Below are positions 1 to 64,000 of a DNA stretch of 64,000 nucleotides, in pieces. The stretch lies in sequence record NC_000866.4. The stretch is one strand, 5' to 3'. Both the position numbers and the translations under genes were made by a program. Under the pieces are notes generated by a model, which saw nothing but the letters and a program-made list of their open reading frames with translations, was not told the origin of the DNA and did not search any database. The DNA comes from Escherichia phage T4. How positions within the stretch are numbered: position 1 is the stretch's first letter; each line of letters starts with the position of its first letter.

Positions 1-41
1 CGAAAGTCGCATCTCGTTTCTAATTTTAAAGGTTAACACAA

Positions 42-1607
42 ATGACTATCAAAACTAAAGCTGAACTTTTGAACAAATGGAAGCCATTACTGGAAGGTGA
101 AGGTTTACCGGAAATTGCTAATAGCAAACAAGCGATTATCGCTAAAATCTTTGAAAACCAGGAAAAAGATTTCCAGACAGCTCCGGAATATAAAGACGAA
201 AAAATTGCTCAGGCATTCGGTTCTTTCTTAACAGAAGCTGAAATCGGTGGTGACCACGGTTACAATGCTACCAACATCGCTGCAGGTCAGACTTCTGGCG
301 CAGTAACTCAGATTGGCCCAGCTGTTATGGGTATGGTACGTCGTGCTATTCCTAACCTGATTGCTTTCGATATTTGTGGTGTTCAGCCGATGAACAGCCC
401 GACTGGCCAGGTATTCGCACTGCGCGCAGTATATGGTAAAGACCCAGTGGCTGCCGGTGCTAAAGAAGCATTCCACCCAATGTATGGTCCAGATGCAATG
501 TTCTCTGGTCAGGGTGCTGCTAAGAAATTCCCAGCTCTGGCTGCTAGCACACAAACCACAGTAGGTGATATCTATACTCACTTCTTCCAGGAAACTGGTA
601 CTGTATATCTGCAAGCTTCTGTTCAAGTAACAATCGATGCTGGTGCGACTGATGCTGCTAAATTAGATGCTGAAATTAAGAAACAAATGGAAGCTGGTGC
701 ACTGGTAGAAATCGCTGAAGGTATGGCTACTTCTATCGCTGAACTCCAGGAAGGTTTCAATGGTTCTACCGATAACCCATGGAATGAAATGGGCTTCCGT
801 ATCGATAAGCAAGTTATCGAAGCTAAATCTCGTCAGCTGAAAGCTGCTTACTCTATTGAATTAGCACAAGACCTCCGCGCTGTTCACGGTATGGATGCTG
901 ATGCTGAACTGTCTGGTATTCTGGCTACAGAAATTATGCTGGAAATCAACCGTGAAGTTGTTGATTGGATTAACTACTCAGCTCAGGTTGGTAAATCTGG
1001 TATGACCCTGACTCCGGGTTCTAAAGCTGGTGTATTTGACTTCCAGGACCCAATTGATATTCGTGGTGCTCGCTGGGCGGGTGAATCCTTTAAAGCTCTG
1101 TTGTTCCAGATTGACAAAGAAGCAGTTGAAATTGCTCGTCAGACCGGTCGTGGTGAAGGTAACTTCATTATCGCTTCCCGTAACGTAGTTAACGTTTTGG
1201 CTTCAGTTGATACCGGCATTTCTTATGCTGCACAGGGTCTGGCTACCGGCTTTAGCACTGATACTACCAAGTCAGTATTTGCTGGTGTTCTGGGTGGTAA
1301 ATACCGCGTATATATCGACCAGTATGCTAAACAGGATTATTTCACTGTAGGTTATAAAGGTCCGAACGAAATGGATGCTGGTATTTACTATGCTCCATAT
1401 GTAGCTCTGACTCCGCTGCGTGGTTCCGATCCGAAGAACTTCCAACCGGTAATGGGATTCAAAACTCGTTACGGTATCGGTATCAACCCATTTGCAGAAT
1501 CCGCTGCTCAGGCTCCGGCTTCTCGCATCCAGAGCGGTATGCCTTCTATTCTGAATAGCCTTGGTAAAAACGCTTACTTTAGACGTGTATATGTTAAAGG
1601 TATCTAA
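42..1607 (+). CDS. 23: Major capsid protein gp23 (precursor)
   Basis: 521-aa ORF, ATG at 42 verified; N-terminus MTIKTKAELLNKWKPLLEGEG and length match T4 gp23 as recalled. Confidence 0.96.
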   Translation: MTIKTKAELLNKWKPLLEGEGLPEIANSKQAIIAKIFENQEKDFQTAPEYKDEKIAQAFGSFLTEAEIGGDHGYNATNIAAGQTSGAVTQIGPAVMGMVRRAIPNLIAFDICGVQPMNSPTGQVFALRAVYGKDPVAAGAKEAFHPMYGPDAMFSGQGAAKKFPALAASTQTTVGDIYTHFFQETGTVYLQASVQVTIDAGATDAAKLDAEIKKQMEAGALVEIAEGMATSIAELQEGFNGSTDNPWNEMGFRIDKQVIEAKSRQLKAAYSIELAQDLRAVHGMDADAELSGILATEIMLEINREVVDWINYSAQVGKSGMTLTPGSKAGVFDFQDPIDIRGARWAGESFKALLFQIDKEAVEIARQTGRGEGNFIIASRNVVNVLASVDTGISYAAQGLATGFSTDTTKSVFAGVLGGKYRVYIDQYAKQDYFTVGYKGPNEMDAGIYYAPYVALTPLRGSDPKNFQPVMGFKTRYGIGINPFAESAAQAPASRIQSGMPSILNSLGKNAYFRRVYVKGI

Positions 1608-1633
1608 TCTCTAACGATAGAAACACAATTTTA

Positions 1634-1657
1634 GGGAACCTTCGGGTTCCCTTTTTT
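1634..1657 (+). terminator. Rho-independent terminator hairpin after gene 23
   Basis: GGGAACC-ttcg-GGTTCCC stem-loop followed by TTTTTT on plus strand. Confidence 0.7.
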
Positions 1658-2320
1658 CTATTTTATACGATAGCAATCAGGCATATCATCCGCATTTATC
1701 CAATTGCGAATAGTTTTAGGACTAACTTTAAAATGCTCCGCTGCGTAATCAGGATTATCAAATTTAACGCCCTTTATACATATTGGAATAAATTTTTTAA
1801 TACCACCAAGTTTTTCAGAAATAGCTTTACGATGTGAAATCGATATAGGTTTGTTTTTTCGTGGATGAACATGTGTTTTATAATATTCATTGCGCCCTTT
1901 AACTCGCTTCGCAATAGTTTCATCAGATTGCTTAACGCCTGTTTTTGCCTTTGATATTTTTCGTTTAGCTTCCACAGTCATTCCTTCTTTTGTTCGTATT
2001 GATAACATATTACGATATGAAGGATCTTGCAAATGAACTATAACTGGATTTCCTCTGCCACCAATAGCAGCATTATAGGTATCAGTTCTCATAACGAATT
2101 CCTCATTAACTAGTAAAGCTTCCATTTTATACATCTCCTCAGATGAGGAGAAAGAATAAAGAATTTCTTTTTTAAAGTTATGAATACCATATTTTTTGAT
2201 GGATTTTTTGATGTTTACGCCAGAACCCATATAACCATCGTTTTCGTCAAGAGTAGCATGAGCTCCGATGTAAATTTTTCCATTGATGATATTAGTAATT
2301 TGATATATTAAATATTTCAT
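1658..2320 (-). CDS. segD: GIY-YIG homing endonuclease (SegD-like)
   Basis: N-terminal GIY-YIG motif KYLIYQITNIINGKIYIGAH; sits between genes 23 and 24; track ORF begins at a GTG (2332), ATG at 2320 has GGAG upstream. Confidence 0.8.
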   Translation of the reverse strand: MKYLIYQITNIINGKIYIGAHATLDENDGYMGSGVNIKKSIKKYGIHNFKKEILYSFSSSEEMYKMEALLVNEEFVMRTDTYNAAIGGRGNPVIVHLQDPSYRNMLSIRTKEGMTVEAKRKISKAKTGVKQSDETIAKRVKGRNEYYKTHVHPRKNKPISISHRKAISEKLGGIKKFIPICIKGVKFDNPDYAAEHFKVSPKTIRNWINADDMPDCYRIK

Positions 2321-2384
2321 TTTAAACATCACTCCGTTTGTATATGATTATAATATCATATTACTTTGGTCTTGTAAATAACTT

Positions 2385-2392
2385 TATAAATA
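2385..2392 (+). promoter_or_regulatory. T4-type late promoter TATAAATA upstream of gene 24
   Basis: exact TATAAATA about 28 nt upstream of the gene 24 ATG. Confidence 0.6.
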
Positions 2393-2419
2393 GTATTATA
2401 TTTCAACAAGGAAAATACA

Positions 2420-3703
2420 ATGGCTAAAATCAACGAACTTCTGCGCGAATCAACCACAACGAATAGCAACTCAATCGGTCGCCCAAATCTCGTTGCTTTG
2501 ACTCGCGCTACCACTAAATTAATATATTCTGACATTGTAGCAACGCAAAGAACTAATCAACCTGTTGCTGCTTTTTATGGTATCAAATACCTTAACCCAG
2601 ACAACGAATTTACATTTAAAACTGGTGCTACTTACGCTGGCGAAGCTGGATATGTAGACCGAGAACAAATCACAGAATTAACAGAAGAGTCTAAATTAAC
2701 TCTCAATAAAGGCGATTTATTCAAATATAATAATATCGTTTATAAAGTATTAGAAGATACTCCATTTGCTACTATCGAAGAAAGTGATTTAGAATTAGCT
2801 CTTCAGATTGCAATCGTTCTTTTAAAGGTTCGTCTATTTTCTGACGCAGCGTCAACAAGCAAATTTGAAAGCTCTGATAGTGAAATTGCGGATGCTAGAT
2901 TCCAGATTAATAAATGGCAAACTGCAGTTAAATCTCGTAAACTTAAAACTGGCATCACAGTTGAATTAGCGCAAGATTTAGAAGCAAATGGATTCGATGC
3001 TCCTAATTTCTTGGAAGATTTGCTTGCAACTGAAATGGCAGATGAAATCAATAAAGACATTCTGCAGTCTTTGATTACAGTGTCAAAACGCTATAAAGTT
3101 ACAGGAATTACTGATAGTGGATTCATCGATTTGAGTTATGCATCTGCTCCTGAAGCTGGTCGTTCATTATACCGAATGGTATGTGAAATGGTTTCGCATA
3201 TCCAAAAAGAATCAACTTATACAGCAACGTTCTGTGTTGCTTCAGCTCGTGCCGCTGCGATTCTTGCTGCATCAGGCTGGTTAAAACATAAACCAGAAGA
3301 TGACAAATATCTTTCACAAAATGCCTACGGGTTCTTAGCTAATGGTTTACCGCTTTATTGCGATACTAACAGCCCATTAGATTATGTAATCGTTGGCGTA
3401 GTAGAAAATATCGGTGAAAAAGAAATTGTTGGATCAATTTTCTATGCTCCGTATACAGAAGGTCTCGACTTAGATGACCCTGAACATGTAGGTGCATTTA
3501 AAGTTGTTGTTGATCCAGAAAGCTTACAACCATCTATCGGTTTATTAGTTAGATATGCTTTATCAGCAAATCCTTATACTGTAGCAAAAGATGAAAAAGA
3601 AGCAAGAATAATTGACGGTGGAGACATGGATAAAATGGCAGGTCGTTCAGATTTGTCTGTTTTATTAGGTGTTAAGCTACCAAAAATTATCATTGATGAA
3701 TAA
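2420..3703 (+). CDS. 24: Capsid vertex protein gp24
   Basis: 427-aa ORF, ATG verified; paralogous to gp23 (shared ...VELAQDL... block); position after gene 23. Confidence 0.95.
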   Translation: MAKINELLRESTTTNSNSIGRPNLVALTRATTKLIYSDIVATQRTNQPVAAFYGIKYLNPDNEFTFKTGATYAGEAGYVDREQITELTEESKLTLNKGDLFKYNNIVYKVLEDTPFATIEESDLELALQIAIVLLKVRLFSDAASTSKFESSDSEIADARFQINKWQTAVKSRKLKTGITVELAQDLEANGFDAPNFLEDLLATEMADEINKDILQSLITVSKRYKVTGITDSGFIDLSYASAPEAGRSLYRMVCEMVSHIQKESTYTATFCVASARAAAILAASGWLKHKPEDDKYLSQNAYGFLANGLPLYCDTNSPLDYVIVGVVENIGEKEIVGSIFYAPYTEGLDLDDPEHVGAFKVVVDPESLQPSIGLLVRYALSANPYTVAKDEKEARIIDGGDMDKMAGRSDLSVLLGVKLPKIIIDE

Positions 3704-3708
3704 AACAA

Positions 3709-3730
3709 AGGGACCTTTCGGTCCCTTTTT
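3709..3730. terminator. Hairpin between convergent genes 24 and rnlB (likely bidirectional terminator)
   Basis: AGGGACC-tttc-GGTCCCT followed by T-run on plus and U-rich run on minus. Confidence 0.6.
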
Positions 3731-3732
3731 AT

Positions 3733-4737
3733 TTAACTTACCAACTCAATCCAAGCTGGACGAAGTACATCTTGTACCATTTTAACTAATTCCTTTTTAA
3801 TCAAAGAAGGATTATCTGCTTGAGTTAGAGTAATACCTTCACGAGAAGTTTCTTCCAAAATATCTTGAACAGTTAGCCCCATCACCTTTCCAAAATCCTT
3901 TGGACCAATTTCGCCAATTTTAGAAATAACGTTATTTACGCGGTTCAGTGTAACGTAACAAGCTAAAATTCCCACCAATTTGTTATCAGCTTCTGATAGC
4001 TCAACTTTAGCTTTAATAGGCTTATCAGACTTTTTCTTTTCACTAAATTTAGAGTTCTTGCATTTAATCGCTACACGATTTCCATTACGAAGCCAAGAAG
4101 GATAACAAGGTTTCAATACATATCCTTCAGCAGTAAATACTTCGCCTTTTGCTTCGGCATTCCAAACGCATTTATTTGCATCAACTAATCCAGCATGGTC
4201 TACTGTAAAATTATAATCTTGGACGACAGAATCTAAATCATTTGGCAATTTAATAAGCTCTTCAAATTTACCGCGACCTAAAAGTGGAGCCATTTTAAAT
4301 TTAAATGTATTACAGAATGATTCCATCATATAATCATCTACATAAGTCACATCACCGCTTTCTGTAGTAACAATAATGTCAAATACATAAAAATCTTTAT
4401 CACAATAATCAACATTCTTCTGAATGCCAGGTCCAGCGAATTCGCCAAAGACTTGATAAGATACAACCGCTGAGGTTTCCATAATATCTTGTACAGCTTT
4501 AATGGAATCAGCATAATTCTTCAAAATAATTTCATACCCAAAGAAATCTTCAGCAGGAAGAATCGGTCCAGTGCGTTTAGCGCAAGTCACTTTATCACGC
4601 TCAATAATCAATGAGAAATTTGTGCCGTGAATCTTTTCACGAGCTACCCACTCCCCACCAGTCAATCCCAAGCTATAAAGTTTTTCAATAAATTTAGAGT
4701 TGTAATGATTTTCAAGACTGCTATACTTTTTAAACAT
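3733..4737 (-). CDS. rnlB: RNA ligase 2 (Rnl2)
   Basis: 334-aa ORF; nucleotidyltransferase lysine motif EKIHGTN; matches T4 Rnl2 in size and position. Confidence 0.92.
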
Positions 4738-4746
4738 AATTAATCC

Positions 4747-5025
4747 TCAAAATGTAATTTCTAACCAATCACCATCACGCTGATCACTATTGACTTTAAA
4801 GCTGAATCCTTCTTTTCTCAGCCAATCACCAATTTCTTCTGTAATCAATTTATCACGAGCAATACAATAATAATTAAAATGTGTTTTACCTTGTTCAGCT
4901 GCTTTATTAGCAAGTTCTGAAAAATCTTTAATAAAACACTCTAGCTTAAACTGTTTACTTTTTAATGCTTTTTCGCGTAATTGATTAGCAAAAGATTCAT
5001 TTTCATAAAGATCATACTGTTCCAT
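4747..5025 (-). CDS. hypothetical protein (T4 24.2 position)
   Basis: 92-aa ORF tightly packed downstream of rnlB. Confidence 0.6.
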   Translation of the reverse strand: MEQYDLYENESFANQLREKALKSKQFKLECFIKDFSELANKAAEQGKTHFNYYCIARDKLITEEIGDWLRKEGFSFKVNSDQRDGDWLEITF

Positions 5026-5194
5026 TTTTCACCTTTTTATTGATATGTCTTTTTCTATAGACAACTTTTTCTCGAGCCCATAATACAGCCACTTCTTTTG
5101 CCTGTAAGTTTAATTCACGAGCAATTTCAATGAATGACTTTCCAGACTCATGAAGAGTAAACACCACAACCTCAGTTCTCATAATCAATCTCAT
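5012..5194 (-). CDS. hypothetical protein (T4 24.3 position)
   Basis: 60-aa ORF overlapping the next gene by 14 nt. Confidence 0.5.
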   Translation of the reverse strand: MRLIMRTEVVVFTLHESGKSFIEIARELNLQAKEVAVLWAREKVVYRKRHINKKVKNGTV

Positions 5195-5261
5195 GTTATC
5201 GAGTTGGTGCCATTATATACATCATTTTCTGATTGTGTTTTGTGTGCTTTCAAAATGAAGA

Positions 5262-5277
5262 AAGGGGCCGAAGCCCC
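5262..5277 (-). terminator. Hairpin after hoc
   Basis: GGGGC-cgaa-GCCCC; on minus strand followed by U-rich tract. Confidence 0.5.
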
Positions 5278-5283
5278 TTATGA

Positions 5284-6414
5284 TTATGGATAGGTATAGA
5301 TGATACCAGTTTCTAAAGCAGTTTTATGAATGATGTATCCATTACGCGATTCTTGGACATCAACTTCTGGATAGTCTTTCATCATCTTCTGGAGAGTGTA
5401 ACGATGCAGGTAATATTTACTATCTGGGTCGTCAGTTTTCCAATCTTTACCTTCTTCGGTCATTTTTTGGATTTCATCCATAACCCACCAACCGCACCAG
5501 ATGTAAGCTGAGCTACGGTGTGGAAGAGGATGAACATAAGGTAATTCACCTTCTGGTTCTGGAGCAACTTTAGCCGTGACTGTTACATTACCAGTTTTGG
5601 TAACGGTTACAGGGTTATAATCTGCAGCAGTAACAGTTGCAGTAACTTCAATAGTTTGACTTCCAACAGATGAGGTATCGACAGTATATACGTTAGTTGA
5701 CCCTTCTACAGGAGAAGAATCTTTCTTCCATGAGTAAGTAATTTGTGCTTCTTCTGGAGCACCCGTAACATTAGCCGTAAATGTAGCCGAAGCATCTTGC
5801 TGAACATTAATAGAAGGAGGAGTCAATGTAACCTGTGGATTCATTGTCTTCTTATTAACCGTTAATGATACTTCATTAGAAGTAACGCTTAGTGCATCAT
5901 AATCTGTCGCGGTTACTTGGGCTACGCATTTAATTCTTTTTACTCCACTTGTAGTTGGAGTATAGCTAAATGTAGAGTTAGTTTCTCCACCAACTTGTGA
6001 ATCATCTACATACCACTGATACGTAGCAGATGCTCCATCAGGTTGAGAAGCTAAGGCAGCAGTAAATTGAACTGGGGTTCCAATCACTCCAGCCGCAGGA
6101 CTAGCAGGAGTTACGGCTAAGGTAGTCGTCTGTGTCTTATTTTTAACTGTGATAGTTGTTGTCGCTTCAGCCGTTTCCGGGCCTCCTTCAGAAAGTGTAT
6201 TTGTTGCAACTACTTTAATAGTCTTTTGACCGGCAGGTCCTTTTAGTACATAACTAAAAGTTGCTTCAGCTCCATCTTGTGGAACATTATCTACGCTCCA
6301 AGCATATGTAATAGTTCCGCCTCCAGTTTGACCACTGGGTGTAGCAGTAAACTGCTTAGTTTCATCAATAACCCCTGTAGGTGTTTTAGGAGTTATATCA
6401 ACTGTAAAAGTCAT
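5284..6414 (-). CDS. hoc: Highly immunogenic outer capsid protein Hoc
   Basis: 376-aa ORF, ATG verified; repeated Ig-like Thr/Val-rich modules; size and position match T4 Hoc. Confidence 0.92.
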   Translation of the reverse strand: MTFTVDITPKTPTGVIDETKQFTATPSGQTGGGTITYAWSVDNVPQDGAEATFSYVLKGPAGQKTIKVVATNTLSEGGPETAEATTTITVKNKTQTTTLAVTPASPAAGVIGTPVQFTAALASQPDGASATYQWYVDDSQVGGETNSTFSYTPTTSGVKRIKCVAQVTATDYDALSVTSNEVSLTVNKKTMNPQVTLTPPSINVQQDASATFTANVTGAPEEAQITYSWKKDSSPVEGSTNVYTVDTSSVGSQTIEVTATVTAADYNPVTVTKTGNVTVTAKVAPEPEGELPYVHPLPHRSSAYIWCGWWVMDEIQKMTEEGKDWKTDDPDSKYYLHRYTLQKMMKDYPEVDVQESRNGYIIHKTALETGIIYTYP

Positions 6415-6423
6415 AAGTTATCC

Positions 6424-7104
6424 TTATTTTAATGTTACGAAAGAAGAGTTGCGTGTTTCACGAATTAAAACTGATCCATCGCGATTAATGTAATAAATTA
6501 AGCTAAATAAAGTTTGGTGTGCTGACGCATGTTCAAAACTAGTTGGGTGAGATTTCCAATCAGGAGTTTCAGCAATCCATTGATAAATCCACCAAGGAAC
6601 AGTACAGAATCCTAGATTTTTTCCAATCAGTTGAAGATTCGGACTAAAGTTTTCCGGAAGAGTAAATACAGACGGCTTTTCAGATTCAATAATCTCAGCT
6701 ACAGCCTGTTCGAATTTTTCTTCAACAAAAGGAGTATCTTCAATCAAAACATCGGTATTTTCAGGAATTTTATCCGTTTCTACTACTTCAATTTTAATGT
6801 CAGATTTAATCGGAGAATCAATCAGAAGTGCTGCTTCTGGATTGACTTCTTCATCGTCATATTTTAATCCCTCTGCGGCATCAGCAGCATCAATTAAGTC
6901 TTTAATAGATAACCCATCAGTCTCTGGCATAGGTTCACTAGCGAGCTTCTGGAGGGCTTCTTCAATATCAACAACGATATTATCAAAAGATTTATTCTTT
7001 TTGACCTTTATACCAAACTGTTCAGCATATTCAGCTAATTTAGCTTTAGCTTCTTTGTTATCATCAAGAGCCTTCAGCTCTGCAATATAATCTTTATCTA
7101 TCAT
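6424..7104 (-). CDS. inh: Inh, inhibitor of prohead protease
   Basis: 226-aa acidic ORF at the T4 inh position; ATG verified. Confidence 0.8.
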   Translation of the reverse strand: MIDKDYIAELKALDDNKEAKAKLAEYAEQFGIKVKKNKSFDNIVVDIEEALQKLASEPMPETDGLSIKDLIDAADAAEGLKYDDEEVNPEAALLIDSPIKSDIKIEVVETDKIPENTDVLIEDTPFVEEKFEQAVAEIIESEKPSVFTLPENFSPNLQLIGKNLGFCTVPWWIYQWIAETPDWKSHPTSFEHASAHQTLFSLIYYINRDGSVLIRETRNSSFVTLK

Positions 7105-7153
7105 AATATTTCCTCAGTATAAATATAGATATATTTATTACTCGGAAAATAGT

Positions 7154-7771
7154 ATGTACCACTTTGTATATGAAACAACAAATCTAATAAATGGTAAAAA
7201 GTATATAGGAAAGCACTCTACTGATGACTTGAATGATGGTTACCTTGGTTCCGGTAAGGCAATTCAGCAGGCTATAAAGAAATATGGTGAAAACAATTTC
7301 TCTAGAACAATACTAAAAGAGTTTAAAACTTCCGAAGAAGCGTACATGTATGAAGAAGAAATTATAACTCCTGAACTAATAAAAAGCAAAAATTATTATA
7401 ATATGAAACCTGGTGGAATTGGTGGAATTGTTATGACTACAGATGTTATAGCAAAGATGAAAGAATCTTCCGCTAAAAGATTTGAAAACTCACCGGGCAC
7501 GGTATTAGGTAAAACTTGTTATACTAATGGAACTAAAAATATTTTTATTAAACCTGGAGAACTTGTTCCAGAAGGATTTGTAAAAGGGATGGTTCATCCT
7601 AATAGAAAGTCCAGAAAAGGATGTAAAGTCAAACCGACTACCACAGGAACTTTTTGGGTCAATAATGGCGCAATAAATAAATTAATACAACCAGACGGTA
7701 TTATTCCCGACGGATTTATTAAAGGTCGTCTCATGAAAAGAGATTCTAAAGGCAAATTTAGTAAGGCATAA
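7154..7771 (+). CDS. segE: GIY-YIG homing endonuclease SegE
   Basis: N-terminal GIY-YIG motif HFVYETTNLINGKKYIGKH; 205 aa; immediately upstream of uvsW. Confidence 0.85.
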   Translation: MYHFVYETTNLINGKKYIGKHSTDDLNDGYLGSGKAIQQAIKKYGENNFSRTILKEFKTSEEAYMYEEEIITPELIKSKNYYNMKPGGIGGIVMTTDVIAKMKESSAKRFENSPGTVLGKTCYTNGTKNIFIKPGELVPEGFVKGMVHPNRKSRKGCKVKPTTTGTFWVNNGAINKLIQPDGIIPDGFIKGRLMKRDSKGKFSKA

Positions 7772-7773
7772 TT

Positions 7774-9537
7774 ATGGATATTAAAGTACATTTTCACGAC
7801 TTCAGTCATGTACGCATCGATTGTGAAGAGAGCACGTTCCACGAATTAAGAGATTTCTTTTCGTTTGAGGCCGATGGATATAGATTTAATCCTCGCTTCA
7901 GATATGGCAACTGGGATGGACGAATCCGTCTTTTAGATTATAATCGTCTTCTTCCATTCGGCTTAGTCGGGCAAATTAAAAAATTCTGTGATAATTTTGG
8001 CTATAAAGCCTGGATTGACCCACAAATTAACGAAAAAGAAGAATTATCAAGAAAAGATTTTGATGAATGGCTTTCTAAATTAGAAATCTATTCAGGAAAT
8101 AAAAGAATTGAACCGCACTGGTATCAAAAAGATGCAGTGTTCGAAGGATTAGTTAATCGTCGTAGAATTCTTAATCTTCCAACATCTGCAGGTAAATCTT
8201 TAATTCAAGCTTTGCTTGCGCGATATTATTTGGAAAATTATGAAGGTAAAATTCTTATCATTGTTCCAACAACTGCTCTGACAACTCAGATGGCTGATGA
8301 CTTCGTCGACTATCGTTTATTCAGCCATGCAATGATAAAGAAAATTGGTGGCGGAGCATCAAAAGATGATAAATATAAAAATGATGCACCAGTCGTTGTT
8401 GGTACATGGCAAACTGTAGTAAAACAACCGAAAGAATGGTTCTCACAGTTTGGAATGATGATGAATGATGAATGCCATCTTGCTACAGGAAAAAGTATTT
8501 CATCTATCATATCAGGTTTAAATAACTGCATGTTCAAATTCGGTTTGTCTGGTTCATTACGTGATGGCAAAGCCAATATCATGCAGTATGTTGGAATGTT
8601 TGGTGAAATATTTAAACCAGTAACGACTTCTAAATTAATGGAAGATGGACAAGTAACTGAGCTAAAAATTAATAGTATTTTTCTTCGCTATCCCGATGAG
8701 TTCACTACTAAATTAAAGGGAAAAACTTACCAAGAAGAAATAAAAATTATTACTGGGCTTAGTAAAAGAAATAAATGGATCGCTAAATTAGCTATTAAGC
8801 TTGCGCAAAAAGATGAAAACGCTTTTGTCATGTTTAAACATGTATCGCATGGTAAAGCTATTTTCGATTTAATTAAAAATGAATACGATAAAGTTTATTA
8901 CGTATCAGGGGAAGTTGATACCGAAACCCGCAATATAATGAAAACCTTAGCTGAAAATGGTAAAGGAATAATTATAGTAGCTAGTTATGGTGTATTTTCT
9001 ACTGGTATTTCAGTTAAAAATCTGCATCACGTTGTTTTAGCGCACGGTGTTAAATCAAAAATCATTGTATTACAAACAATCGGTCGTGTATTACGTAAGC
9101 ATGGTTCTAAGACAATAGCAACAGTCTGGGACCTCATAGATAGCGCAGGCGTCAAGCCAAAATCTGCTAATACGAAAAAGAAATATGTTCATTTGAACTA
9201 TCTTTTAAAACACGGCATTGATCGTATTCAGCGCTACGCAGATGAAAAATTTAATTACGTAATGAAAACAGTTAATTTAATAAGCTTCGGCCCTTTGGAG
9301 AAAAAGATGTTACTAGAATTTAAACAATTTCTTTATGAAGCTTCTATTGATGAATTTATGGGTAAAATTGCCTCTTGTCAAACATTAGAAGGTTTAGAAG
9401 AACTTGAAGCTTATTATAAGAAAAGAGTCAAAGAAACTGAATTAAAAGATACTGATGACATCTCTGTGAGAGATGCTTTGGCAGGAAAAAGAGCTGAATT
9501 AGAAGATTCAGACGATGAAGTAGAAGAAAGCTTTTAA
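7774..9537 (+). CDS. uvsW: UvsW DNA/RNA helicase (SF2)
   Basis: 587-aa ORF, ATG verified; Walker A LPTSAGKS and DECH box (MMMNDECH). Confidence 0.93.
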   Translation: MDIKVHFHDFSHVRIDCEESTFHELRDFFSFEADGYRFNPRFRYGNWDGRIRLLDYNRLLPFGLVGQIKKFCDNFGYKAWIDPQINEKEELSRKDFDEWLSKLEIYSGNKRIEPHWYQKDAVFEGLVNRRRILNLPTSAGKSLIQALLARYYLENYEGKILIIVPTTALTTQMADDFVDYRLFSHAMIKKIGGGASKDDKYKNDAPVVVGTWQTVVKQPKEWFSQFGMMMNDECHLATGKSISSIISGLNNCMFKFGLSGSLRDGKANIMQYVGMFGEIFKPVTTSKLMEDGQVTELKINSIFLRYPDEFTTKLKGKTYQEEIKIITGLSKRNKWIAKLAIKLAQKDENAFVMFKHVSHGKAIFDLIKNEYDKVYYVSGEVDTETRNIMKTLAENGKGIIIVASYGVFSTGISVKNLHHVVLAHGVKSKIIVLQTIGRVLRKHGSKTIATVWDLIDSAGVKPKSANTKKKYVHLNYLLKHGIDRIQRYADEKFNYVMKTVNLISFGPLEKKMLLEFKQFLYEASIDEFMGKIASCQTLEGLEELEAYYKKRVKETELKDTDDISVRDALAGKRAELEDSDDEVEESF

Positions 9538-9592
9538 ATTAAAAAAGGCCCAACCAAAAAGGAAGGGCCAAAACTATAGACTAAAGGTCACA

Positions 9593-9760
9593 CTATAGCA
9601 AAAGTTGTGTTTCATTTAATTGTTCTTCCGAACTTTCTGAAACTGGTAGTTCTTTAATGTAATTATAGCAAGGCCCAGGATGTACAGGACCTTTGTCTGT
9701 TTCAACAACCAATGCAGAATCGATTGGAGTTTTACAGACAACACAAATCTTATCTGACAT
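9593..9760 (-). CDS. small hypothetical protein (T4 uvsY.-2 position)
   Basis: about 55-codon ORF read by hand, MSDKICVVCKTP..., not in the supplied track. Confidence 0.45.
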   Translation of the reverse strand: MSDKICVVCKTPIDSALVVETDKGPVHPGPCYNYIKELPVSESSEEQLNETQLLL

Positions 9761-9786
9761 GATTGTCTCCTCTGAATTATATCTAT

Positions 9787-10011
9787 TTATACAACTCTCA
9801 TATGCATATCAATGCCCATATCTTTAGAATAAAAATATTCATCAAGATATCCGGCAAATTTTCCTTTAATATAAAGGACATCTTCACCACACGGGTGGTC
9901 GGCCAGGATACGAATATCCTGACGCTTAAGATTATGCTTTTTCATTAAGAATTGAATTTCCGTTTCAAATTCTTCTTCATAATTAAAAGCATCATCAATG
10001 CTATATCTCAT
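9787..10011 (-). CDS. hypothetical protein (T4 uvsY.-1 position)
   Basis: 74-aa ORF directly downstream of uvsY. Confidence 0.6.
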   Translation of the reverse strand: MRYSIDDAFNYEEEFETEIQFLMKKHNLKRQDIRILADHPCGEDVLYIKGKFAGYLDEYFYSKDMGIDMHMRVV

Positions 10012-10424
10012 TATTTTCCAGCCTCAAATGCTCGCATGTCTTGAATATGCTTAATAGCAAATCCACGTGATTTAATAGCATCAAGAGCTCCGCTACAGAA
10101 ATCTAATAAAATCCCCCAATACTGCAACGAGGTATCAACCTTTAAAACATCCTTATCCGCTGATAGAACTGTCTTCATTTCTGATTTCTCGTAACGATCC
10201 ATACTAAATTCATCACCATCTCCTCGTCCCGAGTAGTAGTCTAATCTAGCTTTAAGAGCAACTTTTTTCTGTGCTTCAATTCTAAGCATTTCCTTTTTAA
10301 TACTTGAATGCTTATTAAGCCATTTACTATATAACATCACATTATTAGCTGCTTCATACTGTAATTTAGTCGAATCTATAAACACATCTTTCTTCAATTC
10401 TTCTTGAAGATCTTCTAATCTCAT
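10011..10424 (-). CDS. uvsY: UvsY recombination mediator
   Basis: 137-aa ORF recognised as T4 UvsY. Confidence 0.93.
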   Translation of the reverse strand: MRLEDLQEELKKDVFIDSTKLQYEAANNVMLYSKWLNKHSSIKKEMLRIEAQKKVALKARLDYYSGRGDGDEFSMDRYEKSEMKTVLSADKDVLKVDTSLQYWGILLDFCSGALDAIKSRGFAIKHIQDMRAFEAGK

Positions 10425-10473
10425 ATTGTTCTCTATTCAATTGTTATTGGTTGTTATTGGATGGACTTAGATT

Positions 10474-10500
10474 CATTATACCACGTTTTAACGTGAAGCA
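10474..10500 (-). promoter_or_regulatory. MotA-dependent middle promoter upstream of uvsY
   Basis: minus strand reads TGCTTCA (MotA box), 12 nt, TATAAT. Confidence 0.6.
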
Positions 10501-10899
10501 TTATACTCTATTACTGGAAGCCAGCTGCAGTTTTATCTGCTCAATATCATCAGGATTATCGATGACCGAAAAGCGTATTTCTACTATCAGAGTATAATCG
10601 TCATAAACGGGTATCACATTAACTGCTAATTTATCAATACGTGGCTCATAGTTTCTTACTGCGCTTTCGATATTGCGTTCAACCGTGTCAGCAGTAAGAG
10701 GAGTCATATTTTCAAAAAGCTGGTCTGATAAATCACATCCAAATTCAGGGTCAAACGGTCTTGAACCTTTTCTTGTTGTAATAATTCCCAAAAGACTGTT
10801 TTTAATTGACCTTAATCCAAGCGATCTGGAAACGTCTTTGTTCCAATCCATTTTCATTTCCGGGTCAATATCAGAATAAAGCTTATTAATATTTGCCAT
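10501..10899 (-). CDS. 25: Baseplate wedge protein gp25
   Basis: 132-aa ORF recognised as T4 gp25. Confidence 0.93.
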   Translation of the reverse strand: MANINKLYSDIDPEMKMDWNKDVSRSLGLRSIKNSLLGIITTRKGSRPFDPEFGCDLSDQLFENMTPLTADTVERNIESAVRNYEPRIDKLAVNVIPVYDDYTLIVEIRFSVIDNPDDIEQIKLQLASSNRV

Positions 10900-11525
10900 T
10901 ATAGTAACTCAAAGAACTCTTTGAGGCCTCTTATTACGTGAGCATGGGTTTTTCCACACTCTGGACACTTAATTGGAACAGCCAAATAAACGGTAGGCTT
11001 TAAAAGCATATCTTTTATAGCTACAATATCTGACTCTGTGATGATAGAATATAAATCTTCTAGTTCCTTTTCATTTAAGTCTTCAACTGGAATGCTTTCC
11101 CCGTTAGCATGAATCGTTTCTATACATGATACTATCATGTGGGCTATATTTTTATCATCAAAAATTTTAGGGTATCGGAATTTAATTTTAATGTCACCTA
11201 GTGTATACCAGAGGTCTTCTGGTGCATCTATTTGTGTATGTAATAGATTTATATGGGTTGGTATTTCAGTTCCACAGGTGCACTTCCAGGAGTTTTCGTG
11301 ATTAACTTCACCGAGAGAATGTGCCCATAAATGAATCAACAATAGTTCTGATTCTTGGCGGTTTAAATCTTTTGCATTTGTGCAGTCTTTGATTAGCTTT
11401 TTAACAATTACTTCTACGGAACCATTATTTTTGGCAGTAATAAGTTCTAGATATTCTTTAAGCGTGAATGCGCGACAATTGATTATTTTAGAACCAACTC
11501 TCACATCAAATTTGTATTCATACAT
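10899..11525 (-). CDS. 26: Baseplate hub protein gp26
   Basis: 208-aa ORF, ATG verified; position between 25 and 51. Confidence 0.85.
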
Positions 11526-11548
11526 ATTTAGCTCCTTTATTTATCATA

Positions 11549-11558
11549 TTTATAAATA
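11549..11558. promoter_or_regulatory. Divergent late promoter motifs between genes 26 and 51
   Basis: TATTTATAAATA gives TATAAATA on both strands in the 50-nt divergent intergenic region. Confidence 0.5.
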
Positions 11559-11575
11559 GAATAAAAGGAGCATCT

Positions 11576-12325
11576 ATGGCAAACATTATTCGTTGTAAAT
11601 TACCAGATGGTGTTCATCGTTTTAAACCATTTACGGTAGAAGATTATCGAGATTTTTTGTTAGTTCGAAACGATATAGAACATCGGTCACCACAAGAACA
11701 AAAGCAAATAATTACTGATTTAATTGATGATTATTTTGGAGACTATCCGAAGACTTGGCAACCATTTATATTTTTGCAGGTATTTGTAGGGTCAATAGGT
11801 AAAACTAAAAGTACGGTCACATTTATATGTCCAAAATGTAAAAAAGAAAAGACAGTTCCATTTGAAATATATCAAAAAGAATTAAAGGACCTTGTTTTTG
11901 ATGTAGCTAATGTTAAAATTAAATTAAAGTTTCCTTCTGAGTTTTATGAAAATAAAGCAAAGATGATTACTGAAAATATTCATTCTGTTCAAGTAGATGA
12001 AATATGGTATGATTGGAAGGAAATTAGCGAGTCCAGTCAAATAGAACTAGTTGACGCCATCGAGATAGAAACATTAGAAAAAATTCTCGATGCAATGAAT
12101 CCTATTAATTTAACTCTACACATGTCATGCTGTAATAAGTACATTAAAAAATACACTGATATAGTAGACGTGTTTAAGCTATTAGTTAACCCAGATGAGA
12201 TATTTACTTTTTATCAAATTAATCACACACTCGTAAAAAGTAATTATAGCTTAAATTCAATAAGTAAAATGATTCCTGCCGAGCGCGGATTCGTATTAAA
12301 ACTGATTGAGAAGGATAAACAATAA
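11576..12325 (+). CDS. 51: Baseplate hub assembly protein gp51
   Basis: 249-aa ORF at T4 gene 51 position. Confidence 0.85.
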
Positions 12326-13500
12326 TGAGTATGTTGCAACGCCCCGGATATCCAAATCTCAGCGTTAAATTATTTGATAGCTACGACGCTTGGAGTAATA
12401 ATAGATTTGTTGAATTAGCTGCTACTATTACCACATTAACTATGCGGGATTCTCTTTATGGCCGAAATGAAGGAATGCTGCAGTTTTATGATTCTAAAAA
12501 CATCCATACAAAAATGGATGGAAATGAAATAATTCAGATTTCTGTAGCTAATGCAAATGATATTAATAATGTTAAAACACGAATTTATGGATGTAAGCAT
12601 TTTTCCGTGTCAGTAGATTCAAAAGGTGATAACATCATTGCTATTGAATTGGGAACTATTCATTCTATAGAAAATCTTAAATTTGGTAGACCATTTTTCC
12701 CTGATGCAGGTGAATCTATAAAAGAAATGCTTGGTGTCATTTATCAGGATCGCACATTATTAACTCCAGCAATAAATGCTATAAATGCTTATGTTCCTGA
12801 TATTCCATGGACTAGCACATTTGAAAACTATTTGTCATATGTAAGAGAAGTTGCTCTAGCTGTAGGAAGCGACAAATTTGTATTTGTATGGCAAGACATC
12901 ATGGGCGTTAACATGATGGACTATGATATGATGATAAATCAAGAACCATATCCAATGATTGTCGGTGAGCCATCTTTAATAGGTCAATTCATCCAAGAAT
13001 TAAAATATCCATTAGCATATGATTTCGTTTGGTTGACTAAATCGAATCCTCACAAACGTGACCCAATGAAAAACGCTACTATCTATGCGCATTCATTTTT
13101 AGATTCTTCAATACCAATGATTACTACAGGAAAGGGTGAAAACTCTATTGTGGTGTCAAGGTCAGGTGCTTATTCTGAAATGACTTATAGGAATGGATAT
13201 GAAGAAGCTATTCGTCTTCAAACTATGGCACAATATGACGGCTATGCTAAATGTTCTACTATCGGTAATTTTAACTTGACTCCTGGTGTTAAAATTATTT
13301 TTAATGATAGTAAAAACCAATTTAAAACAGAATTTTACGTTGATGAAGTTATCCATGAATTATCCAATAATAATTCAGTAACTCATCTATATATGTTCAC
13401 TAATGCAACGAAACTGGAAACAATAGACCCAGTTAAGGTTAAAAATGAATTTAAATCTGATACTACCACTGAAGAAAGTAGTTCTTCCAATAAGCAATAA
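12325..13500 (+). CDS. 27: Baseplate hub protein gp27
   Basis: 391-aa ORF; size and position match T4 gp27. Confidence 0.9.
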
Positions 13501-13978
13501 AGAAGTTTCTATTCCTAAAATGGGTCTTAAACATTATAACATTTTAAAAGATGTTAAAGGTCCTGATGAAAATTTAAAACTTCTCATTGATTCTATTTGT
13601 CCGAATTTATCACCGGCAGAAGTTGATTTCGTTTCTATTCATTTATTGGAATTTAATGGAAAGATTAAATCTCGTAAAGAAATAGATGGTTATACTTATG
13701 ACATTAATGATGTTTATGTATGCCAAAGATTGGAATTTCAATACCAAGGAAATACATTTTATTTTAGACCTCCTGGAAAATTTGAACAATTTTTAACGGT
13801 GAGCGATATGTTATCTAAATGCTTACTTAGGGTCAACGATGAAGTTAAAGAAATTAATTTTCTTGAGATGCCAGCATTCGTTTTAAAATGGGCAAATGAT
13901 ATTTTTACAACTTTAGCAATTCCTGGCCCTAATGGTCCAATAACTGGAATTGGCAATATTATTGGATTATTTGAATGA
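13445..13978 (+). CDS. 28: Baseplate hub distal protein gp28
   Basis: 177-aa ORF overlapping the end of gene 27 in another frame. Confidence 0.85.
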
Positions 13979-15747
13979 AAAAGCCACAAGAAATGCAAAC
14001 GATGCGTAGAAAAGTTATTTCAGATAATAAACCAACACAGGAAGCGGCTAAATCCGCTTCTAATACTTTATCTGGGCTTAATGACATATCTACGAAATTG
14101 GATGATGCTCAAGCTGCTTCTGAATTAATAGCTCAAACTGTCGAAGAAAAATCGAATGAAATAATTGGAGCAATTGACAATGTAGAAAGCGCAGTGAGTG
14201 ATACATCTGCCGGTTCTGAGTTAATTGCTGAAACTGTCGAAATTGGCAACAATATTAATAAAGAAATCGGTGAATCGCTCGGAAGCAAATTAGATAAATT
14301 AACAAGTTTACTAGAGCAAAAAATCCAGACAGCTGGAATTCAACAGACTGGAACTAGTTTAGCTACGGTTGAAAGCGCTATTCCTGTTAAAGTCGTTGAG
14401 GATGATACTGCTGAATCTGTGGGTCCTTTATTACCAGCTCCTGAAGCAGTTAATAATGATCCTGACGCTGATTTTTTCCCTACCCCTCAGCCAGTTGAGC
14501 CAAAGCAAGAATCACCAGAAGAAAAACAGAAAAAAGAAGCATTTAACTTAAAATTATCTCAAGCTTTAGATAAATTAACGAAGACTGTTGATTTTGGATT
14601 TAAAAAATCCATTTCAATTACTGATAAAATATCAAGCATGCTATTTAAGTACACCGTCAGTGCTGCTATTGAAGCTGCTAAAATGACTGCAATGATATTG
14701 GCTGTTGTTGTTGGAATAGACCTTTTGATGATTCACTTTAAATACTGGTCAGATAAATTTTCAAAAGCCTGGGATTTGTTTAGTACAGACTTTACCAAAT
14801 TCTCTAGCGAAACCGGAACTTGGGGTCCTTTATTACAGAGCATCTTTGATTCTATTGATAAAATTAAACAACTTTGGGAAGCGGGAGATTGGGGTGGATT
14901 GACAGTAGCTATTGTTGAAGGGCTTGGAAAGGTTCTTTTTAATTTAGGTGAACTTATTCAATTAGGTATGGCTAAATTATCTGCAGCAATTCTTCGAGTC
15001 ATTCCTGGTATGAAGGATACTGCTGATGAAGTAGAAGGAAGAGCATTAGAAAATTTCCAAAATTCTACTGGAGCATCTCTCAATAAAGAAGACCAAGAAA
15101 AAGTAGCAAATTATCAAGATAAACGAATGAATGGAGACCTTGGCCCAATAGCAGAAGGACTAGACAAAATCTCTAACTGGAAAACTCGTGCATCTAACTG
15201 GATTCGTGGTGTAGATAATAAAGAAGCGCTGACTACCGACGAAGAGCGTGCGGCAGAAGAAGAAAAATTAAAGCAACTTTCACCGGAAGAAAGAAAAAAT
15301 GCTTTAATGAAGGCTAATGAAGCTCGTGCTGCGATGATTCGTTTTGAAAAATATGCCGATTCAGCTGATATGAGTAAAGACTCAACGGTTAAATCAGTTG
15401 AAGCTGCCTATGAAGACCTTAAAAAACGGATGGATGACCCGGATTTAAATAATTCACCGGCAGTTAAAAAAGAACTTGCTGCTAGATTTTCTAAAATTGA
15501 TGCTACTTATCAAGAGCTCAAGAAAAATCAGCCTAATGCCAAACCTGAAACTTCTGCTAAATCACCAGAAGCGAAACAAGTCCAGGTGATTGAAAAGAAC
15601 AAAGCACAGCAAGCTCCTGTTCAACAAGCATCTCCTTCGATCAATAATACTAATAATGTTATTAAGAAAAATACTGTCGTTCATAATATGACACCTGTAA
15701 CGAGCACGACTGCTCCTGGTGTATTTGATGCGACTGGAGTTAATTAA
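13975..15747 (+). CDS. 29: Tail tube tape-measure / baseplate hub protein gp29
   Basis: 590-aa ORF, helical and Ala/Glu/Lys-rich; position match. Confidence 0.9.
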   Translation: MKKPQEMQTMRRKVISDNKPTQEAAKSASNTLSGLNDISTKLDDAQAASELIAQTVEEKSNEIIGAIDNVESAVSDTSAGSELIAETVEIGNNINKEIGESLGSKLDKLTSLLEQKIQTAGIQQTGTSLATVESAIPVKVVEDDTAESVGPLLPAPEAVNNDPDADFFPTPQPVEPKQESPEEKQKKEAFNLKLSQALDKLTKTVDFGFKKSISITDKISSMLFKYTVSAAIEAAKMTAMILAVVVGIDLLMIHFKYWSDKFSKAWDLFSTDFTKFSSETGTWGPLLQSIFDSIDKIKQLWEAGDWGGLTVAIVEGLGKVLFNLGELIQLGMAKLSAAILRVIPGMKDTADEVEGRALENFQNSTGASLNKEDQEKVANYQDKRMNGDLGPIAEGLDKISNWKTRASNWIRGVDNKEALTTDEERAAEEEKLKQLSPEERKNALMKANEARAAMIRFEKYADSADMSKDSTVKSVEAAYEDLKKRMDDPDLNNSPAVKKELAARFSKIDATYQELKKNQPNAKPETSAKSPEAKQVQVIEKNKAQQAPVQQASPSINNTNNVIKKNTVVHNMTPVTSTTAPGVFDATGVN

Positions 15748-15755
15748 GGAATAAT

Positions 15756-16850
15756 ATGGCAATTGTTAAAGAAATAACTGCTGATTTAATTAAAAAGTCC
15801 GGTGAGAAAATTTCAGCCGGACAGAGTACTAAATCAGAAGTAGGAACTAAAACATACACAGCCCAGTTTCCAACTGGGCGTGCTAGTGGTAATGACACTA
15901 CAGAGGACTTCCAGGTAACAGATCTATATAAGAATGGATTATTATTTACTGCATACAATATGTCATCTAGGGATTCTGGAAGTCTTAGATCGATGAGATC
16001 TAACTACTCTTCTTCATCTTCGAGTATTTTACGTACAGCTAGAAACACTATTAGTAGTACAGTATCAAAACTATCAAATGGATTAATATCAAATAATAAT
16101 TCAGGAACAATAAGTAAATCTCCTATCGCAAACATTCTTTTACCGAGATCTAAATCTGATGTTGATACATCATCACATAGATTTAATGATGTTCAAGAAA
16201 GCCTTATCAGTAGAGGCGGAGGTACTGCTACTGGTGTGCTAAGTAATATTGCTTCAACCGCAGTATTTGGGGCACTGGAAAGTATAACACAAGGTATAAT
16301 GGCTGATAATAATGAACAGATTTATACGACAGCCAGAAGTATGTATGGTGGTGCTGAAAATAGAACTAAAGTGTTTACATGGGATTTGACTCCACGTTCA
16401 ACAGAAGATTTAATGGCTATTATTAATATCTATCAATATTTTAACTATTTTTCTTATGGTGAAACGGGTAAATCTCAATATGCTGCTGAAATAAAGGGGT
16501 ATTTAGATGATTGGTATCGTTCTACGTTAATTGAACCTTTATCTCCGGAAGACGCAGCTAAAAATAAAACACTATTTGAGAAAATGACATCGAGTTTAAC
16601 TAACGTTCTAGTAGTTTCAAACCCGACAGTTTGGATGGTGAAAAACTTTGGCGCAACATCTAAGTTTGATGGAAAAACGGAAATATTTGGTCCATGTCAA
16701 ATACAGAGCATTAGATTTGATAAAACACCTAATGGTAACTTTAACGGATTAGCTATTGCTCCAAACCTCCCTAGTACATTTACTCTCGAGATTACTATGA
16801 GAGAAATTATCACGTTAAACCGTGCTTCTTTATATGCGGGGACTTTTTAA
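15756..16850 (+). CDS. 48: Baseplate-tail tube junction protein gp48
   Basis: 364-aa ORF; position match. Confidence 0.9.
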   Translation: MAIVKEITADLIKKSGEKISAGQSTKSEVGTKTYTAQFPTGRASGNDTTEDFQVTDLYKNGLLFTAYNMSSRDSGSLRSMRSNYSSSSSSILRTARNTISSTVSKLSNGLISNNNSGTISKSPIANILLPRSKSDVDTSSHRFNDVQESLISRGGGTATGVLSNIASTAVFGALESITQGIMADNNEQIYTTARSMYGGAENRTKVFTWDLTPRSTEDLMAIINIYQYFNYFSYGETGKSQYAAEIKGYLDDWYRSTLIEPLSPEDAAKNKTLFEKMTSSLTNVLVVSNPTVWMVKNFGATSKFDGKTEIFGPCQIQSIRFDKTPNGNFNGLAIAPNLPSTFTLEITMREIITLNRASLYAGTF

Positions 16851-17812
16851 TGTATTCTTTAGAGGAATTTAATAATCAAGCAATAAACGCAGATTTCCAA
16901 CGTAATAATATGTTTAGCTGCGTTTTTGCGACAACTCCATCAACTAAAAGCTCTTCGTTGATAAGTTCAATTAGCAACTTTTCTTATAATAACTTGGGCC
17001 TAAATTCAGATTGGTTAGGATTAACTCAAGGTGATATTAATCAGGGAATTACCACGCTAATTACAGCTGGCACACAAAAACTGATAAGAAAATCAGGAGT
17101 CAGTAAATATCTTATTGGTGCCATGAGTCAACGTACAGTTCAAAGTTTATTAGGCTCATTTACAGTTGGTACATATTTAATTGACTTCTTTAACATGGCA
17201 TATAACTCATCTGGATTGATGATATACTCTGTAAAAATGCCAGAGAATAGATTATCCTATGAAACTGACTGGAACTATAATTCTCCTAATATTCGTATAA
17301 CCGGAAGAGAATTAGACCCTTTGGTTATTTCATTTAGAATGGATTCAGAAGCTTGTAACTATCGTGCAATGCAAGACTGGGTTAACTCCGTTCAAGACCC
17401 AGTAACTGGACTGCGTGCTTTGCCACAAGATGTCGAGGCAGATATTCAGGTTAATCTTCATTCTCGCAATGGATTACCTCATACTGCGGTGATGTTCACG
17501 ATGCATTCAATATCAGTGAGCGCTCCTGAGTTATCATATGATGGAGATAACCAAATAACTACATTTGATGTTACTTTTGCGTACAGAGTGATGCAGGCTG
17601 GAGCAGTTGATAGGCAACGTGCGCTTGAATGGCTTGAATCTGCTGCTATAAATGGTATTCAAAGCGTTCTCGGAAATAGTGGAGGTGTTACTGGACTATC
17701 TAATTCGCTTTCACGACTTAGTAGATTAGGGGGAACTGCAGGAAGCATTTCAAACATTAATACTATGACAGGAATTGTCAATTCGCAGAGTAAAATATTA
17801 GGAGCAATATAA
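16850..17812 (+). CDS. 54: Baseplate-tail tube initiator gp54
   Basis: 320-aa ORF; position match. Confidence 0.9.
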   Translation: MYSLEEFNNQAINADFQRNNMFSCVFATTPSTKSSSLISSISNFSYNNLGLNSDWLGLTQGDINQGITTLITAGTQKLIRKSGVSKYLIGAMSQRTVQSLLGSFTVGTYLIDFFNMAYNSSGLMIYSVKMPENRLSYETDWNYNSPNIRITGRELDPLVISFRMDSEACNYRAMQDWVNSVQDPVTGLRALPQDVEADIQVNLHSRNGLPHTAVMFTMHSISVSAPELSYDGDNQITTFDVTFAYRVMQAGAVDRQRALEWLESAAINGIQSVLGNSGGVTGLSNSLSRLSRLGGTAGSISNINTMTGIVNSQSKILGAI

Positions 17813-17816
17813 CAAT

Positions 17817-17838
17817 GGGGACCGAAAGGTCCATATTT
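17817..17838. terminator. Hairpin terminator after gene 54 / alt.-3
   Basis: GGACC-gaaa-GGTCC followed by ATATTTTTATTT. Confidence 0.6.
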
Positions 17839-18129
17839 TTATTTACGGAATGAAATGAAAGCAGCAACTGAAGCAACTAAACTGTCTTCAATATAAACTT
17901 CAATTTTTACAGGAGCTTCTGACTCAAATTTACCTGTTACTACACCCTGAAAAATACTTTCAGTCTGTTCTGGCTTTGAAAAATTTTCAGAAGGAAAAAT
18001 TCCGAACTTTTTATCTGTTCCAAAAATTTTGATAAATTCATCGTAAACCGCTTCGTTAAAAGCATTATCAGCAGGAATAACGCCTTCAACTACAAGTTCT
18101 TGACCTAAAAAGCGTAAAGAAGATTTCAT
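17839..18129 (-). CDS. hypothetical protein (T4 alt.-3 position)
   Basis: 96-aa ORF with AGGA ribosome-binding site just upstream of the ATG. Confidence 0.65.
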   Translation of the reverse strand: MKSSLRFLGQELVVEGVIPADNAFNEAVYDEFIKIFGTDKKFGIFPSENFSKPEQTESIFQGVVTGKFESEAPVKIEVYIEDSLVASVAAFISFRK

Positions 18130-18154
18130 TTTGTGTTCCTCATGTTATGTTAGT

Positions 18155-18195
18155 AAGACTACTATAACACAACACGAGGGACTTGTAAACTACAT
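18155..18195 (-). promoter_or_regulatory. T4-type early promoter
   Basis: minus strand GTTTACA (-35), 17-nt spacer, TATAGT (-10). Confidence 0.6.
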
Positions 18196-18365
18196 TTTGA
18201 ACTTTTTAGTACGCGTAATAGGCATGCGTCGATTTTATACTGTTTCATTGTTTGAAGAGCAGTATCAAAAACAGCATTAATGACACCAATTGGATTTCCA
18301 CCCAAGTTTTTAAGCTTAACTAATGATAGTTTCTCATTAACACCTATCATTACGATATGCATCAT
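18162..18365 (-). CDS. Alt N-terminal paralogue fragment (T4 alt.-2 position)
   Basis: 67-aa ORF aligning to Alt residues about 64-120 (QTMKQYKIDACLLRVLKS vs QTMRQYKIDACMLRILKS). Confidence 0.6.
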   Translation of the reverse strand: MMHIVMIGVNEKLSLVKLKNLGGNPIGVINAVFDTALQTMKQYKIDACLLRVLKSSKCSLQVPRVVL

Positions 18366-18547
18366 TTTATCGCCTGGTTTAACGTTTTATTTGTATCACC
18401 GCCAGAGGTGTATGTACAAAATCTAAATCCAGGAAGTACACTTTCTTCACCGGCTTGAATAGCAAAAATTTGTGGTATTTTATGCTTAGGATTTAATGTA
18501 ACAACCGGCGCCGAAGCGCCGTCAAATAATTCTGTAATAAGTTCCAT
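18362..18547 (-). CDS. Alt N-terminal paralogue fragment (T4 alt.-1 position)
   Basis: 61-aa ORF aligning to Alt residues 1-60 (MELITELFD...PGFRFCTYTSGGDTN). Confidence 0.6.
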   Translation of the reverse strand: MELITELFDGASAPVVTLNPKHKIPQIFAIQAGEESVLPGFRFCTYTSGGDTNKTLNQAIK

Positions 18548-18550
18548 GAT

Positions 18551-20602
18551 TTATCCTTGAACGAACTTGTAAGGCATGTTTGCAATATCTATGCAAGACG
18601 CAATAATTCCAAGAGATGATTCTACTTTCTGTTTAACATTTGATGAAACAAATGATGCAAAGTCAACTCTATCTTCTATATCACCTGTCATTGTAACCAA
18701 TTCACCAGTTTCCATTAAATGGTCTCCGTCATAGATTACCGATTCGGTGAGTTCTTCTGTGGTCATAACTTCAGCTTGAATAAGCTTGTTGTTAGTTTTA
18801 ACTGTTCCATCATTGTAAGATGCATCGGTTATTTTATTAACTTTGACCATTAATCCACGTGGCAAAATGACTTCCATTTCATTTGAAGGCGCTAAACTTC
18901 CACCGGGTAAAACAACATTGACCTTATCAGCCCCAGTAATAACCCATCCAATTCCAACTAAATTATCGCTAGAATTTACAAGTCCTTCATCAGTTTTATC
19001 AATAGAAACGCTTAAACGCTTTTCGTCTGGTAAAACACCTATAGATGAATCAGTCATCCAAGTACCAAAAATATTTGGATATAATGATGTTGACACAAAG
19101 TTTCTAAAATAAAAAACTCGATTTTTTACCATTGCTTCGTATATTGAAGGTAACATTCGTTGTGAACGATACAAAGTAATACCTTTTGGTAATCGTTCAC
19201 CATTTTTAAAGGCTGAATCTAAATTATCAATAGCTTTTTCTATGTCAGATGCTGTCAAAATACTTGTACGCTCATCTGGATTATATAATCCCAAAAGAGC
19301 ATTATTTATGTCTACATATCCTGAACCTACGTATTCACGAATTCCGCGTTTTTGCGCTGGTGTGTATTTAGATGAATCTTTATTTTCGACTATAGGATGT
19401 AATGACCATCCAGCGGTAAGAGCATATCCACGTAATTCTCTTCGAATAATCTTTGTTTTTATTGCATTCCAAGAATTTTGTACTAACTCATTTGCAGCAT
19501 CTTGGTTTAAATGCGAATGTTTGTTAATATTTCTTTCAAACCAAGCACCCTTATATTTTTCTAAAGTATCATCGACGATAGAAGCAATAGTTTCTAAGGT
19601 TTTTATTGAAGTAATAGATTCTTTTCGTAATCTTTCTAAAGCTTTATTTTTTATTTCTGCGTTAATAATGGATTCTTTATCTTCAGGAATTATAGAAGCT
19701 TCTCTGAATGCCATCCCAGCTGTAACACTGCTAAGAGCATTCTCTAGTGCAAATCCTGAAGTAGAAATTACCGTTAATTCATTAGAATCAGAAATTAAAG
19801 GCGCGTCCGCTGGTTTATTTAATTCGGCCGCTGAAGCCTCAAATTTTTGAAACATTGGTGTTTCAAATCTAGAAGATTCCAATGACTGACTTTGCGCAAT
19901 TGCTCTACGGGAAATTTTAACTTTAACGATTACAGCTTGGTCAGAACGTTTATCATTTTCTTGCGCAATAGATGCTGCAATTGCCTCATTTTTAGTTACT
20001 TGAGCCCCAGTATCTTTATTGATATAAACATCACCGACCTTCGATTCAACTTTAGTAAAGAGCTCGGTACTAATTTCCGGAACTCCTGGAATGTCTTCTA
20101 GTGATACATTTTTGCGATGTATAAGAATATATGCATACTTTTTATCGTAATCCCAGAGTTCCTTAAGAAGGACGTATCTACCACCTGAACGACTACGGAT
20201 AAGTCTATCAGCAATAACTTGAATTTGTCGAGCTTGGCCAGCAGTTTTAGACTTAAGAATACGGAGCATACAGGCATCAATTTTATACTGGCGCATTGTT
20301 TGCATTGCAACAGTAAAAACTGAATTGATATAATTAATTGGGCTTGGACCAAGACCTTTTAATTTAGCAATTGAACCTTTAGCAGTTAATGTAAAAGGAA
20401 CAATATGCATCATTTTATCGCCCATCTTTAAATCACGATTAGTATCACCTCCAGATGTATAGGTACATAAACGAAAGCCTGGTTGTTCAATTGCATCATC
20501 AACATGAACTGAAAAAATTTGCGGTATTTTCTTCTTTGGATATAAGTTTGTAATTGGAAGAGTAGTATCTTCGTCAAATAATTCTGTAATAAGTTCCATC
20601 AT
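18551..20602 (-). CDS. alt: Alt ADP-ribosyltransferase (packaged with DNA, modifies host RNA polymerase)
   Basis: 683-aa ORF recognised as T4 Alt. Confidence 0.9.
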   Translation of the reverse strand: MMELITELFDEDTTLPITNLYPKKKIPQIFSVHVDDAIEQPGFRLCTYTSGGDTNRDLKMGDKMMHIVPFTLTAKGSIAKLKGLGPSPINYINSVFTVAMQTMRQYKIDACMLRILKSKTAGQARQIQVIADRLIRSRSGGRYVLLKELWDYDKKYAYILIHRKNVSLEDIPGVPEISTELFTKVESKVGDVYINKDTGAQVTKNEAIAASIAQENDKRSDQAVIVKVKISRRAIAQSQSLESSRFETPMFQKFEASAAELNKPADAPLISDSNELTVISTSGFALENALSSVTAGMAFREASIIPEDKESIINAEIKNKALERLRKESITSIKTLETIASIVDDTLEKYKGAWFERNINKHSHLNQDAANELVQNSWNAIKTKIIRRELRGYALTAGWSLHPIVENKDSSKYTPAQKRGIREYVGSGYVDINNALLGLYNPDERTSILTASDIEKAIDNLDSAFKNGERLPKGITLYRSQRMLPSIYEAMVKNRVFYFRNFVSTSLYPNIFGTWMTDSSIGVLPDEKRLSVSIDKTDEGLVNSSDNLVGIGWVITGADKVNVVLPGGSLAPSNEMEVILPRGLMVKVNKITDASYNDGTVKTNNKLIQAEVMTTEELTESVIYDGDHLMETGELVTMTGDIEDRVDFASFVSSNVKQKVESSLGIIASCIDIANMPYKFVQG

Positions 20603-20640
20603 ATCCTCTCTAGTGTTTATTCTATTCTATTTATAAAATT

Positions 20641-20658
20641 AAAGGCCCGAAGGCCTTT
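20641..20658 (-). terminator. Hairpin between alt.1 and alt
   Basis: AAAGGCC-cgaa-GGCCTTT. Confidence 0.45.
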
Positions 20659-20845
20659 AATAATCTATTGGTAAGAGAGTACGATATATTTCAAACTTTG
20701 GACCTTTTTCATAAGCATCAAATGTTTCTGTGAATTTATTATAAGCATATGCATCTATAAATTCAATCATGATTTGTGATACAGAAGTAGAAACATCTCC
20801 ACCTTCTTTTTGAGCCACGACAATTGTTTCTAAGTAAGCTTTCAT
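20657..20845 (-). CDS. hypothetical protein (T4 alt.1 position)
   Basis: 62-aa ORF overlapping gene 30 stop. Confidence 0.55.
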   Translation of the reverse strand: MKAYLETIVVAQKEGGDVSTSVSQIMIEFIDAYAYNKFTETFDAYEKGPKFEIYRTLLPIDY

Positions 20846-22305
20846 AGACCAGTTACCTCATGAAAATCACCAAATACATCTTCGAATGTATTAGCTTTAG
20901 TTTTATCTTCACGTAAACGAATCGCAATCGGAAGAAATAATTTAACGTAATCAGTGCGGCCATCAGATTTTAACCAACCGTTGCATTCGCACTCTAGAAT
21001 TTTTCCAATATAATAATTTTGGTTTTCCATAATGCGAGTACGGTCAAGTTCATGCGATTTTACACCGGCTTTATCTTTTAAGCCTGAACCAGCATTTACC
21101 TTAATTTTTCCACACTCTGACTCAAGAATAAATCCACCCGCTTTAGTAGGGTCTTTACGGTGAGGATAAATTCCTACAATTTTTAAATCAACATCAATTA
21201 CTTCTTTAAATTTATAAAGATTTTTTGAACGAGCATTTTCCCATAATCCATCGATATTTTTGAGAATAATACCTTCAAGACCTTGGTCAATATACTTTTT
21301 ATAAATTACCTTAGCTTCATCTAGGTTATTTACTACCTGGTTTTCAATTAAAATTACTTTATCATATCCAGATGTCATTTGTTCTAGTTTAGAAAAACGT
21401 ACATCATATTTCAAACGAAATGCAGGAAGACTGTATATTTCTACCAACGGGACATAATCCCAGACCTGAAACTTCATGCATTGTGCTTCTTTTTCAGAAA
21501 TGGTTCCCTTTAAAGATTTATTGGCGATTCCATTAGAAGCAGTACGTGATTCAGCTACTTCGGCGAATTCTTTAGCTTTACTGTTTTCAGGATAAGCATC
21601 AAAAAGAAAATCTAGGCCTTCTGGCTCCTTTTTAACTTGCTCATGGTATACCAATTCGCCATCAATCAACACACCTTCTGGATGAATCTGGCGGGCTTCA
21701 GCGGTCATTTTAATTAACTCTTCCTTAAGAAGATCTAATCCTAGATATTCATTACCAGCTCGTGATAAAAGACGAACATCATCTAATTCATCACCTCTAA
21801 CTTCAGCAAAACACCGAGCTCCATCAGCTTTTAACTGAGCAAAGGCTGGAAATTTGATATTCTTATTAATGCCTTTTTCATCATAAGAACTTGCGAGCAT
21901 TTGAGGTTGTTCAGGAATTAAACCTGGCCAAACTTTGTTTGCAATAGATACTGAAGCACCACATTCAAGGTCTCGCATCATCACTCGACGCAAAACTTCA
22001 ACATCATCTTTTTTACCATCGGTGATATATCCAGTTAATTCCTCAATTGCTGCATTTCCAGTCAATTTCCGAGTAGCTAATGTGAATTCAATGAAGTCAA
22101 GCATATCGGTAAGAGTCAACATTCCAAAACTCTGGGTAGCAATACCAGGTTTAGGCCATTTCTTGATATAATACTGTAACCCACGAGAATAAGTCAGACG
22201 ATATACTCGTTTAAGCAATTCATTATCTTTATTCTTTTCAAGAATTGCTTGCTTCTGTTTAGTTGAACCAATAGATGCTATTTCGTTCAGAATTTTAAGA
22301 ATCAT
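20842..22305 (-). CDS. 30: ATP-dependent DNA ligase gp30
   Basis: 487-aa ORF recognised as T4 DNA ligase (MILKILNEIASIGSTKQKQAILEKNKDN...). Confidence 0.95.
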   Translation of the reverse strand: MILKILNEIASIGSTKQKQAILEKNKDNELLKRVYRLTYSRGLQYYIKKWPKPGIATQSFGMLTLTDMLDFIEFTLATRKLTGNAAIEELTGYITDGKKDDVEVLRRVMMRDLECGASVSIANKVWPGLIPEQPQMLASSYDEKGINKNIKFPAFAQLKADGARCFAEVRGDELDDVRLLSRAGNEYLGLDLLKEELIKMTAEARQIHPEGVLIDGELVYHEQVKKEPEGLDFLFDAYPENSKAKEFAEVAESRTASNGIANKSLKGTISEKEAQCMKFQVWDYVPLVEIYSLPAFRLKYDVRFSKLEQMTSGYDKVILIENQVVNNLDEAKVIYKKYIDQGLEGIILKNIDGLWENARSKNLYKFKEVIDVDLKIVGIYPHRKDPTKAGGFILESECGKIKVNAGSGLKDKAGVKSHELDRTRIMENQNYYIGKILECECNGWLKSDGRTDYVKLFLPIAIRLREDKTKANTFEDVFGDFHEVTGL

Positions 22306-22571
22306 TGTTCATCCTTTAGAGTTTGGTTTACAGCTCTATTATAAATCAATTCATCATTAAGCTCAGTCAAAGACCTGTGGTACGTGGTTCTAACTTTATT
22401 TCCTTGCATCCAGTGCTTGATATAAATGAAACCTTGCTCTACACATTTTTTAAAAATTCGTTCGTCTTTTTGAGCTCGGAATTCTGGATTGCATCTAAAA
22501 AATTGATTTACGTGACCGTAATCACGTGTAGTATTACCTTCATTTTCATAAATAGTGTGAACAACAAACAT
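22302..22571 (-). CDS. hypothetical protein (T4 30.1 position)
   Basis: 89-aa ORF, overlapping stop/start with neighbours. Confidence 0.6.
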   Translation of the reverse strand: MFVVHTIYENEGNTTRDYGHVNQFFRCNPEFRAQKDERIFKKCVEQGFIYIKHWMQGNKVRTTYHRSLTELNDELIYNRAVNQTLKDEQ

Positions 22572-23407
22572 TAGAATGCTCCTTGGAAAATATTATCACC
22601 ACAAGTAGGTCTATTATACAAATACTCTATACCGCCGGGCTTAATATAGTTCCATGTCTGAAACGGATGCGTCTGATATGGATGATATGGATTATAAGGA
22701 TTAAATCCAGGAGTTCTCCAGGTAGTGTTCCAAGGAAAAGAATCGTTTTTAATCATCTTTTCAATTACATCTTTTATAGCTTTTTCACTATCAAAACTTT
22801 CTTTATTTTCCTTTGGTGAAAAAAGCTTATTCTCTACATCGTTCCATGTATAAACTCGCTGAGCAGTTTTTGGAATATTGTCACGCTCTCCTCGAGCCAT
22901 CCAATACACAGGAACACGTAATATTTCACTCGCGTGATCGCAGTGGTGAGCGAGATCGTCAATATAACAAATTACGTTATATTTCTCTTTTGCTTTTTTG
23001 AACAACTCTTCTTTTGAAGAATCATGACTACACATCAGTACTTCTGAGAAAGCACCAGGAAAAAGAGCATTCAAATTAAATTGACGATTTAATAGAGCGT
23101 CAATAGAATCACCCAATGCTGTAACAGCAACAAAATTATAATCTTCTTTTAATTTGTTAATTACACACAGAGCATCTTTATATGGAGACAAGTAACGAAT
23201 AAAATCCGAACGATTGTATTTTTCAATTAACTTGACGCCAAGTTCTTCATCACAGTTAAAGAGTTTACCAGGAGAAATAAATTTCTCATCTTGGATCATT
23301 TTTAAAATATGTTCTAACGGAAGATTATATTTCTGAGCAAAATAAGGAAGGCCTGATTGCCAGCTTAAACATACTCCATCAATATCAGTTAAAATAGTAG
23401 GCTTCAT
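22571..23407 (-). CDS. HAD-superfamily hydrolase-like protein (T4 30.2 position)
   Basis: 278-aa ORF; N-terminal ILTDIDGV resembles HAD motif I (DxDGT/V). Confidence 0.6.
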   Translation of the reverse strand: MKPTILTDIDGVCLSWQSGLPYFAQKYNLPLEHILKMIQDEKFISPGKLFNCDEELGVKLIEKYNRSDFIRYLSPYKDALCVINKLKEDYNFVAVTALGDSIDALLNRQFNLNALFPGAFSEVLMCSHDSSKEELFKKAKEKYNVICYIDDLAHHCDHASEILRVPVYWMARGERDNIPKTAQRVYTWNDVENKLFSPKENKESFDSEKAIKDVIEKMIKNDSFPWNTTWRTPGFNPYNPYHPYQTHPFQTWNYIKPGGIEYLYNRPTCGDNIFQGAF

Positions 23408-23868
23408 AGAGAGTCTCTTAATAGGTTTAACACATCAATAAATTCAGCTTCGGTTAGTATTGTATCATCTTTTGTTAGACCACTAGCAATGCTGTGCTTC
23501 AAAACTTTTCCTTTCGAGGCTTGTAATGCATCACGAAAGCCCTTGTTTTGAATCGCTGCTTCAAAATATGCATTTGTGTATAATTCTTTCCACGCCGGGG
23601 AGTATCTTGAAAACGGAACTCCAAGCCAAAAGAGGGTCCCACGGTCCTGAGCTCTAGCATAAGACCTTCCAGCTTGTTGGGCGGCAAGCCCGGATAACCC
23701 AAATATACGACGTTGTTGTTCAACATTTTTCACCTTACACCCTTGGAGGAATCCTTCAAGACCTCCAAATTGAATACCATCCATAACGAAAGGCCATTGG
23801 GCGAAATTACTTAATGCACATGATGGCCACCTAAAATTGCTTCTAATCTCTAACTCAGACATTTTCAA
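23404..23868 (-). CDS. hypothetical protein (T4 30.3 position)
   Basis: 154-aa ORF. Confidence 0.6.
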   Translation of the reverse strand: MKMSELEIRSNFRWPSCALSNFAQWPFVMDGIQFGGLEGFLQGCKVKNVEQQRRIFGLSGLAAQQAGRSYARAQDRGTLFWLGVPFSRYSPAWKELYTNAYFEAAIQNKGFRDALQASKGKVLKHSIASGLTKDDTILTEAEFIDVLNLLRDSL

Positions 23869-24061
23869 TGCTTATAATTTCAACATCAGCCCAATGACCA
23901 TAGCAAGGAAGACGAAATTCAACTGGCCAGTTAGGGTCCCTTTCTAATATAATAGACTCAACTTGTGGTTCTTCGTGTTCATCAGTATACGGATTTTTAT
24001 CTGTTACTTTATATGTGACCTTAATGTACTGAATTCCAAAAATCTTATTAATTATATTCAT
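23855..24061 (-). CDS. hypothetical protein (T4 30.3' position)
   Basis: 68-aa ORF. Confidence 0.5.
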   Translation of the reverse strand: MNIINKIFGIQYIKVTYKVTDKNPYTDEHEEPQVESIILERDPNWPVEFRLPCYGHWADVEIISIENV

Positions 24062-24255
24062 ACTAATTCCTTTAATCCGTAGATAGGAGATAATTCATCA
24101 CCCATACGAAGGTCTTCATTTCCATCTACCCAGGAAACAATATAAGCCTCTTTTATTTGAATACCACTCCATTTAAATGGAGGTAGAACCTTAGAAATTA
24201 ATCCAGGTATACCAACTCCCTTTAATTCAACAGTTTGACCTAAAAAGAATTTCAT
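24058..24255 (-). CDS. hypothetical protein (T4 30.4 position)
   Basis: 65-aa ORF. Confidence 0.5.
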   Translation of the reverse strand: MKFFLGQTVELKGVGIPGLISKVLPPFKWSGIQIKEAYIVSWVDGNEDLRMGDELSPIYGLKELV

Positions 24256-24542
24256 TAGAACCTCATCTGAAAACCGTGCGATTTAACATTACCGCCGCCA
24301 ATATCAGAAATGTTAATTTCACGCGCAATTGAAGGGTCAATGTCAATTTCACGATTGAGTTTAGTGATAGCTAAAGTATCACGCCCATTTACAGTACGGA
24401 ACTCTAAAGGACAAACCACATCAACGTAGTTTTTAATCGATTCGCTAGTAAGTTGCAAATGTGCAGGAAGGTCTTTAGGTGCCTTTGAGAAAACCACTTC
24501 ACAGAAATTTTTGCGGGTATCAAAATAAGTAGTCATAAACAT
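24255..24542 (-). CDS. hypothetical protein (T4 30.5 position)
   Basis: 95-aa ORF. Confidence 0.55.
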   Translation of the reverse strand: MFMTTYFDTRKNFCEVVFSKAPKDLPAHLQLTSESIKNYVDVVCPLEFRTVNGRDTLAITKLNREIDIDPSIAREINISDIGGGNVKSHGFQMRF

Positions 24543-24583
24543 AATATTTTCCTCAGTAAGGGGCTGAAGCCCCTCATTTTATT

Positions 24584-24949
24584 TTAAATATCAAATTCAT
24601 TAAGAACTACATCAAAGATTGCTTCAAGATGCTCAGGTTTAGCTCTGTTACTCAGAATATGACGAATCCAAGTTTTAACTAAGAGTTTACGATTAGCACC
24701 ATTCCAGCAAGGATGAGTCCCTAAATCGCGTTGGCGGAAATCATCATCCAGAGCGATTTTGAAGTTGGAACCTTTCATCGTGATTGAAACCGTGATACCG
24801 TTTTCAAATCGCATATAAACGTAGTTAGGAGTCATATACTGTTCAATTTCGCATACTGATCCATTTTGATGTTTCCAGAGGCAAATAGTATCAATAGAAC
24901 CTGCAATACCATTAGAAACATATTTACGTTCAAAGTTAATGTAGTTCAT
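24584..24949 (-). CDS. hypothetical protein (T4 30.6 position)
   Basis: 121-aa ORF. Confidence 0.55.
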   Translation of the reverse strand: MNYINFERKYVSNGIAGSIDTICLWKHQNGSVCEIEQYMTPNYVYMRFENGITVSITMKGSNFKIALDDDFRQRDLGTHPCWNGANRKLLVKTWIRHILSNRAKPEHLEAIFDVVLNEFDI

Positions 24950-25017
24950 TTTTATTCTCCGAGATGTTTAATTGCGGTACAGGTATATAATATCATATCC
25001 TGTACCAAAGTAAACAA

Positions 25018-25350
25018 TTATTTTACTACTTTCCAATGCTGCATGTCAAGTTTACCAACTTTTTTCATCTTCTCAATTAAGCGTTCTGCACGTTGGCGAG
25101 CTGTAACATAATGCCATTCGCCTAATTCATTTTGTTCAATTTTTCCAACGATTACTGTATTCAATTCATAAATCCAACCAGTAAAGAAATTATGAACTTG
25201 AATTGTAAAGGTGAAATCTGTTCCCATACCTTCTGTTGTTTCTACTTCAATAATATCACCTTCAACTGCCATTAAGAACCACATAGTTTCATCATATTTA
25301 CCATTGAAGCATTTAGTTTTAACTGCAGCGTTCAGATTAATCGTTTTCAT
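25018..25350 (-). CDS. hypothetical protein (T4 30.7 position)
   Basis: 110-aa ORF preceded by an early-promoter-like element. Confidence 0.6.
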   Translation of the reverse strand: MKTINLNAAVKTKCFNGKYDETMWFLMAVEGDIIEVETTEGMGTDFTFTIQVHNFFTGWIYELNTVIVGKIEQNELGEWHYVTARQRAERLIEKMKKVGKLDMQHWKVVK

Positions 25351-25369
25351 TTTATTCTCCTTTGTTTGT

Positions 25370-25410
25370 GTAAGATAATACTATCACAAAGGAACTATAC
25401 TGTAAACAAC
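25370..25410 (-). promoter_or_regulatory. T4-type early promoter upstream of the 30.7-position ORF
   Basis: minus strand GTTTACA, spacer, TAGTATTAT, then AAGGAG ribosome-binding site. Confidence 0.55.
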
Positions 25411-25436
25411 TTTGTGCAATCTTTGGAAAATAAAAA

Positions 25437-25456
25437 AGGACTCCCGAAGGAGTCCT
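25437..25456 (-). terminator. Rho-independent terminator after the 30.9-position ORF
   Basis: GGACTCC-cgaa-GGAGTCC followed on minus strand by UUUUUUAUUUU. Confidence 0.65.
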
Positions 25457-25460
25457 CAAC

Positions 25461-25637
25461 TTATGCTTTCTGCTTACCAAAACGAGAAGCATCATCTCGA
25501 AGAACCGCACGTGCTCGGCGCATGATCTTCTCAACAGTTTGATTGATACGAGAGTTCGACCCACGCTTGTAGCCAGCGCGTTTAGAATCACCAACTTTCT
25601 TTTCAACTGCTTTCTTTGCTTTAGCTTGTTTTGCCAT
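25461..25637 (-). CDS. small highly basic protein (T4 30.8/30.9 position)
   Basis: 58 aa from the internal ATG (MAKQAKAKKAVEKK...); track ORF extends 14 codons further upstream with no ribosome-binding site. Confidence 0.5.
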   Translation of the reverse strand: MAKQAKAKKAVEKKVGDSKRAGYKRGSNSRINQTVEKIMRRARAVLRDDASRFGKQKA

Positions 25638-25881
25638 TATAAATTCTCTTTTAAATGAAAATGCAGGACTTATTGGCATTGCCTGCGCAAGCCCTCAAGG
25701 GGAACATAGGTTTTTGGATATTTAACGACCAGGATAACCATAAACCCGTCATCATTCACATTCAAGAGGTACACCGTAAAACTGTCGGGGTCTTAAAACT
25801 ATAATGATTCGCAAATCATTAATCAGACAGTTCGACGGCTCCTCGATTTAGCTCACACTAAGGCAGTGAATCTCCAATAAA

Positions 25882-26130
25882 TTACTTCAGTGTTACCACA
25901 AAGTGACGAACTGCTTTTCGTGCAGCAGAAGCCAGAGGCTTAGCATATTTAAGTTCATCTTTTTCCTGAAGCTCAGCAGCTAATGCAGTTTGAGCAGGAT
26001 TCAGATGTTTGAAATAACGCAGGATTTCAAGAGCTTCGGCTTCAACATCAATAGATGCGCCATAGTTTTCGTGACCATTATTCCATGCGTTTCGTTGCAG
26101 TTCAAGAGCGTGTTGTAATTGTTTAATCAT
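25882..26130 (-). CDS. rIII: rIII lysis-inhibition accessory protein
   Basis: 82-aa ORF recognised as T4 RIII. Confidence 0.85.
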   Translation of the reverse strand: MIKQLQHALELQRNAWNNGHENYGASIDVEAEALEILRYFKHLNPAQTALAAELQEKDELKYAKPLASAARKAVRHFVVTLK

Positions 26131-26277
26131 TTAAAAATTCTCGTTAGAGATTAAAACTCGGTAGTCACGTTCTTCTGAATTTCATCTTCTTTCGACAGAT
26201 CTCTCAGTTGTAGACTACCACATAGAATTGTTCGGTTAACTTATTATTCCGACACCCAATTCATATTATTATTTATA

Positions 26278-26613
26278 TCACTTATAAAGACACGGAATAG
26301 CTTTATAGTGACAGGTAACGAATTTTTGTTTAATTTCTTTTGGCTGCTTAAGACCCAGAGCTACAAAAGGATGCGGAACATTTCGAATTTGACCAACTGG
26401 AAGAGAAGTCAAATCACCAACTTCGCAGAAACCTTCAGGAACATCAGGACCGACAGAGTGAACTACACACAGTTCAGGAACTTCACCTTGAACACGTTTA
26501 CCGATAATAAGTCCTGATTCTGTAACTTCTTCATCACCGGCTTGTGCAGGTTCAGAAACTAAAATAACATATTCACCGACAGCACGAATTGGTAGCTGTT
26601 GTACTTCAGACAT
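26278..26613 (-). CDS. 31: gp31 co-chaperonin (GroES-like)
   Basis: 111-aa ORF recognised as T4 gp31. Confidence 0.92.
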
Positions 26614-26669
26614 CGTTTTTCCTTTTTGTTAACAGATGAATTAATAATAACAAATAGTTCTTAAAGCAT

Positions 26670-26978
26670 TTATTTACCAATAAATTGAAGCAAATGCTCA
26701 ACTTTCATACCATTAACGGAAATCAATTTGTCAATAGAAAAACCTCGCCACGCACCAAGCTCAACATCAAATACTGGAATCATGTCAGTAGATTCTTTCC
26801 GAGTAGATTCAGTCAATTTGCCAGTTTGCATGGTTGGCATAAAGTCTGCATCACGAGTACCTTTCATAGTACGAATAGTACCATCAGACTTTTCAAAAAC
26901 TACGTTTGAAACACCCATGGACAATTTAGTTTTCAAAATTTCACGAATTGCTACTTTCTGCTCAGTTGTCAGTTTCAT
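26670..26978 (-). CDS. hypothetical protein (T4 31.1 position)
   Basis: 102-aa ORF. Confidence 0.6.
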   Translation of the reverse strand: MKLTTEQKVAIREILKTKLSMGVSNVVFEKSDGTIRTMKGTRDADFMPTMQTGKLTESTRKESTDMIPVFDVELGAWRGFSIDKLISVNGMKVEHLLQFIGK

Positions 26979-27215
26979 TTATTTACCTATTACAGTTTTA
27001 ATATGAGTTGTTCCACGTTCTTTAAGGGTGGAAAGTAATTTTTGGCATTTTTCTAAATCAGATTTCCAACTATATGGTCTATCAATACAAACCCAATTTG
27101 TCTTATAATACTGTTTCCATTTAGAGAAAAAATATTTCTTATACTCTACAGCAAATGAGATGTTCTCGTTAGAATAAGAACTAATTGCTGTGAGTTTTAC
27201 CAAACGAAATTTCAT
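26979..27215 (-). CDS. hypothetical protein (T4 31.2 position)
   Basis: 78-aa ORF. Confidence 0.55.
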   Translation of the reverse strand: MKFRLVKLTAISSYSNENISFAVEYKKYFFSKWKQYYKTNWVCIDRPYSWKSDLEKCQKLLSTLKERGTTHIKTVIGK

Positions 27216-27796
27216 TATTCACCACAGAATTCGTTGATATTTTCCCAGTTTAACTTATTCAAGTTTTTCTTAGGAACATTAAACACTTCAATACCTGCAT
27301 TTCGCAGAATATCATCCCAACCGGGTTTATTTTTGTCGTATGTTTCACAATAAACCAGCTTTTTAATACCAGATTGAGCTATCGCTTTTGCGCAATCTGG
27401 ACAAGGAGAAAGTGTTACATACATAGTAGCACCTTCAATAGAAGAACCATTTCGTGCAGCAAACAAAATTGCATTTAGTTCAGCATGAATTTCATTTTTA
27501 GATGACCATTCCGAGTGAGCACTACGATGTTCTTTCGCCAAAACAAAACGATCAGTTGAACCAAATGATACGCATTCAGGCTTATGACCTTGAATGATAG
27601 CATGTTTAGGCTTATTCAACAACCATCCTTGCTCAGCAGCATAATCACAACAGTTCACACCCCCTGCGGGTGAACCATTATACCCAGTAGAAATAATACG
27701 TCCATTCTTTTCAATTACTGCTCCTACCTTCCAGGAGCAACATTTTGATTCCTGCGATACTAAATATGCAATTTGAAGTACTGTACTCGCTTTCAT
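27215..27796 (-). CDS. cd: dCMP deaminase
   Basis: 193-aa ORF with cytidine/dCMP deaminase zinc motifs (HAE...PCxxC). Confidence 0.92.
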   Translation of the reverse strand: MKASTVLQIAYLVSQESKCCSWKVGAVIEKNGRIISTGYNGSPAGGVNCCDYAAEQGWLLNKPKHAIIQGHKPECVSFGSTDRFVLAKEHRSAHSEWSSKNEIHAELNAILFAARNGSSIEGATMYVTLSPCPDCAKAIAQSGIKKLVYCETYDKNKPGWDDILRNAGIEVFNVPKKNLNKLNWENINEFCGE

Positions 27797-28131
27797 TTCA
27801 TAATCACCAGATAAGCAGATTTAGCAGTTTCAACACGATAAATTTCGTGACGAAGTTTAGTTATACTTTTAATAACAGAACTAATTATATTCTGCCCATC
27901 TTTAAAGCGGTTTTTCTTATCAATAAAAACTGCGCCAGTCATCTTTTTGTGAAGCTCAACTGGATACTTCGTCACAATAATAGCATCATACACAGAAGGA
28001 TGAATACTATTCACCAGAGTATCATTCATTAAAGTTATTCTAATGAACTGTGCTGTTTCAGAATCAAGCGCTCTATGATCGCCAGTATCATTTTCAAGAC
28101 AATTATCAATTATATCAGTTAAATTCATCAT
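27793..28131 (-). CDS. hypothetical protein (cd.1 position)
   Basis: 112-aa ORF. Confidence 0.55.
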   Translation of the reverse strand: MMNLTDIIDNCLENDTGDHRALDSETAQFIRITLMNDTLVNSIHPSVYDAIIVTKYPVELHKKMTGAVFIDKKNRFKDGQNIISSVIKSITKLRHEIYRVETAKSAYLVIMK

Positions 28132-28358
28132 AGTACGCCATACACCCTTTGTGCTTCAACTAATCCATCAAAATCCAGTTTAAGATGCGATATTTGATCG
28201 CCATCACCTGGATTCACAATTACTAATACTGAACGAGGAGTTTCGGTAATAACACGAACCGATGTTTCAGGAAATCGTTCAGAAACCTTATTTACTAATT
28301 CCTGCGCAAATAGTTTAACTTTTTCTTGGAATTCCTTTAACAGTAATCGGTTTTTCAC
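28128..28358 (-). CDS. hypothetical protein (cd.2 position)
   Basis: 76-aa ORF. Confidence 0.5.
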   Translation of the reverse strand: MKNRLLLKEFQEKVKLFAQELVNKVSERFPETSVRVITETPRSVLVIVNPGDGDQISHLKLDFDGLVEAQRVYGVL

Positions 28359-28430
28359 TTAGCAACATTTTGTTTTCCTCATTTGTTTTGGTAGAGCTAT
28401 AATATCACAACTCTACCGTAAAGTAAACCA

Positions 28431-28706
28431 TTAAATCGCTTTGAATTCCGCAGTTTGAGATTCAAAGCGAATATCGCCTTTGATAACAAGCTCAGCATCA
28501 AGACCAAATACGACAATGATATGCGCGGAACCTGGATACAGTGTAATGGCAATAGAATCCACCTGGTCTGGAAGCAAAGTGTTCAATACATGAGTCACTT
28601 GAGCATGGATTCGAAGCTCAGCTGCGTTATCAAGTTTTTCAAACATATTATTAGCGATAATTTGGCTAAACACTACTTCTACGATTTTAGAGTAAGTCGG
28701 AAACAT
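28431..28706 (-). CDS. hypothetical protein (cd.3 position)
   Basis: 91-aa ORF. Confidence 0.5.
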   Translation of the reverse strand: MFPTYSKIVEVVFSQIIANNMFEKLDNAAELRIHAQVTHVLNTLLPDQVDSIAITLYPGSAHIIVVFGLDAELVIKGDIRFESQTAEFKAI

Positions 28707-28708
28707 AT

Positions 28709-28901
28709 TTACCTCACATAATTTTCTTCAAGCCAATCAATAACATCCAACGCATTATCAAAAGTTGAACCATCTACTCTGTCTTCTGTTTCATAATCAA
28801 GAACATCTAGGCCTACTCTTCCGTCAACAATAGGCCATAGACAAAATAGATATTTCTTTTCTTTTTCAATTTTATCACAAAGACGATAAATCTTTTCTAG
28901 G

Positions 28902-28909
<8 letters not shown>
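28709..28909 (-). CDS. hypothetical protein (cd.4 position)
   Basis: 66-aa ORF. Confidence 0.5.
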
Positions 28910-30228
<1,319 letters not shown>

Positions 30229-30232
<4 letters not shown>

Positions 30233-30528
30233 TTACATTTATCCTCTTTTAGCTCTTGACGATAATAACATATCATAGTTTTCTGGTCATGTACATATCG
30301 TTTTACATCATTAAGCCAAATACGAAATTCCTGAGAATCTTCAAATGGCATACCGACCCAGGCTTTACCATCAATAACTTTAACTTGCCAAGATAGTTTA
30401 GCTTCATCATATGACTTTATTTGCACAGGCCAATTAGGATGAACTGTTTCTTTCTTTACTTCTAGAGGCTTTGTCGAACAACCAACTAGAAGACCAATAG
30501 ATAATATTACTGCTGATAGTTTAATCAT
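30229..30528 (-). CDS. Outer-membrane lipoprotein, candidate o-spanin (pseT.2 position)
   Basis: 99 aa; signal peptide ending in lipobox LLVGC-S. Confidence 0.7.
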
Positions 30529-30878
30529 TTAGAAAGGTCCTGGATGTCTTCTGCGAACTTGTTGAAGGAGTTGTTGATTTGTTTTTCAACCAATCCTGGC
30601 TTATGAGCCACCACATCCGCCTTCTTTGCATCTTTGCGCAGTTTTTCATTTTCACGCTCAATAGCAGCAATTGCCTCACGATTTTTATTATTCATCGCAT
30701 CAATATAATTATACTGAATTCGCAAATTATTTAATGCTAAGGCGTTTTCATTGGCCGTTTTTGTAATTTCAGTAACTGATGTTTCTAATCTTTCTACCTT
30801 ATGTTTTAAAATAATAGATGTTCCGCCAAATGCTATTACAAGTAATAGCAATCCAGCTGTAAAATTACTTACATGCAT
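30525..30878 (-). CDS. Candidate i-spanin, N-terminal TM plus coiled coil (pseT.3 position)
   Basis: 117 aa; N-terminal hydrophobic helix FTAGLLLLVIAFGGTSIIL then helical heptad-rich region; overlaps the lipoprotein gene start. Confidence 0.7.
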   Translation of the reverse strand: MHVSNFTAGLLLLVIAFGGTSIILKHKVERLETSVTEITKTANENALALNNLRIQYNYIDAMNNKNREAIAAIERENEKLRKDAKKADVVAHKPGLVEKQINNSFNKFAEDIQDLSK

Positions 30879-31375
30879 AAAGTTTTAATAACCTCTACAA
30901 TATCGTCTTGAGAAAGACCGTTAATTAAAATATGATGTTCAGCTGGAGATTTAGAAATTTTAAAGCATGCCTCAACATCTTCTGCCATATCCGATGCACT
31001 ACGATTTGGATTACTAATACCAAGGCGATGTTTTCCCGTCAAAGGATTAACGATGATATAGCATTTGCAGCTATTGATATGAACATTGGGTTGAGTCTGA
31101 TTAATGAACACTTCACAATCATACTTAGCAAGTTGATTTTCTAAAAAGACTTTCATCTCTTCAACCGCATCAGGAAGCATATCACGGGCTTGCTCAAGAC
31201 GACGATTTCGATATTCTTTAATGGTCGTTTTCCGCTTGACTTGCTTAGCTAAATCTTTCTTAAGACCAGTGATATATCCAACTCGACGATTTCCTTTGAA
31301 TACAGAAATCCCATCTGTAGTATCACCGTATGCTTCAACGACCATTTCAGTAGTAATAAGTTGTAAATCCATCAT
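30869..31375 (-). CDS. alc: Alc, inhibitor of host transcription
   Basis: 168-aa ORF at T4 alc position with recognised N-terminus. Confidence 0.8.
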   Translation of the reverse strand: MMDLQLITTEMVVEAYGDTTDGISVFKGNRRVGYITGLKKDLAKQVKRKTTIKEYRNRRLEQARDMLPDAVEEMKVFLENQLAKYDCEVFINQTQPNVHINSCKCYIIVNPLTGKHRLGISNPNRSASDMAEDVEACFKISKSPAEHHILINGLSQDDIVEVIKTLCM

Positions 31376-31399
31376 AAAGTCCTCATGTTATGTCAGTAA

Positions 31400-31436
31400 G
31401 ACTACTATAACACAACACGAGGGACTTGTAAACAAC

Positions 31437-31438
<2 letters not shown>
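31400..31438 (-). promoter_or_regulatory. T4-type early promoter (duplicate of the module at 18138-18190)
   Basis: GTTTACA, spacer, TATAGT on minus strand; about 53-nt near-identical repeat. Confidence 0.55.
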
Positions 31439-33024
<1,586 letters not shown>

Positions 33025-33051
33025 AATAAAATGGGCCTTGCGGCCCACTCC

Positions 33052-33554
33052 TTAAAAGTATTTTTTAAAACTCATCATAACTTTATCATCAACATCATTA
33101 TCAATCTGTGCAACAAGGTAAGATGACAGTTCTACTTCTTGCGGCGCGGATTGAACATTATCAGAATTAAGATATTCACGAATCCAAGGATATGGATGTT
33201 TAACCGGAGCATCGGTAATTGGGCATGGAAGACCGCACTGTTTCATACGAGATACAGTTAAGTAATCAATAAAGCTCCACATGCTATTTGTATTTAATCC
33301 AGGAACATCACCATCTTTAAATAAATGAACTGCCCAGTCTTTTTCCTGGCGGTTAACTTCCATGAAAATATCAACTGCTTCTTGTTCACACTCTTGGGCA
33401 ATTTTAACCCATTCATCACCATCAGTACCGGATTGAAGTTGACGAATAATATATTGGGTGCCTTTAAGGTGAAGCTGTTCATCACGTGCAATGAACTTCA
33501 TAATCTTGGCATTACCTTCCATGATTTCCATGTTCTTATGGAAGTTAAAGGTAC
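33052..33554 (-). CDS. nrdB: Ribonucleotide reductase small subunit NrdB, exon 2
   Basis: C-terminal NrdB sequence (MEGNAKIMKFIARDEQLHL...); 3-prime splice site placed after intron-terminal G so the junction reads VSFA-C-TFNF. Confidence 0.85.
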
Positions 33555-34152
33555 CGTATGTTCGATTGAGCTCGCTAATTCTCAACCCGTTCTCTTATGA
33601 ACTGCTGCATGTTACCATGCAGTCCAGACTATATCACAATCCCGGAGGGATTCTCCCCATTTCGAGTCGCTTGACCCTACGTCCGAAGACTAGTCGTTGA
33701 ACCTTGTTTTGCAATTGTCGCCGTGCCATCGTTTATATGTTGATGGTGATAAATCTTTCTTATCACAATATGGACAATTCAATTGAATTCTATTTGGATT
33801 TAATTTACATCTGTCATTATGTTTTAGATAAAATCCAGGACCTTTACCAATGTGACCACAGAAATCACATGTGATTTCTTTTTGTGCAGGATGGGTCCCG
33901 TTCTTAACCATTTCTAATGTTTTTGCTGATGTTCTTTTCTTATGTTCTTCCATCAGAATCTTTAGGTATAGGTCCGTTAGCATCTATCCAAATTTTTCTA
34001 TAGTTCAATTGTGCATCCTCTTAAAAGTATAATCATATTTATATTATACTAATTAAAGGTGCAAGCAAAACCTTGGCTGCTAGTTTTCCATAAAGGACTT
34101 TCCAGCAATTAAAGGAGTTTTCGATAAACGTTACCGTTTAAAGGCGCATTTT
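33555..34152 (-). mobile_element. Group I self-splicing intron in nrdB (598 nt)
   Basis: in-frame stop immediately after exon 1; exon 1 ends in U and intron ends in G; core blocks shared with the td intron; contains an endonuclease-remnant ORF. Confidence 0.85.
33690..33983 (-). pseudogene. I-TevIII: Truncated intron endonuclease remnant (I-TevIII-like)
   Basis: 97-aa intron ORF with CxxC...CxxC zinc-finger-like motifs and no recognisable nuclease domain. Confidence 0.7.
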
Positions 34153-34816
34153 ACGCAAAAGATACATAAAAACGAATAGCTTCTAAGGCATTAATAACGT
34201 GCAAACAGAGGTAAAGAGATTTCATCAGATCTCGTTTAGCTCTTTGCTCAACGTCTTTATCAGCTAGAATTAGACCTTGGTCTTTATAATATTCAACCAT
34301 GTCTTTAGCATTTTCCCATTCACGGGTTTTAACCAAGACATCATCGTAATATCGCCCAATGGACTCAGCACGTTTCATAATAGCTTCATCTAATACAATC
34401 TCATCAAACACCTTCGATGGATCAGTATAAAGATTTCGCATGATATGAGTATATGAACGACTGTGAATAGTTTCACTAAAAGTCCATGTAGCAACCCATG
34501 TATCAAGGCTTGGGTCTGAAATTAATGACATAAGTACAGCAGATGGCGCACGACCCTGAATGCTATCCAAAAGTGATTGATACTTCAGGTTGTTAGTAAA
34601 AATATTTTGCTGATACTGAGGAAGCTTATTAAATTGCGCAGCATCCATCATTAAGTTTACTTCTTCAGGACGCCAAAAAAAACTGATCTGCCGCTCAATG
34701 AGTTCTTCAAATACTCGATGTCGTTGAATATCATATCGAGCTAAACCTAATCCAGAACCAAAGAACATCGGTTCATTCAAAACATCAACTGGATTTGTAT
34801 TAAAAACTGTACTCAT
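34153..34816 (-). CDS. nrdB: Ribonucleotide reductase small subunit NrdB, exon 1
   Basis: N-terminal 221 aa of NrdB, ATG verified; ends ...ALEAIRFYVSFA. Confidence 0.88.
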
Positions 34817-35064
34817 TTAGAATCCTTAAATTTACATTTATCATAATGCCATCTTAAAGCATTGCCTTTATTAACTTTCTTACCACAGTGCGGGCAAGGT
34901 GGATACTCTGCTCCTTGTTTAGTTCTCAAAGAAATCAAATCACGGGTTTCTTTAGTATGAGGAACATCTCTTGTCGGAGAAATTGTACCATACATCGGAT
35001 TAAGCACGCCGACTTTAGCAGCAGCTATATTCTTTTTAGCTTCTTCAGTTTTAGGCTTTCTCAT
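34813..35064 (-). CDS. small Zn-ribbon / NUMOD-like protein (nrdA.1-type position)
   Basis: 83-aa ORF with CPHCGKK and TKETRDLISLRTKQG motifs resembling homing-endonuclease DNA-binding modules. Confidence 0.5.
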   Translation of the reverse strand: MRKPKTEEAKKNIAAAKVGVLNPMYGTISPTRDVPHTKETRDLISLRTKQGAEYPPCPHCGKKVNKGNALRWHYDKCKFKDSK

Positions 35065-35087
35065 CTTTTTCTTAGGTTTCTTCGCTT

Positions 35088-35513
35088 TTAGCCCTTCCTT
35101 TGGTTGCCGCCGATATTTTGTGTTTGGTTTCTTCTGTTAAACGCAGACCTGTTTTCGCTTTTTGACATTTTCAGTCTCGTTTCTTCAGAAATGACCGTAC
35201 CTTTGCGAAATTGCGAATTTAACTTCTTTGCATGGGCATATATTTTAGAATGAACTTTATAATGACGTTTCTTAGTTCCTTTCATATTGCACATCATGAA
35301 AAATGCGAATATAACAGATTTTACCGGATAAATCTTTGATAAAATAGCATGCGCTATAAAATGCTCTCTAGCTGTTAATTCAACTAAATTTTCTTTATCA
35401 TCAGAACCTCCCATGCATCTAGGGATTATATGATGTGTCTCTTTATATTCGGATAAAGGTTCCCGAGCCTGAGCTCGGGAAATTAGGTCGTTATAGATTT
35501 TTTGATAATTCAT
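35088..35513 (-). CDS. mobE: HNH homing endonuclease (MobE-like)
   Basis: 141-aa ORF with HNH motif HHIIPRCMGGSDDKENLVELTAREH; lies between nrdA and nrdB. Confidence 0.8.
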   Translation of the reverse strand: MNYQKIYNDLISRAQAREPLSEYKETHHIIPRCMGGSDDKENLVELTAREHFIAHAILSKIYPVKSVIFAFFMMCNMKGTKKRHYKVHSKIYAHAKKLNSQFRKGTVISEETRLKMSKSENRSAFNRRNQTQNIGGNQRKG

Positions 35514-37777
35514 TACAATTTACACGCTGCACAATCATCGGCTTTAGGAGTTTCTATTTCATAATCATCAGTACCAGAACCATCACGGGTATTATGATAA
35601 TAGAAATTTTTAATGCCATAATACCATCCGTATAGCATGTCATCAATCATTATTGACATTGGAACCTTTCCTTTTGGAAAAATCTGCGGGTCATAATATG
35701 TATTCGCTGAAGCTGATTGACATACCCATTTCAGCATAATAGCTACCTGCGTAAGATAAGGTTTATTACCTTTCTTAGCTAATTTCCATGTATAATCATA
35801 GAGGTCTATGTTATGCTCAATATTGGGCACGACTTGATTAAAGGAACCCTCTTTTGATTCTTTAACACTTACCGGTCCACGTGGAGGCTCGTAGCCGTTT
35901 GTACTGTTAGAAACTTGGGAAGATGACTCACATGGCATAAGTGCTGATAATGTGCTATTACGGATGCCAAATAGCTTAAGGTCTTCCCGCAGCGCCGACC
36001 AGTCACAAACGTATTTTGGAGCTGCGATTTGGTCAATCTTTTTATTGTACCAGTCGATAGGTAATTCGCCTCGAGACCAACGAGTGTCTGAATAATATTC
36101 CGAAGGTCCTTTTTCTTTGGCGAGCTTAATGGATGCTTTAATGAGTCCATACTGTAATCTCTCAAATAGTTCATGTGTTAAATCGTTAGCATCTTCATAA
36201 GAAGCAAAGTTACTTGCCAGCCAAGCTGCATAGTTGGTAACACCTACACCGAGGTTACGACGCTTTTTAGCTTTTTCTGCTTCAGGAACCGGATATCCTT
36301 GGTAATCCAACAGATTATCAAGAGCACGAACTTGAACTTCTGCCAATTCATTAATTTTATCTTGGTCTTGCCAGTCAAAATTATCTAATACGAATGCAGA
36401 GAGAGTACACAATCCAATTTCAGCATCAGGGCTATTCACATCATTTGTTGGAATAGCAATTTCACAGCACAAGTTACTCTGACGAATAGGTGCCTTTTCA
36501 CGAATAAACGGAGTATAGTTATTCGTATTATCAATGAACTGCACATAAATCCTTGCTGTTCCTGAACGTTCAGTCATGAGCAATTCAAATAGTTCACGGG
36601 CTTTAATACGCTTTTTACGAATATTAGGGTCTTTTTCTGCTGCTTCGTATAATTCACGGAAACGGTCTTGGTCTTTAAAATAAGAATAATAAAGCTCGCC
36701 ACCCATTTCATGCGGACTGAACAAAGTAATGTAATCGTTTTTTCCAAAACGTTCCATCATCAAATCATTCAGTTGAACACCATAATCCATATGACGAATG
36801 CGGTTTTCTTCTACGCCTTTGTTATTTTTCAAAACGAGAAGATTTTCAACTTCCAAATGCCAAATAGGATAATAAGCAGTAGCAGCGCCGCCACGAATTC
36901 CACCCTGTGAACATGATTTAACTGCAGTCTGAAAATGTTTCCAAAAAGGAATAACACCAGTATGGCGTACTTCACCCATGCCAATCTTAGAACCTTCGGC
37001 ACGAATCATACCAACGTTAATACCAATTCCAGCGCGTTTAGAGATATATTCAACAATTGAAGCAGAAGCCTTATTGATAGACTTCAATGAATCTCCTGCC
37101 TCAATAACAACACATGAACTAAACTGTCGAGTCGGAGTACGACAACCAGCCATAATAGGAGTTGGCAATGAAATCTGTCGAGTTGATACTGCTTCATAAA
37201 AACGGATAACATGTTTTAATCTATCAACAGGTTCATCTTGATGCAGTGCCATTCCAATAGTCATAAATGCAAACTGTGGAGTTTCATAAATTTGACCAGT
37301 GGTTTTATCTTTAACTAGATATTTTTCTTTTAATTGCATTGCCCCGGAATAAGTAAATTCCATATCCCGTTCGTGCTTAATTTTTGATTCTAAAAATGTA
37401 ATTTCTTCTGCTGAATATTTTGACAATAATTCAGGGTCGTATTTACCTGCATTTACACAATAAGAAATATGGTCAATAAATGAACGTGGTTCATACTGCC
37501 CATAAACATGCTTACGAAGAGCAAACATTAAACAGCGTGCAGCTACATATTGATAATCAGGTTCTTCAACCGAAATAGAATTCGCAGCAGCCTTAATGAC
37601 AATAGTCTGAATATCATCAGTTGTCATTCCATCACGGAGATAAGATTTAATATTTTCATATAATTCATAAGGATCTACTGATGTTCCTTCAGCTGCCCAA
37701 GATAAAACTTTAATAATTTTTTGTGGGTCAAAGCTCTGAGAAACACCACTACTTTTGATAACATTAATTAATTGCAT
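35513..37777 (-). CDS. nrdA: Ribonucleotide reductase large subunit NrdA
   Basis: 754-aa ORF with ATP-cone N-terminus and class I RNR catalytic motifs; C-terminal CAACKL tail. Confidence 0.95.
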   Translation of the reverse strand: MQLINVIKSSGVSQSFDPQKIIKVLSWAAEGTSVDPYELYENIKSYLRDGMTTDDIQTIVIKAAANSISVEEPDYQYVAARCLMFALRKHVYGQYEPRSFIDHISYCVNAGKYDPELLSKYSAEEITFLESKIKHERDMEFTYSGAMQLKEKYLVKDKTTGQIYETPQFAFMTIGMALHQDEPVDRLKHVIRFYEAVSTRQISLPTPIMAGCRTPTRQFSSCVVIEAGDSLKSINKASASIVEYISKRAGIGINVGMIRAEGSKIGMGEVRHTGVIPFWKHFQTAVKSCSQGGIRGGAATAYYPIWHLEVENLLVLKNNKGVEENRIRHMDYGVQLNDLMMERFGKNDYITLFSPHEMGGELYYSYFKDQDRFRELYEAAEKDPNIRKKRIKARELFELLMTERSGTARIYVQFIDNTNNYTPFIREKAPIRQSNLCCEIAIPTNDVNSPDAEIGLCTLSAFVLDNFDWQDQDKINELAEVQVRALDNLLDYQGYPVPEAEKAKKRRNLGVGVTNYAAWLASNFASYEDANDLTHELFERLQYGLIKASIKLAKEKGPSEYYSDTRWSRGELPIDWYNKKIDQIAAPKYVCDWSALREDLKLFGIRNSTLSALMPCESSSQVSNSTNGYEPPRGPVSVKESKEGSFNQVVPNIEHNIDLYDYTWKLAKKGNKPYLTQVAIMLKWVCQSASANTYYDPQIFPKGKVPMSIMIDDMLYGWYYGIKNFYYHNTRDGSGTDDYEIETPKADDCAACKL

Positions 37778-38094
37778 AAGTCCTCAACTTGAAAATCGTC
37801 TTTAAACAATCGGTTAACTATATGAGCTATTATATCACCATGACACGGCTTTGGTTTACATGTGCATCCTAGCCTCATTCCACGTAAAGGCTCTAAATGT
37901 GCTTTAGTTATTTCTCCGGATTTAATTCGACGTATAAAATCTTTTTTGAATAATTCAATGGCAGCCTCCCGGCTGCCAGCATCTTTACCGACGTAATTTC
38001 CCCAAAATGTACCGCGGTGAATATTAACATCAAAGTCGGATTTATATTTATTCACTACCCGGCATAGACGGCCCACGCTGGAATAATTCGTCAT
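37768..38094 (-). CDS. hypothetical Cys/His-containing protein
   Basis: 108-aa ORF, ATG verified; motif [11 protein letters not shown]. Confidence 0.55.
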
Positions 38095-38311
38095 ATTGTT
38101 TTTCCGTTAAAACAGTAATATCGTAGTAACAGTCAGAAGAAGTTTTAACTGTGGAAATTTTATTATCAAAATACTCACGAGTCATTTTATGAGTATAGTA
38201 TTTTTTACCATAAATGGTAATAGGCTGTTCTGGTCCTGGAACTTCTAACTCGCTTGGGTTAGGAAGTGTAAAAAGAACTACACCAGAAGTATCTTTAAAT
38301 CGTAAAATCAT
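38048..38311 (-). CDS. hypothetical protein
   Basis: 87 aa from ATG at 38311 with GAGGA ribosome-binding site; track ORF begins at upstream TTG. Confidence 0.55.
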
Positions 38312-38331
38312 ATATCCTCGCAATAATAAAA

Positions 38332-38643
38332 TTACACCGCCATCTTTCCTTTAATAGGAGGGTGTGATACATAGTTGTTAAGAACGAAATCTTTAGGCCT
38401 AAGTTTAAGAACATATTTTAATTGTTCTTTAGTAGAAAGATATCGGAATTTATAAGGTAGACCACTTATTACCAGCTCACAAAGCTCTTTAGGTTCACGC
38501 CTCAAAATTTCTTTACATTGTTCTACGTGATTCATATAGATATGAGTATTACCACCAGAAAATATCAAATCCCCTGGAATAAGATTACACATCTTAGCTA
38601 CAATATGAACTAACGTAGCATATGACGCAATATTAAACGGTAG
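38332..38643 (-). CDS. td: Thymidylate synthase, exon 2
   Basis: C-terminal thymidylate synthase sequence [11 protein letters not shown]...; the ATG at 38644-38646 is the last 3 nt of the intron. Confidence 0.9.
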
Positions 38644-39660
38644 CATTATGTTCAGATAAGGTCGTTAATCTTACCCCGGAATTATATCCAGCTGCATGTC
38701 ACCATGCAGAGCAGACTATATCTCCAACTTGTTAAAGCAAGTTGTCTATCGTTTCGAGTCACTTGACCCTACTCCCCAAAGGGATAGTCGTTAGGCATTT
38801 ATGTAGAACCAATTCCATTTATCAGATTTTACACGATAAGTAACTAATCCAGACGAAATTTTAAAATGTCTAGCTGCATCTGCTGCACAATCAAAAATAA
38901 CCCCATCACATGAAATCTTTTTAATATTACTAGGCTTTTTACCTTTCATCTTTTCTGATATTTTAGATTTAGTTATGTCTGAATGCTTATGATTAAAGAA
39001 TGAATTATTTTCACCTGAACGATTTCTGCATTTACTACAAGTATAAGCAGAAGTTTGTATGCGAACACCGCACTTACAAAACTTATGGGTTTCTGGATTC
39101 CAACGCCCGTTTTTACTTCCGGGTTTACTGTAAAGAGCTTTCCGACCATCAGGTCCAAGTTTAAGCATCTTAGCTTTAACAGTTTCAGAACGTTTCTTAA
39201 TAATTTCTTCTTTTAATGGATGCGTAGAACATGTATCACCAAACGTTGCATCAGCAATATTGTATCCATTAATTTTAGAATTAAGCTCTTTAATCCAAAA
39301 ATTTTCTCGTTCAATAATCAAATCTTTCTCATATGGAATTTCTTCCAAAATAGAACATTCAAACACATTACCATGTTTGTTAAAAGACCTCTGAAGTTTT
39401 ATAGAAGAATGGCATCCTTTTTCTAAATCTTTAAAATGCCTCTTCCATCTCTTTTCAAAATCTTTAGCACTTCCTACATATACTTTATTGTTTAAAGTAT
39501 TTTTAATCTGATAAATTCCGCTTTTCATAAATACCTCTTTAAATATAGAAGTATTTATTAAAGGGCAAGTCCTACAATTTAGCACGGGATTGTCTACTAG
39601 AGAGGTTCCCCGTTTAGATAGATTACAAGTATAAGTCACCTTATACTCAGGCCTCAATTA
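38644..39660 (-). mobile_element. Group I self-splicing intron in td (about 1.0 kb) carrying I-TevI
   Basis: intron begins UAAUUGAGGCCUGAGUAUAAGGUGACUUAUACUUG right after exon 1 and ends ...AACAUAAUG before exon 2. Confidence 0.92.
38791..39528 (-). CDS. I-TevI: Intron-encoded GIY-YIG homing endonuclease I-TevI
   Basis: 245 aa from ATG at 39528, N-terminus MKSGIYQIKNTLNNKVYVGSAKDFEKRWKRH; track ORF extended 43 codons upstream into intron sequence. Confidence 0.93.
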   Translation of the reverse strand: MKSGIYQIKNTLNNKVYVGSAKDFEKRWKRHFKDLEKGCHSSIKLQRSFNKHGNVFECSILEEIPYEKDLIIERENFWIKELNSKINGYNIADATFGDTCSTHPLKEEIIKKRSETVKAKMLKLGPDGRKALYSKPGSKNGRWNPETHKFCKCGVRIQTSAYTCSKCRNRSGENNSFFNHKHSDITKSKISEKMKGKKPSNIKKISCDGVIFDCAADAARHFKISSGLVTYRVKSDKWNWFYINA

Positions 39661-40802
<1,142 letters not shown>

Positions 40803-40858
40803 TTAATTGAAAACGAATGCTTACTTGGATAATTTCAATGACATACATAATATTTTCC

Positions 40859-41101
40859 TCAAACAGACTTTTTCACAATTTTCCAATCAGCTTTAAACTG
40901 CTCGACGTCAGAATGGTAAATCCAAAATCCTGCGCTTTCTCCGTCTTCATAAAGAGGACATCCATCGCATTCATCTTCCCATCCCATATCACGTAAAAGA
41001 TGTTCAGCTTTTTCAACAAGTTCAGAATCTTTACCGATGATATTAAAATACCATTTACCTCTAACTTCTGAATCTTTGATGCTCTGGCGTTGTAATCTCA
41101 T
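40859..41101 (-). CDS. hypothetical protein (frd.1 position)
   Basis: 80-aa ORF. Confidence 0.55.
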   Translation of the reverse strand: MRLQRQSIKDSEVRGKWYFNIIGKDSELVEKAEHLLRDMGWEDECDGCPLYEDGESAGFWIYHSDVEQFKADWKIVKKSV

Positions 41102-41111
41102 TTTATTCTCC

Positions 41112-41180
41112 TTAGCAAGCTTTAATCAAAAGATATAAACAGACCAACATAACTGCTGCCATAATATAAGGTGCGAACAT
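41112..41180 (-). CDS. tiny hydrophobic peptide (hand-read ORF)
   Basis: MFAPYIMAAVMLVCLYLLIKAC; sits directly downstream of an early-promoter-like element. Confidence 0.3.
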   Translation of the reverse strand: MFAPYIMAAVMLVCLYLLIKAC

Positions 41181-41204
41181 TTTCTTTTCTCCATTAGTTT
41201 TGAT

Positions 41205-41245
41205 AGGGTAATAGTATCACACTACTACCCTGATGTAAACTACTT
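41205..41245 (-). promoter_or_regulatory. T4-type early promoter
   Basis: minus strand GTTTACA, spacer, GATACTAT. Confidence 0.5.
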
Positions 41246-41641
41246 TTTGAAAGTTTTTCGCAAAAGTTCAATGATTTCATCTACATTGTTTTCGTCAACA
41301 ATGCAGTGAATTTTTGTTACGCCAGAAACCTTGTCTTTGACTTCATCTTCTTCAGAAGTCGGTTCTTTATATTCGCGGAAACAATAAAACTCTTCTTCAC
41401 TAAGTTCAAAATAATCATCACCCATACCATCATCATTATAGATTTCACCATTAGCACAAATGATTTCGGTTACATAATCAAAGCCATCTAAACTTGATAT
41501 TGATTTAACTTCAAACCAACCGCCATTTTCTTGAATGATGCCGACCATACTAGCATTTGATGAACTAATATCAATGAAAGATTTAATACGATGTGGATTT
41601 AACTCGTATTTTTTGCCGATTTCCATTTTGATTTTCCTCAT
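41240..41641 (-). CDS. hypothetical protein (frd.2 position)
   Basis: 133-aa acidic ORF. Confidence 0.6.
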   Translation of the reverse strand: MRKIKMEIGKKYELNPHRIKSFIDISSSNASMVGIIQENGGWFEVKSISSLDGFDYVTEIICANGEIYNDDGMGDDYFELSEEEFYCFREYKEPTSEEDEVKDKVSGVTKIHCIVDENNVDEIIELLRKTFKK

Positions 41642-41671
41642 TTTAATAGGGGCTTGATAGCCCCTTGATAA

Positions 41672-41899
41672 TTATTGTTCAATCAGTCCCATGTAAAATT
41701 CTGCGTCTTCAGAATCCATGCCATCACAATATTCATTAGCCATAAAGCGGGTGAGGTCTTCAAGAGGACCTTCAATAACGATTTGAATACTCCAAAACTT
41801 AGAATCTTGCACGCTTGTGATACTAAGTTCAGGATAACGATTACGAATAATCTCTTCAATATATTCAAAATCAACGATGTCAATATCAACTTTAGCCAT
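41672..41899 (-). CDS. hypothetical protein (frd.3 position)
   Basis: 75-aa ORF. Confidence 0.55.
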
Positions 41900-41934
41900 A
41901 TTATTTTCCTCTTTAATTATTAGCAGTATTGCCG

Positions 41935-41995
41935 ATAGTTGTATAGTACCATAAAGCTTTATGCTTGTAAACCGTTTTGTGAAAAAATTTTTAAA
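41935..41995 (-). promoter_or_regulatory. T4-type early promoter with A/T-rich upstream element
   Basis: minus strand AAAATTTTTTCACAAAACGGTTTACA, 17 nt, TACTATAC. Confidence 0.6.
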
Positions 41996-42002
41996 ATAAA
42001 AA

Positions 42003-42021
42003 AGGGGACCTCTAGGGTCCC
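42003..42021 (-). terminator. Rho-independent terminator after gene 32
   Basis: GGGGACC-ctaga-GGTCCCC followed by UUUUUUAUUUU on minus strand. Confidence 0.7.
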
Positions 42022-42044
42022 CAATTAATTAGTAATATAATCTA

Positions 42045-42950
42045 TTAAAGGTCATTCAAAAGGTCATCCAGGTCCGTGTCATCAGCACTAGATGAACTAC
42101 CAGAGCTTGAGCTCATAAAATCATCTTCAGTTTTTGTATTGAAGTCATCAACATTGAATGCATCCAAATCATCAGCCACTTTATCAGCTTTCTTAGCAGC
42201 AGTTGCAGCAGCACCGCCCATCACAGCAGTTCCCATAACTTGACCGAATTTAGTATTAAGTTCTTCAAACGATTTGAATTTATCTTTAGAAGTCATTTCA
42301 GAAAGGTCAACCATTTGTTCGAACAGTTCTTTCTGGAAAGATTCATCGTCAATGTTTGGAATCGCAGATTGATTCAGGAATTTAGATTCATCGTAGTTAC
42401 TAAATCCAGAAACTTGTTTAACTTTCAGTACAAAGTTAGCACCTTCCCACGGACAAGTTACATCAACTGGAGTTTCACCCATTTCAACATCAACCGCAAT
42501 CATTGCATTGATTTTATCCCAGATTTTCTTACCAAAGCGGTATTTAAATACTTTACCTTCGTTTTCTGGAGCAGCTGGGTCTTTTACTACAAGAATGTTA
42601 GCCCAGTAAGAAGTTTTACGTTTAACAAGACTGTACTCTTTATTGTCAGTGTTGTATAGATCATTTTTACTGATGTATTGACATACTGGGCAAGAATCGT
42701 AATCACCATGGGTAGATGAACATGTTTCAATATACCATTTACCATTTTTCTTGAAACCGTGATTTACAAGAATTGCGAATGGTGCTTGTTCATCATTTTT
42801 AGACGGAAGAAAACGAATTACTGCTTGACCGTTACCCGCATTATCGAGTTTCAGTTTCCACTCGCCTTTATCTTCAGAAGAAAAACCTTTATTGCCATTC
42901 AGTTTAGCCATTTGTGCAGCGAGTTCAGCAGTAGATTTACGTTTAAACAT
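42045..42950 (-). CDS. 32: Single-stranded DNA-binding protein gp32
   Basis: 301-aa ORF recognised as T4 gp32 ([23 protein letters not shown]...; acidic C-terminal tail). Confidence 0.96.
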
Positions 42951-43010
42951 TTTTATTTCCTTTTTAATTTAATTTAATTAACAGTTGGTGCTATGACACT
43001 TTACCTCATA
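42951..43010 (-). promoter_or_regulatory. gene 32 translational operator (pseudoknot plus unstructured A/U-rich leader)
   Basis: minus strand GCUAUGAGGUAAAGUGUCAUAGCACCAACUGUUAAUUAAAUUAAAUUAAAAAGGAAAUAAAA-AUG. Confidence 0.75.
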
Positions 43011-43638
43011 GCTGGCATAATTCGCAATACTCTGGGTCTTCGAGAGGTATCCAACCTGAGTTGAAATACTTTACCATCGATTTAGCAGTTGTATCAGTTA
43101 TATTTATATTACCTTTAACTCTTCGCCATCCAGGAGTTTTACCGTACAGATTAGAGGATAATAATAACACATAATTCTCGTAAGCAATATGAGATAATTT
43201 CCAAGACTCTATATTAGCTCGTGATGTTTTCCAAGGTCTAAAATCGTCACGGTTCATATAATTAGCCAATCTCATATGCTCTCTAACTTCCGGGTCTTTG
43301 GCTGGATGAGTTTCACCACTCACACCAAATCCACCACCAGCATATACCAGATTAAAATAGTCTGGATTATCTCTGGCATTTACTTCAAGTTGGTATTTTC
43401 GTTCTGCTTCAATAACATCCAAGTCATCATCAATTTGAATTATTTTAACGCTCGGTTTTTGAAGCATTAGCGCATTCAAAAATCTTTTTTGTTTACATGA
43501 GCTCCAGTATTCCTTTCCGGAAGAGTCATATATTATTCCGTTCTCAAATGAGCAATTTAATTTACTACCGATATAGTAGTATGGCGGAGTCTTATTTTTG
43601 ACACGGTCTTCAAATGTAAACCAATATACTATATTCAT
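43006..43638 (-). CDS. segG: GIY-YIG-family homing endonuclease SegG
   Basis: 210-aa ORF, ATG verified, between genes 32 and 59; motif YYYIGSK. Confidence 0.7.
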   Translation of the reverse strand: MNIVYWFTFEDRVKNKTPPYYYIGSKLNCSFENGIIYDSSGKEYWSSCKQKRFLNALMLQKPSVKIIQIDDDLDVIEAERKYQLEVNARDNPDYFNLVYAGGGFGVSGETHPAKDPEVREHMRLANYMNRDDFRPWKTSRANIESWKLSHIAYENYVLLLSSNLYGKTPGWRRVKGNINITDTTAKSMVKYFNSGWIPLEDPEYCELCQL

Positions 43639-43639
43639 A

Positions 43640-44293
43640 TCAATACTTGCAAGATTTCACAGTTTCAATGAAAACATTTTTAGCTTTCTGTGAATCAATA
43701 TTTAAAATTTTTCTATAAGCCTTTAACTTTATAGAATAATTATTCCAGACTAAATTATCAGTCTGTTCATCATGTTTATCAATTATATTTAAAAACGAAT
43801 CAAGCAAGATAAACGTCTCAAACGAAATTATGTTCGATTGCAGAAGTTTAAAAATATAACTTGATTGAACTTTTGGATTATACTCAAAAATTTCTTTAAA
43901 AGCAGAAACTTCAACTTTTTTACTAAAATAATAAATGTTGCGAATATCTTCTTCAAACTTAAATTTAATTTGCTTTAAGCGTCCGATATATTCACGATAA
44001 AACACAAGTGCATCAGCGTCAGAGATGTCACCAATCCAAGCATCTTGGTTAGCAACCAAATTGCTTATAAAGATTAAAGCAAGTTCCTTTAATTTATATT
44101 TTTCTGATAACTTCTGGAAAAAATACTTATCCCTTCGCTTTTGATAAGCGGCATCAGACACCCGCATGCACCAATTATACTTAATTACATCATACTTTCC
44201 ATTCATATGTTGTTTTATCATTAAGTATAATTTATAAACTGATTTACCATCAATGTATCTTTCACCACCAGCAGGCATGCGGAGTTTAATCAT
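43640..44293 (-). CDS. 59: gp59 helicase loader
   Basis: 217-aa ORF recognised as T4 gp59. Confidence 0.92.
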   Translation of the reverse strand: MIKLRMPAGGERYIDGKSVYKLYLMIKQHMNGKYDVIKYNWCMRVSDAAYQKRRDKYFFQKLSEKYKLKELALIFISNLVANQDAWIGDISDADALVFYREYIGRLKQIKFKFEEDIRNIYYFSKKVEVSAFKEIFEYNPKVQSSYIFKLLQSNIISFETFILLDSFLNIIDKHDEQTDNLVWNNYSIKLKAYRKILNIDSQKAKNVFIETVKSCKY

Positions 44294-44628
44294 AGTAGAA
44301 AATCTAATGTATTAGTTTTTTCACAACGAACAACAGAAGGACGTAAAAGATTTTCGTCAATAGCTTCTGACTGAATTTTTTCAATTATACCCGAAGGAAT
44401 AAATTTAGCAAATTGAGTTTCAGGAATAGAATTTTCTTCTAAGAATGCTGTTGTAGCTTCAAGATAACTCATTCCAAACTCTTCTACCATTTTTTCAATA
44501 ATAAATCCATTTTCTTGGCGGTCAAGAAGCTTTGCTATTTCATCCTTTTCTTTCTTAATTGAAAGTTCTTTTTCTGAAAGACCGGTCTCATCGACCGGAC
44601 GAATATCATTTAGAGAAAACTGTGTCAT
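44290..44628 (-). CDS. 33: gp33 late transcription co-activator
   Basis: 112 aa from MTQFSLNDIRPVD...; track ORF extends 3 codons upstream. Confidence 0.85.
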   Translation of the reverse strand: MTQFSLNDIRPVDETGLSEKELSIKKEKDEIAKLLDRQENGFIIEKMVEEFGMSYLEATTAFLEENSIPETQFAKFIPSGIIEKIQSEAIDENLLRPSVVRCEKTNTLDFLL

Positions 44629-44875
44629 AAAGTTCAACTACCTCTTCAGTTTCAGCTTCAAACACATCACGGTTATCTTTATGATACAAAGCTAATAGAC
44701 GATTAAACATCTTACCATCAACGCCAAGTTCATCTTTAGCACGAATTCGAATATCTTTAATCAGTTCATTATAACCGGAAATTTTCAGTTTATGATCAGA
44801 TGCTTCTTTAATAAATTTAGCCAAGTCTTCGCCATGGATAGCTTCATCAAATTCAACCATTTCTTTTTTAGCCAT
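44606..44875 (-). CDS. dsbA: DsbA double-stranded DNA-binding protein
   Basis: 89-aa ORF at the T4 dsbA position, overlapping gene 33 start. Confidence 0.8.
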   Translation of the reverse strand: MAKKEMVEFDEAIHGEDLAKFIKEASDHKLKISGYNELIKDIRIRAKDELGVDGKMFNRLLALYHKDNRDVFEAETEEVVELYDTVFSK

Positions 44876-44883
44876 TATTCACC

Positions 44884-45801
44884 TCAAAATTCATTAATGC
44901 TATTAGTTAATTTAGAAAGACCCGCTTTTACAAAATATGAATAAATTTTGCCACGCGGTGGTAATTTATATGAATTATAGTAATTCACAATGTTTGAAGC
45001 AATATTATCAGGAATATAATCAAAATCAATTAGAACTAAATTTTCTTTATAACGATTATATTCAGATTCAGTGAGAAGCACCTTAGCTTGCTCACGGTCA
45101 TTAGCAATAGCTTCAACGATTGAAGTTTTCATTGAAGGAGTTCGTTCACCTTCAACTCTGGTAAACCAAAAGTCAGATCGTACTTTAACTGAAGCAACGT
45201 TATCCTTTTTGTCGCCTTTAAGGATTTTAGTCATACAGTCAATTTCAGCAGAACCGCTTTTAATTTTAACCCATTTCTTATGCATCGGAGACCATTGCTT
45301 AACATTTGGATATTTGTGAAGCTGAGTAAAGTCACCATCTGACGAAATGATTAAAATCTTATGTCCTTCTAAAGAGAACTTTTTAACAAGAACAGCAATG
45401 TGGTCATCTGCTTCATACTTATCAATATCCATAACAATGTATGGCATATAAGCTTTCAATTCATCTATAACTTTATGGCTGGATTCAAAATAACCTTCCC
45501 AGTCCCAAGTAGATTCTTCTCGTGCTTTTCCACGGTTTTTCTTATAATAATAAGCGAAATCACGACGCCAATATCCAGATTTCGCGTTATCAATACACAG
45601 TACAATTTTAGTGTATCCAAGCGTTTTTGCTTTTTTGACATTAAACTTAATTGAGTTCAATATCAAATGACGAACCATTGATAAATTAATTTTTTCTTTA
45701 TCTGGGAAGTTTACCAAAGCAGTTGAAAGCGCAATTTGACTAAAGTCAATTAAGCAGATTCCTTCTTTGTAATCTTCATCCAACATCATTTCTAAATCCA
45801 T
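44884..45801 (-). CDS. rnh: RNase H (5-prime to 3-prime exonuclease / flap endonuclease)
   Basis: 305 aa from MDLEMMLDEDYKEGICLIDFSQ; track ORF extends 5 codons upstream. Confidence 0.9.
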   Translation of the reverse strand: MDLEMMLDEDYKEGICLIDFSQIALSTALVNFPDKEKINLSMVRHLILNSIKFNVKKAKTLGYTKIVLCIDNAKSGYWRRDFAYYYKKNRGKAREESTWDWEGYFESSHKVIDELKAYMPYIVMDIDKYEADDHIAVLVKKFSLEGHKILIISSDGDFTQLHKYPNVKQWSPMHKKWVKIKSGSAEIDCMTKILKGDKKDNVASVKVRSDFWFTRVEGERTPSMKTSIVEAIANDREQAKVLLTESEYNRYKENLVLIDFDYIPDNIASNIVNYYNSYKLPPRGKIYSYFVKAGLSKLTNSINEF

Positions 45802-45863
45802 ATGAACCTCGTTCAATTAGTGAGATTTCTATTATATACCATCCAAATCTTAAAGTAAACAAG

Positions 45864-45871
45864 TATAAATA
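45864..45871 (+). promoter_or_regulatory. Late promoter TATAAATA upstream of gene 34
   Basis: exact TATAAATA about 35 nt upstream of the ATG. Confidence 0.6.
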
Positions 45872-45905
45872 CTTATTATTGAAAACACAATAGGAGCCCG
45901 GGAGA

Positions 45906-48900
45906 ATGGCCGAGATTAAAAGAGAATTCAGAGCAGAAGATGGTCTGGACGCAGGTGGTGATAAAATAATCAACGTAGCTTTAGCTGATCGTACCGTAGG
46001 AACTGACGGTGTTAACGTTGATTACTTAATTCAAGAAAACACAGTTCAACAGTATGATCCAACTCGTGGATATTTAAAAGATTTTGTAATCATTTATGAT
46101 AACCGCTTTTGGGCTGCTATAAATGATATTCCAAAACCAGCAGGAGCTTTTAATAGCGGACGCTGGAGAGCATTACGTACCGATGCTAACTGGATTACGG
46201 TTTCATCTGGTTCATATCAATTAAAATCTGGTGAAGCAATTTCGGTTAACACCGCAGCTGGAAATGACATCACGTTTACTTTACCATCTTCTCCAATTGA
46301 TGGTGATACTATCGTTCTCCAAGATATTGGAGGAAAACCTGGAGTTAACCAAGTTTTAATTGTAGCTCCAGTACAAAGTATTGTAAACTTTAGAGGTGAA
46401 CAGGTACGTTCAGTACTAATGACTCATCCAAAGTCACAGCTAGTTTTAATTTTTAGTAATCGTCTGTGGCAAATGTATGTTGCTGATTATAGTAGAGAAG
46501 CTATAGTTGTAACACCAGCGAATACTTATCAAGCGCAATCCAACGATTTTATCGTACGTAGATTTACTTCTGCTGCACCAATTAATGTCAAACTTCCAAG
46601 ATTTGCTAATCATGGCGATATTATTAATTTCGTCGATTTAGATAAACTAAATCCGCTTTATCATACAATTGTTACTACATACGATGAAACGACTTCAGTA
46701 CAAGAAGTTGGAACTCATTCCATTGAAGGCCGTACATCGATTGACGGTTTCTTGATGTTTGATGATAATGAGAAATTATGGAGACTGTTTGACGGGGATA
46801 GTAAAGCGCGTTTACGTATCATAACGACTAATTCAAACATTCGTCCAAATGAAGAAGTTATGGTATTTGGTGCGAATAACGGAACAACTCAAACAATTGA
46901 GCTTAAGCTTCCAACTAATATTTCTGTTGGTGATACTGTTAAAATTTCCATGAATTACATGAGAAAAGGACAAACAGTTAAAATCAAAGCTGCTGATGAA
47001 GATAAAATTGCTTCTTCAGTTCAATTGCTGCAATTCCCAAAACGCTCAGAATATCCACCTGAAGCTGAATGGGTTACAGTTCAAGAATTAGTTTTTAACG
47101 ATGAAACTAATTATGTTCCAGTTTTGGAGCTTGCTTACATAGAAGATTCTGATGGAAAATATTGGGTTGTACAGCAAAACGTTCCAACTGTAGAAAGAGT
47201 AGATTCTTTAAATGATTCTACTAGAGCAAGATTAGGCGTAATTGCTTTAGCTACACAAGCTCAAGCTAATGTCGATTTAGAAAATTCTCCACAAAAAGAA
47301 TTAGCAATTACTCCAGAAACGTTAGCTAATCGTACTGCTACAGAAACTCGCAGAGGTATTGCAAGAATAGCAACTACTGCTCAAGTGAATCAGAACACCA
47401 CATTCTCTTTTGCTGATGATATTATCATCACTCCTAAAAAGCTGAATGAAAGAACTGCTACAGAAACTCGTAGAGGTGTCGCAGAAATTGCTACGCAGCA
47501 AGAAACTAATGCAGGAACCGATGATACTACAATCATCACTCCTAAAAAGCTTCAAGCTCGTCAAGGTTCTGAATCATTATCTGGTATTGTAACCTTTGTA
47601 TCTACTGCAGGTGCTACTCCAGCTTCTAGCCGTGAATTAAATGGTACGAATGTTTATAATAAAAACACTGATAATTTAGTTGTTTCACCTAAAGCTTTGG
47701 ATCAGTATAAAGCTACTCCAACACAGCAAGGTGCAGTAATTTTAGCAGTTGAAAGTGAAGTAATTGCTGGACAAAGTCAGCAAGGATGGGCAAATGCTGT
47801 TGTAACGCCAGAAACGTTACATAAAAAGACATCAACTGATGGAAGAATTGGTTTAATTGAAATTGCTACGCAAAGTGAAGTTAATACAGGAACTGATTAT
47901 ACTCGTGCAGTCACTCCTAAAACTTTAAATGACCGTAGAGCAACTGAAAGTTTAAGTGGTATAGCTGAAATTGCTACACAAGTTGAATTCGACGCAGGCG
48001 TCGACGATACTCGTATCTCTACACCATTAAAAATTAAAACCAGATTTAATAGTACTGATCGTACTTCTGTTGTTGCTCTATCTGGATTAGTTGAATCAGG
48101 AACTCTCTGGGACCATTATACACTTAATATTCTTGAAGCAAATGAGACACAACGTGGTACACTTCGTGTAGCTACGCAGGTCGAAGCTGCTGCGGGAACA
48201 TTAGATAATGTTTTAATAACTCCTAAAAAGCTTTTAGGTACTAAATCTACTGAAGCGCAAGAGGGTGTTATTAAAGTTGCAACTCAGTCTGAAACTGTGA
48301 CTGGAACGTCAGCAAATACTGCTGTATCTCCAAAAAATTTAAAATGGATTGCGCAGAGTGAACCTACTTGGGCAGCTACTACTGCAATAAGAGGTTTTGT
48401 TAAAACTTCATCTGGTTCAATTACATTCGTTGGTAATGATACAGTCGGTTCTACCCAAGATTTAGAACTGTATGAGAAAAATAGCTATGCGGTATCACCA
48501 TATGAATTAAACCGTGTATTAGCAAATTATTTGCCACTAAAAGCAAAAGCTGCTGATACAAATTTATTGGATGGTCTAGATTCATCTCAGTTCATTCGTA
48601 GGGATATTGCACAGACGGTTAATGGTTCACTAACCTTAACCCAACAAACGAATCTGAGTGCCCCTCTTGTATCATCTAGTACTGGTGAATTTGGTGGTTC
48701 ATTGGCCGCTAATAGAACATTTACCATCCGTAATACAGGAGCCCCGACTAGTATCGTTTTCGAAAAAGGTCCTGCATCCGGGGCAAATCCTGCACAGTCA
48801 ATGAGTATTCGTGTATGGGGTAACCAATTTGGCGGCGGTAGTGATACGACCCGTTCGACAGTGTTTGAAGTTGGCGATGACACATCTCATCACTTTTATT

Positions 48901-49775
48901 CTCAACGTAATAAAGACGGTAATATAGCGTTTAACATTAATGGTACTGTAATGCCAATAAACATTAATGCTTCCGGTTTGATGAATGTGAATGGCACTGC
49001 AACATTCGGTCGTTCAGTTACAGCCAATGGTGAATTCATCAGCAAGTCTGCAAATGCTTTTAGAGCAATAAACGGTGATTACGGATTCTTTATTCGTAAT
49101 GATGCCTCTAATACCTATTTTTTGCTCACTGCAGCCGGTGATCAGACTGGTGGTTTTAATGGATTACGCCCATTATTAATTAATAATCAATCCGGTCAGA
49201 TTACAATTGGTGAAGGCTTAATCATTGCCAAAGGTGTTACTATAAATTCAGGCGGTTTAACTGTTAACTCGAGAATTCGTTCTCAGGGTACTAAAACATC
49301 TGATTTATATACCCGTGCGCCAACATCTGATACTGTAGGATTCTGGTCAATCGATATTAATGATTCAGCCACTTATAACCAGTTCCCGGGTTATTTTAAA
49401 ATGGTTGAAAAAACTAATGAAGTGACTGGGCTTCCATACTTAGAACGTGGCGAAGAAGTTAAATCTCCTGGTACACTGACTCAGTTTGGTAACACACTTG
49501 ATTCGCTTTACCAAGATTGGATTACTTATCCAACGACGCCAGAAGCGCGTACCACTCGCTGGACACGTACATGGCAGAAAACCAAAAACTCTTGGTCAAG
49601 TTTTGTTCAGGTATTTGACGGAGGTAACCCTCCTCAACCATCTGATATCGGTGCTTTACCATCTGATAATGCTACAATGGGGAATCTTACTATTCGTGAT
49701 TTCTTGCGAATTGGTAATGTTCGCATTGTTCCTGACCCAGTGAATAAAACGGTTAAATTTGAATGGGTTGAATAA
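45906..49775 (+). CDS. 34: Long tail fibre proximal subunit gp34
   Basis: 1289-aa ORF; size and position match T4 gp34; internal repeats such as TPKKL...TATETRRG. Confidence 0.95.
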   Translation: MAEIKREFRAEDGLDAGGDKIINVALADRTVGTDGVNVDYLIQENTVQQYDPTRGYLKDFVIIYDNRFWAAINDIPKPAGAFNSGRWRALRTDANWITVSSGSYQLKSGEAISVNTAAGNDITFTLPSSPIDGDTIVLQDIGGKPGVNQVLIVAPVQSIVNFRGEQVRSVLMTHPKSQLVLIFSNRLWQMYVADYSREAIVVTPANTYQAQSNDFIVRRFTSAAPINVKLPRFANHGDIINFVDLDKLNPLYHTIVTTYDETTSVQEVGTHSIEGRTSIDGFLMFDDNEKLWRLFDGDSKARLRIITTNSNIRPNEEVMVFGANNGTTQTIELKLPTNISVGDTVKISMNYMRKGQTVKIKAADEDKIASSVQLLQFPKRSEYPPEAEWVTVQELVFNDETNYVPVLELAYIEDSDGKYWVVQQNVPTVERVDSLNDSTRARLGVIALATQAQANVDLENSPQKELAITPETLANRTATETRRGIARIATTAQVNQNTTFSFADDIIITPKKLNERTATETRRGVAEIATQQETNAGTDDTTIITPKKLQARQGSESLSGIVTFVSTAGATPASSRELNGTNVYNKNTDNLVVSPKALDQYKATPTQQGAVILAVESEVIAGQSQQGWANAVVTPETLHKKTSTDGRIGLIEIATQSEVNTGTDYTRAVTPKTLNDRRATESLSGIAEIATQVEFDAGVDDTRISTPLKIKTRFNSTDRTSVVALSGLVESGTLWDHYTLNILEANETQRGTLRVATQVEAAAGTLDNVLITPKKLLGTKSTEAQEGVIKVATQSETVTGTSANTAVSPKNLKWIAQSEPTWAATTAIRGFVKTSSGSITFVGNDTVGSTQDLELYEKNSYAVSPYELNRVLANYLPLKAKAADTNLLDGLDSSQFIRRDIAQTVNGSLTLTQQTNLSAPLVSSSTGEFGGSLAANRTFTIRNTGAPTSIVFEKGPASGANPAQSMSIRVWGNQFGGGSDTTRSTVFEVGDDTSHHFYSQRNKDGNIAFNINGTVMPININASGLMNVNGTATFGRSVTANGEFISKSANAFRAINGDYGFFIRNDASNTYFLLTAAGDQTGGFNGLRPLLINNQSGQITIGEGLIIAKGVTINSGGLTVNSRIRSQGTKTSDLYTRAPTSDTVGFWSIDINDSATYNQFPGYFKMVEKTNEVTGLPYLERGEEVKSPGTLTQFGNTLDSLYQDWITYPTTPEARTTRWTRTWQKTKNSWSSFVQVFDGGNPPQPSDIGALPSDNATMGNLTIRDFLRIGNVRIVPDPVNKTVKFEWVE

Positions 49776-49783
49776 GAGGTATT

Positions 49784-50902
49784 ATGGAAAAATTTATGGC
49801 CGAGTTTGGACAAGGATATGTCCAAACGCCATTTTTATCGGAAAGTAATTCAGTAAGATATAAAATAAGTATAGCGGGTTCTTGCCCGCTTTCTACAGCA
49901 GGACCATCATATGTTAAATTTCAGGATAATCCTGTAGGAAGTCAAACATTTAGCGCAGGCCTCCATTTAAGAGTTTTTGACCCTTCCACCGGAGCATTAG
50001 TTGATAGTAAGTCATATGCCTTTTCGACTTCAAATGATACTACATCAGCTGCTTTTGTTAGTTTCATGAATTCTTTGACGAATAATCGAATTGTTGCTAT
50101 ATTAACTAGTGGAAAGGTTAATTTTCCTCCTGAAGTAGTATCTTGGTTAAGAACCGCCGGAACGTCTGCCTTTCCATCTGATTCTATATTGTCAAGATTT
50201 GACGTATCATATGCTGCTTTTTATACTTCTTCTAAAAGAGCTATCGCATTAGAGCATGTTAAACTGAGTAATAGAAAAAGCACAGATGATTATCAAACTA
50301 TTTTAGATGTTGTATTTGACAGTTTAGAAGATGTAGGGGCTACCGGGTTTCCAAGAGGAACGTATGAAAGTGTTGAGCAATTCATGTCGGCAGTTGGTGG
50401 AACTAATGACGAAATTGCGAGATTGCCAACTTCAGCTGCTATAAGTAAATTATCTGATTATAATTTAATTCCTGGAGATGTTCTTTATCTTAAAGCTCAG
50501 TTATATGCTGATGCTGATTTACTTGCTCTTGGAACTACAAATATATCTATCCGTTTTTATAATGCATCTAACGGATATATTTCTTCAACACAAGCTGAAT
50601 TTACTGGGCAAGCTGGGTCATGGGAATTAAAGGAAGATTATGTAGTTGTTCCAGAAAACGCAGTAGGATTTACGATATACGCACAGAGAACTGCACAAGC
50701 TGGCCAAGGTGGCATGAGAAATTTAAGCTTTTCTGAAGTATCAAGAAATGGCGGCATTTCGAAACCTGCTGAATTTGGCGTCAATGGTATTCGTGTTAAT
50801 TATATCTGCGAATCCGCTTCACCCCCGGATATAATGGTACTTCCTACGCAAGCATCGTCTAAAACTGGTAAAGTGTTTGGGCAAGAATTTAGAGAAGTTT
50901 AA
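49784..50902 (+). CDS. 35: Long tail fibre hinge protein gp35
   Basis: 372-aa ORF. Confidence 0.9.
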   Translation: MEKFMAEFGQGYVQTPFLSESNSVRYKISIAGSCPLSTAGPSYVKFQDNPVGSQTFSAGLHLRVFDPSTGALVDSKSYAFSTSNDTTSAAFVSFMNSLTNNRIVAILTSGKVNFPPEVVSWLRTAGTSAFPSDSILSRFDVSYAAFYTSSKRAIALEHVKLSNRKSTDDYQTILDVVFDSLEDVGATGFPRGTYESVEQFMSAVGGTNDEIARLPTSAAISKLSDYNLIPGDVLYLKAQLYADADLLALGTTNISIRFYNASNGYISSTQAEFTGQAGSWELKEDYVVVPENAVGFTIYAQRTAQAGQGGMRNLSFSEVSRNGGISKPAEFGVNGIRVNYICESASPPDIMVLPTQASSKTGKVFGQEFREV

Positions 50903-50907
50903 ATTGA

Positions 50908-50930
50908 GGGACCCTTCGGGTTCCCTTTTT
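50908..50930 (+). terminator. Hairpin terminator after gene 35
   Basis: GGGACCC-ttcg-GGTTCCC followed by TTTTT. Confidence 0.6.
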
Positions 50931-50933
50931 CTT

Positions 50934-50941
50934 TATAAATA
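50934..50941 (+). promoter_or_regulatory. Late promoter TATAAATA upstream of gene 36
   Basis: exact TATAAATA 24 nt upstream of the ATG. Confidence 0.6.
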
Positions 50942-50964
50942 CTATTCAAATAAAGGGGCATACA

Positions 50965-51630
50965 ATGGCTGATTTAAAAGTAGGTTCAACAACTGGAGGC
51001 TCTGTCATTTGGCATCAAGGAAATTTTCCATTGAATCCAGCCGGTGACGATGTACTCTATAAATCATTTAAAATATATTCAGAATATAACAAACCACAAG
51101 CTGCTGATAACGATTTCGTTTCTAAAGCTAATGGTGGTACTTATGCATCAAAGGTAACATTTAACGCTGGCATTCAAGTCCCATATGCTCCAAACATCAT
51201 GAGCCCATGCGGGATTTATGGGGGTAACGGTGATGGTGCTACTTTTGATAAAGCAAATATCGATATTGTTTCATGGTATGGCGTAGGATTTAAATCGTCA
51301 TTTGGTTCAACAGGCCGAACTGTTGTAATTAATACACGCAATGGTGATATTAACACAAAAGGTGTTGTGTCGGCAGCTGGTCAAGTAAGAAGTGGTGCGG
51401 CTGCTCCTATAGCAGCGAATGACCTTACTAGAAAGGACTATGTTGATGGAGCAATAAATACTGTTACTGCAAATGCAAACTCTAGGGTGCTACGGTCTGG
51501 TGACACCATGACAGGTAATTTAACAGCGCCAAACTTTTTCTCGCAGAATCCTGCATCTCAACCCTCACACGTTCCACGATTTGACCAAATCGTAATTAAG
51601 GATTCTGTTCAAGATTTCGGCTATTATTAA
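50965..51630 (+). CDS. 36: Long tail fibre distal connector gp36
   Basis: 221-aa ORF. Confidence 0.9.
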
Positions 51631-51638
51631 GAGGACTT

Positions 51639-54600
51639 ATGGCTACTTTAAAACAAATACAATTTAAAAGAAGCAAAATCGCAGGAACACGTCCTGCTGC
51701 TTCAGTATTAGCCGAAGGTGAATTGGCTATAAACTTAAAAGATAGAACAATTTTTACTAAAGATGATTCAGGAAATATCATCGATCTAGGTTTTGCTAAA
51801 GGCGGGCAAGTTGATGGCAACGTTACTATTAACGGACTTTTGAGATTAAATGGCGATTATGTACAAACAGGTGGAATGACTGTAAACGGACCCATTGGTT
51901 CTACTGATGGCGTCACTGGAAAAATTTTCAGATCTACACAGGGTTCATTTTATGCAAGAGCAACAAACGATACTTCAAATGCCCATTTATGGTTTGAAAA
52001 TGCCGATGGCACTGAACGTGGCGTTATATATGCTCGCCCTCAAACTACAACTGACGGTGAAATACGCCTTAGGGTTAGACAAGGAACAGGAAGCACTGCC
52101 AACAGTGAATTCTATTTCCGCTCTATAAATGGAGGCGAATTTCAGGCTAACCGTATTTTAGCATCAGATTCGTTAGTAACAAAACGCATTGCGGTTGATA
52201 CCGTTATTCATGATGCCAAAGCATTTGGACAATATGATTCTCACTCTTTGGTTAATTATGTTTATCCTGGAACCGGTGAAACAAATGGTGTAAACTATCT
52301 TCGTAAAGTTCGCGCTAAGTCCGGTGGTACAATTTATCATGAAATTGTTACTGCACAAACAGGCCTGGCTGATGAAGTTTCTTGGTGGTCTGGTGATACA
52401 CCAGTATTTAAACTATACGGTATTCGTGACGATGGCAGAATGATTATCCGTAATAGCCTTGCATTAGGTACATTCACTACAAATTTCCCGTCTAGTGATT
52501 ATGGCAACGTCGGTGTAATGGGCGATAAGTATCTTGTTCTCGGCGACACTGTAACTGGCTTGTCATACAAAAAAACTGGTGTATTTGATCTAGTTGGCGG
52601 TGGATATTCTGTTGCTTCTATTACTCCTGACAGTTTCCGTAGTACTCGTAAAGGTATATTTGGTCGTTCTGAGGACCAAGGCGCAACTTGGATAATGCCT
52701 GGTACAAATGCTGCTCTCTTGTCTGTTCAAACACAAGCTGATAATAACAATGCTGGAGACGGACAAACCCATATCGGGTACAATGCTGGCGGTAAAATGA
52801 ACCACTATTTCCGTGGTACAGGTCAGATGAATATCAATACCCAACAAGGTATGGAAATTAACCCGGGTATTTTGAAATTGGTAACTGGCTCTAATAATGT
52901 ACAATTTTACGCTGACGGAACTATTTCTTCCATTCAACCTATTAAATTAGATAACGAGATATTTTTAACTAAATCTAATAATACTGCGGGTCTTAAATTT
53001 GGAGCTCCTAGCCAAGTTGATGGCACAAGGACTATCCAATGGAACGGTGGTACTCGCGAAGGACAGAATAAAAACTATGTGATTATTAAAGCATGGGGTA
53101 ACTCATTTAATGCCACTGGTGATAGATCTCGCGAAACGGTTTTCCAAGTATCAGATAGTCAAGGATATTATTTTTATGCTCATCGTAAAGCTCCAACCGG
53201 CGACGAAACTATTGGACGTATTGAAGCTCAATTTGCTGGGGATGTTTATGCTAAAGGTATTATTGCCAACGGAAATTTTAGAGTTGTTGGGTCAAGCGCT
53301 TTAGCCGGCAATGTTACTATGTCTAACGGTTTGTTTGTCCAAGGTGGTTCTTCTATTACTGGACAAGTTAAAATTGGCGGAACAGCAAACGCACTGAGAA
53401 TTTGGAACGCTGAATATGGTGCTATTTTCCGTCGTTCGGAAAGTAACTTTTATATTATTCCAACCAATCAAAATGAAGGAGAAAGTGGAGACATTCACAG
53501 CTCTTTGAGACCTGTGAGAATAGGATTAAACGATGGCATGGTTGGGTTAGGAAGAGATTCTTTTATAGTAGATCAAAATAATGCTTTAACTACGATAAAC
53601 AGTAACTCTCGCATTAATGCCAACTTTAGAATGCAATTGGGGCAGTCGGCATACATTGATGCAGAATGTACTGATGCTGTTCGCCCGGCGGGTGCAGGTT
53701 CATTTGCTTCCCAGAATAATGAAGACGTCCGTGCGCCGTTCTATATGAATATTGATAGAACTGATGCTAGTGCATATGTTCCTATTTTGAAACAACGTTA
53801 TGTTCAAGGCAATGGCTGCTATTCATTAGGGACTTTAATTAATAATGGTAATTTCCGAGTTCATTACCATGGCGGCGGAGATAACGGTTCTACAGGTCCA
53901 CAGACTGCTGATTTTGGATGGGAATTTATTAAAAACGGTGATTTTATTTCACCTCGCGATTTAATAGCAGGCAAAGTCAGATTTGATAGAACTGGTAATA
54001 TCACTGGTGGTTCTGGTAATTTTGCTAACTTAAACAGTACAATTGAATCACTTAAAACTGATATCATGTCGAGTTACCCAATTGGTGCTCCGATTCCTTG
54101 GCCGAGTGATTCAGTTCCTGCTGGATTTGCTTTGATGGAAGGTCAGACCTTTGATAAGTCCGCATATCCAAAGTTAGCTGTTGCATATCCTAGCGGTGTT
54201 ATTCCAGATATGCGCGGGCAAACTATCAAGGGTAAACCAAGTGGTCGTGCTGTTTTGAGCGCTGAGGCAGATGGTGTTAAGGCTCATAGCCATAGTGCAT
54301 CGGCTTCAAGTACTGACTTAGGTACTAAAACCACATCAAGCTTTGACTATGGTACGAAGGGAACTAACAGTACGGGTGGACACACTCACTCTGGTAGTGG
54401 TTCTACTAGCACAAATGGTGAGCACAGCCACTACATCGAGGCATGGAATGGTACTGGTGTAGGTGGTAATAAGATGTCATCATATGCCATATCATACAGG
54501 GCGGGTGGGAGTAACACTAATGCAGCAGGGAACCACAGTCACACTTTCTCTTTTGGGACTAGCAGTGCTGGCGACCATTCCCACTCTGTAGGTATTGGTG

Positions 54601-54719
54601 CTCATACCCACACGGTAGCAATTGGATCACATGGTCATACTATCACTGTAAATAGTACAGGTAATACAGAAAACACGGTTAAAAACATTGCTTTTAACTA
54701 TATCGTTCGTTTAGCATAA
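51639..54719 (+). CDS. 37: Long tail fibre distal subunit / receptor-binding protein gp37
   Basis: 1026-aa ORF; C-terminal His-x-His repeat region (HSHS, HTHS, HSHY, HSHT, HSHS, HTHT, HGHT). Confidence 0.95.
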
Positions 54720-54723
54720 GGAG

Positions 54724-54741
54724 AGGGGCTTCGGCCCTTCT
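54724..54741 (+). other. RNA hairpin between genes 37 and 38
   Basis: GAGGGGC-ttcg-GCCCTTC. Confidence 0.4.
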
Positions 54742-54745
54742 AAAT

Positions 54746-55297
54746 ATGAAAATATATCATTATTATTTTGACACTAAAGAATTTTACAAAGAAGAAAATT
54801 ACAAACCGGTTAAAGGCCTCGGTCTTCCTGCTCATTCAACAATTAAAAAACCTTTAGAACCTAAAGAAGGATACGCGGTTGTATTTGATGAACGTACTCA
54901 GGATTGGATTTATGAAGAAGACCATCGCGGAAAACGCGCATGGACTTTTAATAAAGAAGAAATTTTTATAAGTGACATTGGAAGCCCGGTTGGTATAACT
55001 TTCGATGAGCCCGGCGAATTTGATATATGGACTGATGACGGTTGGAAAGAAGACGAAACATATAAGCGAGTTTTAATTCGTAATAGAAAAATTGAAGAAT
55101 TATATAAAGAGTTCCAAGTTTTAAATAATATGATTGAAGCTTCTGTCGCCAATAAAAAGGAAAAATTCTATTATAAAAACCTTAAGCGGTTCTTTGCTCT
55201 TTTAGAAAAGCATGAGCATTTAGGTGGTGAATTCCCTTCATGGCCTGAAAAAGAACAGAAGCCTTGGTATAAGCGTTTATTCAAGCATTACGTATAA
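54746..55297 (+). CDS. 38: gp38 tail-fibre assembly / receptor-recognition protein
   Basis: 183-aa ORF directly after gene 37. Confidence 0.88.
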   Translation: MKIYHYYFDTKEFYKEENYKPVKGLGLPAHSTIKKPLEPKEGYAVVFDERTQDWIYEEDHRGKRAWTFNKEEIFISDIGSPVGITFDEPGEFDIWTDDGWKEDETYKRVLIRNRKIEELYKEFQVLNNMIEASVANKKEKFYYKNLKRFFALLEKHEHLGGEFPSWPEKEQKPWYKRLFKHYV

Positions 55298-55300
55298 ATA
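55293..55300 (+). promoter_or_regulatory. Late promoter TATAAATA upstream of holin gene t
   Basis: exact TATAAATA then AAGGAGG ribosome-binding site. Confidence 0.6.
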
Positions 55301-55317
55301 TCTTAAAAGGAGGGTCT

Positions 55318-55974
55318 ATGGCAGCACCTAGAATATCATTTTCGCCCTCTGATATTCTATTTGGTGTTCTAGATCGCTTGTTCAAAGATAACGCTACCGG
55401 GAAGGTTCTTGCTTCCCGGGTAGCTGTCGTAATTCTTTTGTTTATAATGGCGATTGTTTGGTATAGGGGAGATAGTTTCTTTGAGTACTATAAGCAATCA
55501 AAGTATGAAACATACAGTGAAATTATTGAAAAGGAAAGAACTGCACGCTTTGAATCTGTCGCCCTGGAACAACTCCAGATAGTTCATATATCATCTGAGG
55601 CAGACTTTAGTGCGGTGTATTCTTTCCGCCCTAAAAACTTAAACTATTTTGTTGATATTATAGCATACGAAGGAAAATTACCTTCAACAATAAGTGAAAA
55701 ATCACTTGGAGGATATCCTGTTGATAAAACTATGGATGAATATACAGTTCATTTAAATGGACGTCATTATTATTCCAACTCAAAATTTGCTTTTTTACCA
55801 ACTAAAAAGCCTACTCCCGAAATAAACTACATGTACAGTTGTCCATATTTTAATTTGGATAATATCTATGCTGGAACGATAACCATGTACTGGTATAGAA
55901 ATGATCATATAAGTAATGACCGCCTTGAATCAATATGTGCTCAGGCGGCCAGAATATTAGGAAGGGCTAAATAA
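55318..55974 (+). CDS. t: Holin T
   Basis: 218-aa ORF with a single N-terminal TM segment (VAVVILLFIMAIVWY) and large periplasmic domain. Confidence 0.9.
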   Translation: MAAPRISFSPSDILFGVLDRLFKDNATGKVLASRVAVVILLFIMAIVWYRGDSFFEYYKQSKYETYSEIIEKERTARFESVALEQLQIVHISSEADFSAVYSFRPKNLNYFVDIIAYEGKLPSTISEKSLGGYPVDKTMDEYTVHLNGRHYYSNSKFAFLPTKKPTPEINYMYSCPYFNLDNIYAGTITMYWYRNDHISNDRLESICAQAARILGRAK

Positions 55975-56247
55975 TTATTTGTTCGTATACATCTCTAGAT
56001 ATCGATATACACCCTCAAAACCCTCGTTGAATTCGTCGATGAGGGTTTTCTTATCTTCTTGAGTTAATTCAGAAACAATTTTACGGAATGAATTTTGATT
56101 TAACTTTCTACCTTCATGCGTTACTCCAATCTCATTTAGAAATGCAATAAAATTAGCACGATTCTCAACAATATCTTCTCTGGAAAATTTAATCAAAATA
56201 GATGCAACAGTAATAATTTCACGAACTGTATCAATGTTTTTATTCAT
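55975..56247 (-). CDS. asiA: AsiA anti-sigma70 factor
   Basis: 90-aa ORF recognised as T4 AsiA (MNKNIDTVREIITVASILIKFSREDIVENRANFIAFLNEIG...). Confidence 0.93.
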   Translation of the reverse strand: MNKNIDTVREIITVASILIKFSREDIVENRANFIAFLNEIGVTHEGRKLNQNSFRKIVSELTQEDKKTLIDEFNEGFEGVYRYLEMYTNK

Positions 56248-56259
56248 TAACTATACCAC

Positions 56260-56412
56260 TCAATTAGTTGACTTTGTTATAATATCATCAGACGCTTGAT
56301 TTGTAAACTGGTCTGTGTAATTTTCTTCAAAAATTTTTTCTACGAATTCCTTGAACGATTCACGTTCCTGAGCTACATTATGCTCGATTACCTTTTCAAG
56401 ATTATGACTCAT
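56260..56412 (-). CDS. small acidic hypothetical protein (hand-read ORF)
   Basis: about 50-aa ORF MSHNLEKVIEHNVAQERESFKEF... between asiA and arn. Confidence 0.35.
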   Translation of the reverse strand: MSHNLEKVIEHNVAQERESFKEFVEKIFEENYTDQFTNQASDDIITKSTN

Positions 56413-56687
56413 TCGAAATAATCTTCAATTTCATAATCATGGACATAAATCATTATAGTTTTTAATACATCATCAATATTTTTTCCTGGAGCTGGAATTA
56501 CGTAAAAATACCCTGCTTTTGAGAGGTCTTTATAAGTTCCAATCAAGAAATCATTATTCTCAAGATGTAACTCTTCAACTAATTCATTGACAATTGAATG
56601 GTATAGGTTTGGCAGAAACTTATATAGCTTTTCTAGAATATCAATTTTGAATGTATATTGAACCACGGACTGAGAATCAATAATCAT
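56409..56687 (-). CDS. arn: Arn anti-restriction protein (McrBC inhibitor)
   Basis: 92-aa acidic ORF at the T4 arn position. Confidence 0.8.
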   Translation of the reverse strand: MIIDSQSVVQYTFKIDILEKLYKFLPNLYHSIVNELVEELHLENNDFLIGTYKDLSKAGYFYVIPAPGKNIDDVLKTIMIYVHDYEIEDYFE

Positions 56688-56770
56688 AGACCTTCCCCTT
56701 ATGTTTCTGTTTGCGATTAGATTCTTTAAACGCTTTCTTCTTATCCTTATGAACAGAAGCTTTATTAAAA

Positions 56771-56989
56771 TTATGCTTTGCGACTAAATTGTTCATAGTG
56801 CTGAATTACCTCTCTTAAACATTTGCATGTGAATGAAAACTTTTTAGCTACACCACATTCAAATATATGTTCTCTTAAATCGCGTGTATCGGTATATCCC
56901 ATCTCAACAATAAAATGCCGTATTAGATTTTTATCTTTATCGTTTAGAGAATTAAAATAATCAGATTTTGAATTAATTTCCCTGGCCAA
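56771..56989 (-). CDS. hypothetical protein (arn.1 position)
   Basis: 72-aa ORF with a CxxC-like cluster. Confidence 0.55.
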   Translation of the reverse strand: MAREINSKSDYFNSLNDKDKNLIRHFIVEMGYTDTRDLREHIFECGVAKKFSFTCKCLREVIQHYEQFSRKA

Positions 56990-57269
56990 ATTGAATCACC
57001 TTCAGTTGACGTTTTAACTCTTTTATCATCTCTTCGTTCATCGCAATATAAAGATCGCGTAGAGCAGGTTTTAGCATTCCATTTACTGGAGAACTAAATG
57101 GACATACATAATCTTTTCCTACGAGCTTTTTAGTGAATTCCATATCACAGAACTGAAATCCCGGCTCATTGGTATAAATTCCCCAATTAGTTGACATCAT
57201 TTTATTGGCATATTCCAGTGCCTGGATTTGATTCATAATTCCATCAATTTGAAACTTTTTAATATTCAT
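56973..57269 (-). CDS. hypothetical protein (arn.2 position)
   Basis: 98-aa ORF. Confidence 0.55.
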   Translation of the reverse strand: MNIKKFQIDGIMNQIQALEYANKMMSTNWGIYTNEPGFQFCDMEFTKKLVGKDYVCPFSSPVNGMLKPALRDLYIAMNEEMIKELKRQLKVIQFGQGN

Positions 57270-57727
57270 TAGTAAAGGTCCTCAGAGTAAAGTTCTTTTT
57301 CACTACCACGTTCAATACTTACTTGTCCAGCGTAAGTTGCAATAATCATTGCTTCTTCACGTGTCCAATAATTACTATATTGGTCAATAAACCCTTGGTC
57401 ATCATCACAAACTTGCTGAGTAACTAATTGAGGTTTAACTACATCTAAAACTTCTGCCATATCTTTAGAATAATGACGAGCACCTGGAATAATAAGAGTT
57501 CGTCCATCTTTTAATTTAAAACGGTTGGCTGCGCAAACAATTCGTCGTTGATACTTTTGGTTTTCATCCCAGTACGCAGTCTGCCAACAGATTTCAGGAA
57601 CTTCTTTCAGAATATCTTCTTCTGTGCATTTATAACCATGCGCTTTAAATTTTTCAACAAGACTTTCTGGAGTTTCACGAGATAAAGGAACATTCAGCAT
57701 TTTTAAACGATTGATAAATGGGTTCAT
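57269..57727 (-). CDS. hypothetical protein (arn.3 position)
   Basis: 152-aa ORF. Confidence 0.6.
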
Positions 57728-57930
57728 TTAAACCATCCTTTAATACGCTGCCACAAAGTTTTCTGTTGAGCTTTGTTGACGCCAATTGAGCGAATAACCG
57801 GTTGAGATTCCTGGAATTCTTTATAATCAGCAAGGTAAATTTCGTAAGCTGCATCCGTAAATGAACTTATCGCTGCCATAAAATTATTGCGAATACCTAC
57901 TGGAGCATCTTTACTTTCACGAATGATCAT
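57724..57930 (-). CDS. hypothetical protein (arn.4 position)
   Basis: 68-aa ORF. Confidence 0.5.
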
Positions 57931-58063
57931 GTATTTACCAGTCTTAATCTTTACGATAGTTCCAAGATAAGCTCCATGGTACCAAATATCCCAACCCTCT
58001 TGAGTAGGTTCTGCGCAACGACGAAGTTCATTGACAATTTCTAACTTGTTTATTATTTATTCC

Positions 58064-58699
58064 TCACAGTTCAGATGCTACAGTGATTACAGCTTCAATG
58101 TTTTCTGCCGAGCGTTTAATGTCAAGATACACATTACCGTTTTTAGCGATTTTACATGACATTCCGATGTCAGTAAATTTCTGAATATGATGTTCCATCA
58201 TTTTGTATCCAAAAATTCGCATATTTCCATTGTTATTAATTTCAAAATTACGAATTCCGTTAGTGCGTTTTTCTAAAATAGCAAGATAATTACTACGATA
58301 AATTTCAACCTTTTTAAGAACAAATCCATTTTTATCTAAAAGTTTTAACATGAGGTCTTTATCTTCTTCCATATCGGAAGTAATCTCGCGAGCTTTACGA
58401 GTTGCTCGTTTTTTCAGCAGTTCCGGAGCATTTTCCTGTGCATATAAAGTTGCTGCATTTGAAATAATATCCTGAGCTTCACCAGTAATGATTAATCCAT
58501 CACCAGATTTCTCCACCAGGCCTTTTTTAATCAATACCCCAATATTACTATTAACTACTGCGTTACCTAAATCTGGATGCACCTCACGAACTTCTGCAGC
58601 TGTAATGAAATCTTTCTTAGCAATGGTAATTAAAATCGTAGCAGTTTTTTCATTCAGAACATCGTTAGAAGCTTTGATGATGTAAGTTACTTTAGACAT
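58064..58699 (-). CDS. motA: MotA middle-promoter transcription activator
   Basis: 211-aa ORF recognised as T4 MotA. Confidence 0.92.
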   Translation of the reverse strand: MSKVTYIIKASNDVLNEKTATILITIAKKDFITAAEVREVHPDLGNAVVNSNIGVLIKKGLVEKSGDGLIITGEAQDIISNAATLYAQENAPELLKKRATRKAREITSDMEEDKDLMLKLLDKNGFVLKKVEIYRSNYLAILEKRTNGIRNFEINNNGNMRIFGYKMMEHHIQKFTDIGMSCKIAKNGNVYLDIKRSAENIEAVITVASEL

Positions 58700-58732
58700 T
58701 TTCTAATCTCCGTAATTCTGTATCAGTAGTTG

Positions 58733-58795
58733 ATAGTTGTATAGTACCACAGTATGCTTTGGTTGTAAACCGTTTTGTGAAAAAATTTTTAAAAT
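58733..58795 (-). promoter_or_regulatory. T4-type early promoter upstream of motA
   Basis: minus strand AAAATTTTTTCACAAAACGGTTTACA, 17 nt, TACTATAC; near-identical to the element at 41935-41995. Confidence 0.6.
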
Positions 58796-58800
58796 AAAAA

Positions 58801-58820
58801 AGGGAGAGCCTCGGCTCTCC
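58801..58820 (-). terminator. Rho-independent terminator downstream of gene 52 region
   Basis: GGGAGAGCC...GGCTCTCCC hairpin followed on minus strand by UUUUUUAUUUU. Confidence 0.65.
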
Positions 58821-58826
58821 CTAAAA

Positions 58827-58976
58827 TTACTGCATGACTGTGATAACTGTCATGATAACACGTTGAATTCCGAACGCAAGAAGACCTCCTGCTACGGCTG
58901 GAACAACGCCTAAACCCGCCAGTAAAATGCTACCAGATACTAATGCAGCGCTTGTAATACCAATGAATGGACTCAT
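58827..58976 (-). CDS. small hydrophobic membrane peptide (hand-read ORF)
   Basis: 49-aa ORF MSPFIGITSAALVSGSILLAGLGVVPAVAGGLLAFGIQRVIMTVITVMQ; start overlaps gene 52 stop. Confidence 0.4.
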   Translation of the reverse strand: MSPFIGITSAALVSGSILLAGLGVVPAVAGGLLAFGIQRVIMTVITVMQ

Positions 58977-60301
58977 TTGATTTCCTCTAAATCTTTGGTG
59001 TATTCAGTAACTACATCAGTAGTTTTCCAATATTCGTTTTCTTCTTTTTTAGCTTTAGCTTCTTCAGCAAGTTTCTTTGCTTCATCGGAAGTCATATGAA
59101 AAATATTCATTCCAACTAGTTTATCAACATAAGAAGAATACATATCGATTTTCGAAAGTTCTTCGGTCAGTTCTTTACGAGTTTTACCCTGTACAACAAT
59201 TTCACCTGAAATTACTTTCTTAATGAAATGTGCTTTGGCAAAGGCTAAACGAAAAGCTGACTCAGTTTCTTTAATTTTGTTATCAATTCGTTTTTGGACA
59301 TAAGTTTTACGAACTTCAACAAAGTCTTTAATTAAATCAACTACGTTATCGTAAACTTGCAGCTTTCCTTTCTCATTAATAACCGTAATATTCTGGGAAC
59401 GACGCTCAATCAGTCCGAAGTCTTTCATAATTTTTGCATGGCGTTCTTCTTCGTTATCGCTCAAAGAATATTCTTTGCGGAATTTAACTTTGAAGCCAAA
59501 ACCATGCTCACCACAAGCATCATCCCATGTAATGAAGCCTTTATTTTCAAGTGGGTCTAAGATTTTACTCACATAAGTTTCACGATCATACTTATACGGA
59601 ATCTCAGTGATATGCATTTGAGTTCGTGAAGTAAACTTATATGTTCCACGAATTTCATATTGCCCATCAATTTCAACGACTTCACCACGAAATTCTGGGA
59701 ATTCTACTTTCGGTTTAGTTACTTTCTTTCCTTGAAGAGCTTGCAGTACAGCTTTCTTGACAGAAGAAACACTATGAGGAAGAATGTAAGTTGCATAACC
59801 AGTTGCAATACCGGAAACGCCATTAAGAAGAACAGTAGGAATAATAGGCAAATAGAAAGCAGGCGGAATGTGTTCTTTATCTTGATGTACCGGAGCATAT
59901 TCAGTATCTTTATATACGTTATAGAAATTTTTACTTACACGAGCAAAAATATAACGACTTGCCGCTGCCTTTTGGACAGTACGAGAACCAAAGTTTCCTT
60001 GACCATCTAACAGAGGAAAGTTATTATTCCAAGTATTAGCCATCAAAGCACCTGCGTCTTGTGCAGAGTTTTCACCATGATGATATCCAAGGTCCGCTAC
60101 ACCACCTGCAATAGAAGCGAGTTTGTGAAACTTATCTTTATTTCCTCGTGCCAAATCAAGAGCTCGAGCAATAACAAATCGTTGAACTGGCTTAAATCCA
60201 TCAATCATATTTGGGATAGCACGATTTTCAACCGTGTACATAGCATAAGCCAATGCTTCATTATCAATGATACTTTTTAAATCGCGATTATTCAGTTGCA
60301 T
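58973..60301 (-). CDS. 52: DNA topoisomerase II medium subunit gp52
   Basis: 442-aa ORF with GyrA-like active-site region; recognised as T4 gp52. Confidence 0.93.
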   Translation of the reverse strand: MQLNNRDLKSIIDNEALAYAMYTVENRAIPNMIDGFKPVQRFVIARALDLARGNKDKFHKLASIAGGVADLGYHHGENSAQDAGALMANTWNNNFPLLDGQGNFGSRTVQKAAASRYIFARVSKNFYNVYKDTEYAPVHQDKEHIPPAFYLPIIPTVLLNGVSGIATGYATYILPHSVSSVKKAVLQALQGKKVTKPKVEFPEFRGEVVEIDGQYEIRGTYKFTSRTQMHITEIPYKYDRETYVSKILDPLENKGFITWDDACGEHGFGFKVKFRKEYSLSDNEEERHAKIMKDFGLIERRSQNITVINEKGKLQVYDNVVDLIKDFVEVRKTYVQKRIDNKIKETESAFRLAFAKAHFIKKVISGEIVVQGKTRKELTEELSKIDMYSSYVDKLVGMNIFHMTSDEAKKLAEEAKAKKEENEYWKTTDVVTEYTKDLEEIK

Positions 60302-60305
60302 AAAT

Positions 60306-60446
60306 TTACCATACTAGTGAATGTAGTGCCATAATAACATCAGAAATGAAAAGCACGACTTGAATTAATCCGAACATTACTCCGTAATATAGTGCTACCA
60401 ATAAAGCAGCAAGGGCTAATGAATAGCCCAAGATTTTCTTAATCAT
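60306..60446 (-). CDS. small hydrophobic peptide (52.1 position)
   Basis: 46-aa ORF MIKKILGYSLALAALLVALYYGVMFGLIQVVLFISDVIMALHSLVW. Confidence 0.4.
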   Translation of the reverse strand: MIKKILGYSLALAALLVALYYGVMFGLIQVVLFISDVIMALHSLVW

Positions 60447-60594
60447 TAGATAACAACACAAATGTTAAATATGCACACATACCCTGGGCTAAAGCTTGTG
60501 AAAACACACTGCTAGCATCGATACAGATAGTTAAAACACATGCTACTATCCAACAAATAAATGAAATAACTCCTAATAATTTTGCAATATTCAT
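60439..60594 (-). CDS. ac: small membrane protein, probably Ac (acridine sensitivity)
   Basis: 51-aa hydrophobic ORF MNIAKLLGVISFICWIVACVL...; size and position fit T4 ac. Confidence 0.5.
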   Translation of the reverse strand: MNIAKLLGVISFICWIVACVLTICIDASSVFSQALAQGMCAYLTFVLLSND

Positions 60595-60601
60595 ATTTTC
60601 C

Positions 60602-60682
60602 TCACTGGCGTCCGAAGACGCCTTTAGTTTTAAGATTGTTACGATAGAACTGCATCACGTGTTCGTTATGGAAATTACTCAT
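60602..60682 (-). CDS. stp: Stp peptide (suppressor of three-prime phosphatase; modulator of host EcoprrI/PrrC)
   Basis: 26-aa [29 protein letters not shown] matches the Stp peptide as recalled; ATG overlaps ndd stop by 1 nt. Confidence 0.85.
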
Positions 60683-61137
60683 TAATATGCCTGTAAAACA
60701 AATTTAAAGTTATCAGCCAACATACGGTTCATTTCTTCGAGTGTTTGATACTCAGAATGATGATTACGAGTAAACGCCAAAGCTAGCTGACCTTTTCCAA
60801 ATCCCGTCGTTAGAGGTTTCATCTTAGAAGCAGGCAGATAAAACACTGTGTATGGAACATTGTTATTTGCAATAGTACGCGCAAGTTGAGACCGGCGTTG
60901 ACGAATATGACTTAAAACCGCACTGAATCCTTGCTTAGAACGCTGATTACCTACATAAAATCGTGCAGATACGCATGGATTACTAAATGGACCACCGAGT
61001 TTACTCACTAAAAAGTAAAATCCAGGTTTAGATAAAATATCTTTATGCGGAGTTCCTAAAAACCATTCACCACCCTTGATTGTACCAATAACAGTAGCGC
61101 CTGCATCATTCAGATCAGTAACAGTCATATATTTCAT
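60682..61137 (-). CDS. ndd: Ndd nucleoid disruption protein
   Basis: 151 aa from [18 protein letters not shown]...; track ORF extends 16 codons upstream. Confidence 0.85.
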
Positions 61138-61197
61138 ATTAATTTCCTCTAAATTATTTTCTACTCCAAGGCCGCATGAATACACACGGCCATTAAA

Positions 61198-61413
61198 TTA
61201 CTCGTCGCAGTCGACGCTCAATTCCCAAAACTCTTCTACAGTATAAGTTTCAGTATCATTTTCAATACAGAAACGTTCATTACTATTATTTGCTAAAGTA
61301 GCATTAACTGTCATTTTTTCGCTAGTGCTCTTAAGAGGTGAAATACGAATTAACTGATCACCGTTATCTAAACAAAAAATTTCACCAACTTTTACATCTT
61401 TAAAACTTTTCAT
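61198..61413 (-). CDS. hypothetical protein (ndd.1 position)
   Basis: 71-aa ORF. Confidence 0.5.
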   Translation of the reverse strand: MKSFKDVKVGEIFCLDNGDQLIRISPLKSTSEKMTVNATLANNSNERFCIENDTETYTVEEFWELSVDCDE

Positions 61414-61421
61414 AATTCACC

Positions 61422-61529
61422 TCAAGGAGTATAAAATCCAAATGCAGTTGTTGACCATCCCATCCAATATGGAAAATTTACACCAATGTAAAACATAAGA
61501 ATATAAAACCAACCGCTCAGCAAATTCAT
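61422..61529 (-). CDS. small hydrophobic peptide (hand-read ORF)
   Basis: 35-aa ORF MNLLSGWFYILMFYIGVNFPYWMGW... Confidence 0.3.
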   Translation of the reverse strand: MNLLSGWFYILMFYIGVNFPYWMGWSTTAFGFYTP

Positions 61530-61732
61530 CATTTTACACCATTCCAAATTGTTTCAACCACGGATTTTAAACCATTTTGATGAATATCCATTCCTACTAC
61601 CGCCATCAAATAAATTCCAACTACAACTGAACCTAAGGCAAAAATCAGCATGAAAATGAATAAAGCCGGAAAAATATTATCGAAAAACCATTCAATAAAT
61701 GTAAAAGCACTGCGTTTACGTTCATATTTTCC

Positions 61733-61846
61733 TCACATAAATCCAAAGTAAACGTTTAATACATCAATCATTAAAACGATTGGGAATATACTCAAAACTA
61801 TTAGTATTATAACTACATTCCATATAGCTTTAATAATCTTTTTCAT
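61733..61846 (-). CDS. small membrane peptide
   Basis: 37 aa from ATG at 61846 (MKKIIKAIWNVVIILIVLSIFPIVLMIDVL...) with GGAGGA ribosome-binding site; longer track ORF would span the promoter. Confidence 0.45.
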   Translation of the reverse strand: MKKIIKAIWNVVIILIVLSIFPIVLMIDVLNVYFGFM

Positions 61847-61867
61847 TTTCTGTTCCTCCATAGTTGA

Positions 61868-61908
61868 TAGGGTAATAGTACCACGGAAGAACAGTCTTGT
61901 AAACAACT
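61868..61908 (-). promoter_or_regulatory. T4-type early promoter
   Basis: minus strand GTTTACA, spacer, TACTATTAC. Confidence 0.55.
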
Positions 61909-62147
61909 TTTTTAAAAATATTCGTAATAAATGTGAATACCAACTACTACCGCTGAAACCTGTGCAACCCACCACGCACAAGCAATAAGTACAGAATTCA
62001 AAATTTTCATAATAACCTCATTACAAAAGTAAATGTTAAACAAATTACTGGAATACTAATTAACCAAACAAAACACCACCATAATGAACTCATAGTTCAA
62101 TCTCAGCGATTTTCATTTTATTCTCCAAATCCGTATCAGTAGTTGAT

Positions 62148-62195
62148 AGTTGTATAGTACCACGGTCCTTGTGGTATGTAAACTGTTTTGTGAAA
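62148..62195 (-). promoter_or_regulatory. T4-type early promoter immediately downstream of denB
   Basis: minus strand CACAAAACAGTTTACA, spacer, TACTATAC; shares a 31-nt identical block with 58718-58748. Confidence 0.55.
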
Positions 62196-62199
62196 TTTT

Positions 62200-62757
62200 T
62201 TAAATGGAAAGATACCATCCGTTGTAGTTGCTTTTTCTTACAACTTTACGAAGGTCTTCTCTGTCACCGATGAACTTCGGAGTGTACTGGATGACACCTG
62301 GATGAATTTCTTTAGTGTTGAATATAATTATACAGTCAGCGACTTGATGATTTAGAATGGGCCCTAGATTTATTCCAGAACCATATGGATACTCTCCGCT
62401 GCATCCCGTTGTTACCGAAATCCAACGTGAGTCAGTTTGATGTGTCTTAACTTCTACACGAAGCCCGCAGTATTTTGGATGAGCCAATACATCCCATGCA
62501 TATGTGTACGGATCATCGACATCCTCTTGGCCTTTATTGACATATCCACTCAACCAATCTGCCACAAAAAACTCTGCGTACACAGCGATACGGCATCTTT
62601 CGATAACTTCTGCCTTATCTTGATTTGGGTTTTGTTTTAAAGAGTATCTTGCAGTATCAGCAATTTTGACCTTCATTTCACAGGTCAAGTCACTGTTCGA
62701 TAGGGTAAATGTCGGAATCTGAAATAGTCTCTGTAACCCAGGATTCGTTTTCTGCAT
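62200..62757 (-). CDS. denB: Endonuclease IV
   Basis: 185-aa ORF at the T4 denB position. Confidence 0.8.
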   Translation of the reverse strand: MQKTNPGLQRLFQIPTFTLSNSDLTCEMKVKIADTARYSLKQNPNQDKAEVIERCRIAVYAEFFVADWLSGYVNKGQEDVDDPYTYAWDVLAHPKYCGLRVEVKTHQTDSRWISVTTGCSGEYPYGSGINLGPILNHQVADCIIIFNTKEIHPGVIQYTPKFIGDREDLRKVVRKSNYNGWYLSI

Positions 62758-62817
62758 TTAAACTTTCCTTTATGTCGGAATCACCGATATTCATATAAAT
62801 CATAATTTCTCTTAAAA

Positions 62818-62838
62818 CAAAAGGCCGAAGCCCTTTAT
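62818..62838 (-). terminator. Hairpin with UUCG loop
   Basis: minus strand AAAGGGC-uucg-GCCUUUU. Confidence 0.45.
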
Positions 62839-62839
62839 T

Positions 62840-63034
62840 TTACTTGAATTGTGCAATTCTTTTCTCTAGACATTCAGCATAAGATTTCATTGAGATGAAC
62901 TGCGAAAGTAGCAGTTCTTGCTCAACTGCGCTAACTGTTAGAAACTTTGCGCTTTCTAAAAATTTGCTCAGTGCATTAATTTTGAGCATTAATTGATCGT
63001 ATTCTTCTTTTACTCGTGCTTGATAAGCTAACAT
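62840..63034 (-). CDS. hypothetical protein (denB.1 position)
   Basis: 64-aa helical ORF. Confidence 0.5.
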   Translation of the reverse strand: MLAYQARVKEEYDQLMLKINALSKFLESAKFLTVSAVEQELLLSQFISMKSYAECLEKRIAQFK

Positions 63035-63061
63035 AATTTTCCTTAGTTAAGGGCCGAAGCC

Positions 63062-64000
63062 TTATTTAAATTGTTCAGTAACGTCTTCAACTACTTCATA
63101 TTGGCAGGTACGCATTTTAGCATCGTTGTAATCAATCGGAATTGATACTACATCGCGAGGATGAACTTTAACTTTTACAACTCGGCTGGTTGAACTACCA
63201 AAGTGACGAATATAAGATTTAGAACACACATGCAAACCACGAGAACAAGTTTGTGTATCATCGTCATTCACACGAGTACGTGGCATTTTAACTACTTTAC
63301 CCGGACTGTTATCAAAGGTGTTTGAGTGACAGTCAAAGTAATTGCTGCGAACTACTTTCCAAGCATAGAAGTAACCATCTTCTGTAATTTCAATATCGTT
63401 TGCTACCAAGAAATCAAAGAGTCGAGATACCGCTTTTTGGCTTGGGTTTTCCAACAGATTTTCCAAGAACGGAAAATAAAATTCAAAGTTTTCGCCTTTT
63501 TCCATCGAGTCAAGAATACGATCAACCAAACCAGACCGCAATTCAATATTTTGATAGAACAAGCTTCCACCTTCAATTCGAACATCGCCGGAAATATATT
63601 TTTCAACAGCACGACGAACATTAATTTTTTGTGCCGCTTCTTCCAACTTATCCGCTACAAGCAGATTAAGAATTTCCTGGAAGTTTGAATGAGTATTAGG
63701 AGTTGCGTTATAAGTTACGCCATCAACAGTAATTGAAATGAATTTTTTAGATGCATTCCAAATAATGTCAGATTTAGCAACTGGAGCAATAACTGCATCG
63801 CTATTAACTTTAACTGTAATATCACCGCTAATAGTAACTTTAGGGCGTTTAGCTTCTTCAGCATTTTTCAAAACACGACGGATTGTGTCAACCGATACAC
63901 CTTGCCAATCAGCCAATTCCTGTTGGGTGTAATTACCACTTGAATACAGTTTAACAATTTCAGCTTGTTCGTTTTTGGTCAGGCATTTAATATTGTACAT
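63062..64000 (-). CDS. rIIB: rIIB rapid-lysis / Rex-exclusion protection protein
   Basis: 312-aa ORF recognised as T4 rIIB; its ATG is the last 3 nt of the window. Confidence 0.92.
   Translation of the reverse strand: MYNIKCLTKNEQAEIVKLYSSGNYTQQELADWQGVSVDTIRRVLKNAEEAKRPKVTISGDITVKVNSDAVIAPVAKSDIIWNASKKFISITVDGVTYNATPNTHSNFQEILNLLVADKLEEAAQKINVRRAVEKYISGDVRIEGGSLFYQNIELRSGLVDRILDSMEKGENFEFYFPFLENLLENPSQKAVSRLFDFLVANDIEITEDGYFYAWKVVRSNYFDCHSNTFDNSPGKVVKMPRTRVNDDDTQTCSRGLHVCSKSYIRHFGSSTSRVVKVKVHPRDVVSIPIDYNDAKMRTCQYEVVEDVTEQFK

Follow-up and report, generated by a model that had tools for sequence, protein, structure and literature searches.

AcrZ, MgrB, MgtS and KdpF are bacterial inner-membrane peptides of 30–50 aa, each a single helix that binds a larger membrane protein. 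Phage T4 also makes small early envelope proteins, the exclusion proteins Imm and Sp; T4 exclusion is genetically attributed to imm and sp, which are located elsewhere in the genome. Nearer to the genes considered here is the membrane protein Ac, the expression of which sensitizes E. coli to acriflavine and ampicillin, an effect for which interference with AcrAB–TolC has been proposed (bioRxiv 10.1101/2025.06.30.662393). The T4 mutant sa-delta-9 abolishes phage-stimulated synthesis of phospholipid and phosphatidylglycerol, and this lipid phenotype has been mapped no more finely than to a 3.4-kb deletion, in which ndd, denB, ac and stp are lost as well (PMC6071114). Exchange of genes in the same region has been described in terms of PeSL cassettes (an early promoter plus a stem-loop), with the ndd.4/ndd.5 unit exchanged between T4 and phage PST (PMC4122927).

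The small products of gene 52.1 and the ndd genes resemble Ac in belonging to the same early operon, in size, in their hydrophobic helix, in being dispensable and in being conserved in T-even phages. Ac influences efflux or the permeability of the host envelope and has a selectable phenotype; when compared with it by sequence, the small ndd and 52.1 products show no detectable relationship to Ac and fall into separate PHROGs. The likeness to AcrZ, MgrB, MgtS and KdpF would lie in the mode of action proposed for the T4 peptides and is a functional analogy only, with no homology found and with the T4 peptides being phage-encoded and early. Imm and Sp are likewise small, early, envelope-located and non-essential, but they belong to another locus, no match to their families was found and no exclusion phenotype is mapped to the 52–denB interval. 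As in PeSL cassettes, the content of the slot between a promoter and ndd.6 varies here, as judged from the genes and promoters, but the PeSL concept covers gene movement, not gene action.

The window analyzed comprises the final 64 kb of the phage T4 reference genome (NC_000866 coordinate = window coordinate + a constant offset of 104903). A run of very small hydrophobic ORFs between gene 52 and denB had been pointed out in a first-pass annotation, and this cluster was borne out as the T4 early genes 52.1 and ndd.2 to ndd.6. Every ORF named there is an annotated T4 gene on the minus strand of the gene 52–denB interval, which on the same strand also holds ac, stp, ndd and ndd.1, interleaved with the small hydrophobic genes (Table 1). 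The observation is already known, as the ORFs are present in the T4 annotation, in UniProt (entries P18922, P39244, P39245, P39249, P39247 and P39248, taken jointly for 52.1, ndd.2, ndd.2a/ndd.3, ndd.4, ndd.5 and ndd.6) and in PHROGs, with two in Pfam. The sequences are the same as those annotated, and only the start of ndd.2 and the bounds of ndd.5 had been read slightly differently. The 46-aa ORF at 60306–60446 and the 37-aa ORF at 61733–61846 coincide exactly with 52.1 and ndd.4, and the ORF of 27 or 28 aa is ndd.6, within the range given for it. The 35-aa ORF at 61422–61529 is real and corresponds to ndd.2, with the annotated start one ATG earlier, at 61532; the 32-aa ORF is likewise real, being ndd.5, but reaches 73 nt below the bound of 61985 assigned to it.

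Table 1 Features of the gene 52–denB interval (window coordinates).
Feature	Position	Strand	Length	Description
gene 52.1	60306..60446	-	46 aa	One long hydrophobic helix; annotated in T4T
ac	60439..60594	-	51 aa	Acridine sensitivity/resistance locus; membrane protein; PHROG 2501
stp	60602..60682	-	26 aa	Annotated activator of host PrrC anticodon nuclease; Pfam PF08133, 75 bits
ndd	60682..61137	-	151 aa	Nucleoid disruption protein; context gene
ndd.1	61198..61413	-	71 aa	Soluble, acidic; context gene; PHROG 2183
ndd.2	61422..61532	-	36 aa (35 from second ATG)	Aromatic-rich, uncharged, hydrophobic; PHROG 4135
True ndd.3	61529..61725	-	65 aa	MKRKRS...; one transmembrane helix; conserved C-terminal GLKSVVETIWNG tail
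Missing base	61721			ndd.3 nucleotide 6; coding-strand G, plus-strand C; relative to re-sequenced T4 and relatives
ndd.4	61733..61846	-	37 aa	Basic N-terminus MKKIIK, then one transmembrane helix; PHROG 3098
T4 early-type promoter	61875..61904	-		ndd.5–ndd.4 gap; GTTTACA, 17 nt, TGGTACTAT
ndd.5	61912..62010	-	32 aa	Hydrophobic; GAGG Shine-Dalgarno site; PHROG 5011
ndd.6	62007..62093	-	28 aa	Hydrophobic; weak Shine-Dalgarno site; PHROG 8851
Mini-ORF MKIAEIEL	62090..62116	-	8 codons	GGAG Shine-Dalgarno site; aligned to FelixPlatter and FL23
T4 early-type promoter	62154..62183	-		denB–ndd.6 gap; GTTTACA, 17 nt, TGGTACTAT

Direct alignment of the window with T4T (HM137666) and OL964745 revealed a single base difference over 60200–62800. 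A larger deletion relative to wild-type T4, suggested by a BLAST span of 3.6 kb for a 2.1-kb query, was rejected, as the excess is an unrelated second piece joined on and the alignment differs by 1 nt only. A scan of the interval against Rfam gave no non-coding RNA match at E ≤ 1.

It is nearly certain that the small hydrophobic ORFs are genuine, annotated, early genes of membrane type. Each gene has a PHROG family, with ndd.2, ndd.4, ndd.5 and ndd.6 matching over their full length (E from 6e-24 to 2e-17), and full-length intact orthologues were found in 10–15 of the 16 loci examined, depending on the gene. Orthologues of 52.1, ndd.3, ndd.4 and ndd.6 also occur in other genera. In distant genera, orthologues are retained at 55–60% identity. 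Substitutions in the annotated frames are mostly synonymous (pN/pS 0.01–0.50), compared to off-frame values that are mostly ≥0.9, with two at ~0.45–0.5 and two further not computable. Conservation of the reading frames in related phages, the lack of which had been named as a refutation, was confirmed in that the frames are intact and under purifying selection; the context genes ndd.1 and ac have pN/pS values of 0.12 and 0.26, respectively. It also holds that the ORFs are short genes of membrane-type peptides and lie in an early region, with conservation in hundreds of T4-like genomes and with early promoters and transcripts.

Transmembrane character was judged by a stretch of ~19 residues with a mean Kyte–Doolittle value of at least 1.6. 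The best 19-residue means are 2.35 for 52.1, 2.71 for ndd.3, 3.06 for ndd.4, 2.17 for ndd.5, 2.33 for ndd.6 and 2.74 for ac. The transmembrane-like nature ascribed earlier to these peptides is supported for 52.1, ndd.4, ndd.5 and ndd.6 (2.2–3.1) and not for ndd.2, whose best mean of 1.30 is below the threshold. Stp is hydrophilic rather than hydrophobic (GRAVY −1.03). Taken by itself, hydrophobicity counts for little in this AT-rich genome, in which 12%–20% of the off-frame small ORFs of the window reach ≥2.0; 52.1 and ndd.2–ndd.6 stand above chance hydrophobic ORFs because of frame conservation and purifying selection. The N-termini of ndd.3 (MKRKRS) and ndd.4 are basic, and AlphaFold2 models of 52.1 and ndd.3 contain simple helices only. 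Each small hydrophobic gene is predicted to encode one long hydrophobic helix in a membrane-type product of 28–65 aa.

Gene 52.1 is present in 728 phage records. Residues 1–46 match positions 1–46 of Pfam DUF7396 with 81.1 bits (cut-off 27), and the full-length product matches PHROG 3595 (E = 1e-25). Its pN/pS is 0.24 in the annotated frame versus 0.96 and 1.34 in the off-frames, with 115 synonymous versus 90 nonsynonymous changes across genera, and its invariant residues include LYYG and VLFISD. The AlphaFold2 model is a helix at residues 2–45 with a pLDDT of 95.5. In every examined locus that carries 52.1, the gene adjoins the start of gene 52 (topoisomerase); this position directly upstream of gene 52 was used as a working criterion for the family and is not a published definition. 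There is an 8-nt overlap between the end of ac and the start of 52.1, whose stop is 4 nt ahead of the gene 52 start. Assignment of Ac as a bacteriocin by NCBIfam was rejected (14.8 bits versus a cut-off of 150), and no meaningful NCBIfam match was obtained in the set. Full-length ndd.2 (pN/pS 0.22) occurs only in Tequatrovirus relatives, with one partial match in PEi20.

A hydrophobic gene at 61529–61725, annotated as ndd.2a/ndd.3, had been missed in the first-pass annotation. In the window, a 1-nt gap splits this gene into 'ndd.3' (61645–61725, 26 aa) and 'ndd.2a' (61529–61651, 40 aa), the latter having no Shine-Dalgarno site in its upstream context. The segment 61680–61760 matches 491 phage records, 2 of which are in the ≥99% identity band, the one displayed being the original T4 fragment X75802.1; among the matches listed, all others span 82 nt versus the 81 nt of the query. 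With the base restored, the 65-aa product matches positions 4–57 of the 58 in Pfam DUF7248 (71.9 bits, above the family cut-off) and PHROG 2401. The locus belongs to these families, and the sequence in the window encodes no intact member of ~60–65 aa. In the 65-aa frame, 36 synonymous versus 2 nonsynonymous substitutions were counted; GLKS..W.G is invariant, the tail is conserved across genera, and the AlphaFold2 model has helices at residues 6–51 and 53–64. Judged from the alignments, the ndd.2a/ndd.3 split in the reference is most likely a 1-nt sequence error. The T4D table of the HIDEN-SEQ supplement carries an 82-nt 'ndd.3' (10.1101/2025.11.20.689424); the split has been carried into current data sets, so that screens score one gene as two.

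The reference annotates ndd.4 with 42 aa from 61861, and we favor the 37-aa form because of its GGAGG Shine-Dalgarno site and its orthologues. The gene is found in 594 phage records, including Dhakavirus, Gaprivervirus and Kanagawavirus at ~61% identity, and has a pN/pS of 0.37. ndd.5 was found in Tequatrovirus relatives only and has a pN/pS of 0.05, with 10 synonymous versus 2 nonsynonymous changes. As its product is annotated as an 'outer membrane protein', a lipobox of the pattern L-[ASTVI]-[GAS]-C was sought after a short signal peptide and with conservation among orthologues. The sequence L-I-A-C is present at residues 8–11, with LFAC in one orthologue; the h-region is only ~8 residues long and the 'mature' part is itself hydrophobic. 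With the tblastn threshold applied, ndd.6 (pN/pS 0.50) is found in 492 records, with diverged copies at 43–59% identity in Dhaka-, Mosig-, Gapriver- and Kanagawavirus.

Upstream of ndd.6, the mini-ORF MKIAEIEL represents the last eight codons of an 87-aa gene that is kept in close relatives and lost from T4. This stub probably serves as a coupling leader or translated spacer for ndd.6. A 42-aa ORF at 62090–62218 was rejected as an extra gene, since it covers the promoter and leader and, apart from the last eight codons, shows no conservation of its frame. Depending on the phage, the slot from the 62183 promoter to ndd.6 is empty or holds either the 87-aa gene or one of 68 aa.

An early-promoter-like element had been reported before each ORF. 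This was not borne out, as the interval has just two promoters of the T4 early type (GTTTAC, 17 nt, TGGTACTAT). Generic sigma-70-like matches are not enriched (12 observed versus 13.5 ± 3.8 in shuffled sequence), and a search of the interval for MotA-box and late promoter motifs found none. ORFs without a promoter of their own use translational coupling or a separate ribosome-binding site. A Shine-Dalgarno site is missing at several starts, which depend on coupling, and stop/start overlaps take the form of ATGA (ndd.5 start with ndd.6 stop, and ndd.6 start with the 8-codon stub), ATGATG (ndd.2 start with ndd.3 stop) and TAATGA (stp start with ndd stop). Leftward transcription in the first minutes of infection would proceed from the promoters at 62183–62154 and 61904–61875, together with upstream read-through, and the genes would be translated as tightly packed strings, some starts being coupled by stop/start overlap and others served by their own Shine-Dalgarno site.

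Published data agree on early transcription, as RNA-seq places all these genes in the 'early' class (PMC9697503 Table S2). In the accompanying time-resolved proteome, the Ndd and Ndd.1 proteins were detected early, and the products of 52.1, ac, stp and ndd.2–ndd.6 were undetected (Class_P = NA; PMC9697503 Table S2). This non-detection is weak negative evidence, because such small hydrophobic peptides make poor targets for tryptic mass spectrometry. No ribosome-profiling data for T4 were found in the literature searched. 52.1 through ndd.6 are scored 'Not Fit' in the CRISPRi-ART supplement (PMC11879866), and HIDEN-SEQ classifies all as 'Non-essential', with insertions at almost all sites (10.1101/2025.11.20.689424). 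Even with the whole interval deleted, sa-delta-9 retains a burst of ~50% of wild type (PMC6071114).

The explanation that we consider best overall, and fairly probable, is that of annotated early membrane genes with coupled expression and an action on the host membrane. How they would act is more tentative: by analogy, the peptides may be modulators of the host membrane, a mechanism to which we give somewhat less than even weight. Early in infection they would become inserted in the inner membrane of the host, where each would bind or perturb some part of the envelope, for example an efflux pump, a transporter, enzymes of lipid synthesis or a defense sensor bound to the membrane, with the neighboring Ac protein, which alters acridine handling, as the precedent for the model. 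The peptides would be singly dispensable, condition-specific accessories of host takeover or host range in a hyperplastic, cassette-swapping region. That the peptides modulate membrane proteins of the host, as proposed in the first-pass annotation, is plausible by analogy with Ac (bioRxiv 10.1101/2025.06.30.662393) and would also agree with the finding that phage-stimulated phospholipid synthesis is lost in sa-delta-9 (PMC6071114). The motifs LYYG and VLFISD of 52.1 and GLKS..W.G of ndd.3 exceed a purely hydrophobic requirement, which argues for specific interactions. Searches of Pfam, PHROG and NCBIfam placed 52.1 and ndd.2–ndd.6 in no characterized family besides their own uncharacterized ones. 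A bolder version, in which the cluster would act as a store of 'membrane decoys' with specific targets, each conserved peptide (52.1, ndd.3, ndd.4, ndd.6 and others) binding a different inner-membrane protein of the host and at least one redirecting phospholipid synthesis towards phosphatidylglycerol, is decidedly doubtful.

Counter-defense or host range, with each peptide countering a membrane-associated defense of some natural hosts as rIIA/rIIB do RexAB, is an unlikely alternative that overlaps the host-membrane explanation rather than excluding it. The genes are dispensable on laboratory E. coli yet under purifying selection; the neighbors rIIB, denB and stp are annotated with roles related to host defense; and the distribution is patchy, with ndd.2 and ndd.5 restricted to Tequatrovirus and cassettes swapped nearby. 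However, the main text of HIDEN-SEQ names no ndd gene among its anti-defense hits, and in the one comparison covered, that of the reference library with the library in the rnlA deletion, every one of these genes has q = 1 (10.1101/2025.11.20.689424).

It appears improbable that at least one peptide is the factor in the sa-delta-9 interval that sustains phospholipid synthesis and stimulates that of phosphatidylglycerol. The deletion extends from 52.1 through denB, and the stimulation is lost with it; the authors point to several predicted membrane proteins in the region and pose the responsible genes as a question; and their inference that the protein is made within 5 min (PMC6071114) agrees with early transcripts. 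The interval also includes ndd, denB, ac and stp, however, and mutants without dCTPase, EndoIV or Alc likewise fail to stimulate phosphatidylglycerol synthesis (PMC6071114), so that the lipid effect of sa-delta-9 may be indirect. Nor was any similarity to lipid enzymes or regulators found in PHROG, Pfam or NCBIfam.

Superinfection exclusion, one of the roles suggested at first for such peptides, would require that they block DNA injection by later T-even phages from the envelope. Early genes and membrane-type peptides suit that role, but it is very unlikely, given that T4 exclusion is already accounted for genetically by imm and sp and that no exclusion-protein family, Imm and Sp included, is among the Pfam, PHROG and NCBIfam hits. 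The review of sa-delta-9 describes no exclusion defect (PMC6071114). Finally, that the frames encode no functional proteins, being hydrophobic by chance in AT-rich DNA or of use only as translated spacers by which ribosomes move through the operon, is scarcely credible: equally hydrophobic off-frame ORFs, the lack of mass-spectrometric detection (PMC9697503) and the coupling-dependent starts without Shine-Dalgarno sites, the stub at 62090–62116 probably being such a spacer, would fit, but the synonymous excess of ndd.3, ndd.5 and 52.1 is absent in off-frames, and invariant non-hydrophobic motifs and the orthologues in distant genera speak against it.

The observation carries little weight as a discovery, since genome-wide work by RNA-seq, proteomics, CRISPRi and transposon screening already includes the genes. 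Its meaning for T4 is that seven conserved small membrane proteins in the best-studied phage escape standard proteomics and that a decades-old phenotype, phage-stimulated phosphatidylglycerol synthesis, maps to the 3.4-kb interval that holds these genes.

The small minus-strand ORFs between gene 52 and denB (60306-62100) are catalogued T4 genes that were already known. By megablast, positions 60200-62300 were approximately 100% identical to T4 and 90-99% identical to hundreds of T-even relatives. The minus-strand gene list of T4T (HM137666) reads 52, 52.1, ac, stp, ndd, ndd.1, ndd.2, ndd.3, ndd.4, ndd.5, ndd.6, denB, denB.1 and rIIB. Published NC_000866 numbering equals the window coordinate plus a constant 104903, so the window forms the final 64 kb of the T4 reference. 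All ORFs reported in the first-pass annotation exist, with small coordinate corrections. Its bounds for 52.1 and ndd.4 were exact and ndd.6 (given as ~27 aa) falls inside its range of 61985-62100, but ndd.2 had been started one ATG downstream (35 aa, 61422-61529) and ndd.5 (~32 aa, same range) extends well below the lower bound. The ORF called 'ac-like' is the ac gene, and stp was confirmed, its product being hydrophilic. For ndd.4, the 37-aa form is favored over the annotated one because a GGAGG site lies 8 nt ahead of its ATG and cross-genus alignments also fit 37 aa.

Features of the gene 52-denB interval, in window coordinates unless a locus is named; pN/pS values are for the annotated frame.
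Feature	Position	Strand	Product	pN/pS	Remark
Early-type promoter	62183-62154	-			between denB and ndd.6
MKIAEIEL stub	62090-62116	-	8 codons		ATGA coupling to ndd.6
ndd.6	62007-62093	-	28 aa	0.50	ATGA coupling to ndd.5
ndd.5	61912-62010	-	32 aa	0.05	
Early-type promoter	61904-61875	-			between ndd.5 and ndd.4
ndd.4	61733-61846	-	37 aa	0.37	42-aa form in reference
ndd.3, base restored	61529-61725	-	65 aa	0.01	stop overlaps ndd.2 start (ATGATG)
ndd.2	61422-61532	-	36 aa (annotated)	0.22	
Stem-loop, ndd.1-ndd gap	61138-61197	-			
ndd/stp		-			stop and start overlap (TAATGA)
ac		-		0.26	8-nt overlap with 52.1
52.1	60306-60446	-	46 aa	0.24	stop 4 nt from gene 52 start
Positions noted with the stub in two related phage loci	L004:4896-5159; L013:2729-2935				

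Conservation was assessed by tblastn in 16 related loci, from resequenced T4, other Tequatrovirus, Dhakavirus, Mosigvirus, Gaprivervirus, Kanagawavirus and a Klebsiella phage. Orthologues were intact, full-length and co-linear. Those of 52.1 occurred in all genera (56-100% identity), always adjoining gene 52. Orthologues of ndd.4 shared ~61% identity in Dhakavirus, Gaprivervirus and Kanagawavirus, and those of ndd.6 43-59% in these genera and Mosigvirus. The C-terminal part of ndd.3 was recognizable between genera, and ndd.2 and ndd.5 were confined to Tequatrovirus save for one partial match. In the complete phage collection, 728, 594 and 492 records matched 52.1, ndd.4 and ndd.6, respectively. 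Nei-Gojobori counts against T4 gave low pN/pS in the annotated frames, compared to mostly at least 0.9 off-frame (two at ~0.45-0.5, two not computable). Each product has a separate PHROG family, with Pfam matches for 52.1 (DUF7396) and ndd.3 (DUF7248); an Rfam search of the interval matched no family. The frames are thus conserved in relatives, and the ORFs are coding genes. In one locus, Shigella phage sb4 (PQ666542.1, ~1046-2860), in-frame stops interrupt ac, stp and ndd.6, gene 52 is split and denB is shortened; given that gene 52 is an essential gene, these look like errors of sequencing or assembly and not like genuine pseudogenes.

Alignment of 60200-62800 with T4T and a second T4 record revealed a single difference, a base absent from the window at ~61721, the sixth nucleotide of ndd.3. 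Restoring it fuses 'ndd.3' (26 aa) and 'ndd.2a' (40 aa, lacking a Shine-Dalgarno site) into one gene that matches DUF7248 and shows 36 synonymous versus 2 nonsynonymous changes. Among 491 phage records matching 61680-61760, two fall in the band of at least 99% identity, and X75802.1, the original T4 fragment, is the one of these among the matches listed; in the other matching records, re-sequenced T4 among them, the base appears to be present. The gap is most simply a reference-sequence error, probably originating in the X75802.1 deposit. The split persists in recent data sets, one of which tabulates an 82-nt 'ndd.3' (bioRxiv 10.1101/2025.11.20.689424 supplement).

An early promoter had been proposed ahead of each ORF. 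A search for the T4 early form (GTTTAC, 17-19 nt, TAnnnT) gave 13 sites in the 64 kb, each of them on the minus strand and only two within the interval. Generic sigma-70 matches were not enriched (12 compared to 13.5 +/- 3.8 in shuffles), and a motif search of the interval found no MotA-box or late promoter motifs. The genes are packed in strings in which several starts overlap or adjoin the stop before them, and good Shine-Dalgarno sites precede ndd.5, ndd.4, ndd.3, ndd.1, ndd and ac; individual early promoters are therefore not supported. The window's early promoters (62154-62183, 61875-61904, 58741-58770, 41943-41972 and others) are built on extended near-identical modules, comprising an A/T-rich upstream stretch, GTTTAC, TGGTACTAT and then (a/t)c(a/c)actatcaac, with 13/13 copies on the minus strand. 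In off-target tables of a CRISPRi study, guides for the imm.1 and nrdC.8 start regions are near-matches to ndd.6 and ndd.4. Escherichia phage vB_EcoT_BCU-2 (PV290051.1, 46.9 kb) has 84% identity to 61842-62205, the ndd.4-ndd.6 promoter/leader, beside a thioredoxin gene, which may reflect the repeated module or a partial T4-like assembly. Immediately 5' of the ndd ribosome-binding site is a GGCCG...CGGCC stem-loop (12-nt loop, no T-run after), which might act in RNA processing or stability.

Between the 62183 promoter and ndd.6, alignment showed an 87-aa gene in FelixPlatter, NiC89, PYps5T and EPIMAM01, with more distant homologues in Mosigvirus and Dhakavirus. T4 has lost this gene except for its last eight codons, MKIAEIEL, which directly follow the promoter's Shine-Dalgarno site. 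In FL23 and ECO78 this slot is occupied by an unrelated 68-aa gene and the stub is still present; it may be retained as a translational leader of ndd.6.

The products are hydrophobic, as described: best 19-residue Kyte-Doolittle means were 2.2-3.1, except for ndd.2 (1.30), an aromatic-rich, uncharged peptide. Because 12-20% of small off-frame ORFs lying inside long genes of AT-rich T4 score at least 2.0, hydrophobicity alone cannot separate these ORFs from chance. The predicted structure of 52.1 is a single unbroken helix (residues 2-45, pLDDT 95.5), with invariant LYYG, VLFISD and one C-terminal Trp. The 65-aa ndd.3 product has a basic N-terminus (MKRKRS), a long hydrophobic helix and a short C-terminal helix bearing an invariant GLKS..W.G motif; the positive-inside rule suggests an N-in, C-out orientation with the conserved tail periplasmic. 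The ndd.4 product combines a basic N-terminus (MKKIIK) with one hydrophobic helix, and those of ndd.5 and ndd.6 are each essentially one hydrophobic helix. Since conserved motifs go beyond plain hydrophobicity, these sequences argue for specific contacts over bulk membrane effects. Codons 8-11 of ndd.5 (61979-61990) encode a lipobox-like L-I-A-C close behind the N-terminus, after a very short segment, and this may be the source of an old 'outer membrane protein' label. A lipoprotein is doubtful, as the motif is LFAC in one orthologue and the rest of the peptide is hydrophobic.

Time-resolved RNA-seq and proteomics recorded early transcripts for 52.1, ac, stp and ndd.2-ndd.6 with no protein detected, and Ndd and Ndd.1 as detected early proteins (PMC9697503 Table S2); hydrophobic peptides of 28-46 aa that offer few tryptic sites would be expected to escape detection. 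By CRISPRi-ART, 52.1 to ndd.6 were all 'Not Fit' and gene 52 'Fit' (PMC11879866 supplement), and HIDEN-SEQ transposon mapping, which placed insertions at almost all sites of 52.1 to ndd.6, scored these genes 'Non-essential' (bioRxiv 10.1101/2025.11.20.689424 supplement). Comeau et al. (PMC4122927) cite the ndd.4/ndd.5 pair as a cassette that T4 and phage PST have swapped by promoter/stem-loop recombination. E. coli expressing Ac was reported to be more sensitive to both acriflavine and ampicillin, and interference with AcrAB-TolC was proposed (2025 preprint, bioRxiv 10.1101/2025.06.30.662393).

The genes are conserved, early-transcribed and individually dispensable, and encode hydrophobic helical peptides. 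We propose that, in the first minutes of infection, the peptides would insert in the host inner membrane, where each may modulate a function of the host envelope, as seems to be the case for Ac. Two alternatives overlap with this host-envelope explanation: a counter-defence role and, as the more novel variant, control of lipid synthesis. With the classical sa-delta-9 deletion, which removes 52.1 through denB, yield was still about half that of wild type; phospholipid synthesis lost its phage-induced continuation, and phosphatidylglycerol synthesis was no longer stimulated (PMC6071114). Superinfection exclusion draws no specific support, and non-functional or spacer ORFs are contradicted by the substitution pattern. 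As envelope modulators, the peptides would be condition-specific host-takeover or host-range accessories, and with modest probability the cluster includes the lipid-synthesis factor of the sa-delta-9 interval or a group of peptides that bind specific host membrane proteins.
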